Shown here: positions 1 through 64,000 of the stretch, piece by piece | Numbering within the stretch: the first letter of the stretch is position 1 | How the letters are laid out: each line of letters begins with the position of its first letter | Origin: Massalongia carnosa | Lineage: Eukaryota | Assembly (NCBI GenBank): GCA_965645245.1 | Contig: OZ287084.1 | Location: 496,001-560,000 of the forward strand | Reading direction: 5' to 3' | DNA length: 64,000 nt | Notes under the pieces: model-generated | Database searches by the model: none | Seen by the model: only the letters and a program-made list of their open reading frames with translations | What the model was told of the DNA's origin: nothing | Translations under genes and position numbers: made by a program

Positions 1-683
1 CTCGATGCATACCGTTGACAGAACGTTGCGGGCCTTGAGGGGAACGCCTTCATCCTGGGATACTGTCAGCCTACGAACAGGATGGGCTTGTGGAGCGTGG
101 AATACCTGAACCTGTTTGTGCCTGAATGTGGTATCAATGTTGCGATTCTTCAGAGGGACTCCTTCGCCCTTGAGGAATGTCAATGATTACGGATACTGGG
201 GCTTGGGGTCGAGGGTTCAGTTACCTGGACCCACTCGTGGCTGGAGATGGTGTCGACATTGCGGTTATTTAGGGGAACACCTTCATCCTTCGAAAAGGAT
301 TAGCACCTTTGATAGTGGGTCAAGGCCTGGTATATTGGATTACCTGAACCCACTCATGAGCGGAGGTGCTGTCCACGTCACGCTGCTTAAGGGGAACGCC
401 TTCGTCCTTTAAGAAGGATAAGTGTTTTTGCCATCGAGCTAATAGTTGGCTGAATTAATTACCTGTACCCATTCGTGGGTGGAGGTGGAATCAGCGTCCC
501 GGGATTTCAACTTAATACCCTCGTCCTACGAGGGATGTTAGCCAGGACTATGATAAAACCTTTTTAGCTTTGAAGTTACTTGAACTCGCTCATGGGTAGA
601 AATGCTGTCGACATCGCGTTGAACGAAGCGCTTGGCGAAGCCTGAAGTGGGCGGGAAAGCATTAGCGGATCCATCTCCAGCAT
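1..683 (-). CDS. Tandem-exon repeat region of a putative Kex2-processed repeat protein (peptide precursor); runs off the window start
   Basis: Minus-strand exons 683-580, 525-463, 406-344, 287-225, 168-106 and 54-13 are joined by canonical GT..AG introns of 51-56 nt. Spliced translation: ...FAKRFVQRDVDSISTHERVQ|DEGIKLKSRDADSTSTHEWVQ|DEGVPLKQRDVDSTSAHEWVQ|DEGVPLNNRNVDTISSHEWVQ|GEGVPLKNRNIDTTFRHKQVQ|DEGVPLKARNVLST|, with no stops. Confidence 0.8.
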
Positions 684-941
684 CTCAAAAACATATCATT
701 GGCATATATATGAGAATAAAGGCTTGGTTTATTAAGGAGAGCAGATTGAAAGCATATAGACAGAAACAGAAAGAAATTTATCTGGTCGCCTATCCTCCCA
801 ACCGGCAAAAAGAAATACATGAAGACAAAAAAAAATCCCGTCCAAATCTCCCTTGAACAGCGACCTAAAAGGGACCGCAAGACTGAGTTAAATAAGCTTG
901 AGAGTCTTCTTCTTTTCGCAGTTTCAAACTATGGGGCGTAG

Positions 942-1755
942 TTAAACATAAGCTTGGGTGAGAGCAAGTGGCTCCACGAGCTCGGTGATGGTGGTGATTG
1001 CAGGTTGTTGCGTCGCGATAACAGTGACAGTCATCCCTGGTGGCTGCGCTGTATACACATCTAAGGTCATTGTGGTGGTTCTGGTCGATGTTAGTGTGCT
1101 ATGGAGGGTTGTTGTCGGCTGCCGCAATGAGACTGGCAAAGGCAGAAAGTGCGTTTGATTCCGGAGAGGCTGAAGAGCTTGCTGCGTTGTTTGATTCTTT
1201 GCTGTTTGCTGCTATGTCAGAAAAGATAGCTCTACCTCAAGAAGAGAGAGTTCATTTGCCTACCATGGATACAGTATTGTACGCTAAGCTCTAGATTCCT
1301 GCAATCCGAGTTGATAGATGGGTTCAGGCTCCGGAACTCGTTGAGGGTAATTGGTCCTTGAGACAGCGCCTCTTCGCAAGCTTTTTCATGTTTCTGGTTG
1401 ATCCAGTAGATCTTCTGGCAGTTCGGGATTTTTATTTCGGAGGAGTTGGTGCTTGTATCTGAGAAACCATCAAGGTGGTTGGGGCTGAGATGAAGAGTAT
1501 CGCAAGCTCGCTGATCCAAGTACAAGAGCGAGAGCATTTGCTCGAAGATCTAAAACCAACGGCAATGGCCAGAGATGGCCTGGAAAAGCAAAAAGAACTC
1601 GCTGCAATGGAGATAATCTAAAACTACATCAGGAGAGACTTACGTCCTTGGAGTGGGCCAGTCACGGCGGCAGCAATGGCACCTGGAAGCGCAATGGCAC
1701 CTGGAAGCGCAATGGCAATAGAGCCGAGCACGGTGAGGATAACGGACAACTTCAT
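942..1755 (-). CDS. Secreted LysM-domain protein (signal peptide, fungal Cys-type LysM, Thr-rich linker); probably the 5' part of the repeat gene at 1-683
   Basis: ATG at 1755 gives MKLSVILTVLGSIAIALPGAIALPGAIAAAVTGPLQG followed by a gtaagt donor. Exon 1458-1264 encodes PNCQKIYWINQKHEKACEEALSQGPITLNEFRSLNPSINSDCRNLELSVQYCIH, which fits the fungal LysM pattern C..Y...C....IT...F..xNP....C.NL.....YC. The next exon is Thr-rich and ends at TAA 942. A probable 5' UTR intron lies at about 1957-1780. Confidence 0.7.
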
Positions 1756-3650
1756 CGTTGCGGAATTGAATGGATATATCTGAAAGTTGTTATCCCCAAA
1801 TTAGCATGTCTCTAAAAAATTCTGCATGACGCTCAAGAAAAGTTTGCCCAGATGCCTTTTTGGAGGGTACGAGCTCGGTCTGACAAGACGAGACAAGAAA
1901 AGGGTCTGTGAGAGCAGTATGGTGATATGCTAACTGAAGTCTAGGCTAGTGACATACGAAGCAGCAGCAGCTTAACGAGGAGAAGACTGTATGAGATGAG
2001 GTTGCTCCAAGGTTTGTCAGAGCTCAATAATTTTCAATATGAAGCTCCAGGAAGATGATGCTTACTCTCACTCAATTGATTTAAAGAAGCGATGTGTTAT
2101 GTATAGGAGCTCTGGAAGAGAAGAAGTGCACGTTGTTACGAAGGGATGATTGTGGGAAGCTGTAGTGGAAGATGTGGATTGAAGTAGAAGTAAGAAGTAA
2201 GAATTCATTTGAGGGTTTAAGTATCTCCTCAGGCTGTCTCGGTGAATCCCAGTGCTCGGTTTTGTGATTTAAGAAGACTTGGGGCAAAAGATTATTTCAC
2301 TTATCAAGTTTCCCCGCCCCTTTCATTATTGACTCACATCTACTCAGCTTTGGATAACGGTGGACCAGCGTGACTGAGAAAGTCAAGCGTACCTAAGTTT
2401 CAGCTACGAACTACCTGCCATCTATCAAGGAAAACCAGTAGGTCTCAGGGCTCCCCCCTTCATAGTTTGAGGAATCCGCTGAGACGTTGCCACTTGCTTC
2501 GATTCGGCTATTGATGCCCTTTAGTTACCGGACTCGGAAGGGCTTTAGGGTTCCGGGTGGCAGAGAGAAAATTGTTGCTGAAAGGCGGATTTCATACCTT
2601 ACCTCGCTAGATAGATGGTCGTTTTCCTGCCATACCTGACCTCACCTCCGAAACAAAACCCTCAAGGCTTTTGCTGAAGGGACAGTACCAGGTAGATACC
2701 TAGGGAGGTAGGACTAGCATCATGAACGGGGATTCCGCCACCGCTGAAGTGAATGACACCATCCCGTTCTCGCCGCTTCCGGATTTCGCTTTCCCTCGAT
2801 AGGTCGGTAACTGGGCTTCCCCCGAGCTAGCACCTCGTTCCAGGGGAGATGAACGGAAAGATACCTATGAAGAACAGCGGTTCGCCACGAGCACTTTGTG
2901 ACTTGTCCGTTTCATGATCTCAGTCTCTTCTGGGTAGGATACCGTCTTGCGGGCCTATCTCTGCCCCATTCCTCTAAATACCACTCTTCCAGTCCTATTC
3001 TTCTTCCATGTCTCCCTTCCAAACCTCCCTTCCTCAACCCCCCATGTCTCTCCTACCTACCGTCTCTTCCTCCCGGCTCAACCTTCAGCCCCTCTAACAA
3101 TTGCAAACACACCCAGCCAGTAGCGATCACATCAGGCGATGAAGATAGGGGTTAGGAGGAGCTTGGTTTCCTTGGGAGGGGGAGGTCCTCCCGGGGGAGT
3201 ATGAAAGGGGGAGGGCTGTTTTTGGACGGACGGGAAGGAGATCATGAGGTAGGAAGGTTGACGTTAGGTCGTGGAGGTGAAGCCAAGAAGTGCATAGGAG
3301 AGCCAGAATCAGGTAGACGGGGTAGGAGAATAGATGAGATGGCGGAAAGGGCCTGGGGAGTGGATTGGAAGGAAAAGCATATTCATGGGTACCTCGGTAC
3401 TTATTCGTAACTGGATATCGGTGCTGGACAATGCAGACGTGCCCAGATAGAAGAAAGAAGTCTGCAAAGGCAAAAGAGAGCCTGAAAAACTCGCGGGGGG
3501 AATGAATGACAGCGACCCCGGACTGTATCATCGCGGGGTTGCGCGATTGAATACTTGCACCGGGATCTATCGATCTTGATCAAATCTCCAAGCTCCCTCG
3601 TCATGTAACCAGGCAGGCAGGCCACAAAAGAACCCAGCTAGATCGGAGGC

Positions 3651-5588
3651 TCATTCCCCAACCTCCACCCCCCAAACTTTCACCGCCGCGTCCCCACCCA
3701 CGCTGACGACTCTCTCATTCCCCACCCATACCACCCCGTTAACCCCGTCCTTGTGCGCGTTCCCAACGCTCACCCTGCGCCCCGGCTTCGCCACGCTCCA
3801 CACGAAAATGTTTGTGTCCAGCGCCCCGCTGACCGCATGCGTGCCCGCTGCGTTCCACGCGATGGACGTCACGCGGGCCGTATGCGAGGACCAGCGAGTG
3901 ATGGATGGGGTCCAGGAGGCGGTATCGAAGACAGTGATCTTGCCCGAGGAGAAGCCCACGGCGAGGAGGGCGCCCGAGGGTGAGAACGCGACGGCAGTGA
4001 TGAGGGAGGAGGGGTCTGGGAGTGATTTCTCCACGGTAAGGGAGGCAGTGTAGATGTGCAAGACATGGTCGTCGCCACCAACGGCGATTAGGGCATCGTT
4101 GGCGGCGATGACGGAAGGGGAGAAGTTTGTTGAGAGGGAACGTTCTGTTTGCCGCTCGGGAGTGGAGAGAGAGATGGAGATAGAGGTATGGGTTGTGGTT
4201 ATCGCCGAGCCGTTGGAGGCCGCTATTCCATTTGGCTGGCCATTGGTTTTGTTTGGTGCGTCGATAAATCTCCTGGTAGAAATGTCAATGGATCGAAGGG
4301 TGTCGTCCCAGCCTACGCTGAAAATCCGACCATCTCGCGATGTGGCTATGCCGGAAACGTAGTTTGTGTGGCCTTCACCTCCCAGAGTCTCTCCTACCCC
4401 TCTTGAAAAGCTCCATGCACAAATGCGGCCGTCGCTGCTGCCGGTGAAGAGAGTTTGATCAGTGGAACTCTGGGCTATAGCGACTGTGGTAATATTCTTC
4501 TGATGTCCCTGCACAGCCCTCTGAGGGCTAGGTGTACCTTCTGACAGATAGTTAAGATCACCACCAAGGCCTAGGCTGATGATCAAACCATCAGATCTAC
4601 CGGTTGGCCACACCACCCCAACCTGGTGGTTGAGGATGTTGGTTGCACCGGCCTCGCCCATGCGCCAGCTCTGAACAGGTTGACCGGCCTCTACATCCCA
4701 TACTTTAACCGTCTGATCTGCACTCGACGTGACGAAGCGTTTCGAGTCCTTTGCCCATGAAACGCTGAAAATGCTTCCCTGATGCTCGTTCTCCCCTATT
4801 TGGCCTTTCGCTTCCCCAGTTTTTCCATCGTAAAGCCAGATTTTTCGATCAGCGCCCACGCTCACCAGAGTAGCGCCGTCCGGACTAAAAGCCACCCCAT
4901 AGATGAAACGGTTGTGTTTTCTGAGACTTGTGTTGAATTTGAATGGAGCACCGTGGTAAAACACAATGCTGGCATCGTCACTCCCAGTAGCAGCCCGCAG
5001 AGGTCGCTGCTGTCTTATCGAAACGCAATTAATCTGCGAGCTGTGCCCTGAGATCTCTCCCACTGAATTCCCAGAGTCTGCAGTGATGCAATGACCAAAC
5101 CTTTCCTTCCCGTTACCCACCGCAATTATGCGAGCAGAATCACCATCCCAGGCGAGATCATTTATTCTACCTCCTATGATGTGATATTCCCCCTTCGTAG
5201 ATCCCTCCCCCACACAATCCCATATCTTGATTGAGCCGGACACATCCCCACTGGCGACATAGTAACCCGAAGGAGAAAATCGAGCAACGGTAGTCGCGGT
5301 GGTGTGGGAAGAGTATTGCGTGCTAATAGCGGGGTTCTCTATTGATCGAAGGAATATTGTTTTGTTGGACTGCGATGACAAATTTATATGGTTCCTCAGC
5401 CAGGGAGGTTTCAAACCGGTCTCTTACTCACGGCATAAGCTAGACGCTCGCCCTTGGGATCGGAGGAAAGCTGTGTTGGCAAGCCCCGGGTAGTGGTGGG
5501 AGATGCAGCCCATATGGCATCTAGGGAGCATTAGCACGACTGGTTCACATGGCAATGAGGATGAATCCGAACTTGGTTTGATAGACAT
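3651..5588 (-). CDS. AIP1: Actin-interacting protein 1 (WD40 repeat)
   Basis: Two short 5' exons (MSIKP; NAIWAASPTTTRGLPTQLSSDPKGERLAYA) splice to a long WD40 exon containing the AIP1 motifs VARFSPSGYYVASGD, DSGNSVGEISGHS and FYHGAPFKF. Confidence 0.93.
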
Positions 5589-6131
5589 TGTGATAGACTG
5601 TGAGCCCACTTTATGATTTGTACAGGTTCCTTGCTTGCCAAAATGTAAAACATATGAAGGCTTTTAGTCAGTAGATTAGGAAAATGGCTGTTTCTTCTCA
5701 TATCAAGGCACTTTTACCGGTCTAGCTTGGTTCAACGACTTAAAAGTTTGATTGCCGATCAACCGAACATGCGATTAGTATACATAATTGGGCCATAGCC
5801 CCTCAGCTATTCTAGCAACTCTGCTATCTCTCTTGAAACCTCGATTGCCAAAGAGGTTGCGAACGCCTGCGACCATGTTCAAGCAGCTTACTTAAACCTA
5901 TTGCTACTATGGTAACTGGATAAATCGCTCTAAAAGACTTTCAGTCGATGACCGTTGGGTCTGTACTAGCCCTGAGCATATGAGCCACCATCACCAATCC
6001 TCGCAATGTTCAGCTTGCTCCGAATAGTGACGAGTCGCTGATTATAGCCAACATCCGGGAGACTTAGGCTCATTTGCTCTCTGGGTGTGGTCCTTTACCT
6101 ACCTGAGCCTTGCTTCCCCATAGTAGCATCA

Positions 6132-6824
6132 CTACCTTCCTTTCAAAGGTGATTTCTTTGCAATTTCCTCCAGCACCTCCGGATGGTTGTGCACACTTGG
6201 CATTAAGCCCATACCTACAGCCCTTCGGATAGCCTTCGCGATACGTCGTTGGTTCACCGGTCGTAAACCTGTCTCGTTTCTGTGCTTAATTCTTCCCATC
6301 GCGGTCGTAAATTCCCACATTATACTAGGGTTCTACCAAGTTCATCAGTGTAAATGCACTTAACGCTCACATTGGATAACGACAACCTTGTACTCATGTA
6401 GCGGGTTCAACCCCAAAGCGTCAAACGCATCCTTTCTGGAGTTTTTTCTCCACTTCCATTTGGTCATCTCCACCGGGCTAAGGTCATGAGGTGCGTAGAT
6501 GTCGCCTGCCTTCCAGCGTCTCGTCTGATATTTTTGAAGATCTGTGACACGGTTTTGCTGCTCGAACTTAGATATGGACTCACGCCGAGTCGCTACTTTA
6601 TCAGCCTCTGTTATCGGAGGTTCATTTTTGGAAAATTGAGAGATGCTCTTAGCAAGTTCGTGCCCGTTCAAATCTCTACCATTGGCTGTAGGAAGTCACT
6701 TTAACAAGCTCTCCTATTATATTATGAAATTCATACCCTCTATCCTGAGCGCGATGCCGTGAGATGAAAACCGTCGACGAAAGCATTGTAAACTTCTATG
6801 CTGAGATCCTATTCTTAAAATCAT
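6132..6824 (-). CDS. RSM18: Mitochondrial small-subunit ribosomal protein bS18m
   Basis: Arg-rich presequence-like N-terminus from ATG 6824; WKAGDIYAPHDLS, NPLHEYK|N, MGRIKHRNETGLRPVNQRRIAKAIRRAVGMGLMP (S18 domain); two introns. Confidence 0.88.
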
Positions 6825-7131
6825 GATAGCTGACCGACTTGCAAGATATTTTTATGCCGAGGACGAAAGTTGAGATGAAGCGAAAAGTCGAAACTGTCAA
6901 TGAGTCGTACTCGTATTCGTAAGCTATGTGGTAACTAAGAGCCGCCATTGATAGGGCTGGTAGGAAAGACTTCAATTGAAACTTACCATCTCTCGGCTAT
7001 AATAGTTTAATAGGTAGGTACTTATATACAGCTTCTATCACACGTTTGCTTTGTTTCTTTCTGACAATGCTGCTTGCGAACAAGTTTGAGACTATTCCAT
7101 AGATTTGTATACTTTCGTTGACATCAGCGCA

Positions 7132-9588
7132 ATGCGATCTCATTTAACTCGTCACGTTTTTCGCCAAATGATCAATTATACGATTTTTCCAGACGCAAGG
7201 GGTTGCGTTAGGCCTTTGTTACAATGCTCTGTGACATGTCGAGATGTCATGATCCTTTACAGCTTCCAGAGGCGATCCTTATTTGGCTTTTCTCGCAAAC
7301 CTCAGAAAAAGCCAAAGCCAATCGACATCGATCCTGGGCTTGACTTGATGTTGGATCTCAATGAAATGCTGCACATGAAAACAAGGCCACCGCCACCCGA
7401 TGAGCTAGCGAAGGCATTCAATGACTTCTTCCAAGCCAAGCTCAATACTGCAAGGCCTATAGAAGATCTCCAGGCACGACATGCTATGGTTACTTTCCAG
7501 CACTTACGGGACATTAATTATGCTGTAGAAGGGTTTGGGCTAGCTGAAGAGGATTTGAGAGTCGCACTTGGTGTATTGGGAGAGTCGCTTGCACTTCTCA
7601 TTCGTACGAGTTCGCTCAACAAGGAGACCTCTCGATCACATAGTCAGCTAGCACAGCTTTTGTTCGAGGAGTTAGCTCGGCGAAGGGATATTAATCGGGA
7701 CCGGCAAGCCTCGCGAGTGCCAAGGAGTCAAGACTTGATTCCATTCATACGAGTCCTTTCCCACACTGGTGATTCTTTCGTAGCTCGAGCGATTGTGGAG
7801 CACTACTGGCAAACGGACCTAACCCAATCTGGTATCACGCCATGGTCGATGGTGCTAAGGGGATTTGCTCGAGAGGAGAATAGTCAGGAGCTTGAAAAAA
7901 CAATCGAAATAATGCAAATGCATAAGCTTCCGTTTGATTTTAGGGTACACCAATCCATTAACCTCTACTACACCAGGATTGGAGATATGGAAATGACCAA
8001 GAAATGGTACAAGCACCCTATAGCGAATTCTAAGAAGCCTACTACATATACGAATGCCTGCGTTCTAAGGCTTTGCGTTCGTAAAAACGAGTTTGAATGG
8101 GGCCATCCAATTTTCAAGTCTATGTTAGATCAGAATCCAGACACGCTTCGGGAATGGAACGTGATATTTTTATGGGCTGCTGCGCAAGGGAAAGGGGTTG
8201 ATGAGATCGAGCGAATGATGACGGTAATGGTCCGACGAAACGAAGACAAGGAGAAAGTTCTTCATCCAGATATCGAGACTATCAATGGGCTGGTGGAACT
8301 TGCGAATTCCAGGAATGATCCTTATACAGCTGAGAGGTATGTAGCGCTTGGGCAAAAATGGGGCCTACAGCCTAATTCCGAAACGTATATTCTACAACTT
8401 GACTATCGAATCAAAGTCGGAGACCTTGATGGTGCGCGAGCCGTATACAGTCGATTACAAGCAGAGGAAGTACAGGATAATAAGGACATTCCATTCGTCA
8501 ACAAACTCATAACTGCTATGTGTGGAGAAAAGAGTCAGAGTTTCGAGGCCATCATGGGCGTCGTCGAGGATTTGAGTGAACGCAAAGTGCGGTTTGAGCC
8601 GGAAACTGTTGCTGCCTTGACCAGATTTCACCTCCAACGCGGTGAGATGCATGACCTTGTTGATCTCCTTCACACTCATGCATTTCACTACGGTCTAGAG
8701 CAACGGGCTTCTATTCGCGATGTAATCCTTCAATTTTGTTTAGATCGATCTAACAGCACTTCTATGGCTTGGGATGCATATTCAATCCTACGGCAAATAT
8801 TCACAGAAACAAACATTGAGATTCGAACGAGGCTGATGATGGAGTTCTTCGATCGAAAACGTAGCGATATGGCATGCCATGTCTTTGGGCATATGCGACA
8901 GCAGCCCGCTGGACCGGGTCGACCAACCGCGGAAACATATGTTAGGTGTTTTGAAGGCTTCGCAAAATGCAATGATCTTGAATCGCTGGAAAATGTGCAT
9001 AACATGCTAAAGCTAGACGCTGAGGTTGAGCTCAACACAAAACTATACAACGCTTTAATGATAGCTTACGTAGGCTGCAAGGAGTCTCACCGAAGCCTCG
9101 ATTTTTGGGCAGATATCGTCCACTCTCAAGAGGGTCCTACGTACAATAGTATTCGTATCGCGCTTCGGGCATGTGAAGACGTGGCTTGGGGCGAGCAAGA
9201 AGCTCGGGATATCTGGGCCAGGCTGAAGAGGTTCGAAATCGAGATTACGAGGGAGATTTATACAGCATATATCGGGGCCTTGGCCGGGCAAGCATTGTTC
9301 ACGGAATGCACAAAGCTTATCGATGAAGCCGAAAAGGAAACCGGCCACAAGCCTAATGCGCTCATGTTCGCCCTCTCCACCGATCCCCCCCATCGCGCTT
9401 CTCGCTAACAAATCTCTAGGTTGGGAACATTCCATAATGCGATACCTGGGGACTTGAACAAGTACAAGGTCGGGGTATGGGCGGTAGATGCGTATCCGTC
9501 CGCATGGAAAGACTTGGTCAAACTAGGTCGTCACAAGGATGAGCAAGGCCAGAGCCTGTTCAAGATCGACCGAGATGTTACCGCCTAA
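7132..9588 (+). CDS. cia84: Complex I intermediate-associated protein 84 (mitochondrial PPR-like protein)
   Basis: Starts MRSHLTRHVFR; helical PPR-like repeats (TYTNACVLRLC, ETINGLVELA, KLYNALMIAY, EIYTAYIGAL). One intron at about 9366-9419; the last exon ends at TAA 9586-9588. Confidence 0.8.
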
Positions 9589-10395
9589 GAACGGGAAACT
9601 CAATTACTCTTTTGGTTACCTATTAGCACGAAAACAGAGCATCAATTCTAACTTACGAGCGTGATTCCTGATCCAATTGTGATCAAGGGTGTAGCATACA
9701 CCCGTAGCCTATTCGCTACACAATAGAGGGGGACCAAAGAACCAAGCGACTAAGCTTGACCTAAGTTGGCTTCGAAAACCCGACGCTTACTCGACCTTCA
9801 GTTAGGCCCAAGCCCCCGATATAGCAGCAAGACGCAAACTTCTCGGGGGGAATGGGGGGAACCCCGACTCTCACGCACATGAACTATCAACAGTACTTCA
9901 CACAACAAAAATCTACCGTATCTTCGGATCGTTGAGGTACACCAACCAAGGGTGACCAAGATACAGATATACCCATCCAAATTATGTATAACTAGTATCC
10001 CCTTCTGATCTCAAGGCCGGTGTCTCAAAGACAGAGACATATACAACTGATCCACTATATGTTTTGCCATGGAGACTGGAGGAAGCTAACTGGGGGATCC
10101 CCGAGGGGGGAGGGTTGCCGATGTTAGTGCTCTTAAGGAAGATGCGATTGATGTTCTATCCGCAGCTTTGGCGGTTGCTTGGGTTTAATGTGGTTGGGCC
10201 TGCCATTTGGGGGCAACGCCATGCTCCCCTGTATCATAATCTGGACATCCCGTTACCGGAGGGTACGTATACTTAACATAAGTCCGATGAAGCCAGGGTA
10301 TATCTAACCCCACGCGCTTAGCTGCCCACAAACAACGTGCATCCATCCCACCCCCCCCCCCACCCCCCCCCAAACAAAAATTCATTCCCTCCTAC

Positions 10396-11188
10396 CTACC
10401 GAAAATCATCCTTCTCCCCCCTCCACCCCAGCACCTTCTCCCTCACCGCGCCCTCCGCCCACGTAACCCAATCCTCCATCCCCCTCGTCACCAACACCGC
10501 CCCATCCGTCACCACGTCCGGCCCCACACGCACATGGCCCTGCTCCACAAACCGATTGGCCGCCTGCACCGTCGGCGCCATGCCCAGCCGGGTCATGACA
10601 ACGCCCAGCCGGCGGCGCGCGAACCGCGACGACGACAATGCGGCCACGGCGCTGAGGGGGGAGGTGGGGGAGGGGAGGAGCCCGATGGCGTGGAGTTTGG
10701 CGATGAGGGCACTGGTGAGAGAGGCGCGGACGGGGGAGGAGGGGGGGAGCAGCGAGAGTGCGTGCGCGAGTTTTCTGGTGGGTGCGTGGGGTAGTTAGTT
10801 AGGCAGCTGAACGTCAGGCTGCTTTTTGGGGAGGGGGGAGAGAAAACAGGAACAATGAACAGGGCTGGGTTTAGGATGTATCTGTGTATGCATGCATATA
10901 TCAGAAACAAAGAAAACCCCTCCCCCTTCCTGCTTACCGCAACGCCCCACACAGCCGGTTGTATTTCGTGTAGTCGTCCGGGTTCTGGATTGCGTACCGG
11001 CGACAGATGCTGGCGGCACGGTGCCCGTGGTCGGATTTGTAGGTGGTAAAATCAACTTTGCGGAGGAGTCTGTTTTTTTTTTCTCCCGAGGAGGGGAGTT
11101 TGGTTAGTGGTTTTTGGTGGAAGAGGAAGAGGGGAGGAGGGAAGGGTGGAGGTTACTTTTGCTCGTGGTGCTTGAGTTTTCGGACCAT
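10396..11188 (-). CDS. IMP3: U3 snoRNP protein Imp3 (S4-domain)
   Basis: MVRKLKHHEQK|LLRKVDF at the start; C-terminal FARRRLGVVMTRLGMAPTVQAANRFVEQGHVRVGP...LVTRGMEDWVTW; two introns. Confidence 0.92.
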
Positions 11189-11941
11189 GCTGATTTGAGG
11201 TGGTTGGGTAGAGATGTGCGAAGGTGTTTAGTTAGGGTTAATATCGTATGGAATAGTAACTAGTGGTTCCGATTTGTGACAAGTTGATACGTGTATCAAT
11301 TCCTCCTCCACAAAACCCCCTACCAAGGATTAAATACAAAATAAACTATGCATTTCGATACATATGAACATCGTTGTACCAAGGTTGTTTCCCTTGTGTC
11401 TGGGCATCGAAAGTACTCCGTCTCCGATCTATCTCAGATGGCATTCCTATATTCTATAATGCGCCCAACAGTCAAGGTCCTGCCGTTCAATAGCATATTG
11501 GTATGCCATAACCTCCATGCCTCCCCCAACCTAATTTCTCCACCATTTTCCTGCTCAGAGCGATATCCACGGCGTAGCCAACCGAATTTTGTAACCAGAG
11601 GATCTCTGATTATCTGCTTTGTCGTAATAACGGAAACGACTAGCCGCTGAGGTAAATATTCTGCTTTGTATTCATCCGTGGACCTTTTGCGTGGGGTTTA
11701 TGTAATCGGCGATTTCAGCTACCCCCAATCTTCGAAGCCCATGGACTGTAATAGGGGTAGAGATGAGATCTTTGGGGTCTTGATAAACCGCTTCAGATAT
11801 CTAATTGTGGGCCTATGGAGATATCTTAATGAATCTTCTGCATCAGCTGCACATTCTCCTTTCTCACTTCCTTTTGATCCCCCTGACCAATGGCGACAAC
11901 CGTAATCGCCTATCTGGGGTTTCAAGTTCTCGAGAATAGCT

Positions 11942-13396
11942 TCAAGCACGATTCCTGTTCGCAGAATCGCCATAGATTTTGGTCTTACTCAATCTCAACA
12001 TCTTACCTCTTGTCGAGCTGAGACCAATATGCGAGACGCCGGCTTGAGTATCTATCGCGTAGTATTGAATTCCAACCGGTACTTTCCTCAACTCCTGGGC
12101 CATTTCTGCGTGCGAATAAGCGCATAGATCTTGTCCTATGTCTTCGCTGATCGCCTCTGCTAGATTGACGACTGCTCGTAGAGAGCCCCGGACCCTACGA
12201 TTTCTGCGACAAAGGTTGCTGTTGATGTTCGCATCAAGCCAGACGATAAGCATGCCCAAATTCCACACGATTTGTAGCGAGAATGCAATGCATAAGAGAA
12301 GACTCGAGAAACCCCACACAAAATATGATTCGGGGAGGCATTGCAATGCTAAAGCAAGGTTTAGCTTTATCGGCTCATTCCGATAGCAAAGTCCGGGGCC
12401 ACTGAGATACGGATCATTTTTGGAGATATTTTTCCGCTCCAACTCTCCATGAATATCTAACTGGACTCGACATTTTTCGCAATACTAGAATCTAGAAGAA
12501 ACTCAACAGTCAACATCGCGAAATATGCAAGAGGTCATGGAGGACATACAGAATTTGAGTACGTCAAGGAATTCTGTATAAGAACTCCGTAGTGTATTTT
12601 CAAGGGCCGGATTCATGTTGGTAACGTTCGTAATCGGCATAACATGGACAGGTGGCCCAGTATACAATATTGTGCTGTTGCCGCTGAAAAAAACCTACCA
12701 GATTCGTGAGATAACAGTAAGTCAACTCATCCGAGTCCACCGTGACGAACTCTGGTCAGGCATACGATATCCTGATGAAGACGGATTGATATAGCCTGTA
12801 GCTGCAGACATCAAGGTCGGAAAACCTAGAACGTAAGCCGTGGCAAAGCAAAACCAAGCTAGAAATTCCCGGCCTCTCCAGCGGTGCTCTCTAATCGCCA
12901 CCAAAGATTGCCACACTGATCTTATTGAGGCGACTTCGAACACCATGGAAATGTACACATCGTAGGACACGGCAGAGGCTTCCATCAACCGTGCGAGTCC
13001 ATCCATAAAAACTTTGAATGCTATCCAAGCCAAGAGTAGTCGTCCCCCTTGGCCAATGATGAGGTCCCAAACAGTATCTATCCCTTTCGCCCCTGCAAAG
13101 GACAATCTAAGAGACGAACGGAGGTTAATCGTGAATGCTTCTTCGATTAGGCTCCCAGTGTATTGGATAAGATCGCAAGAAGCGGCCTGCGTAGAGCTGT
13201 CAAGAAACGGGATATGTGTATCTGGTATGAGATAATGTAAATAATAAAGGAGTAAACACGGCCCGACAATCGCAAAGCCTCCAAACAATGTGGAGAGAAC
13301 CACGAAACGGGGTAAATCATAGACGGGCAGTTTCTTAGCTGGTAGTTTCACTCTCATTTCTGCTACTTGGCTTTGGAAGAATCGGAGTCGAGACAT
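11942..13396 (-). pseudogene. Uncharacterised multi-pass membrane protein, apparently frameshifted
   Basis: Two collinear hydrophobic ORFs (13396-12722 and 12442-11942). The protein-like continuation FVTVDSDELTYCYLTNLVG...SGNSTILYTGPP needs single-base shifts near 12750 and in the A7 run at about 12687-12693; a gtatgt intron donor follows at about 12549. Could also be assembly indels. Confidence 0.55.
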
Positions 13397-16300
13397 CCAA
13401 CTTTACCTAACGCTTCCCTACATTTGAGTGAAGTCGTACCGAACAAGGAAGATTCAATAACAGACATTCAAGCAAAGGAAAAAAACAGAGATACTAGATA
13501 GATGAAATAAGGAATTGCATTTATTTCGACCCTTAATCAGTCTAATTTGCCTTATCACCGTCAATATGAACAAATCTTGCCGCAGTCAAATATTCGAGGC
13601 AAAGTCGATTAAGCCAGCGAATCGGGCAAAGGACGCAATAAAATCCATCCCTGAAGGTAAAGAATACCGCTTCATTATTCTATACTCTGTAGGAGCATCA
13701 TATTAAATCGCTGTACGAGTACCTACACAAGCACTGGGTACGGCCTTGTTCATCTCAGATATTGCCGCTCAGGATCAAGCCAGCATCAAAGTATTACGTT
13801 GTAGGTACCTAACTATGCCTCATACTATCCCTATAATGTGGCAACCAAGATCCTAATCTTATGGGTAAACTGGTCGTCTAGAGGTCATTTGCGACAGGAT
13901 TTTCTGAGCGAACAGTCTTGGTTGCCAGCTTTATAAGGTCTCTACTCCCACGCAACTAGCTGGACCACGTACTTTCTGAGTTCTTCCTAAGATTGATCGG
14001 ACACTACCCCTACCGGCGCCTTGGTGAATTCTGCAGCTTTCACTTCCGGATACGAGTAGATAATGGGTGAGGAAATCCTCAATACGTAGCGTAAATCAGT
14101 CGATCTACAGGCACGGTACATATGGCGTAAATCCCTCATGGAATTTCTGTTCCGTTGCCTACTTAAGCCCATCAAAACCAGCAAACCACTTCCATGATGA
14201 TCAGATTTCCCCGAATCTCAAAGGAACGCTTGTAACCTAACCTAGGCACATACATTTTTCGTGGCGAATGTGAAACGTGTTCCAAACTTTGAGGGTTCTG
14301 GAGAGAAAGGTACTTTGAGTCTCGACTTTGACTTTCACCTTTTTATAGACGGAGAGGCGTAGTGAACGCTTCCTGGTGTCTTTATATCTCGGAAACATGA
14401 TATGATAGGTGGAGTAGGTTTCCTTAATTCTTGCCTTTTTCCTTCTACTTCCTAGCCATTGTCGTCGGAGTCAAGCTTGCTTTGTTCACCTCCTTTGATG
14501 GAGTAAAAATGCAATGAGATTTCCTTCATGTTCGTTGTCTTCATGCACATTTTCCATCCTCTCTTAATTATTTTTACACATTTTCAACTACAGTACCACA
14601 GTACCTATTGAAAATCTCTGCCCGGCAGCATCGACGACTGCAACCTATGGACGACTGCAACCTATGGCTTAAATAATGCCAATGCGCCCTCCCTAGCCTT
14701 GGGCCCATGCCTAATATCTCACCTCCGAAGCTCCCGCCCTAGTAATTCCTAGCATCAAAGCCCGTCCCGGACACATCTAACATCATCATCAAACCCCTTG
14801 TCCCATCCTCCGCTGAAAATGCGATGAATCTTCCTTTGGGAGAGGAGCTCGCGCTTACAGAAGCCGATACACAGAAGGAGAAAAAGAAGCACCAGGAGCC
14901 ACCGCATTCCGGCAACACGACATGGGGCTACTGCGATGAAACCTGCCACATCTGCCGGCGCTACGGATCCGAAGGCATCGTCTGGATAGTGTACTGCCAT
15001 GACGCGGACCTGTGATCGAGAGCGCGTCGTTACTAGCTGTATCCGCTTGTCATGGAGAATCTAAGCCAGCGTGTCCCGTATAATTCAATATATGACGCGC
15101 ATGACACGACACGCATGATGATGGAGGTATGGACCAGATGGGCCTGGGTTCATTCTAACATAATCCATCTAGAACATTCAATTCGGCAATAGCTTTTTCG
15201 CCATCGTTCTTTTCCTCGGATCAAATTCATAAACTTCGGGAGAAACTCTTTACCTTCCTGCGTGAGCTTTTTATAATGAGGTAATGACAGGGCTTAATCT
15301 AACCGTGCGGAATAGGCATGTTGACATGAGCAAGACTAGCCAAATACTATTTCTCCGCCAGCTCGGTGTATGATTAAACACTCAGATCATTACATCATAT
15401 TGTTAACAAAAAACTCCTTCGGTGTAGTGGCACAAAAGTCCGGATATGTCATCTCCAGCTAGCGGACACCAAAAGTGTGGCAAAACAGTCTACTCTTTAT
15501 GGATCTTTCAAAATTACCTTCGATATCCAGGAATCAAAGCTACCAAAGCAAGCAAGGTGCATGGATTCCGCTTGTCTGTATCTCGAAGGAGAAGGACGAA
15601 ATTATGAACTGGATAGTCATGAAGGGGTTGAGGAGGTTTTTATATCCTTTACTTCTGCAGTGTACATAACTGCGCCACTTCTGAAATCTGGTCAGTGAGA
15701 GAACATGAAAATCAAACTCAAATCGTTATCCTGTTTATACGAGAATGATATAGACATGAGCGTTATAGGAATGCGGAAGAAACTACAAGGGTTTCCGTTA
15801 ATAAACGATAAGATGAGATGAGAAACGAGAGCTTGTGCCAAAAGACGGAGTATGCTTGATAAGTATTACTGCAGGCCGCCTAGCCAGCACGAGAGAAAGT
15901 CTCATTTAATATCTAGCCTGAGAGTCCAATGGAATATTTTCCGAATTCAAGGGATTAGTAATTTTGCTTTGAAAAACCAATGACGAAGGCCTCGATCCCA
16001 GGACCTTGAAGTGGTTGTTAGGATAAGTAGTTACGGAATGTCAACAGAGAATTCAGACGTCTCCTTACCATCTACATTGCTACCTCCAAAAACCAGTGTC
16101 CCGTGCTAGAATTGTAATGTATGAAGTAGAAATTTGGGTTAAGGAGTCTAGTCATGAACCTTGTAAGCTGCCTCGCTTCACGCTTGGCTGCGTAGTTAAG
16201 TTAATGTTTTCTAGAACCCTAAGATCCTAAAGGGGAAAGTTATGCCCACCAGACTAGTTTCCCTCATTCGAACAAACCTCGAATACCTTGCCATATGCTC

Positions 16301-16894
16301 ATGTTCAAATGTTGTTCAACAGGATCCCCAAGAGGCTTAATTCTTTGTCAAGAAACCGGATGTAAGATCAAATTAAAAAGAGTGTCGATGTCGAACGAAC
16401 CTCATGTCACATCATGCTGTTGCTCCGAAATCCCGTTGTCCCAAAGCAACAGCCTGGCTTCTAGCCGCCGTTATTGCATCGCCAACCACAACGGAGAACA
16501 AGATTGATTTGCTGTTTCAATCCCGCCTTCGGGTATCTTGCTCAGGGAACTGACGTTTCACTATCATAATTGAGCGTACCATTCATCTCATCTCATGGGA
16601 TAAGCCGATGCCAAGAAGGTACAACGAGGGGATTCTGTGCCCGACGCCTTCCAAGCACGTCTTGGCTGGGCCTCGAACGAGGATACCGCCGCTTCAGCTT
16701 TCGTTTCAGGAGAGAATTTCGCATTTTCCTTTGGTGTCTATATTCTCTCTGCCTCTGCCCTAATTTGATATGCTTAATCCCATCACATTCTTTTTATATA
16801 TATCCACAGAGAAAGTTCGTTTCTACCCACCACCACAAAGTTATCTTTAGGCGAACCATAATTCGGCTCAGGTTCCCAACCTGAAAGAGCAATC

Positions 16895-17610
16895 ATGAAG
16901 TTCCTATCAGCTTTCGTCGTGCTCTCTTATGGAAGCCTCGCAGTAGCCTTTAATGATCCAAAGCCTGGGGATCTCGCTCCGATTATTTACGCTTCTGCCA
17001 CGTAGGTATTCCCTTTGGTCTTGCCCAAAGGGAAAACACCATCGTCATCTAACCATTCTCAATACGTAGCAAATGGTTGTCATGCGTCAAAACCCTCAGC
17101 CCCCCAGCCTATCAGCAATGCTCCCCTGCCGACGATCGATGCTACTGTTCGTTCGCCAGCGTTGAATACAAGTAAGTCTCATACCCCCCCTCCCCGTTCT
17201 ATATCCCTTCAGCGAGAAAGACATCCCTAACTCACCCCTTCTCCACCTCCAGATGTGCCACCGACCACTGCGGCCCCGCATCCGAATAGGACGACAGCAC
17301 CTTCACCAATGCCTGCACCGCCGCAGCAACCATGTCCGACCCCGTCGCCACCTCCCACGCGGCGCCCAAAAAAGCCAGCGCGACCGCCACCTTAGCCGCC
17401 TCAACCACTGCCCCGGATACCACGGAAGTTCCTGGCGGGTTCGATAAGAGCGTCACGAACAAGCCTGTAGCAACAGCCGCTCAGGGCTCCAGCATCACGG
17501 CATCGGCCTCATCGAAGCCGAATGCAGGTAGGTAAACTGCTGGATTGCCGCTGGGAGGGCTTGTGGCCGTGGGAGTTGCGCTAGTAGGTACGTTCCTGAT
17601 GATTTTATGA
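16895..17610 (+). pseudogene. CFEM-like, Ser/Thr/Ala-rich GPI-anchored cell-surface protein with two in-frame stops
   Basis: Signal peptide MKFLSAFVVLSYGSLAVA; two canonical introns; Cys pattern C-x11-C-x6-CYC-x8-C-x4-C-x14-C; S/T/A-rich stalk; hydrophobic tail GLPLGGLVAVGVALVGTFLMIL. In-frame TAG at 17287-17289 and TAA at 17533-17535. Confidence 0.7.
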
Positions 17611-18253
17611 TGAAATTTTGCCTTGGGGTTTTCAGTCGAAGACGAAAAAGATATCATTACTACGGGCTTTCTGCTTGTAAATACCTATGTAAAATAGTAC
17701 GAGTACGACGTGATATTTCGAAATGCAATACCCTGATGCAATTGTACGGGTATGCCGTATGGTCACCGTAGGGGTCCAGGCTTTTTCAAAATAGTAGGAA
17801 TTTAGAAACATCAAAACATCGCCATAAGTTTATCTTCAATCAAATGAAAAGACCGTATCAAGTAATTAGTGCAGAAGGTGATAATACTCATGTTTTATCA
17901 TTCAAACAATGTAATAATTATACACCTCGTCGTCATGAATAAGATCAACTCGCATCTTTTTAAGACTACGGTGGCTATTCCGAATATAATAACTGTATCA
18001 TACACCAAGCTTACCATAAATACATACATTCAGATTCGTTTCCTGATTCGAGCAATCTATACACACTTCGTATTTTATTACATTCATACATACCCACAAA
18101 ACACCCACACACAAAACACAAACATACAGCGCAAACCCTCTCGTCACATATCCAAGTATCCAAACCAACCCCCCCCGAAACAAGAAAATCCAGATACTTA
18201 AACTAGATAAGAGCATTAGTCTGATGCCTACCTACCTCCCTAACGGTATCATC

Positions 18254-18470
18254 TAGGTAGGTAGGTAGGTAGGTAGGTAGGTAGGTAGGTATATGAAATC
18301 GAACCAAACCATACCATACCATACCATGTCAAATAGAATCTAGTCGAAGCAGAGAAGAGCAGAGCAGAGCAGAGCAGAGCAGAGCAGAGCAGAGCAGAGC
18401 AGAGCAGGGCAGGGCAGGGCAGGGCAGGGCAGGGCAGGGCAGGGCAGAGCAGGGCAGAGCAGAGCAGAAC
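18254..18470. repeat. Compound microsatellite (TAGG)n, (CCATA)n, (AGAGC/AGGGC)n
   Basis: About 9 TAGG units at 18254-18291, 3-4 CCATA units at about 18309-18327, and more than 20 pentamers at about 18356-18468. Confidence 0.95.
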
Positions 18471-19856
18471 AAAGCATGGTTAAATCCTTCACTACTTCCC
18501 CAATCTCCCTATCTCTCTATCAACCAACCAACCTCCCCCAACATCCCAAATCCCGAGCCGGAAAAGAACGACCCTCTTACACCCCCAAATACATACACAT
18601 AAACACGGCTAGTTATATTTACACATGTAGTCTGTAGCTTATGTTGCTGTTGTCCATCTCCCTCCCTCTTCTCCTCCTCTGCCGGCCCCCCTCCCTCTAA
18701 TCATCAACAGACCACTTCGTAGCTCTCCCCCCATCCTTGCCCCATGGGAAGCAAGCGGCATTCGCTCACTCAATTGCTTGCCTTCCCCCTTTGCCCCTTT
18801 TTTATAAAAATAGACGAGAAAAAGAAAGAAAAAAGAAAGTAGAAGGAGACGAGAGAAAGAAGGAAAAATCCCCCCAGAGCAAGAAGGATGCGCGAGAGAA
18901 CAGAAAGGAGGGGTCTATCTGTGGATATCATGAGAAGAGGACAACGCTATGCAACGCAAGCAACAAAATGCAAAGCAAAGACTCGAATGAACGAATGGGC
19001 AGCGAAAAATCCTTTCCAGATTCTAAGGGGGTTGTTTCCCGCAAAGCAAGCAAAGCAAGACAACAAAAAGAGGCCCTCCCATATTTGGCCTCCCCCCCCT
19101 TCTCCATCTCCCTTCCTCAGGTAACTAGCTACAAGCCAAATCCTCCACGCAGAAAGCCATCCCTTCCCGCCCTCCCTTTGGGCCGCGGGGCCCTATCCGT
19201 CGCACAGTGAAAGTCAAATAGCGAAAAAGCTAGTCCTCCACCCTCCACCCCCCCCTTTCAAGCATAGTCCATGGTCATAAATGAGCAACTAAAAATGCCA
19301 TAAAGCAGGCGGAGATAAGGCCATTGGACTTTTTGAAATAATTATGTGATAATCCGCTCTTTTTTGGGCGCGGTGAGTAAAGTAAGATTTAGATCCTTCC
19401 TGGCACCTTGAAGTATTACTCACTGCCTAGAAAATGGGTTCTAGGGAGAATGTGAGGGAAGGTCCACGGCAAGCACTTCAGAATTTAATGGTATTGGTGG
19501 AGAAAATGTGGCGAGATAAGATGTGGGTTTCTTTCCAGCATCGGCGATATATATGAAAGGTTAAAATCCTCATTGCAGGCAGAGGGCCAAGATCGGATCC
19601 ACCGGTCATGCATAAAGAACAGCCCCGGGGTAAAGGACGGGTCGAATCGTAGGGCTATTCGGGTCATGATTATCGTTACCAAAAGATTGCAAGACCTGCA
19701 AAAGCTCCGTCCAGGGTACTGTCCATCCAGGCTTTGCTAGCCAACGGAACTCATAACCCCTTTATCCATAAAAACACCTCGCATGTAATGAAAAGACTCT
19801 TGGCTCCAATATGGCTGAGCGCCTTCTCTTGCCGCTTGACGTGACTTGCAAGCCAC

Positions 19857-22800
19857 TTAGACATCAATCATCTCTGCATCGTGTGCAAGGATCTCATCCG
19901 CGGGGCCCCAGTTTCCTTCGTAAATGGTGGCACCAGCTCGTCTCCTGACCTCAGCCCATTGAACGCCGGTAGCCTTAAGGATCTGATCCACCGTAGGTCG
20001 ATCGGCAGACTCAGGTGAGATCATCCAGCGCACAATGTGATCCAAGGCCTCTTGATGGTTTGCGTCGACCATGAAGCTTGGAGGCTGAGCAAGCTCTCCG
20101 CTGCGAAGCAGCTCGGCTTTGCTTAGCTCACGCTGCTTCCGCTGTTCACGTCTGCCGCGAAGGATGTTTGGAGACCCAAACTCGTCGCTACCGGAGTCTG
20201 ATCCATAAAAATTTTCAACTGACATTTGCTGCGACAAGGGCTTTCCAGAAGAGTCTCGGAAGATGGTACTGGTCTCAGAGCTCCACGTTAAGCTCGGAAC
20301 ATCACTCATGTCCCCAGATCTAAGACGTTGCCAAGACACCCCGTTATCAGGAAGCATGACGTTTCCGGCAATTTCGAGCATGATCAAACCAAGGGCAAAA
20401 ATGTCGCTAGGCTTATCGTATTGGCCCTTGAGAATTTCCGGCCCAATGTACTCGCGATCGCCCTCTCCCTCGATACCTGGTTGAGCAGGCCACTGTGTTG
20501 CCATGCCAAAATCGCCAATCTTCAAAACGCCCTCGAATGTAATAAGCACATTGGCAGGCTTAAGATCCAAGTGAATGAAACCGGAATCATGGATATGCTT
20601 CAGGCCCTGATAATTTGATCAGTACAATACCAAATAAAAGAACGCACTTCTCCAACGTACCAAAGATAGCTCCAACATTATCTTCCATATCCTGAAGTCG
20701 TCTAGTCGAGCTTTCCGCCCTACCTGATCCAGAAACAAGTCTAGGCTGCCTTCTTCGCAAAACTCGGTTTGAATATAAAGATGGTTGTTCGCCTCCCAGC
20801 TATCGAAAAAATGCACCGTATGGTCGGATTGTCCGAGCGTCTTCAAGGCCTTCACTTCTTCAAGCTTACGTATTCGATCTTTCGGCCCAATGTATTGATG
20901 ACGAGACTTCTTCACCGCCCAAACTCGATCAGGCACTGGTGTCTTCGGGGAGCCGTGGTTTGAGGAAAGGGAGAAGTAACCTGGCGTGGCACTTGATTCT
21001 TGGGCTTTGGTAACGCGGTATACGTGAGAGAACTCCCCTGTACCAATTAATTCTACTTTGTCGAATTTGAATTTCAAACTTAGATCGACCTCGGCGGCAG
21101 TAAGGTTGTGAGATGAGTTAAAACTTGAGCGCCCGTTCCCAAATGAAGCAAAAGAGTCACGCGGAGCGGTAGGTGTCGCAGGAGGGAATACTGAAGCGCT
21201 ACCAGTGGTATCGTTTACTGATTTGAAGAATTGGCCGTCTGCGTGAGCCGATATGGAAAGTCCGCTAGGATCCGGGGGGATCATGCTCTCTCGAGGAGTG
21301 TGTGGTGAGACCTGCTCGAGTCGTTCCGAGATAGGGCTGGCTGGAGAGAGAAGATCTAATTTAGTTTCTAATCTTATTGAATTAAAAGATGGGGAAGTCA
21401 AAGAAGAGTTAAGAAGTGGAGATGGTGGTTTGAAGTTTCGTAAGGAACGAGAACGAGTGAACGAAGAAGGAACCGAGGAATAGCTCCTGTGTTTCAGGGC
21501 AACTGAAGAAGATTCGTCCATCATATTGCCGCTGTCTCCATCCACACATCCTACAGGGCTTTCAACTAAATTTGGAGGAAACTTACAAATCTGATCCACT
21601 CCAGAGGACTGGGTTCTAGCAACAGTGACAGCACCAAAAATGGACTTTTTAGCGTCATGCTGATTCATTCGTCCCGCTGAATTTTTCAGCTGCACATGAA
21701 GCGCCTGCTTTGTCGGAGTCGGTGGGAGGTCAAAGTCGTGACTCCCTTGGCTATCGATTCTGTTGATCAGAGACGGCGTGTGGTCGTCTCCATCAATGCT
21801 ACGAAAGCTGGCACGTCGGTTTATGCTGGAACCAGTGAAGTTGCTGCCGAAGATATTTACACCTTTCCCAAAGGTCCCTGGTGCTGGGCGTGCGAGGTGG
21901 GGACTAAATGGTGTCGAAGGAGTCCCAAAAGAATGTCGGACCTGTCGAGTCTTCCCAATCGCATTATCGGGCACAATTTCCGGTGACGATAATCCGGCAA
22001 GACTATGGCGCTTGCATGGGGTATCTGGCATCAAAGATCTGCCACCTTGAAATCCAGTTTGCGATTCATCAATGTCCTTGTGTCGCTTAGAGATAAGGCC
22101 GGTTGACATGAACGCTGCAGGTAATGGCTTGGCAAGTTTATAGTTCTCGGGGGTGGAGAACGAGCCTTCGGCAGACAAGCCGTGGCTCGACAGGTTTAAT
22201 ATCATGGTTTCCCGAGAGCCCGGCCGTGCAGCACCTACCGGCAGCGACTTTGAAAAGTCTACAAAAGCCCTTCGGTGCTCCGGCTGACGATGTGGAATGT
22301 GAGTTGGGGAGTCTTCAGCCATGCTAGAGTTTGAAGAAGATTGAGTAATGGTTCGAGAAAGAGGGTGCCGCGAAGCCATCAAATTGGACGCCTTGGTGTT
22401 CTGTTGGGAAACTGGATGTGTAGATGCGTTCGGAAGACTAGCCTGCGAAGAAAACGGGCTATCCCGAGCCATAGAGGATGGTAAAAACCCATCCAGAGAC
22501 GTCCGCACCTTTCCTTTGGACTGACCTTGACCTAGCGTAGAGGAGTCGTGCGTTAGGTCAGCGGCAAACCTTGACCTTGCAAAGATAGGTTTATCGTGTC
22601 GTTGTTGCAAGGTCGTTCTCCGCAACGAGGAGGTGCGCCTGGGCAATGGCGAAATGACACTAGAGTTGTCGGGATAAGACGGAAACGCTGAGTTTGGCCC
22701 ATCGCTGGGGCTGTTTGAACTGAACCGAACTTGCACTATAGTCTCAGGATCGAAGATATCAAAATCTGGACCGAACGCAGCTGCATGAAGGCTTCTTCTC

Positions 22801-23489
22801 TTGGCGGATGGACTTTCAAGATTTGCCTGATCAAAATTCATGATCCCATCACTTCTCTTTAGCGGGCTAGATTTGGCAGCAAAAGGCCCAATATTTTCCT
22901 TATTCCTCTCAAACTTTGCAAGGGCACTATGTGGCAGAAGATTACCTTCAGAAAAGCCGGTCGTACCCGTTTTGAATATGCTCTCCGCAGGAACTTCTTC
23001 AACTGGGCTGGTGCTCTGAATCACCTTGTTTTCGGCATCGTCATTAGATCCCGCTGATGATCGAGACGTAGCATTCCCATGGTCGCTCAAATCACTTAAC
23101 GTTGACATTCGAGGACTTCGCTGTGAGCTTCTGGAACGAGAAGCAATGCGCATAGGGCTTGGCTTCCGGGTACCCGACCAGTTCTTCCTTGCACTAGGAG
23201 GATATGGAATCGCCAATGGTGACTGACCTAAATTGGCGCTGGACACGATGCTTGCTGAAGCTGCTCGGCTTGGCGATGGTAGACCCGATGGCGATAAAGG
23301 AGAGCTAGGGGAAGGAGAAGCGGATTTGGATGTCACCAAACGAAACGCTGGACCTTTCGAGGGAGATCTCGACAGAGACCGCCGCAACTGTCTAAAAGCT
23401 GAAGCCGTATCGACATGACGCATGTGAGTAGGCGACGGAAAATGCAAAGTTCCCCCAGCGTCACCGTGCGGAGAAAATGTCGCGACCAT
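19857..23489 (-). CDS. wee1: Wee1/Swe1 mitosis-inhibitor protein kinase
   Basis: Long SP/TP-rich N-terminus with KPLPAAFMSTGLISKR and MPDTPCK. Kinase motifs IGTGEFS, WAVKK, HLDLKPANVLI, LKIGDFGMA and EGDREY. Intron at about 20660-20608. Confidence 0.93.
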
Positions 23490-24478
23490 GAGGCCGTGAG
23501 TAGGATCACCTCTTGGCAAAACAAGGCAGATTGAAGCAGAAGCTGAGGTCTAGCCTGCCTGATAATGTAGTAAGAATGAAGGGTTTCAACGGAGGCGAAA
23601 GGCTGGCGACTTGTTTGTTTATTTCAAGCGGTTGAGAATTCCGTCGTCATCTGCAAAGGACCATCAAATGTGTGAATGATGACGCAGCGATGATTGCTTT
23701 GTAGACAAATAAACCCGAGAGCTGCGCGCTGAACGTAGTCGGAAGCTTGCTGGAATGTTAGATAAAGAATGTGCGATGTTTGAGGTTGTCCCAAATCCTC
23801 CCAAGGTATATTACTCCATCCACCCCTTGAACCTCTCCTCACCAACTTAGCAGCGCTTCTTTTGGCGACCCCACTCTTCTTTTGTTTGGCGAACGAGGAT
23901 GACTCCGAAGACTGCTGGATGATGGAGGGACGTGGGGATATGCCGAGATTGGTGCGGTCCGAGCTATTGAGATGTCGTGATCTGTGTGCAAACTTGTCGT
24001 GTAGAAACAGCAAATGCGATAGTATGCTGAGATAATGCAAGAGGCAGAGAGGATTTGAGGTGGATTTAGTGGGTTAGGCAAGGTAGGTGGTCTGTACTTT
24101 GTAGGTTTAAGGTGAAGATTTCTAGAGATGCGAGAAAGTGACTGAGTCGTGTGGTTCGCTCCACGCGTTCCCGAGCAATAAGGTAAACAAACGGACGCTA
24201 AACCCTGTTCAGGGACTCTACCCTAACCTCGGCTAAACCCTTAACCCCAAGCGCACTCCCGATCAGGTTCAGCCCGAATCGCCTCCTCAAGACAATGACG
24301 AATTCCTCTTCACGGGATTCCTTTAGGCATCACATTTGGGCTCTGGGCATCGATGTTGATGATCCTCATTCTCCATTAAATTCCATGGTTTCAGAGTTAG
24401 AGTACTCTAACAAGTATCGTACTCTGAACAGAGAACAGAACACACAGTACCTTGTACTCTGTGTTATCTACTGTGTAG

Positions 24479-25133
24479 GCACGCGCATGACAAAAAAAAC
24501 GCCACACCAAAATCTTGCCCCACCAAAATCAACAATTTCGACTGTTACTACTACGGCGTTTATTGAACTTCAAATGCTTCATTTAATAACCTGTCATTTT
24601 GCCTTCACCTGCTATTACTGCTCGAAGACGTTCAGGCATTATAGCTACTTTTTCGTTGGTAAATTCCTGCGAAATATGACTTCATCCTTCATAAGTCAAC
24701 TCCTTGATGATAACATCGTCTCAATGTGAATATTTACGAAGATGATGTTTGAGTGATTGCCAGCAGTTTTCAATAAGAGACAAGTTCGAAGACGAAGGAC
24801 AATTGAAGTAATGATTCAGGTCATTCTTCCGACGACCTCGAGTCTCTTCTTGAGCAGGATTATTGTGTAGTCTTCTCGAAGAATTCTCCCGCAAATAATG
24901 ATAATCACGTTCTCGTCCGACGTCGAACACTCGAAAAACTTTCTTCTTGTAGTACGAAATTTCCTTTTTTTCACAGAAATCGACGACTCCTTGCACTTTC
25001 GCTTTGGTGAAAGTATCATAATGTTTTTGAAACTCATGCGACGAAGAATGAGAAAGGCTGAGTTGATTCATGATGAATTGTTGATTTTGGTGGGGCAAGA
25101 TTTTGGTGTGGCGTTTTTTTGTCATGCGCGTGC
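24479..25133 (-). mobile_element. Internally deleted Tc1/mariner DNA transposon (non-autonomous)
   Basis: About 58-bp inverted repeats at 24479-24537 and 25076-25133, with TA adjacent. The minus-strand remnant joins an N-terminal piece directly to SSNLSLIENCW (degenerate SPDLxPIENxW) and the Tc1 C-terminus MPERLRAVIAGEGKMTGY. TGA stops occur at Trp-like positions. Confidence 0.85.
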
Positions 25134-25538
25134 TAGGTTGCGCCACTCCTATATTCTTGGCAATCGGCAGTTACCGCAATGACTGTGGCAGTTTCCTCAT
25201 TCCCGTTTGAAAGTAGAGTACAGGGTACAGTGTACAGCGTACAGCGTACTTTAATGTACCTTTAAGTCGCTCTCCGTACCATGTATGCGCAAACCCAAAG
25301 TCTCTTCCACACCCGTTATTAAAATGATTAGCCACATATCAGAATTTCCGATCTGTACGATGTAATTCACTATCCTTGAGCAAACCCATATCTTTCCTCA
25401 GACTACTAACGCCAACGTAAAATTGTGTCAAACCGGAGCCTGGTCCTTTCCGCGGATGGAGCCCGATACGTCGGCTCAGGCACTACGTCAGGTAGGTACA
25501 ACGACCTTCTGACGTGGTGCGTGCAGTCTCGTATCGTC

Positions 25539-28500
25539 ATGGCTTCTTCCGCCGAAAAAGTCACTGTGACATCTGCCGATGAGCCAGAAATTATAAACCA
25601 CGCCAAACGCGCGGATACAACATTCACTACAAGATCAGATTCGCTCCAATCGCTGCCATCGCCGCGGCTCCTTCAACGAGCCTCAACAATCCCCTTGTTG
25701 TCATCGGCATCCTCAACTACCACTTCTCCCAAGCCTTCCCGGGAAGCATCGCCAGTCCGCCCACTATTGAGGTCAGGTAGTGCTGCCGTATCGAGGGGTG
25801 CAAGATCCCGCAAGAACAGTCAAGAATTAAGCCCGAACCGTGCCCTAGGGTCGAACATACCTGCCGTTCCCTCTGCTGCTGCAATACAACGAGCTTTTTC
25901 AGCCGTTGGCGTACCGCAGTTGCAGTCATCTGCTGGCTCGGACTTCTCATTTGAGGCGACAAGATCCCAAAAACCCAGCAAGGCATTTGGTAGCGGAAAC
26001 AATCCACCCGGATTGAATCTACAGCGTACCAAATCTCCTCCACCATCGACACTCTCTAATAAAGCTTCAATCCATTCGCCCCGAAAATTTGATCAAACCT
26101 CTTTAACACCTAGCATCATTCTCGAACGCTCATCCCCCATCTCGGGGCCGATTTTAGGGATAGATGAGGCAGAAAAGGGGAATTTGGTCGCGTCAGGCAT
26201 GCGTACACCTGCGAGAGGGAGCAGTGTCAGTGGACCTACGCTGGAGACAGTACAGGAAAGCAGCGTTCCGGCGACCCCGGCAATTGGCATAACAAAGCCC
26301 CAGCATGGCTCGAAAGCAAGGTCGGATGATCGACAAGGAAGTATCGCCGAAAATTCCAGAGAAGAGGATTTATCCAAGGCAACAAAGACAATGCCGGAGA
26401 GTAGCAGCGATAGCGGGGGAAATAAAAGCACGGAGGCTACGAAAGAGACCAAGCATGCGCGCAAACCGGACTCAGTCGGCAATTACGCAAGACCTCAAAT
26501 AATGCACCCAAAGAAGTCGTTCACCCAGCTGCATCTTCCAAAAAGCAAAACCGCTGCGGAAGGTTCAATCAAGAACATGACGGTGGAGACCGAGACGGTC
26601 AGTACAATTCCTCAGGTAGCTCTTGGCGGTGGGGCCGGCGAACGGACAGTTCCGGGGCGGACAGAGGTTGGGGGGAGTCTTCGTCTCAAGCCGAGCAATG
26701 AGACAATCAGGCCGAGGAAGGATAAGAAGAAAGTGGTGCGGAAAGCACCGTCCCTTAATTCTGGCACTGGTGGGTCATTATCTAAACGTCTTCATCATCA
26801 TCACATTTATTCAAGAGCTCCATCCCCTGAACCCACTGTTTCATTATCTACTTTTCTTCCTGATTTTGCGCTTGCGCATGCACCCGTCCATGATCACTTT
26901 CCAACCAGTTTGCAGTCCAGTAATCTCAGGCACACGCATGTGCAAGGCACAGGTTTGGACTTCAACCTACAACACGCAAATTCCTCGTTTAAACCTTCAA
27001 GTGCACTACTAACAAATTTTCGAGGCCGCACAGCGTCTTCTAAGGCAGATATCTTTGAAGCAAAGGTTGCAAGTGCTGTTGATGAAGTCAATTCCTCGGA
27101 TTCAGAAGAAACTTTCGTTTACGAATCGAATCCTCCAGAGCCACTCTCTGCCCGTCCCCACCGCTTCCATTCCCGAACCCCGAGCGCAACTTCGATGGTG
27201 AGTCAGGCGGATCAATACGGCGGCAAAGGCAGACAAGATGGACATCATAGCATTGCTGGGAAGAAGAGCATGAAGTTTGCTAACAACTCCTACCACACCA
27301 CCGCGTACCCTGGCGATGCAAACGATGGAACAATAAGAGGGCCAGGTCAAACCGGGAGACCGTCTGGAGGTAACACATCACACCATCATCATATAGGACG
27401 TTATGGGCGTGGTGGACATACTTCCCTCTTTGACACCGAGTCCCCGTTCCCAAACGCTGCTCGGCCTTTACGCACAGCAACAAACAATGTGGCTCGGCTG
27501 TCTTCTCGACCTTCGAGTCCGCGAAGCTCACACGTTGCAAGAGTCTCGGGCAATCTGAGGAAGCCAAATGAGCCTATGCTGTATGACCTCGAGGGCGAAG
27601 GTGCTGATGACGAGCGTACCCCTTTAGTTGGATCTGTCCGATCAGGGAGAAACCGCTACAGTCGACGGCCAGTCCCGGGTGCAATTCGAAATGGCTATGC
27701 TTCAGAAGAAAAAAGGCCGCCTCTTTGCCGGCGGCTGACTGCCGCTGCCTCATTTGGCACCCTCTTGGCATTGCTAGTTGTTGCCATTGTGATCATTCTC
27801 CTCATGTGCTCTAAGTCGTTATACGACGTACACGTGAAAGATATCCGAAATGTCCTTGCCTCTGAACAAGAACTGATGCTTGATATCAATGTTCATGCCG
27901 TCAACCCCAACATTATTGCGGTTCAGGTTAGTGACTTAGACGTTAATATCTTCGCGAAGAGTAAGCATGTTGGAACGAATGCTCTATGGAGAAGCGACCA
28001 AAGTCATCACAACGCCAACCTAGAAGTAAAATCAACTCGTTCTCGAGAAGCTAGCCTGGATCGTACACATCACCACCAACTAACATCTTCAACCCGTTAC
28101 CATCTACAGGAGGGCATTGACGAAGGGACCGATCCCATCGACGATCCAGAGACAGACTCCCAAACCATGCTTCTGGGTCGGATATTTGAGTTCGATTCGC
28201 CGCTCATCTTCGAACCATCGCCCATCAGGCACTATTCGTTATCATCCATTGGTGAATTACGGTTAGCTAAACCCGGCAACAGGACAGAAGACGGCGGCAC
28301 CGAGCGGTGGGAAAAGGTTATACAGCACGATTTTGAGTTGATCGTCCGTGGCGTTCTCAGATACTCATTGCCTTTATCCTCGAAAACTCGGTCGGCATCT
28401 ATTGCCGGCAGCATTCTCGTTCACCCCGGAGGCGGAGAAGAGAGAATGGATTCCATGCGGGCTTTAGAGTTTCGCCGTCCTCCTTTTTCCGTGAACAAGG

Positions 28501-28556
28501 ATGTGTTGCAGACACCTCATAAACATGTCCCAAACCGAATCCATTTTGTCACTTGA
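25539..28556 (+). CDS. VAC7: Vacuolar segregation protein 7 (Fab1 regulator)
   Basis: MTVETETVSTIPQ, SSKADIFEAKVASAVDEVNSSDSEETFVYESNP, a single transmembrane segment, NVLASEQELMLD and QTMLLGRIFEFDSPL. Confidence 0.9.
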   Translation: MASSAEKVTVTSADEPEIINHAKRADTTFTTRSDSLQSLPSPRLLQRASTIPLLSSASSTTTSPKPSREASPVRPLLRSGSAAVSRGARSRKNSQELSPNRALGSNIPAVPSAAAIQRAFSAVGVPQLQSSAGSDFSFEATRSQKPSKAFGSGNNPPGLNLQRTKSPPPSTLSNKASIHSPRKFDQTSLTPSIILERSSPISGPILGIDEAEKGNLVASGMRTPARGSSVSGPTLETVQESSVPATPAIGITKPQHGSKARSDDRQGSIAENSREEDLSKATKTMPESSSDSGGNKSTEATKETKHARKPDSVGNYARPQIMHPKKSFTQLHLPKSKTAAEGSIKNMTVETETVSTIPQVALGGGAGERTVPGRTEVGGSLRLKPSNETIRPRKDKKKVVRKAPSLNSGTGGSLSKRLHHHHIYSRAPSPEPTVSLSTFLPDFALAHAPVHDHFPTSLQSSNLRHTHVQGTGLDFNLQHANSSFKPSSALLTNFRGRTASSKADIFEAKVASAVDEVNSSDSEETFVYESNPPEPLSARPHRFHSRTPSATSMVSQADQYGGKGRQDGHHSIAGKKSMKFANNSYHTTAYPGDANDGTIRGPGQTGRPSGGNTSHHHHIGRYGRGGHTSLFDTESPFPNAARPLRTATNNVARLSSRPSSPRSSHVARVSGNLRKPNEPMLYDLEGEGADDERTPLVGSVRSGRNRYSRRPVPGAIRNGYASEEKRPPLCRRLTAAASFGTLLALLVVAIVIILLMCSKSLYDVHVKDIRNVLASEQELMLDINVHAVNPNIIAVQVSDLDVNIFAKSKHVGTNALWRSDQSHHNANLEVKSTRSREASLDRTHHHQLTSSTRYHLQEGIDEGTDPIDDPETDSQTMLLGRIFEFDSPLIFEPSPIRHYSLSSIGELRLAKPGNRTEDGGTERWEKVIQHDFELIVRGVLRYSLPLSSKTRSASIAGSILVHPGGGEERMDSMRALEFRRPPFSVNKDVLQTPHKHVPNRIHFVT

Positions 28557-29616
28557 GGTTTCCCAACACTCTTTTCATTCCTTTCTTTTGTTGTTATTGT
28601 TGTCTACGAGGCACGAATCTTCTTTACATAGTAAGGCGTGCGTGCGTTTCAGCGGCGGCATACGTGCCTGTTGGTTGTATTGGTATACCAGGTCAAAACG
28701 GCAAGGGTCTTGGGAATCGGCGCAGGACGTTAGTGAGCGTTCATACATCTTTGTATACCCTGTACTCCTTCCCGCCATCGGCTCATCGACGCGGCTTCTC
28801 TGTGCTTGCCACGAAAACATCGCACCAGGAGCAAGACCACCTCGACTCTTTCCATTTTTTCTGTCTCTATGTAAATAAACCACCTTTGGGCAGCTTGGTG
28901 CGGCGGGGGCCTTAGCGAACCAGGTCATTGATGGCACAAATTGCCATGAAATTATTGATTAGCTTGGCCTGATTATCCGCTACATGCAACGTTTCTTGTG
29001 CGTTTCCGCCTTATACGCTGGTTGTTTTGTGCGTTGGCTTCCACTACTAGACGCTATGTAACAGTTGCCGCTTGGGTGAAGATGGAGCAGGAAAGCGATT
29101 GATAGGTAAGATGCCAGATGACAGAATATTTCTACGTAGTGAAGCGCGCTCAAAGCCTGTACCCTTATAACTAGCGGTATCGAACAATCCTTCTCTTTTC
29201 GTTATCAATACGGTGGGTTTCAATGATCTTACCCTATATTACCTTGTGCTTACGTTAGTTATGGTGAACTACTTCGTAGTCAAAACAACAACTTCACTCA
29301 AGGTATCATCAATTCTTCATCAGTGTCTTGACTCGAGTTTTTTGCAGTCTACTTGTTGACCATATCCAGAACGCCAATAAATAATTACCACCATCTGCAA
29401 CCACTTTCTTGATCTTGTCACCTTCCCTCTCCGTCTGGTGTCAACGTCAGCTGAGGGGTTAAGCTTTGAGCCCACCACTCAAGCGCTAGCGGTAACTAAG
29501 GCTATCGCTAGCTCAGGCTACAGCCTCGTTTGCTGTCGTTTGACTCATCTTCTCGGATTTCCATTTTCCACCCGGTTATTGAGATCGAACCTACCGAGAA
29601 GGCGCCTGTTAGCAGC

Positions 29617-32600
29617 ATGTCTGTCATTATTCGAGAGCGCGAGCGAGAGAGAGACAGAGATCGTGATCGAGACTGGGATGATAGATCTTCGACTCATCGC
29701 GATTCCGCCCGCGGTTCATACACAACCATCAAGCGGTATCGCATCCCAAATCTAGATGACGAGCCAAAGATAGAAAAACTCTCGGTGTATGAACGAGAAC
29801 GTGACCGTCGTTCCGACTCTGGCCGTGACGTACGCGCCGTCGAAGAAACTCGCATCATCCGAAGGGAACAATCACCCGAGCCTGAACCGGAGCGTAGGGT
29901 GGAAAGAGATATTAGAATCGCTCGTATCGAACGTGGAAGGGAGCCAGAGCCAGAGCCAGAGCGCAGGATCGAGAGAGATATTCGTATCGAACGAGTTGAG
30001 AGGGAGCCTGAGCCTCGCCGGTTTGAGCGGGAATATCGTTATGAACGAGACGTTGACACATTACCGTCTCGTCGGGATCCGTATGAGCTGGAAAGATATT
30101 CAAGATCAACCGAATATTTCCGTACCCCCGAACCTCCGCAACCCATTATAATTCGCCAGGCACCTCAACAGATCATCATTCAAGAAGCACCTCGTGCGCC
30201 TATTGTGATCCCCGCCCCACCAAAGGAGGAATCAGATTACCAACTTATTCAACGCTCGGAGGTCTTGGAAGATCGTCAAGTTGCACGCAAAGAGCCACAA
30301 CGAGAGGAGGACTACTATTACGAACGGAGGACTCGCGAGGTCTCGGGTGGAGATCATGATGATGTTTATGAAGAACGGTACAATCGTCGCCGAGACGTTA
30401 GTCCTGGTGATTCTATTTCTCAACACGGGCGTGAGAAAGATTACAGCAGCGATGACAGCATGGTGTATATAAGAAAGGAAACCCGCGAATCATATGGAAG
30501 AGATGAAAGCCCACATCATCGGCGACATCTGGCCGAGGGCGCCATCGCTGGCCTCGGAGCGGCGGAGTTGCTTCGCCATCATCGTAAGGAGAGCAAGAAT
30601 GGTAAGGATTCAAGTCGGGGTAGCCGTGTTGGCAAAGATCTTGGGGCCGCTGCACTGGGAGCGGTTGCCGCACAAGGCATTTCGCGTGCGAGGAGTCACC
30701 ATCGAGAGAAGAGCCGCTATGATTCCCAATCGCGGTCACGATCTCGGAACCGTGAAGGGCGGCGCAAACATCGTCGAGATAGGTCACGAAGCCGATCAAA
30801 ATCTCGCGTGAGACAGCTCGCAGGCTTAGGATTAGGAGCGGCAGCAATAGCAGCCGCTGTGGGCTACGCCAGCAGGAATAAGAATAACAACTCCAAAGAC
30901 GATAGACGCAGTCGATCCAGAACTCGCCGACACTCGGTCTCTGCGATACCCGAAGACGACGCCCATAATCCGGACCATAGGAACAAGAAAATTGCGCAAG
31001 CCGGGCTAGCGGGTGCTGCCGTTGCAGGGCTTGTGGAGCGAGTACGCAGCAAGTCGCGCAGTCGACATGGCAAGTCTCGGTCTAAGAGCAGAATTCGCAC
31101 AGGTCTTCCTATTGCTGCTGCAGGACTCGGAAGTGCAGCTATTGCCGGCCTATACGAAAGGAATCAAGCAAGCAAGGCCGAAAAGGCGGACAAACGTGAA
31201 GATCGTACAAGGCGCCGGGGGTCAAGATCCAGGTCAAGGTCTGCACCTTATGACGGTGCTCGCGACGCTTCAGCAAGCAACCGTGGGCTCATAGAATACG
31301 GCGATCAACCCGTATACAGCAACGGCGGCGTACCAGGTTATAACTACCGTCCTGCAAGTCAAACTGGATTTTATGGTGCTCCTAATGACGCTGTGGTGCC
31401 TGCTGTTGCTGCTGGCGCAGCTTATGGCGCGTCGAAGAATGAAAGTCGAAGCCGGGAACGCAGACGAGGCAGTAGTTCGTCTGGATCCGAGAGCGGGCGC
31501 CGGAGGAGGCACCGTCGCAACAAGAGTGAAAGCCGCAGCAGAAGCCGCACCCGAGATCTGGCGACCGCTGGTCTTGCAGCTGGAGCGGCCGGTTTGGCTG
31601 CATCTCAACATGAAAAGAGAAAACAACGTAGGAAGGAAGAGAAGAGAGAGCGAAGGCGTACGCTGCAAAAGGGTCCACTTTAGAATATTTAGATAGGCTA
31701 ACCATGCGTTAGGGCGAGAGGCTGAGCAAGAGCGTGCCTATGATGATTATCCACCTCAGCAGCCATATGCTCCTCTGAGTCCGCCTCCAGCAGGTGCCCC
31801 CCCGGCTGTGTATCCACAACCACAGGAAGGTTATTACCCCTCCACCAATAGCTTTCCTCCTCCACCCAATGCAGGCTACGCGCCAGGTGCAAATTACAAC
31901 CCTGCGGAATACCCTCCTCAACCCGGCCAGCAGCCAGGTGCCCAGATCCACCCCGAATATGGCTACCCGCCGCAAGCCGGCTACACGGGTCAGGCCGGGG
32001 GTCCGTACTCTCCGTTGCCCGCTGACCCTTATGCCGCACCTGATGACAGAACCAGAAGAGGAGACGAGAATGTGAGTGCTGAGCCATTTGTAAATAGTAC
32101 TACACCCGGTGTCCCTGTTGTCCCCGAGAAGCACGTTGAGGAGGGTGGGTGATTGCTATTTCGATCTGCAAAACCTGTGCCAAAAGAACAGCCAAACCAC
32201 TAACGCCGTACTTTCCTTTCATCAGGTCTAAACATTCCGTGGATTCCACCCCCACCAATTCCACAGCAACGAGCGTCATCACAGCCTCCGGCAGCCACCA
32301 AATCTGTTCAGTTTGCTCTTAATTCTCCTCCGTCTTCTTCCATACTTTCGCCTGGCTCCACTTCCCCCGACGAGATCAGAAAACGTCGCCATCGATCCAG
32401 TAGCGGTGCCAACCAGCAAGCTTCCAACACCTACAAGCCCAAAAACCCTTCTACTACATCCGCCGGCTCGTCTCGTTCTCATCACCATCATCATCACCGT
32501 CGTGCTTCCCAGAACGACGTTTCTAGGTCTCCTTCGCCAGCCTTTTCCGACGCTACCATTGATCTTCCTGAACGTTTTGATCAGTATGGCAGGCGGAAAC

Positions 32601-32746
32601 CCGAAAGGGGGGAAGATCCGCTAGCGGATAAAATTGAGGATTTGCTCAGCGGGAGGGGGGCTGCAGGGAAGTTTTTGGAAAAGTTGACCGGGGGTTTGGG
32701 GGGTGGTGGGAGCGATGGGGAGGGGGGTAGGAGGAGAAGGAGGTGA
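29617..32746 (+). CDS. Conserved Arg/Ser-rich DUF3824-type protein
   Basis: RS-rich tracts alternate with AAAGLGAAA repeats; HRRHLAEGA and [10 protein letters not shown] motifs; a Pro/Tyr-rich exon; C-terminal [29 protein letters not shown]. Introns at about 31658-31712 and about 32072/32144-32225. Confidence 0.7.
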
Positions 32747-34360
32747 TGGGTTAGACACCTATTGGTACTACGTTGACTGGGACTTGGATTTTATGACGAT
32801 AGTTACGATTATGATGAACTATTTTCCTTTTCAGTCCGGAATTTTCTTAGGTGCTTCATAGGTGCATATTCTTTTGTGTTTCGGTATATTCGGACAATAT
32901 AATAGAAATTATGAAGTCAACGATATATCTATTCTCTCACCTTTCCCTTGTAGACTTCTTCCACGGTTGTATCTAGCAATGGATCTTATCGAAATAAGCT
33001 ACGTATAAAAAACCGAGTGGGTTGAATGAAAACCTTTGAAGATATTTATAAATCAAAGCATTCAGACTTTGTTATCACCATCAATAATGCAGCGACGATG
33101 CTGCAGACGCAGAAGTTCCATCCCGAATTTCGGTTATGATGTTCCTTGCAGTTAGCGAAGAGGTCTCGGGCAAACAATTCGTGAATATCGTCACACTTTT
33201 CTTTCAACTAGCTCAAGCATTGATCTTGGATCACGAACCCAAAGACGCTGTTCAACGCATGCGCGATTCTTATAGAATAGTATTTTCCTTGTCAAGCTTG
33301 GTTCTGACGGTCGGACTACGAAAGAGGTCGAGACATGGTTTGAACAACTCACGCACAACGCTGTGTCGATTGTCAAACATGATTGTCAAACATGTCAAGG
33401 ACCTACAGACGCGGCGGTTACGGAAGGTTCTACCCATTTTCAAAGTGGTCATGAGAACTCGACCTCAATCAGCGGTAGGGCAGTCTTCAGCCGATATGGT
33501 GCACGGCCGAGATTCTCGGAGTACATAGCATGGCTTTCGATTTTAGAAGTATTGACGAACTGATGAAGTACATTGAAGGGGCTGGGGAAATGTCGAAGAA
33601 ACCTGTGTCCAAGAAGCGTATCGCGCCGAGGTGTCGTGCTTGGAAAAAAAAAGGGCAGGTATTAAATCTCCAACTCTATCCTATATTGCCAGGCCATACA
33701 GCTGTGTGTGCGTTCCCCTCCCCAAAGCTCTCGAACCTCATACTCATAAATATGTCGAGTTTGTCTTGATACCATGTATCGTACATACCCGGTTTAAAAG
33801 CCCTCTCCATTTCAGCATGGGTGGAGTCGGTTTGGCTTTTTATCTGTAATATCGCCTTTGGCCGCTCAGGCCAGAAAAAACTTGTACATTATGTAGGTAG
33901 CTAGGGATAGACAGATTCAACAACTAATGTACCTAGTAAAACAGCCTTTGTGGAAAAAACAATGCGATTTTGATTAATGAAGCGGAATGTTTACGGAGTA
34001 TTTATGAAATGTCCTGCAAAGAAAGGGGGTAGGTACTTACGGTAAGGTTGGCTTCTTCCGAGGAACTGTGAAAATCATCTAACCGTAAACCCTTAAAGCC
34101 AGCAATAGCTCGGTTCAGTTCAGCTCAGCTCAGAAATAGAAGCTGAGCGTCATGAGCGGGTTGATTGATCGATCGACTGCATCTTAATCTAGCTGTTTCA
34201 TTCAGTTGCCTGATAGTTATGACCATCATCCTTCTAGACTAGATCCACCGAGCTTTTTATCATACATACTGCACAAGATGTAACATCACCTAAAACCATG
34301 TCACGATATCCTGCTCTTCCGAAGATTGGAGATAGATTAGATCTCAGAAAGGCAGGAACA

Positions 34361-36599
34361 TTAAATGATTGTAAGAACCTCTCTTCTCGCGTCTCTAAAC
34401 CAATCCTTAGCTAGAGCCAAAGAGCAGGTTGGTTCGGTCTCGTCGCTGTAGTTTACTTCGTGTTGAATAGGTGCTTCGAAAGGATCATTGAACGACCAAT
34501 TCAGCCACCCCATACCGATGCGCTCATAAAGGCTGGGAAATTTTATGGACTGCGATAGTACCATTATATATGTTGCCAGGGCCATTTGATCCACCTCTTC
34601 AAAAGGTTGTTCGCTTCGAGATCGATCTGGATACACACTCCATAAAACACAAATTACGCTAGAGGTTTGGCTTAATGTATCCATGTCACTTTCGACATCA
34701 GGGCGAAAATTGCAATTGGATCTGTGTTTATCATTCTTTAAGATATACGGGTAGTATGATTTACCTGATGAATGGGCATCCACAAGGCTTGTATCGACGG
34801 ATAGTGTAGCCTCTATCACTTGTCCGTATACCGTCACATGACCCCCTGTACCTGCACCTAAGGGGGCCTGATGCGAAGTTATCCATCTTGCATCTATAAC
34901 TCGCGGCATCGTTCTTCTTTTATTTGAAATGTTTGGTATGAACCATATTTCGCCAATGATAGAAGCCCAAGACCATGATGGTGCAAGATAAGTACTTGGC
35001 CTCCTAGGCTTATAGGCTCATTGAATCCATGTCATAAGCTGAGGTAGAGCTTTGCGCCATAAGCCCGCAAGATATGTGCCAGCGCCAGCTCGTTGAAATT
35101 GCTCCGCGAGTCCTGAAAGTGCGGTCAGACGGTCTGTGTCGTAGGTTATCTTACGCGAAGCGTATGCCTGAAGTAAGTTTGCCCAAACAGAGAAGATCTC
35201 GTGCTCACCAAGATCCTTGTCCAGACATTGAGAGTAGCGTAATTTCTGGTTTTCCGGATGTTGAAGGGACACTCGTCTGCATTGACAACGAACGACAGTT
35301 CTACACTCCCACACTAGTTCAAAGGCCGTGAAGTGCGCTACGCGCTTCGAAAGCACGCGCTCTTGCAAAACCCAAGCCCGACAGGATAATGGCATTCGAT
35401 GAATTTCTGCGCCATCAGGATCCATTGAGAACTCATTATGAAGTAGTTGTGATCGACAAAACACACCTAATGGATGATCCAGGCCACCTATTCCAGAAAT
35501 CTCATACGACAGGTTTCCAAGCTTTGGTGTCCCAGTAAAGCATCCATGCTCACCATCCGATGCATGACTTGCTGCAATGGTGAGATACGAATTTTGGAAA
35601 GTAGAGCACATTTTCGCAGACTCTGCCACCCAATCGTCGATATCGTCTTGGATAATGCACAATGAGTCTATCCAGAGGTACTCGATCCCTAATCTGCGAG
35701 TGATTGTCACTGCGTCTTGGAAGGTCTTGGAAAGTCTACACCACTGAATTTGATTCTTTCTATTTTTTAAGGTCGACCTTGTCGTTTTAATAGGAGTCTT
35801 TCCACCCCAGCAATGGCTTAAAGCAATATAATTTGCATCTTCTCCTTGCGATTCGTACAAATACATGTGACGCTTCTGCAATTTAGGTTAGTCAAAGCAC
35901 AGTGTTGTGCAAAATATTATAACTTTCTTGTCTAGATTTGTTATCTTTCAAGCCTACACAGATTACTCTTCTTGGGAGAGGAGTTGCTGCAGAGCTGCAG
36001 GTCTTGTGTTTTTCACAATCTTTGATCCAAGTACCGAGGTTTTCAAAAGAGATATTTGATGCAGTATGCTTGGATAACTCATGAACCTCGGAAAATGCCT
36101 GGCACAGCTTGTGGTAGCCTTCTGTGGCTATTAGCATGGTGTCTTCACAACAAAGCAAAGAGTATTTCAGGAAGCTGTGCTCACTCGAACCAGCTTTCGC
36201 ATAAAAGTCAATATAGTCCTTGGGACCGAAGATTCCATCATCCGTGTTGTGATAAGTGACAACAACATGACCTCCTCGATCCTTAACTTGTACTTCCATG
36301 TCCTTAAACTTAGTTTCGAATCCTCCCGCCCAATGTGATGTTTCAAGAATCTTAAGGATTCCGTGAAAAAGAATGCCACATGTTAAGCATTCACTTCTCG
36401 CCGACCTTCGTAGCCCCTCCATCGTTGTAGTCACAGCCCATTCAAGTTCAGGCGATTCAGTCGATGCGGACACCGACGGTCCTGAAAGCCTATCTTTCGA
36501 CTTAGAAGTCGCTTTACATGTATTTGGGTCACAGAGCTGATGGAGGTTGTGACAAATACAAGATTTGTGTATATCTTTGCCGGGATATGGCGCAGACAT
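34361..36599 (-). pseudogene. HET-domain (heterokaryon incompatibility) protein with premature stop and frameshift
   Basis: YIALSHCWG, TFQDAVTITRRLGIEYLWIDSLCIIQDD and PLSCRAWVLQER motifs. An in-frame TGA at 35018-35020 precedes the conserved APSWSWAS, and a frameshift at about 34910 precedes the last ORF. Confidence 0.85.
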
Positions 36600-36889
36600 T
36601 ATGAACTCAAGAGAGTACTATTCTAGCCCTTCCGTTTTAGATTTGACTTGAACTTTGAAGTATTAGCAGAGCTGTCAGAGCTGCCAGAGCAACATAGGGA
36701 AATGGTTGGCTTAAACTTGCTCCAGGGACTCAGGCGCTTTTGACCACTCCAACCTCCCCCCCTAAAAAACGCGGCAACAATCCGTCTGGGACATCTCATG
36801 ATTATAATGAAAACCGCGGACATGGCGTAGGGCTGACACCTCATCGTCTCCACCACATTCCACCACCGTCGATCTTGTTCCTCCCCATA

Positions 36890-38026
36890 ATGGCCTCGAA
36901 ACCCTTCTGCAGTCTATCAAGAAGTCTCGCAGCGTTATCAAAACCCGCCCGACAAAAACCTCAATGCCGGTTCGTCACAACCACTGCCCGCCTGCGAAGT
37001 GACACCCTTCAAGTCGTAAGTTTCTCCCCAATAACGCATCCTGACAACCAAACTGCCCCCCCCCCCCTTTAGATATGCGCTTCCCTCAACGAGAGTATCA
37101 CTTGCTAAGCTACTGCCCTCCTTAAACCGTAGCATCGAGACACGTCCAGCAACAACCCTTCCATCCCCTTCCACTTCAATGCCACGAATCAGAAGCTCAT
37201 CGCTGAGATCCTCAAGCGCTATCCGCCACAGTACAAAAAGGCCGCCGTGATGCCCCTGCTCGATCTCGGGCAGCGCCAGCACGGCTTCACGAGTATCAGC
37301 GTGATGAACGAGGTGGCGCGCCTACTGGAGATGCCGCCCATGCGCGTGTACGAAGTCGCCACCTTTTACACCATGTACAACCGCGATGCGGTCGGGCGGT
37401 TTCACTTGCAAGTGTGCACGACGGTATGGAATCTCCCCCCAAAATCCATAAGCCGTCAAATTCGCAACTCCTTCCACCAATGGCTCATGTGGCTAACCTC
37501 CTCTCGCCGTCGCTTCTTTCCCCCTTCCCAGACCCCCTGTCAACTCGGCGGCTGCGGCTCCGATGTCATCATGGAGGCCATCAGCTCGCACTTGGGAGTG
37601 CAGCCGGGCCAAACGACCGCGGACAGGCTCTTCACCTTCTCGGAAGTGGAGTGCCTAGGCGCCTGCGTGAATGCGCCCATGGTGCAGATCAACGACGACT
37701 ACTACGAAGACCTCACGCCCGAGACCACCGTCGCCTTGCTGAAAGCGCTGCAGGTGTCGGCCGAGCAGACGGGCGCGGCGGGGGGTGCGGCGGGGCTGGG
37801 GAGCGCGAAGGCTGGGAAGGGCGGGGCGCAGAAGGCGGGTGGGGAGGTGGTGAAGGGGCAGGAGGGGGGTGGGGCGGGCGGCTATGCTGCAAGGGGGGGA
37901 GGGGTCAAATTGCCAAGTCCAGGGCCCATGACGGGGAGGAAGTCGTGCGAGAACGCGGCCGGGCTGACGAACCTGACAGGCGAGCCGTGGGGGAACGAGA
38001 CGCTGAGGACGGACGGCGCGTTGTGA
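36890..38026 (+). CDS. nuo-24: NADH:ubiquinone oxidoreductase 24 kDa subunit (NDUFV2)
   Basis: Presequence then [31 protein letters not shown]; 2Fe-2S motifs VCTT|TPCQL and [12 protein letters not shown]; two introns. Confidence 0.95.
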
Positions 38027-41000
38027 GCGGTGGGTCTTGTACATTACATAATTACATGCGTACGCATTCCCCCTAGAGGAATCCTAGAGAGGAATATTTG
38101 CCACATTTACACTGCCTGTCTGTCTCTTGTTTGATTTGGGGGCTGGCTGGATGGATGGATGGATGGGAATTTGGGATCCGAGATTCGACGAAGCGTGGGT
38201 ACTTTGGGCCACTATGAATCCGATTGATTGATTGGTTCATTCATTCACTAACATCCACCTCTCCCCCTTCCCTTTGCCCTTTTCCGATTCCCAAAGCGAT
38301 CTCCCAAACGACCAGATCAGAAATTCGCCCGAACCTATCAGAACTCCGTCGAGAAATAACTAACGGTACATAGTGACGACTACCTCCATTTCGTTTCTTC
38401 TCCTCTTCTCCCAACAACCCCGCCCCACTTGGTCTTGTGCTCCTCTACATTTGTAGTTCTCCCCCCGTCGTAGTCCTCCACTACGTCGCCTGCTCGGTAA
38501 ACCGGCAACTACCTCCTTATCTTTTGGTGGGGTGGGTGCGTTAGGTTCATCTGCGTTCAGGAGCTTTCGGAGCGGGAGTTTACTTGTTAAGGGGTATCTT
38601 TAGGTTCGGTATTTCTTTGTCGGCTTCAGTTTTTTGGGGGGGGGGTCCACTACAGCGATATTTCCAGTTGGGCTTTAAGACAGATTCATAAGACTAACAC
38701 TCAGAGGAGGCCAGAAGGTTGAAGGATAGAAAATAATAGATGTTCGAAGGGTGGAGCTGGGGATGTTTTGAAGGATAATATGGACGCGAGGCAGACTGCA
38801 TCCATTATCTATCAGATATATGCCCTCAACGCCCAAACCTAAGGTGTGCAGAAGCTGTGGCTCATTGATGGTCTTAAAGAGGAAGCCCTGGTTTTTGGAT
38901 GACTTGAAAATGACAGTTTAAGCATTCTGATGACTTTGGGGGGGGGGGGGGGGGGGGTTTAGGGAGATCTTAGAGGAAGTATCAGCTTTTTAATGGATGG
39001 AATGGGGAAGTATCGGACTTCTAGTGCTTTAAGAAGCAAGAGCTTCCTGAGGACATGGAAGGAAAAGCAATAATATCTTAATAGTTTTAGAAAGTATCGG
39101 TTTCCTGATGACATCAAAGAGAAAACGCTGACCTCTCGATAACTTGAGTTAGAGAGCATTGAGCTTTTGATAGTTTGGAGGCGGGCAAGTCAACTTTCTG
39201 CTTACTTAGAGAGTTCCAGCTTTGTGGTGGGTGATCTTAGAAGAAGCATCAACTTCCTGTGGACTTGCGGATAGAACTAATAGTTTCCTCATAGTTAGAG
39301 AGGAATCCTTAGCTTTGTGGTATTAACCCAGAAGTAGAAGCACCAGCTCTCTGATAACTTTGAAAGAGCAAGCACCAGCTTCTTGATGGCTTCGAGAGGG
39401 AGCCAGAAACTTCCCTTATGAATCTTTAACCATCTAGGAAACATCGACATGCAAATTTACTCGAAATAGCCGATATTTTGAACTCCGTAATGGGACTACT
39501 AGAGTTCACTGACTCCAACGATGTTTGTAGAGGCTTCTTTTCCATAACTTGGACATATGCTTGTCAACTTACCCACATTCCATGATCGGGCAGGCCTTGC
39601 CACAATCTCTCCAGTTTGGTTGGTTCTTCACTCCCTTCTTAGCGCCCTTCGAATAGAACGGGGACGTCAGTTGAGTATTTCCTCATAGCTAGTGTGAAAG
39701 GATTGCGCTACCAGTACCGTCTGGCAACCACGACTTTATGTTACTATGATATGATGCCAGAGTTCTCATAGATGCAGTGTAGCTTGCAGGCCGCCATCGA
39801 TAGCATCCATTCATACTATATCTAGGATAAAGTGATCTGAAGAAATATCCTGCGAAAACCGGGGTCTGTACATCATGTATAATGTTTAGATGGTTTTTGG
39901 AGCAATGTGAAGTGAAGATAAAGCTTGAGATAAGCTCGAGAAATATTTTGCCACACATCGTTGTCATGCCATAATATATTGATTGGAGACACGGACCTTA
40001 AAGTCGGCGAGGCTTGCCATTTGAAATGCTGTTCGAGTCTGAAATAAGTACAACTAGCTTGTGTGGACGTGATTAATCTCTTTTCCCCTCTCGTCCGAAG
40101 AAAGTTTTCTCAGTGAACTCCCAAAATGCAACTTCGATATTGCTAGCTCCAATATTATATCCATGATATTTTCAATATCGTGGAAAGCTATATCTTTAAA
40201 ACCTTGTTGGCTAAATCCACGGATTGAGCGAGAGGTATCCATGATTGCCTGGGTGTGCTGCTAAGCTAGAGAGCCTTAAAGCGCGTTATAGTATATGACA
40301 TGCTTAGATTCAATGCCTCGTCATCCCTTTTAACGGAAAGCTGAAATATAGTACAACGGGAATTGCTATAGCCAATCTTTAACTAGAACCATACACCAAA
40401 ACGTGGAGTTCAGATAGTGGTAACCAAAAGGTGGTTATGTTCACCACGTCGAAATAATTTTCGTCTTAAAAGCTTGAAGCAAGCTATCCATCATGCCATA
40501 GGTTTGTCGCTAGAAAGAGCGATGGGTATTTTAGGGCAAGAAGCAGTATGTAGAAACATTGAAGATTCTAAGATCAAGAATGCAATAATAAAAAAAGGTT
40601 GAGAGTTTAGGCATGATGTAACAATACCTCTCTAGCTGGAGTAGCGAGTTTTCGCCTTAGTTGGTAGTAGTAGGACCTGTACCTTTCTCCACTGGGGGGT
40701 TTTTTTGGGAACTACCGCCTCGAATGAAATAAAACATTTGGCTTGTTATCTATAATGATGGAGAAGAGACACCAAGGGCAAAGTAAAGAAAACCCTGTAG
40801 AAGCGTCCTAAGGATGTGAGAAGTGTCGATGGGTAGAAAATAAAGATTCAATGAAGTAGGGGACTGTAGAAAAGATGAACCGGAAGGATTGATTGTGGGT
40901 AGAGAGAATATACAAAGAAAGATTAAGTTGAAAACGGGACGGAACAGACATTCTGTTCAGCCTATTTGGCCCCGATAGGGCCGAACCCCCCTAAAATTTC

Positions 41001-42436
41001 TTATAGTAGACCATCTTCACCTTGCGAACATGAGGATGATCCATCTTTACCGGTACGTCCATACTTGAAGGCCCTTTCTAGCACTCATGCCAGTAAGATG
41101 AATGGAAGGGGACTTGTCGACAACTTGATTATATAAAAACGAGCAGAAATTCACCATATTATTCCGCAGGTATCCAGAGCCTCGGACCTGGTGAATTGAG
41201 CATCGTCTCTTTGATCATAGCTGCTGGACCATTCACAGAAAAGCCCTTGCCAAAAAGACTCGTTGATAGTGTAAAGAAGCATTTCTGAGTATGTGAAGAA
41301 GGGAATTTCAATTCATGTAAGTTTCGCTTAAGCCCTGCTCAGAGTTAGTCTTCTTGACGGTTGATGACCGGAATATTCTGGATCAAGAAACGTGACCAAT
41401 AATTGGGGTCGAGAATTAAGGGCTATATATAGCAAGAATAATGATGAGAATGAAAGGTGTTGTTAGACCATCTGTCCCCAAGAGGCAGATACCGCGAAGG
41501 CAGCTATCGACCAACCTTATTTCTAAGAAGTTTTTGCTAAGAGGACAAGGAGCATATCCACAGTTGTAAGGAATAACCAACTGGATAAAGAGACGATATT
41601 TAAGGAGGATAACAACATAGGTCTCGATTTGAAAAATAAAACGCTGACCACGGGATATGAAATCCCGCCAGGAAGTACATGATGCAATAGGATGAATAAG
41701 TCCACCAGATCCCCGCGCCAAAGAGAAGGTAGAATACTAGAGGGGACAATTATACATACCTCAGAGGAAAATATTGAGAGAGACCTGTCGGCATGCATAC
41801 AGCCTGCTCGAGCTTTGAGCCATAAGTTCAAAGCTTATACAGAGTAGGTTGTATGACAGTTGATTGATGCTGCGAAGCTTTTCTCCATCAATGTGGAGCA
41901 TGGAAAGAGCATGGAAAGCAACATCAACTAAACGATCAAAAATCGCTTACAAAGATTGAACGAGCTTGCCCTCTGTAGAGTATAGAGTAGGAGGTAATGG
42001 TTAGTTACGCTAGGTAAAGGTCTTACTGAACAGAACGCACCATGACGGCATCAATACAGAAGCGGGCTGGAAACCGCATGGAAGGAATGCTCCCGAGCCT
42101 TCAACTGTCGCAATCGCTTGGTTGAGTTCGCCCAACGAGTTACAGCCCTCGCAACTCCGCCAAGCTATGTCATGCACGGCATCTTATCTCGTCTCTTCCC
42201 GTGTTAATACCTCGAACAGATGGAGATGGTGGGCGGGCATTACGGACATCCTAAGCCCTCTAGGAACACGCTCGGGATCGGACAGCTGAATCAATGTACA
42301 AAACAAAACAAAAGATGGCGTCGATCAGCGTAATCGTGATGGCTATTGGGTTTTATATAATGGCATGACCTGAGGAAGTCTACTTCTCGAAAATTGCTTT
42401 TCCTTGTAAGCAGTATCTAAGAAAAGCAAAGCAGCA

Positions 42437-43800
42437 ATGCATCTCAACGCTCTTGCCCTCGCAGTCTCCTTGCTGGTAACCAGCGTCTTTGGCAAAACAA
42501 ATCTAACGGGGGACATCGTTGATGGCATCCCCGTCATCACCGGCCTCGATCTCGCTGACGTACCCGTGAATGCGATAACTCGATATTACTTCCTCGCCGG
42601 TGTCGCCCAGGGCACCATAAACTATCATGTCCCTGTTTTCGTTGCGCGCGGTACCAATGCTTCTTTGTACACGGGGCGAAGGTTGTCCGTCTCGTCGACG
42701 GTGCATGGCGACGAGTATAATGGCGTAAGGGTGGTGCAGAAGGTTTTTGCCACGCTGGAAAAGACTGTCAAGGCGGGGAAGTTCAATGGGACCGTAATCG
42801 GGATTCCGACTGTGAATATGAATGGCATCATGCACAACCAGAGAAACTGTACGCTCCCACAAACCACTTATTTCCAACCTTCAACCCCACAATCATACAT
42901 CTTCAAAACTAACCTCTCAGCCAGTCTTCTCCAGCTCTGAAAATGGGTTCTTTACCAACATGAACCGCGTCTTCCCTGGCAAAGATCCTAACGACCCAGC
43001 CGTACAAGCCAGCTTCCCACAAGGCTATGCTTACAGAATCTGGAAGTATCTTTGGGGGAACACCACCAATGTGGACGTAGCGGTCGATCTCCGTTTGTCT
43101 TCCACTTCCCTCCCCCCTTTTTAACCCTTCATTCCCGCACACAAAACAAACCACTCAACACCACTAACTCCACCCCAATCCTAAAACAGACGAACTTACC
43201 TTCGGCTCCGACGGTCCTATGTGGGCCTACTCTGACTATCGCCTCCCTTACAACGCCCGCCTCGCCACCCTTGCCCAACCTGACATCATCAAAATCGACC
43301 CAGGCGAGCCCGGCTCTATCGAAACCACCTGGGTCGAAAACAGCATCCCCTGCATCACACTCGAGCTCGGTCCGCCCGTATCTTGGGGCCATGATTTCAT
43401 CCAGCGCGGGGAGCAGTTCTTTTATCGGTTACTAGAGGATCTATACATGACCCCCAGCACTTCGGAGCCTTCTCCCCCACCCTCGTCATACGCCCCCACC
43501 CGAGCCAACCCCAGCACCTTTGGCGGCGGCTACGGCGCCCCGGACCTTAGTAAGACCTTCATCGCAACCAACCGCGTTGACGTGCCCACCACGCACGCTG
43601 GCTGGGCGCAAGCTCTCGTCAAGGTGCTAGACGATGTGAAGAAAGATCAGGAGGTGGTGACGGTGTACGATTCATGGGGGGATGTGGTGGAGCGCGTGCG
43701 GGCGCCGGCGGATAGTCGCGTGCTCCAGGTGAAGACCGATCCGGCGGTGGAGCAAGGGAGCGTCGTGATTGTGCTGGTGAACAACGCTACTGATACATAG
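42437..43800 (+). CDS. Secreted succinylglutamate desuccinylase/aspartoacylase-family (M14-like) zinc hydrolase
   Basis: Signal peptide; Zn motif HGDE; NMNRVFPG; AVDLH formed across the intron at about 43093-43188; TLELG; C-terminal VRAPADSRV barrel-like segment. Confidence 0.8.
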
Positions 43801-44252
43801 GCGAAGGTGAGAGGGGAAAGGGGAGGACGGGAGAGGAAATGGACGACTTCTTACTCGGGAGAGTCGTGGATAGATGTACCTAAAGTTAGATGTCATTGGA
43901 AAGAGAAAACGTTGTACATTCTGTCCCCTTATGCTTGGCTGTCCGTTTACTTAGTGGCCTCTTAAGCTTTCATGAATCCGCCCCATAACAAGCGGTCCTT
44001 AGCAAGGAAACCTGTTTTGAGGTTCAGATAGGAAGAAAGGAATAAAGGATGATATTGATTCAGGTTCATTAAATTTAGAAAAATATTTCAATCCGCCGTA
44101 CACTGCTATTCTTATCAACAAACTATCGCATTTTACATGGTGTTTTGCTTTTCAATCTCGTCAAATGGCAGAGTATTGGTTGTAGAGAAAATATATATCT
44201 CGGAAACTCCAGTTCTTCTCCCGCAGCATTTTCATTATCACAATTTATCAAC

Positions 44253-46039
44253 TTATAACTCATCATGCACATCGTCATCGCTGTCCTGCACCACCGCCTT
44301 GGCAGACTCCGTAGCCTCCTTGACAACGCTCTTGACCTTATCTGCCACTTTCTCCGTAGCAGAAGGTACCTGCTCGCTTACTTCCTCGGCCGCCTTCTTG
44401 GCGTCGCCGACCATAGACTCGGCGGTGGAGGATTCATTTTTGCCCTCATATACATCAACCTTGTATTTGCCGTTCTCCTTAACGAAGGCGGCGAGGTCTT
44501 CGATTGTGCGGGAGCCCGAGTAAAGAATGGGTTCGGACTTGGCGCCGGCAGGGAAGAGCTTAATGGTGGGGAAACCTTGGATTTCGTCGGGCACGTCATT
44601 AGCTGTGGCGTCGACTTTGGCAATGGTAACTTGCTTGTCGAAAGTTGGGTTGCTGGTGTACATGGCGGCAAGCTCCTCGTACTTAGGGGCGAGGCTGAAG
44701 TGATTGTCAGGTTTCGGAAATCAATGAATGAAGTAAGGATGGAATAAAATGGAAAGTAACCTACGCCTTGCAGTGACCGCACCATGGTGCGTAGAACTCT
44801 ACGAGGACATCCTTATTGTCATCTAGGACAATCTCGTCGTAATTGTGGGCTACGATAATTTGAACGGGGCCTTCTTGCTTCTCTGGGATAGGTTCGGATT
44901 TGATGCTCGGCTCAATCTTGCCGTCAACAAAGTCCTGGACAAACTTGCCAACATCTTCAGCGGTAAGCTTCTTGCTCTGGTCGAAGGGAAACTTCTGGTT
45001 CTTTACAGTTTCCTGAATGGCAAGGGCAGGAAATTTGTCGGCTTCGAGATTAAGGTTACCTGCGTGAGCGCCAAATGCTTTGGCGTCAATGGTGGCAAAG
45101 CTAACTTTGCCTTTGTATTTCTCCGCTAGCGGCTTGAGAGTTTCGGATAGCTCGGTGCGTTCCTCGGTTGTCTCAGCAAAAATATATGCAAGAGGAATGC
45201 CAGCCTAGGTTTTGATTGTTAGAAAGGGTTATATCTCGCTGGAGGGAAATATGCTTACAGCCATGTAGCTAGCGTATGTCTCGGGCCCAACTTCACCAAC
45301 GAGAGGAATCGCAGCAGTCTTGATGAACTGGCTTATAAGCTCTTCGTCAAATTTCTCCTCGTAGGTATCCCTGCCCTCATCAAAGGTCTTGTAGAGAACG
45401 ATTCCTGGTTGTTTGACACCTTCGACTTTGGCCAAAGCGACATCGTTAGTAGCTCCAAACAGATAGTCGTCCCTCAACTTCTCAGCTACCTCGCTAAAGG
45501 TAGTGTTGGACTTCGTGTCATCTGCTGCAAAGTATGCAACAACAACAACTTTGTCGGCAGTCTTGAATTCCGTAAGAGTTTCTGATGACAATATTGATAC
45601 TGCTGGAAGCGATTGTTTGGTCATATATGAAACAATTCTTCGACTGGTCAGCGCAAAGGCCCCTCTCATTTCAAGTTGCAAACACTTACGCTGGTGCTTT
45701 CCTCTGGCCCGAGTAAGCGCTGACATTATCTTTTCCACGGAAGACCTTGATTGTAGGATACCCCTCCACACCGTACTCTTTGCATAGGTCGGCCTCTTCG
45801 GTGCAGTCAACCTTTACCAAAGGGATATCTTTTTCTTTGAGCGTGGTAGCGGCTTCCTCATACTCAGGGGCAAGCGCTTTGCAATGCCCGCACCATGGTG
45901 CAAAGAACTCCGCCAACACGAGATCGTGGCTCTGGATGAAATCGGTGAATGTGTTCTTCTTCAAATCATGCACGTCTGAGGCCGCAGCGAGGGCGGCAGC
46001 TCCAACGACGCCAAGGGCGACGGTCTTAAGGTTCCGCAT
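44253..46039 (-). CDS. PDI1: Protein disulfide-isomerase
   Basis: Signal peptide [20 protein letters not shown], two APWCGHCK sites, C-terminal HDEL, three introns. Confidence 0.96.
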
Positions 46040-49037
46040 GTTCAATGGAATGTAAAGTAAAAGGAAGTGAATGGATATTAGCAAAATATATTAAAGACTT
46101 CCGTCAACTTGACCCAGCTTTGATGTAATGTAAAATACTGAGAGGAGGTTTAATGTCGAAGGGCAGCAAAAGGCATAGGTATCATTTAATAAATACAAAC
46201 GGTTTATACGATTTGTCAGGTAAGGCTCGAGGACAGTTTGCATCTTCGCTGCCAAGAACGTCTATTAAAGTCACGTGTATATTATTTACTTCCCGTACTC
46301 GTGTTTCATTTCCTTTAGAAAGGGCCCGGAGGTGGAAGACGGCATACATCAGCCCGTTGAAGTCCGTTATGAAAATGAGCCAGAAAACGATTCTATCGCC
46401 TTCCATGATTCTTCATACGAATGCCCATTCATCCTATACGGCTACACGGTGGGTTTTACTACCTTTCGTAACTTTTGCTGTATACTGGACCTTTATGGCT
46501 CTCTTCTGTTGGAATACTCGCTTAGCCCCATTAGTTCTAGCTCAGCCCTGCAGGCTGCCATGGCTGCTATAAGCAGTCACCTCCGTAGTAATTTTAACAT
46601 TATGCCGTCAACTGTTTATTTAACATCTTCTATGAATTGGTTGAAAGTCAGTTATCAATCCACCGACTCTCGTTAATAGTTTGTCAGGGGTCCAACGGGT
46701 GATGTTTCGGGTCATAAGTGTTCGAGCTAAAGGCTTGCATGACCGTCCATAAGTTTAGCATGGAGGCGAAATTTAACCATTGAGATGGCCACTCCTCGTT
46801 TTTATCTTGACACGGATGAATGAGCCACCGCCATGTTCCGATCGGCCGGGAAATCAACACCACGAACTGGTAAACATGCGAATACTAGACGGGAGAAAAA
46901 ATTCTGTTCAAGGATGAAAGCAAGCCAGTTTTACAATCCCTTATCAGCACTAGTTGGCCCTTTGAAAAAGCTCTTTGAAAAAGGAAAACCTGTGAAAAGA
47001 TTTCTCGAACTTGAAAGGAGAATCTTCCAAACAAGATCGACCTTGAATACATGTGAAGATATGGGTTTCCATTAATATATAGTGTCATTAGCTTTCCAGT
47101 AACGTTAACTTGAGTTTCCACTTCTTTAATGACGACATCAATTCCTATTTCCTAAAGACACATTAAATTATCAAGACCAAAAAGACGACAGCGTACTTAA
47201 AGCGCACATTCTTGCCTCTTGCTTATCATTTTCCTTGTAGCGAAGACTTTTATGTGAACAAGATTATGTAAAGCATCTCTTAGGTCTCAGGTTTCTGAGG
47301 CTCTTGCAGTGTATGGATACCTTATTAATTGACATATAAGACCCTACTTTTATATAAAACCCTGTTCAAAATGACTGTTTTCTGACCGAGAGGGTCTGCC
47401 CTATAAAACTATATTTGGGACAATTTGGAATGATTTGTAAGCTATAGGGCAATTTTATAAGTGAAACTAACAGAGTTCTCCCAAAAATTCTCTGAAAATC
47501 AATCTTCCTCTACGTCCATCTCGCTATCATCATGATCATTTGTTTCATCATCTGAAACAATCAATTGAGCACCCTGTTTATCTTCCAAAACAAACTCATT
47601 CCCATCCTCTATCTGCACCTCTATTATCGACCGTGTCGGGCTCTCCCACCTCTTGTATATCCTCCTGACCGGCCGAAAGCCTCCATTCTCCGACTTTTAC
47701 GTCTGGAATGTCTTTGATTGAGAGCTCGTTATCTTCCGAACCATCTATAGCTAAAGATAATCCAAGCTTTCGAAAGGTCTGACGAATCAGAGAGGCATTC
47801 TCGCGATGAATATCCCTCCATGCCTGACCCACCCAGTGTGTTAGCATAATCCGTCGTTCACCAACCGTGTATGAGCCTTTGTTCCACTTCTCGAAATTCT
47901 CGTCATAATGAATGTCGACCAGCTCGGAAATTCGATTTTTCAGAGGTTTGTTGATGGCTACGTCGAGAACCTGCACAAATCCGGTACAGCCGGATAGAAT
48001 AAACGATGCCGTAACATTCAAATCTCGAAAGACTTGTTTAACCTGTCAATTTGTTAGTAATCTGAAGTAGCATTGAATTCAATTACAAACCTCGTCGGTT
48101 TTTTGTCCCGCAAATACCTCTAAGGGTAAAAATCGTCGAGTATTAATGTTTGAAAATCCTGTAGTTGCGAATTTATACTGCTGTTTTAGCCATTGAATCA
48201 TGACTTTTGTATTGCAGTAAGCCTTTGCGTTCCATTGAACCACCACCCCTGAATCATACTGCTGCATTATTTTTTTGATGCGACTGTTCTTGGCGACATC
48301 TTGACCCTGAAATATAAGAAGAGGTTTGCAGCGATTCACACCATCAGCAGAAACATAAACCATTAATGTGGCTTGCCTTTTGTCCCATCCAGAGCGATGA
48401 GTCTTTATCCCTATGGTTTTAGTTCCCTTGAAGTCATAACACTGACCCTAAAGAAACTCGTAAGCAATAGGAGTTTGATCCATATTACCAATATCGCAAA
48501 GACGATATCTTCCTCCTCCATGCAAAGGAATTTGATTCGATAATGGCTGAGAATTGCGACGATTAAACTGCAACCAGAGCTTGATTACACGACGAAAACT
48601 CTCGGGGACCTGGCATCGAAAGCGGTTAGATCATCTTGACGACATCGTTATTATCAGCCCTACCTGCTGAGCTTTTTTGGCAGGAGTTCTGACAGTCCAT
48701 ATCGTCATCTGAACCCACTAAACCAACCATTGGAGAATTTAAACCCGACATATTCAGTCATCTTTCCAGTATTCTTGATTACTCAATGAGAATATAAGTC
48801 ACCATACAACTGACGACCTTGACGGACAAACCATTGTTTATTTATTTTACGACCTGCGTCTCGAGCTTTTGTAAACAACCCCAACAAACGTTCTTCCAAC
48901 TCAGGTTCCTGACAAAGACCGATAGCCTTCCTGTCTTTACGTTTGCCCCGAGATTGACCCTCGATGTCTAATTTGTTCTTGATCCATTGTCTCAGCATCG
49001 CGGTGGTGATTCCGAGATCTTTGGCGGCGGCGTATTT

Positions 49038-52000
49038 CGAGTAGATTCGGGACAGACCCCATCTGGCAGACCCCTCGTAAAGTTCTACTGCTTATTAGGA
49101 CTAGCTTAAGCCTCACCCTCACACTAAATTAACAGTCCATCTAGGTACTAATGCAACGTCCCCCCGCAAGCTTCATATACCCAGTCAATTGCAACATTAC
49201 TGTAGCCAATTCAAACATCACACGTAGCTAGCCTCGGATTATTTGATGAGGGGTAATCATCCCATATGCCCAACCATTATCATCTTTTCGATTATATTCT
49301 TTCTCTCAGTCATGGCCTCAGCCTTATTTTCCCTAGATCAGAAAATTGGAAATGCCAAGGCCCTTCTCCCTCCAGCCCATTGTCTCCCCACTCAAGAGGG
49401 AGAAGGTTTCGCTAGCTGGGAGGAGGGAAAGGCTCGCCTTCAGGACTATGCTTTTACCCAGGGGTTCGCGATAGTCATAGAATCTTTTCAGAAAACACGG
49501 GGAGTCATGTTATTAGAATGCACACGTCACCATCGAAAAGAGAGAAGAAACACCAGAAAACTGGTTGAGACAGACCGCCAACGAAAGAGTACGAAAGTTT
49601 CGTTCAATAACTGCAAATATAGAGTCCGCCTGAGAAAAAAAAAGATGAGATCTGGAGCTTAGCACTCACCAACCCCGTATACAATCATTCCATGGCCAAT
49701 GACCCTTTCAGTTTCAAAGAACATCATAATAGGGACCCCGACCGAGCAGAAACCCTAGACCATGCGAAAGGTCTTCGTGATTCATGTACTAAATATACCC
49801 AAGCCTCGAGAACTTTGCGTGTTCGGGGACTTCGTCTTTCGAAGAATGATTATTATAACCTAGTTCGATCTGAAGGGAGTCATACACCCGCAGAGGAAAT
49901 GGATTATACACTTGGATGCTTGAAAGAGGGAGGGTTTCACGTGCGCTGTTTGGAGAAATATATAGTTGAAAACAACATACGGCAGTGACGTGTTGTGGAG
50001 TTATTTTTCTTCTGCTGTTATATAACTTCCGAATCGGCGGAGTGCTTCACTTTTCTACTTGATTGTATGAAGGACTTGATCTTTCATGACGAATGCCCTG
50101 GTCCTAGAGTCATACTTGGAGACTTTGCAGCTGGGTTATCGGAGGCGATGCGGAGAAAAAGGCTTCAGACAGTAGATGCTGACGCTGCATTGGGCATGGC
50201 ATGGCAAGTCTCTCAATCGATGATCGCGGGCGGTTATGACTGCGCTTTGCAGCTTTGCACCTGGCATGCAGCCGAAGCCATTAAGAAACGACTCATCAAG
50301 ACGGGGACCTATCCAGTAGAGAATCGGAAAAAAATTGATGGCGTTGATCTGGGCGTGGATAAAGTCTCCTACTATCGAACAATTGAATGAAAGAAGGAGG
50401 ACGTTGTTGAACAAATTGCACGATTCAGAAAAGGTATGTTAATGTGTAGAAGTTGAGGTTTAACCCTGAGGTTAAACCTGATTGTTTTAGAGTTATATTG
50501 AGCTTGATTTATTGATCTAAGCTCTTGGTGATTGGAGAATGATTTACGTTTTAGATAGACACTTGGAATTGACGTGATGATTGCTTGCATTGAAAGGATT
50601 TTCCCCAATTCTCTCATGGAATGTTGGGATTCGGTTAATAGATTACCGTATCCGAGCCACATATCGCTTACTGCTTGACCACTAAATTGGCTGACAATTT
50701 AGGATTAATTTTCGAGAGGACTACGGCTAATAGATATGTTTTAATTTGCAGGATTATCTTATAAATTTTATAATCGCCAAGAAGCTCACTTTGTGCACGC
50801 GCATACCAATCAGCTCCCTAATTTAGGTGCGAATAGCACTCAGCGGGTTGAAGGCCTACATCCTATGATCAAAAGTGTGACCAATAGGCATACTCCCATG
50901 AGAAAATCCGTTCAGAAAATCTGTGATGAGGTTAAGGAGAAGCAGATTGAATATGAAACCATGATCAATCAGCAACGAATCAATAATCCTCGATTGATGG
51001 ATAGGTTTGCATTCAGACATCTCACGGGAAAAATAACTCATCAAGCTATTGACGTCGTCTCCAGAGAGTTGGATGGGGCCAAAAAGCTAGCTGAAGAGTT
51101 CAATCAGCGAGTCTATTCAGGATTGACCTCACCAATTGAACAAACAGGCGAGAGTTGTGTATATGATTGTCAACTGCCTTTGCGTTTTGGTCTCCCGTGC
51201 AAGTGTTGGTTGTATTCTTGCGTCGTTGACGTCATTCGCATCCCCTTCTCTCTCATTCATCCTCGCTGGTTTTTCGATGGTCCGCCTGCTGTTTTCTCGT
51301 GGCGAATGACTTTCGATTCTGCCTTAAGCTTTGAAGACATGCTTAGAAACGCTGCGGGAGAGGGAGGGGCGGAGCCGGAAGAGGATAAAGAAGAGGATAA
51401 GGAGGAGGTATGGGGGGAGGGTGAGGATGAGATGGAAGAGGAGGATGAGGAGGAGATGGAAGAGGAGGATGAGCAGGAGGTGAGAAGAAGGAAAGGCGAA
51501 GGGGGAGAAGTGAAGAAGGACGGTGATAGATATCGCCGCGGTGGGGTTGATATGATGCAATCTGCAGCATTTGAGTCAATGGATTTGCACAAATCAATGG
51601 AAAAGTCACATCGAGATGAGGAGTATGCTCGAGCATACGTAGCAAACAGCGCCAAATTCAATCAACAATGGCTGGAAAGGGAGTCGGCTAGATCTCTTAT
51701 CCCAACAACTTTCCATGATGAAATCCGACCGAAGGAAAACCTCAGGTGGAAAAAGGGAGGAAGTCGTCGGCGTGCTTACACTGGCCGCGAGGCAGCTGAG
51801 GCAGATGAGGCCAATCAGCGACGTGCTAGACGTAGGGACTCGATTGAACAAGGGAGAAGGCGACGGCATGATAAACTGCGTGAAAGCGATGAAAACGAGA
51901 GTGTGATTAGCGATGGTAAAAACTCACGATATAAGCAAATCGACGCAGCGCGGCTAACATATGATGTAGTAGATTTGACTGAAGATGCGGTCATCGTCTC

Positions 52001-52869
52001 CGACGACGATGAGCTGCATTACTCAGCCGATTCCCGATCCTTCTACGAGTCTCACACTTCCTTCGAATGACAACGATGCATCTTCAACGTCTTCCGATTC
52101 GTTTGAAGATATTGATGAAGTGCTGGCGAAACATAGCCAAAAAGTCTCATCTCAAACGGCCCCGTCCCTTTATAGTCTTAGTCAAAACCTCGGCCTCAGT
52201 CAGTTGCCTCCTACTTCGTCTGCCAGAACGCGAAGGTCTCGGGGTGTAGCAAAAAAATCAAAGGCTCTGTTGGAGTTGGAGTCTCAGCAAAGGGCTAATC
52301 AAGCAGATAAACAGGCTAGGGTCGAGGCGAAGAAGCAGGCGGCAGCTATGAAGATTGCTAGGACTATGAAGCCTAGAAAGGAGGATGTTTCGCAACTGAT
52401 TGATGAGTTTTCAGAGTTGAGGTCATCGCAATGAGTTGTATATAATAGTGTTGCGGAGTTCCAAAGCTGACATATTTGCCTCATTATCAATCCACTGATA
52501 GAATGTTCGAATGTCTCCTAGAATATCAGACGCGGGATGTTGATGATAAATCCCAAGGTGGCCAATCCAAATACTTCCAATAGCTAGTGCGCATTGGGGT
52601 TAGTGCCATTTTCTATAAGCAGACATCTCGGCTATCCTCAACAAATAGTAATGAAATAGTAGAGTGTAATAGGTGTGACTTTTTCATACAGTCAATCTGG
52701 ATATAACGATCTTTTCGGCTTATCAGCTAGGTATATGAAGCTTGCGGGGGGACATTGCATTAGTAGATGGACTATTAATTTAGTGTGAGGGTGAGGCTTA
52801 AGCTAGTCCTAATAAGCAGTAGAACTTTACGAGGGGTCTGCTAGATGGGGTCTGTCCCGAATCTACTCG
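49038..52869 (+). mobile_element. Mutator-like element (MULE) inserted in the pogo transposase
   Basis: About 140-bp TIRs and a perfect 9-bp TSD GGCGTATTT (49029-49037 and 52870-52878). Fragmented transposase: FAR1/WRKY-like N-terminus (YAFTQGF..C..H), ESAE...LGDFAAGL...LCTWH, STQRVEGLH, and SWIM-like C-x3-C...GLPC. Confidence 0.92.
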
Positions 52870-52963
52870 GGCGTATTTGCTGATAAGTTTTAAACCTCCG
52901 TCCTTTTAAGTCTTCCATGTAATCTGAGCATAACTGATAGCAGCTACTTTATGCTCTCTGGTG

Positions 52964-53273
52964 TACGCCGCGCAACGGGTCGGGTTTCTCTACTGAAAAC
53001 CCAACCCGTTTGTGGCGAACCCTATGATTTTTGGTGTCCGGGTTGGTTAATAAACTATTTTTAATTGTTAATCTTCAAAAACCTAAAGCTCTACTACATT
53101 CACTTATACTAGTGTAATCTATTTTACTGTTATGTATATCCATATTAATTACACCTAATTTTGCAGATAAACTATTAATATCTTTTAAATATTTAATCCC
53201 ATCAGTTTTGAAAGAAAAACCCGGTGGCGAAAAAGCAAATTTGTGGCAAAAACCCAACCCATTGCGCGGCGTA
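52964..53273. mobile_element. 310-bp MITE with hAT-type 8-bp TSD
   Basis: TIRs TACGCCGCGCAAYGGGTYGGGTTT; TSD CTCTGGTG at 52956-52963 and 53274-53281; AT-rich non-coding interior. Removing the element restores the pogo frame RLSYTREHK. Confidence 0.88.
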
Positions 53274-54507
53274 CTCTGGTGTAGGATAATCGATGACGAG
53301 GAGTATCGTGTTCATCAGAATTATCGCCCAATGCATCGCGATCTGCCTTAATTCGATAAAGCCGAAATTGTTCGACGATTTGAGCCTCATTACCATTCGA
53401 GGCTACAGGCATACTAGGCATAGGGGGTTGAATAAAGGCGTTTTTAGAAAGTCGGGCTTGATTCAAGCTACGAATACCAGACGGCTTCGAAGTTGGCCCA
53501 GGACAAGGCTGAATCGAAGCCTGAGCAGGATTCTGAACATGAGAAGAAGCCATAATCATATAATTGGTTGATGATAGGACGATGAATAATGAATGGAAAG
53601 AGCATGCCAAAGGTCGAAAAATCGGGGAGAAATATTAAATTAGTATGCGTTTTCGCGTTGTCTCTCCAGCTGACAAATATCTATCCCCCCTATAAAACCT
53701 TACCCAATTATAAAACCCCTACCTATAAAACCCTGTTCTAATTGAGGATATAAAACCAGGGTCTTATATGTCAATTAATATGGTACTCGTCTCCGATTTT
53801 GGAAAGGGGCCTGCAGCCCTTATTCATGCGTACTTGAAGCCATGGTATTTACCGGCTAAACCCATCTTTATCCCTTTAGTTTAGTATCCTCGTTTCAAAC
53901 ATATGCTAAACCGCATCCTAAGCTATATCACTCCTTTTTTCGCCAACGCCAATTTGACCTCAAACTCAGGCGCCACGATATCAATGTGCACCTGACTGAT
54001 GCTATGAAGATGCCCAAGGGTTCAAGTACATTTCATAGTGCAAGACATGACCCATACTGTTGGTTCCCGAACCCAGTTCAAAAGAGCGATGGAAAAGTTT
54101 TGCAGAGCGCCTCTCGCTAAAGATCCTAGCAAGAGATGCGACACGCTCTTTGGCCTGCTCATATGCAGGACGAGCCAGCTTACAGTGTGTATTCAGAAGC
54201 CGAACTTTCTAGAGCAATTTACTAACCAGTTGCAAATATTGAGATGGGAGGTCTAAGCGGTTTTCCGTGAGGTCATAGTGCTCGCGTCTGAAAGTGTCAA
54301 AGTTGGCTTTAAAATGAAAGTTATGGCGGTATATTCTAATCTGAAAGACGAAGCTATTATCGCCATATGGAACGGAAGTAGCCTCGCTATAGATCTACTT
54401 GTTGACGCGCAGCAACTGAATCACCAGCCCGGTGGGACTCCAGAGAAAATGCTCCTCAACTTCGACTACTCGATGAGGGAGTCGAGCAGATCCCATCTCT
54501 GGGATCA

Positions 54508-54753
54508 TTAAGGCACGATGTGTCTCGCATACACATTGAGTAGCAAGAATAGGCGTGGATATCCCTTGGCAGCGAATGACAGGCCGACCTGGCGCTGATT
54601 TCCTGGCGCTGATTTCCTGGCGCTGATTTCCTGGCGCTGACTTCCTGGCGCTGATTTCTTGTTTACCGTATCCTCATTGGTCAAGCAGAATTCATGTATG
54701 ATATTTCGGATTTTGATCGGTAGATTAAGGAGCAAGGAGGTGGAAGTAGCCAT
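54508..54753 (-). pseudogene. N-terminal fragment of an F-box-like protein
   Basis: MATSTSLLLNLPIKIRNIIHEFCL resembles the fungal LLxLPxEIRxxIYxxxL motif. The frame is broken by the 14-bp array and no long ORF follows. Confidence 0.45.
54588..54657. repeat. 14-bp tandem repeat x5 (CCTGGCGCTGAYTT)
   Basis: Five adjacent copies with one mismatch. Confidence 0.95.
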
Positions 54754-55911
54754 TGGTCCCTTGACATATAGGTCTTGCTCTGCTTACATCATGATCATCA
54801 ACCCATTCATCTCTCAATAATGTATGATGAGAACCTCGGACGGTAGCTCACTTGTGATCGCCGACTTGGACATGCTTTTCTGCTTATCGGATCCCTGTTT
54901 GAAATCAGGCTATAGCTTGATCATATGCTGTTAGTACCATGAGGAAGGGGCATGCTAGAACCTGTGTGAGACTGGAAGACGAAGCCCAGAGTAGTCGAGA
55001 CCAGAAAGGATGCTGCAAGCTGAGCTCCGAGAAAGATCTACCTTGCCAGTCCATCTTCAAAGTACTAGGGTGTTAAACCCGGAAAAAAGGGACCGGTACA
55101 AGTCCTGGAACCTTCCATGGTTCAATCGCTGGAGCACCTGGAACATCTATGTTGATCTTCGGCTTTAGAGCGTGGCTATGAAACAAAACCGGTTATGAGT
55201 ACTCTGATAGAGGACCCAGAGTGAGCTACTAGAGAGCGTTTGTTGATCTGCTCCATGGGAGTAGGGAGTTCATCTTTGGTGATCGCAGGGGTTTGATCTC
55301 CTTCCTCTCGGTTGAGCTTGCCAGTGATGATCGTTAACGGGATGCAACGCTGATAATAAGTACGATGCAAGGTTCCGCGGAGAGGTTGATATATTTAGGT
55401 TGTGGAATAGTAGTAGCAGTAAAGGAAGAATTCAAGCCGTAGTTATTTTAGCCCTATAGATCATTCACTTTGGCGAGGAATAGCCCTAATTAATCCTGTC
55501 AAAAAAAACTGCAAAAGGGTTAGGTCAGAAACTTTCAATCAAAATAGACTCTCAGGATGCTAAAGTACCGAGGCAAAAACGTAGTGCAGAATAGATTCGA
55601 TTGAGAACACCTCTAGAATACAGCGAAGGTTTTCCTACGCCCCCTATTTGTAACAAAAACCAACTATGTGCAGGGCCCGAGAGCGCGTAGGTCAAAAGAC
55701 ATGTTAACCTAAACGCCTAAATGCACGGCTATGCCATGCTTAGATTGAACGGAACTCGTTCTGAAAAGTGAGAAGTAAGATAGCCTTGCCTACAACACCC
55801 GTATGATTAAACTCATGCCAAGTTGTTGGCTGGCAGCGGGTAACCTTGTCTTCGTTTGAACCAAAATAGCATTGCGATGATGATGCTATCCATCATACTT
55901 GAGGACGGAGT

Positions 55912-58900
55912 CTAACCCCGAGCGTAAGGATGGAAACCCCGGTGAGCTCCTCTTCCTCCCCCTCGATAGTTTGCGCCGGGCTTCCCAGCGTTTTTCGGGC
56001 CAGTAGGAGCGTTCGCAGGAGGAGCGCTTTGAGGTGCTTGAGAACCTCGATTTGGCGCTTGAGCTCCCTTGTTGTTGATGTTACTATTGGTATTAGCGCC
56101 AGCACCTGGTCCGCTAAAGCTAGCTTGGGATCCACGACCCATTCCGCCTTGTGAACCGCCGAGGTTGGGTTGTGGCACATCGTCATACATGCCTTCCCAT
56201 GAAGTTGGGCCTCCCTGCTGATAAGACTGCATTTGCTGTGCTTCCTGAGCCGCTCGCCGGGCTTGCTGCTGTTCATACTTCTGCTGCTCGAACAGCAGCT
56301 GGTCTTGTGCGTTATATCCAGGGGTACCTCGTCGACCTCCTCCGAAATTGTTCATCCCGGCAGCCGCTCCAGCGGGACCATTATTCATTTGAGGGGTTCC
56401 CTGGACAGGTACACCAAACCCTGCGGCTCCTTGGGCTTGGGCTTGCTGTTGCTGTTGCTGTTGCTGCATTTGCATCTGTTGCATTTGTTGCATTTGTTGC
56501 AGCATTGCTGGATTCATGCCCTGCATGGCCCCTGGACTCTGGGGAAGGGGGCTTTGTGAACCTTGCTGTTGGACCATCTGTTGCTGCATGACTTGCATTT
56601 TCATCTGCTGCATAGCCTGCATTTGTTGCAACATTGCTGGATTCATGGCGCCCATTGCCATCTGCCCTGCCATGCCTCCATTTTGAACTGCTGCCGCCGT
56701 TGCCATCTGCTGTTGCATCTGGGCGAAATACTGCTGCATCTTTTGCCAGTATTGAGCCATCATCTGGGGCGTCATAGTACTGCCATACATGCCCTGAGCG
56801 CCCTGTTGGGTCTGTTGCTGATTTACATTAGCCGTGCTATTGTTGTTGTTGTTGTTGTTGCCATTGTTAGTGTTGGCATTGTTGTTTTCAAATCCACCTC
56901 GATCGTTGTCTCGAAAGCGATCGCCCTCCTTCCCACCACGACGCCCACCTCGTCGGTTTGGTCCCTCTTCCTCCTCTCGCATATTGCCTCGTGGTTGAGC
57001 TTTCTTTACTTCAATAGGCTTGCCTAGAATCTGCAAATCACCTTGAAGAGTGGCATCAACCGCAGCTTCACTGTCAAAGGTCACAAAGCCAAAACCCCGA
57101 GGTCTGCCCGTGTCTTTATCAATCATAAGGGTCGCATCGACAACTCTCCCGAATTGAGTGAAATATTCTTTAAAATCTTGCTCGTTTGCATCTTGGCTCA
57201 CTCCTCCAACGAAAATCTTGCTCGTCCGTTCTTGCTCGTCTCTGGGAATGGCACGTTTTGGGTCGATCTTTATAGATAAAAATAAACGGTAAGTCTTCAG
57301 ACACAATTGAAATAGGGCTGAATGAAGGATTAATCAAGATGGAAGTTGAATGGCTTACAATTTTGCCGTCTAAATAGTGCTCCTTGACCATTACCACATT
57401 GACGGTTCGAGGATCTCTGAAAGTAAGAAAACCAAATCCTCGCGAACGCCCACTGGCGCCATCTCTCATCACAGTACATTCCTGTACTTCACCAAATTTC
57501 GAGAAATACTCTTTGAGTGATTCTATCCAAGGCGTGAGAGAGTTAGTAATCTCATAGGCTATTTTCATTTACATGTAGATAAGGGCTGACATACGATCCG
57601 TCGTTTCCCAATTTAGCCCCCCTATGAACATTTTCCTAATACATCAAACATATTAGCTATTAACACTTCTCAACTATCGTTTCTCACAAATCCTTTCCTC
57701 AACCAATCAATCATACAATGTTAATGACAGCAAGACGTAGAGTCTCCATTCCCGCAAACAAACTCATGACTCTTAACTCCAATAGGCTGAAGATGTTATC
57801 AGGCTCTGAATATGAAAAATCCACATTGCCAGGATTGCCATTGGGATCGTATCGAGGAGAAGTCTAGAGTGTGCAGCCCATCTCTCAGCATGCATAGGGG
57901 TGTTGCTGCTTGCTCTTTGAAACCTGATATCACCAGGCACGATGCAGCCTAGTAGGCCACACGCCACGTACTGGGAAGTACAACGACTGATTAAGGTACT
58001 TGCGGATGATTCGTCTTTTGCTATAGAGTCGTTTTCTAGGTATTGGTACTCGAATGACATACTTTGCTGAGGCTCAGTATGACATAAGTTCCTGCCTCCT
58101 GACTTGCTCTATGAAGATGATATCGACAATAAGCTATGTAGTAGCAGTAGTACTATGGCCGCTTTCCCCTGGTGGCGCACAAGGTAGTAACTGATCCAGC
58201 TTATTTTCTGTGCCAATCCAACCTCATTCTATTCCATGCTAGTCATTTCATCCACACCCTTGGCGTCTTGGTTTGACTTGCATCTATGACCTATAACAGA
58301 GGTATAGCGATTTTCGTTCTGTGCGCTGGCTCCCTTGAAAATCCATCCACCACCGACAACTCCATTGCTACTCCGATGTCTGCCTATAACTTCCAAATAA
58401 CTTGAGCCAGAAGCAGCATTTCCCCCTCGCTGTTTTGAAGCTTCAAAAGGAAATAGGAGTAACAATCCTTCTTGCCGTAGTGGAACCAATACGGGTCGAA
58501 GATTGTTTTTCGTTCACGGTCACAGAGTTTCCCCCAAAGAGTTATGCGTTTAACCAAAGGCTGTGGTGAAGCACCTTACCGAGCGCTCGAGGTATTTTTG
58601 ATGCTTCCAAGTAATGCACAGAGCAAGCGTAAACGTTGAAGTGGATATGACCGATTTCATCCAAGGCGATAGAACGACCCTAGCAATTTTGACCAAAAAA
58701 AGACAAAACTTACCCATCTTCTTTGATACCGATACCACGTGATTCCTCCTCAACCGCTATATCGCCATAATTATCATGTCCGTCGTTACCCTGGCCATCA
58801 TTCCACGTTGATGCGCTGTTCTGTCCATTGGTGTATGCATGCGAGTCGTGGTTCAGATTCTCCGGCTCTGTCTTTCCAACTTCGTTGTGTTTAGTTTCGG

Positions 58901-59140
58901 TTTGAATTGGTCGAATTTCGGAAGGAATAGATTCCGCTACAGGATCAGGTAACGTGTCTAACTGGGGTTGTGAAGTTGGGTGTACGTTATTGTCATCTCC
59001 GTCGTAGCTAAGGTGAATGTCAATAAAGAATTATGGGAATTATGGGAATCCGGGATAGAAGTTGTGGCTTGACCTAAGTCAGGAAGGAGGGCTCACAGGT
59101 CGGCAAAAAGATCCTCGTCAAACTCTTCAGGTTCTGTCAT
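55912..59140 (-). CDS. HRP1: Hrp1-like tandem-RRM hnRNP
   Basis: MTEPEEFDEDLFADL start; IKEDG|KMFIGGLNWETTD; RSRGFGFLTF; KIFVGGV; RPRGFGFVTF; Q/M/G-rich tail ending in PY-NLS-like RGFHPYARG. Includes a 1078-nt intron. Confidence 0.88.
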
Positions 59141-59676
59141 GTTCGTGTTGAGAAGATGATAGGATTGAAAGCAACGCAAAGAAAAAATGTATAGAATGAT
59201 GTGCCACTTAACGCTTGAGACCTTACCCTACCACAGCCTGCCCGCCAAAGTATCAGTTAGGAATTGTTTAGAAGGATCTAATATTTGAGACTGGGTGTAA
59301 TAATGATCCGATTACAGTAATCAGATGGTGGACTTGATTAAGTCTTTCGTCGATACAGAGTATTTTATGAGCTCAGTGAAAGATTCGTGAGAAGTGGTGT
59401 TGGCGGGAAAGAAGGAAGGTGTAGATAGTTCAAGCTGAAGCTTTGAAACATAACTAAAAATATTTTACAGCTAAGGTATCTTGAGCTAGCTGCATTCAGC
59501 ATCGCCGCCATACAAAGTAGACTCGAACTGGGCACTTGGAAAGTCGATAATTTGTGCTGAAACTCAAGTAATACTAAGTCTCTAGCCATGAGCTCGAAAA
59601 AGCCCCCTCAGCAGGTAAAAGTGATCTTTTGGCAATTAGCTTGCATGAGCTGATGATTTATGGACTCGTATAGGAG

Positions 59677-61788
59677 ATGGTCCAGGTCGGTTCGTACATC
59701 ATTGTTGCGCAACTCATAATGGATACTCGTTCAAGACTATGATCACTGGGCTTGAGCAACTTTGGCTGATTGATAATCCGGGAATGGGCAGGATCCTCGG
59801 AGTTCGTGCGCCCATCTTTCATAGCATCAGTGTTCCATTGGCTGAAGAAAGCGCAGCAAATCCATCTCCCCTTTCTGGCGCAATCGACCCTCGAACACAA
59901 GGAATGGCTTATCAAACACGCCTGATCCTAAAATTGTGGTTGGTGCTTCTTACTCTCATGCGGACATGCTGAAATTTGACTCGCTGTGAGCCTTACCACC
60001 CGGATGATCTTTAGTGAATGCTAACCCTATTTGAGAGCATTAACACCCTCCGTATCGCGGTCTCATACACCAGTCCCGTCTTCGAGAAATAGTATTCACA
60101 CCGCTCGCTCACCTCCGCCAGCAAGATCAGGTTCAGCACTTTCGTCACCCCCTTCTAGGCTTACGTATCCTCGATTTGCAAGAAGTGCTAGCAACGATCA
60201 GACAACCGAAGAAGATGAGGCCGAGGATGATGACCAGGATGAAGGACAGCAATACATGTACAATGACGAAGAAGATGAGTTTGGGCTTCCAAGCATATCA
60301 AGCATGCGGAGGGAGGCAAAAAGGATACCAAAAAACGTAATCCATGATCCAGGGGGAAACCAGAGCAAACATGGTAAAGACATGGCACTTCTAAGTGCTG
60401 GGCTACCTCCAAGTCGTGAAAGAGCAAACAGCTCAGATATTGCAGAGGAGCGAGGTCCACCTGAGTATCCTACGGCGAAAAAGGGCGAAGGAAAAATATT
60501 ACGACCTCAGTATAAGGATATTCTCCGTGGTATGTTCCCCAGGATAAACATATAATTTACAGGGCTGAATGCCATTTTTTCTAGATCCTGCAAATTCGCT
60601 CCATCTTATAAGCCATCCATCAATACCCCAAAATGCCAGCTCCAAAGAGGCCGAAGCTCATTCAAGCAGGATATCACGTATCAATAAGTTTAAACGTATA
60701 CTTCAAGCAAGCTCTATAGCTTTGACAGATCTTCGAGACTCCTCTTGGTCGGGTATACCAGAGGAAGTACGGGCAATGTCTTGGCAGCTTCTTTTGGGCT
60801 ATTTGCCAACAATTAGTGAGCGACGCGTTGCTACTCTTGAGAGAAAGCGCAAAGAGTACTTGGATGGCGTTCGACAGGCTTTTGAAAGAGGTACTGCAGT
60901 ATCAGTTACCTCGAATGCAAGAACTTCGTCCGCCAATTACGCTCGACTTAGAGGCCTCGATGAAACTTTGTGGCATCAAATATCAATTGACGTGCCACGA
61001 ACCAGTCCCCATCTTCAGCTTTACAGCTATGAAGGTACGCAGCGCTCATTAGAGAGAATCCTCTATGTTTGGGCAATCCGTCATCCAGCGAGTGGCTACG
61101 TCCAGGGCATCAACGACCTAGTCACGCCATTCTGGCAAGTTTTCTTGGGTAGTTATATCACCGACTTTGATATTGAAAGTGGGATGGATCCAGGACAGCT
61201 GCCAAAGGCAGTTCTTGATGCTGTTGAAGCAGATTCATTCTGGTGCCTCACAAAATTACTTGACGGAATCCAAGATAATTATATATTTGCTCAACCAGGT
61301 ATTGTCCGGCAAGTTGGAGCTCTGCGAGACCTTACAACGCGTATTGATTCTGGGTTGGCTAAACATCTCGAAAACGAGGGGGTCGAATTCATGCAATTCA
61401 GCTTCCGATGGATGAACTGTCTCCTTATGCGGGAAGTGACTATCAAAAATACCATTCGTATGTGGGACACCTATCTCGCTGAAGAACAAGGGTTTTCGGA
61501 TTTTCATCTCTATGTTTGCGCTGCCTTCTTAGTCAAATGGTCGGATCAGCTGGTGAAGATGGATTTTCAGGTATGCCAACTACTACCAAGTTCAACTTGC
61601 AGATAATCAGCTAAATCATATGGAAGGAGGTGATGATGTTTCTACAAGCTTTGCCGACAAGAGACTGGACGGAAAAAGATATTGAGCTTCTCCTAAGCGA
61701 AGCTTACATATGGCAAAGTCTGTTCAGGGGATCTAGCGCTCATTTAAGAAGCTCGAATGGATTGCCTTCCATCTCTGCTGCTGTATAA
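59677..61788 (+). CDS. GYP1: Rab GTPase-activating protein Gyp1 (TBC domain); 5' exons uncertain
   Basis: WSGIPEEVRAMSWQLLLGYLP, QISIDVPRT, HPASGYVQGINDL, EADSFWCL and QFSFRWMNCLLMRE motifs; the last exon ends at TAA 61786-61788. Confidence 0.9.
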
Positions 61789-61987
61789 GGTCTTATATTT
61801 GATTTTTTTGCTTCCATGGTCCATTACATGTTTTGAGAATTCCACGTTCATAGACATCTGATATGAGCATTTAAGTACTGTACAGGACGTCCCTGGAAAT
61901 CAAACGCAGCGCTCTGAAGGATGCTCTCTACCACAGACTTTTAGATTCCCCAACGCCATGCTAATATCAGATAAACGCGTCTCGCAA

Positions 61988-63249
<1,262 letters not shown>

Positions 63250-63497
63250 AACACAGTGTAATGGAGTGAAGAGGGTATTTACAAGGTGACCACTGGGATT
63301 TGGAGCGAGCCTATCACTGTATGCCTACAGGCGCAAATTTTATAGAATCTGGATCTTAAAATTCGTTGGCCGTTCAAATGTTATCGATAACGCGGATGGG
63401 CTAACTTGACAAGTTCTAGCTTATTAGCTTGCCTTAACTACCACTTAAAACTTTCGAATATTTCTTCTCTGATGCTATTCTATTACTTTGAGCAATT

Positions 63498-64000
63498 ATG
63501 TCTGGACGTAAGGATTTTCTAAGCCAACCGGCACCTGAGAACTACGTTGCTGGTCTTGGTCGAGGCGCTACCGGATTTACTACTCGATCGGATCTAGGGC
63601 CAGCCAGAGAAGGACCCAGCGAGGATCAAATCAAAGAAGCTCTTGCAAAACGCGCGCAACAGCTTGGAGCTGCTCCACCAACTGCTTACGGCGCAACAGA
63701 GAAGAAGGAAGATAATGACGATGACGATGAACGGTTTCAAGATCCGGAAAACGAGGTCGGGCTATTCGCAAATGGCGCCTACGATAGGGATGATGATGAG
63801 GCGGATAGGATATACCAGGAGGTAGACGAGAAGATGGATAGGCGACGGAAGATAAGAAGGTTGGTTTTCCCTTTTCCTCTCCCCAAGCCCACCTCGTTAG
63901 TAAAGCATATGGTTTATCATATACCCGGGCATTGGATGAACAGATTACCGACTTGAAACCGTTCGATACGTATAGGGAAGCACGTGAAGCTCAGGAGCGA
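63498..64000 (+). CDS. PRP6: Pre-mRNA splicing factor Prp6 (Prp1), 5' part
   Basis: MSGRKDFLSQPAPENYVAGLGRGATGFTTRSDLGPAREG...DDDEADRIYQEVDEKM; intron at about 63860-63975; truncated by the window end. Confidence 0.95.

Follow-up and report, generated by a model that had tools for sequence, protein, structure and literature searches.

KEPs, the fungal KEX2-processed repeat proteins, are defined by sites of the KR, RR, or KK type (PMC6339444, PMC9769878). The screen described in PMC6339444 took annotated proteins with a signal peptide and cut them at KR, RR, and KK, its pipeline calling for four or more fragments between dibasic sites. DUF3328 genes that are linked to KEPs lie 3.09 genes away on average (PMC7329392). 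Kex2 sites as given in PMC8528282 have an invariant Arg at P1, prefer an aliphatic residue at P4, and are tolerant at P2, with LxxR named among them; in the K2PP proteins of that work, the site frees a single folded effector from its pro-domain. In Ustilago maydis Rsp1, putative Kex2 motifs stand between eleven imperfect repeats, which are hydrophilic and 18 or 21 aa long (PMC4617103); the peptides of Rep1 are amphipathic and 35-53 aa long. In the SP7-like proteins of Rhizophagus, the repeats are likewise hydrophilic and imperfect, contain a conserved island, and end in a degenerate copy, and SP7 itself has five splice versions (PMC4617103/PMC11333574).

The locus described here lies in a window of 64,000 nucleotides (C18:496001-560000) from a genome of 52.16 Mb in 25 contigs, treated here as that of an ascomycete; a PPR protein encoded near the array is closest to clusters made up mostly of Ascomycota. 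It resembles KEPs in its tandem, imperfect short repeats, in the Arg processing site that each of them has, and in a leading KR (PMC6339444, PMC7329392, PMC9769878); it also has no DUF3328 neighbor, as is the case for 78% of KEPs (PMC7329392). It differs from them in that its sites are of a single-Arg, hydrophobic-x-x-R type, KR occurring just once in the window copy, that no signal peptide was found in frame (945-580), and that each repeat is its own symmetric exon. Set against the published definition, the internal repeats are there (four full and two partial 21-aa units), and the dibasic sites are limited to the one KR before the array, with KR in none of the six window units and one of four homologous units. 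Its predicted product would behave like a KEP and yet fall outside published KEP membership on dibasic sites. A screen of the PMC6339444 type would miss it because of the single-Arg sites and because no full-length annotated product was found. The unit words do not occur in the text of the PMC6339444 supplement (4 files, 89,120 characters; a weak absence, since the peptide tables are perhaps not included), in the text of the PMC7329392 supplement (3 files, 732,332 characters), or in the other paper text searched.

With the K2PP proteins, the array shares the invariant P1 Arg, the aliphatic P4, and the tolerant P2; the difference is that the array site recurs in every repeat. By analogy, the closest described look-alike is Rsp1, although Rsp1, Rep1, and Hum3 are basidiomycete proteins with no sequence relation to the array shown, and the long amphipathic Rep1 peptides set Rep1 further apart. 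The likeness to the SP7-like proteins lies in their repeats and degenerate last unit. Those proteins, however, are made with a signal peptide and work in plant nuclei without being cut, and their Y[KR]Rx[AP]x[AP] motif does not occur in the array. Precursors of alpha-pheromones likewise have Trp-containing repeats cut by Kex2, and Ste2 is present in this genome; in contrast to them, the array is without Ste13 dipeptide runs or dibasic sites, and its units are longer and more variable. Among the titles listed by literature searches, none described a fungal precursor in which every repeat has its own exon. The combination of single-Arg sites and symmetric micro-exons is a notable feature of the array and keeps it out of both annotations and dibasic screens.

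The array is on the minus strand and consists of four full 63-nt exons at 525-463, 406-344, 287-225, and 168-106, whose lower bounds (463, 344, 225, and 106) follow an exact period of 119 bp, flanked by two partial units, one ending at 580 and the other spanning 54-13. The introns between units are 54, 56, 56, 56, and 51 nt long; all five are GT..AG and in phase 0, and four of the five contain a branch-like motif. In the direction of reading, the first partial unit occupies a 62-nt exon (580..641) that is entered in phase 1 and left in phase 0. This exon contains the KR (633) as well as the first of the hydrophobic-x-x-R sites, scores +4.5 bits in the array frame, and aligns in ungapped register with a relative, P0004. 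A 54-nt intron (526..579; GT..TAG, branch GCTAAC, two in-frame stops) leads to exon B (463..525; 21 aa with LKSR and HEWVQ, coding score of +5.4 bits). The 56-nt intron at 407..462 (GT..AAG) is the one in which no canonical branch motif was found, which makes the following exon C (344..406; 21 aa with LKQR and HEWVQ, +6.0 bits) a candidate for skipping. Exon D (225..287; 21 aa with LNNR and HEWVQ, +1.9 bits) lies between two further 56-nt GT..AAG introns, one at 288..343 with branch GCTAAT and one at 169..224 with the branch-like TTGAC. Exon E (106..168; 21 aa) has LKNR and a diverged core, HKQVQ, and scores +0.9 bits. The 51-nt intron behind it (55..105; GT..CAG, branch GCTGAC) is in frame and free of stops, so that its retention would preserve the reading frame. 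The last unit, F (13..54; LKAR, +3.7 bits), is degenerate, and positions 1..12 are the start of a probable 62-nt last intron whose TACTAAC branch lies 32 bases past the window edge. The 3' end has two options: unit F is spliced from the GTATGC donor (position 12) to a putative final exon, 36 or 48 codons long and beyond the window (L001), or it is read on for 20 codons to a stop that lies just past the window edge.

These coordinates and introns agree with the earlier note, which had described four phase-0 exons of 63 nt spaced at 119 bp with two partial units, five LxxR words, and a KR upstream of the array (at 633), all of which are present. Three of its statements hold in part. The 119-bp period runs across the four full exons, but the partial units fall outside that spacing. 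HEWVQ, which had been presented as conserved, is found in exons B, C, and D, whereas the fourth full exon has HKQVQ and the first partial unit HERVQ. The introns have diverged as claimed but are still related, the three of 56 nt showing 38-49% ungapped identity to one another; exon and intron thus arose by joint duplication as one cassette. Autocorrelation at lag 119 was 0.428, compared to a maximum of 0.334 over 500 shuffles. DNA contigs from three of four runs cross the array without any difference, and these runs may be the assembly's own source. Pattern and protein searches showed the array to be a single locus in the genome. Four one-mismatch pattern matches elsewhere, considered as possible paralogues, do not encode the unit.

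Differences among the exons fall mainly at third codon positions. In all six exon pairs, synonymous sites are near saturation (pS of 0.67-0.89) and pN is only 0.16-0.33, which bears out the selection at the peptide level that had been claimed from synonymous codon changes. A coding model, for which 138 kb of long ORFs from this genome served as training data, ranked the array frame first in all five of exons B-F, with modest margins of +0.9 to +6.0 bits. A self-trained splice-site model, built on 36 noisy introns, was discarded except for the positions and phases that it listed. A non-coding RNA was rejected, as the two Rfam matches had E values of 0.59 and 0.92, far below gathering. Judged from its sequence, the array is a real, coding, exon-modular repeat under purifying selection, with splicing predicted from the intron signals; a loss that happened recently could not be dated from the pN/pS values, which record earlier selection.

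A profile search over 1.84 billion representatives (E up to 0.001) gave five matches, three of which contain the unit: P0001 (2.9e-21), P0002 (6.5e-9), and P0004 (2.1e-5). The same three were the relatives found among 3631 candidates in a second search. The two other matches, P0003 (a cyanobacterial Ig-domain protein) and P0005 (a coral complement-receptor-like protein), were set aside because both are long repeat proteins that lack the unit and are unrelated; P0006 and P0007 are near-identical to P0004 and were excluded from unit counts. Units B-D are 71-86% identical to P0001. P0001, P0002, and P0004 are Logan/ENA gene calls that run straight through introns. The residue after the final Q of the unit is V in four of four cases, as a GT donor (GTN codon) would read, and the residue before the unit is K or Q in four of four, as an AAG or CAG acceptor would read, which gives independent support for the exon borders. 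The unit is present in other organisms as well, the three relatives showing identical exon borders. No full-length homolog of 92-2000 aa was found among 325 candidates, which is weak evidence for absence. None of 12 pattern matches in metagenome contigs was confirmed, a two-exon pattern had no matches there, and the unit was unmatched in Pfam, PDB sequences, and the ESM Atlas.

Aligning the six window units with five homologous ones gave 11 rows. Arg at P1 is invariant in the 10 rows that have the column, and P4 is L, I, or F in 11/11 rows, compared to 20.8% for the 2743 Arg residues in the genome's long ORFs; since the rows are homologous, these counts are not independent of one another. P2 is the most variable column, with six residues across 10 rows, and is basic (KR) at one of the 10 sites, in a unit of P0001. 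Every unit thus carries an extended Kex2 motif, with aliphatic P4 and Arg P1. The H, V, Q, and G columns are as invariant as the Arg, and splice signals may be what keeps the Q and D in place where exons begin and end. After the Arg comes D or N, then V in eight of 10 rows, A in one, and I in one. Pro stands two residues after the invariant Gly in 8/9 rows. Full units have a net charge of -2 to -3, except for unit E (+2), and the 114 residues of the six units include no Tyr and no Cys. The predicted cut falls after residue 9 of the exon, and each peptide would therefore be encoded by two adjoining exons. Of the earlier idea of one exon per peptide, one exon per repeat stands; the predicted peptide is instead the back of one exon joined to the front of the next.

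The 5' end is less clear-cut. The array had been taken to start at 683, where the acceptor is GAG; we favor instead the more canonical acceptor at 641 (phase 1), which has a branch motif at 666 and CAG at 642. No in-frame ATG with a signal peptide was found between 945 and 580. The only in-frame ATGs in this interval are at 705 and 699 and are followed by a stop at 687, which excludes read-through from 705; the ATGs at 820 and 755 belong to other frames. No 60-nt window in 930-690 exceeded +1.8 bits in any frame, and an in-frame hydrophobic stretch at 777-691, considered as a signal peptide, was equaled by 24 of 155 T-rich background windows. An AATAAA at 733 is consistent with the LysM-like gene upstream having its 3' end here. 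Positions 642..705 would hold a candidate leaderless first exon of four codons from ATG 705 and, after it, an intron of 51 nt whose GTTTTT donor (692) is poor. With this arrangement it is consistent that M and C of P0004 lie at the same ungapped distances from KR as positions 705 and 693 of the window; no signal peptide follows the corresponding Met of P0004. The sole nearby exon able to lend the array a leader, on a speculative reading, is the signal-peptide-like first exon of the LysM-like gene (1644..1755, minus strand; phase-1 GTAAGT donor, +13.3 bits, 12-aa hydropathy of 2.6). Phase-1 donors at 1643 and 1263 match the phase of 641 and would need introns of ~1000 or 620 nt.

The LysM-like gene (1755-945, minus strand) begins with that signal-peptide-like exon, which contains an 18-bp duplication (1673-1717). 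Its Cys-spaced exon at ~1458-1264 has no Pfam LysM match, matches a LysM gene on C4 at E 0.0017, and gave no homolog of at least 166 aa among 27 candidates. Ala/Ser-rich and Ser/Thr-rich stretches follow in two frames with no clean join near 1100, and this is possibly a worn LysM gene. The C4 gene (L020, C4:1752507-1755656) is a multi-exon LysM gene with Ser/Thr linkers and a Pfam LysM match at E 1.3e-7, and lies ~40 kb from the Kex2-type gene. On the other side, the array gene is convergent with a ribosomal L10e gene (L002:6088-7276 and L003), past which lie a coiled-coil-like gene without a Pfam match, a P450 gene, a calponin-homology/EF-hand gene, and a short-chain dehydrogenase gene.

A domain scan of 73 neighborhood and unit sequences (ORFs with a minimum length of 90-110 aa, in a region reaching 18 kb downstream and 22 kb upstream) matched ribosomal L10e, calponin-homology/EF-hand, P450, short-chain dehydrogenase, WD40, PPR, S4, and kinase domains; UstYa, tyrosinase, peptidase, methyltransferase, HeLo, and NLR domains were not among its matches. 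Genome-wide, UstYa/DUF3328 had at least 30 exon matches, those listed being on C1-C3, C6-C9, C15, C16, and C19 and none on C18, the array contig. Two of the C7 matches score identically and may be a duplication. There are probably many dikaritin-type clusters elsewhere in the genome. Further along the window are back-to-back microsatellites at 18254-18476 (TAGG x9.5, ACCAT x5, and AGCAG x25.8), a purine-rich GGAGGATGA-type array at 51377-51520, and a 14-bp tandem repeat in five copies (96%) at 54588-54658. One pattern match on C2 (L007, C2:53466-56482) was a chance match inside a stop-broken frame that presumably resembles a DDE transposase of the Tc1/mariner type.

We favor, with a probability of about 0.5, a KEP-like precursor of linear, acidic peptides of ~20 aa that are cut at single-Arg sites. 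At the DNA level, this ascomycete gene is intron-rich and has expanded as a 119-bp cassette, one exon together with its intron, was copied in tandem; its splicing is predicted. Its product would enter the secretory pathway, perhaps by means of a distant or shared first exon. Kex2, for which a single gene of the Kex2 type with a P-domain was found in the genome, would then cleave behind the single KR and, in each hydrophobic-x-x-R site, behind the Arg, which Kex1 would presumably remove. The products would be some five peptides, linear, unmodified, and for the most part acidic, with H-E-W-V-Q at their center. Their most likely role, in our inference, is that of secreted signaling or surface peptides of the Rsp1/Rep1 or pheromone-like kind and not that of a cyclized toxin. 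The Kex2-processed secreted peptide proposed earlier thus draws on the coding repeat, the Kex2-like site, the KR in P0001, and the Kex2-type gene; its secretion is the weaker part, as no in-frame signal peptide was located.

A real gene whose product stays uncut by Kex2, as a leaderless or intact hydrophilic repeat protein from Met 705 with an SP7-like action, seems unlikely to us but deserves consideration, since Met 705 and the donor-bearing Cys codon are spaced from KR as in P0004, where there is no hydrophobic leader either, and since the binding of SP7-like proteins rises with repeat number (PMC11333574). The M/C match may reflect neutral similarity in the DNA of closely related organisms, however, the donor at 692 is poor, and the hydrophobic P4 and P1 Arg, the KR variant, and the leading KR form the pattern of a secretory pro-protein. 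Damage at the 5' end could account for the same region in another way: the family would be real and this copy decaying, with 945-690 being the 3' end of the LysM-like gene. The missing coding signal in 930-690, the AATAAA at 733, the in-frame stop at 687, the divergence of the outer units, and the worn look of the upstream gene itself, with frames not joining near 1100 and no Pfam LysM match, would all fit. Against decay, six donors and five internal acceptors are intact, every exon is open, and units B-D keep their 71-86% identity to P0001; we hold this reading to be a little less likely still.

It is improbable that the array encodes the alpha-type precursor of a mating pheromone for which the Ste2 of this genome would be the receptor. 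There is a single Ste2 gene, the units contain Trp and G-x-P, and genes of pheromones are without DUF3328 neighbors in PMC7329392. Two pattern searches gave no canonical gene elsewhere (2 matches versus 2 in the control, and 6 versus 11), the patterns being narrow and exact-match only; the two matches were translated and are not pheromones, and the six were judged by their matched letters alone. The array has no XA/XP-type Ste13 dipeptide run after the Arg, D-A occurring in one window unit only, and its sites are not dibasic; there is no Pfam pheromone match, and ~20 aa sits at the top of the 9-24 range given in PMC6339444. A dikaritin-type RiPP precursor with cores cyclized by tailoring enzymes, as the earlier note had also entertained, is somewhat less probable still. 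In its favor, the architecture is repetitive, UstYa matches number at least 30 in the genome, genes for a P450 and for a short-chain dehydrogenase are located 8-17 kb downstream, and some DUF3328-linked KEP types have W or HH in place of Y (PMC7329392). Dikaritins are recognized by UstYa within a few genes and a Tyr core, whereas none of the 30 UstYa matches listed is on C18, the scanned neighborhood has no tyrosinase, peptidase, or methyltransferase domain, Tyr and Cys are both absent from the units, and the ribosomal L10e and calponin-homology genes separate the array from the P450. As a functional amyloid of the HET-s type, which likewise has 21-aa repeats, the array is barely credible despite its equal repeat length, invariant Gly, and beta-prone V, T, and S residues: a Pro follows two residues past the Gly in nearly all rows, HRAMs consist of a pair of 21-aa repeats with a loop between them, carried by a HeLo-type protein or found beside an NLR (PMC4518210), an arrangement that the array does not have, and there is neither a HeLo/NLR domain in the gene or scanned neighborhood nor a HET-s match in Pfam.

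Beyond the favored KEP-like precursor, it is conceivable but unlikely that the array represents a hidden class of precursors with single-Arg LxxR cuts and symmetric micro-exons, in which exon skipping alters the number and mix of peptides. Since the cut falls inside the exon, skipping would create chimeric peptides from non-adjacent exons. In the boldest form of this reading, the array would take the signal peptide of the LysM-like gene by alternative splicing (1643 or 1263 to 641), and if this is true, one locus yields either a LysM-like protein or a peptide cocktail. The conserved HEWVQ core lends itself directly to peptidomics. If the product is processed, published KEP catalogs undercount fungal secreted peptides, and more such precursors would come to light in a simple search for micro-exons that are periodic, in phase 0, and contain LxxR.
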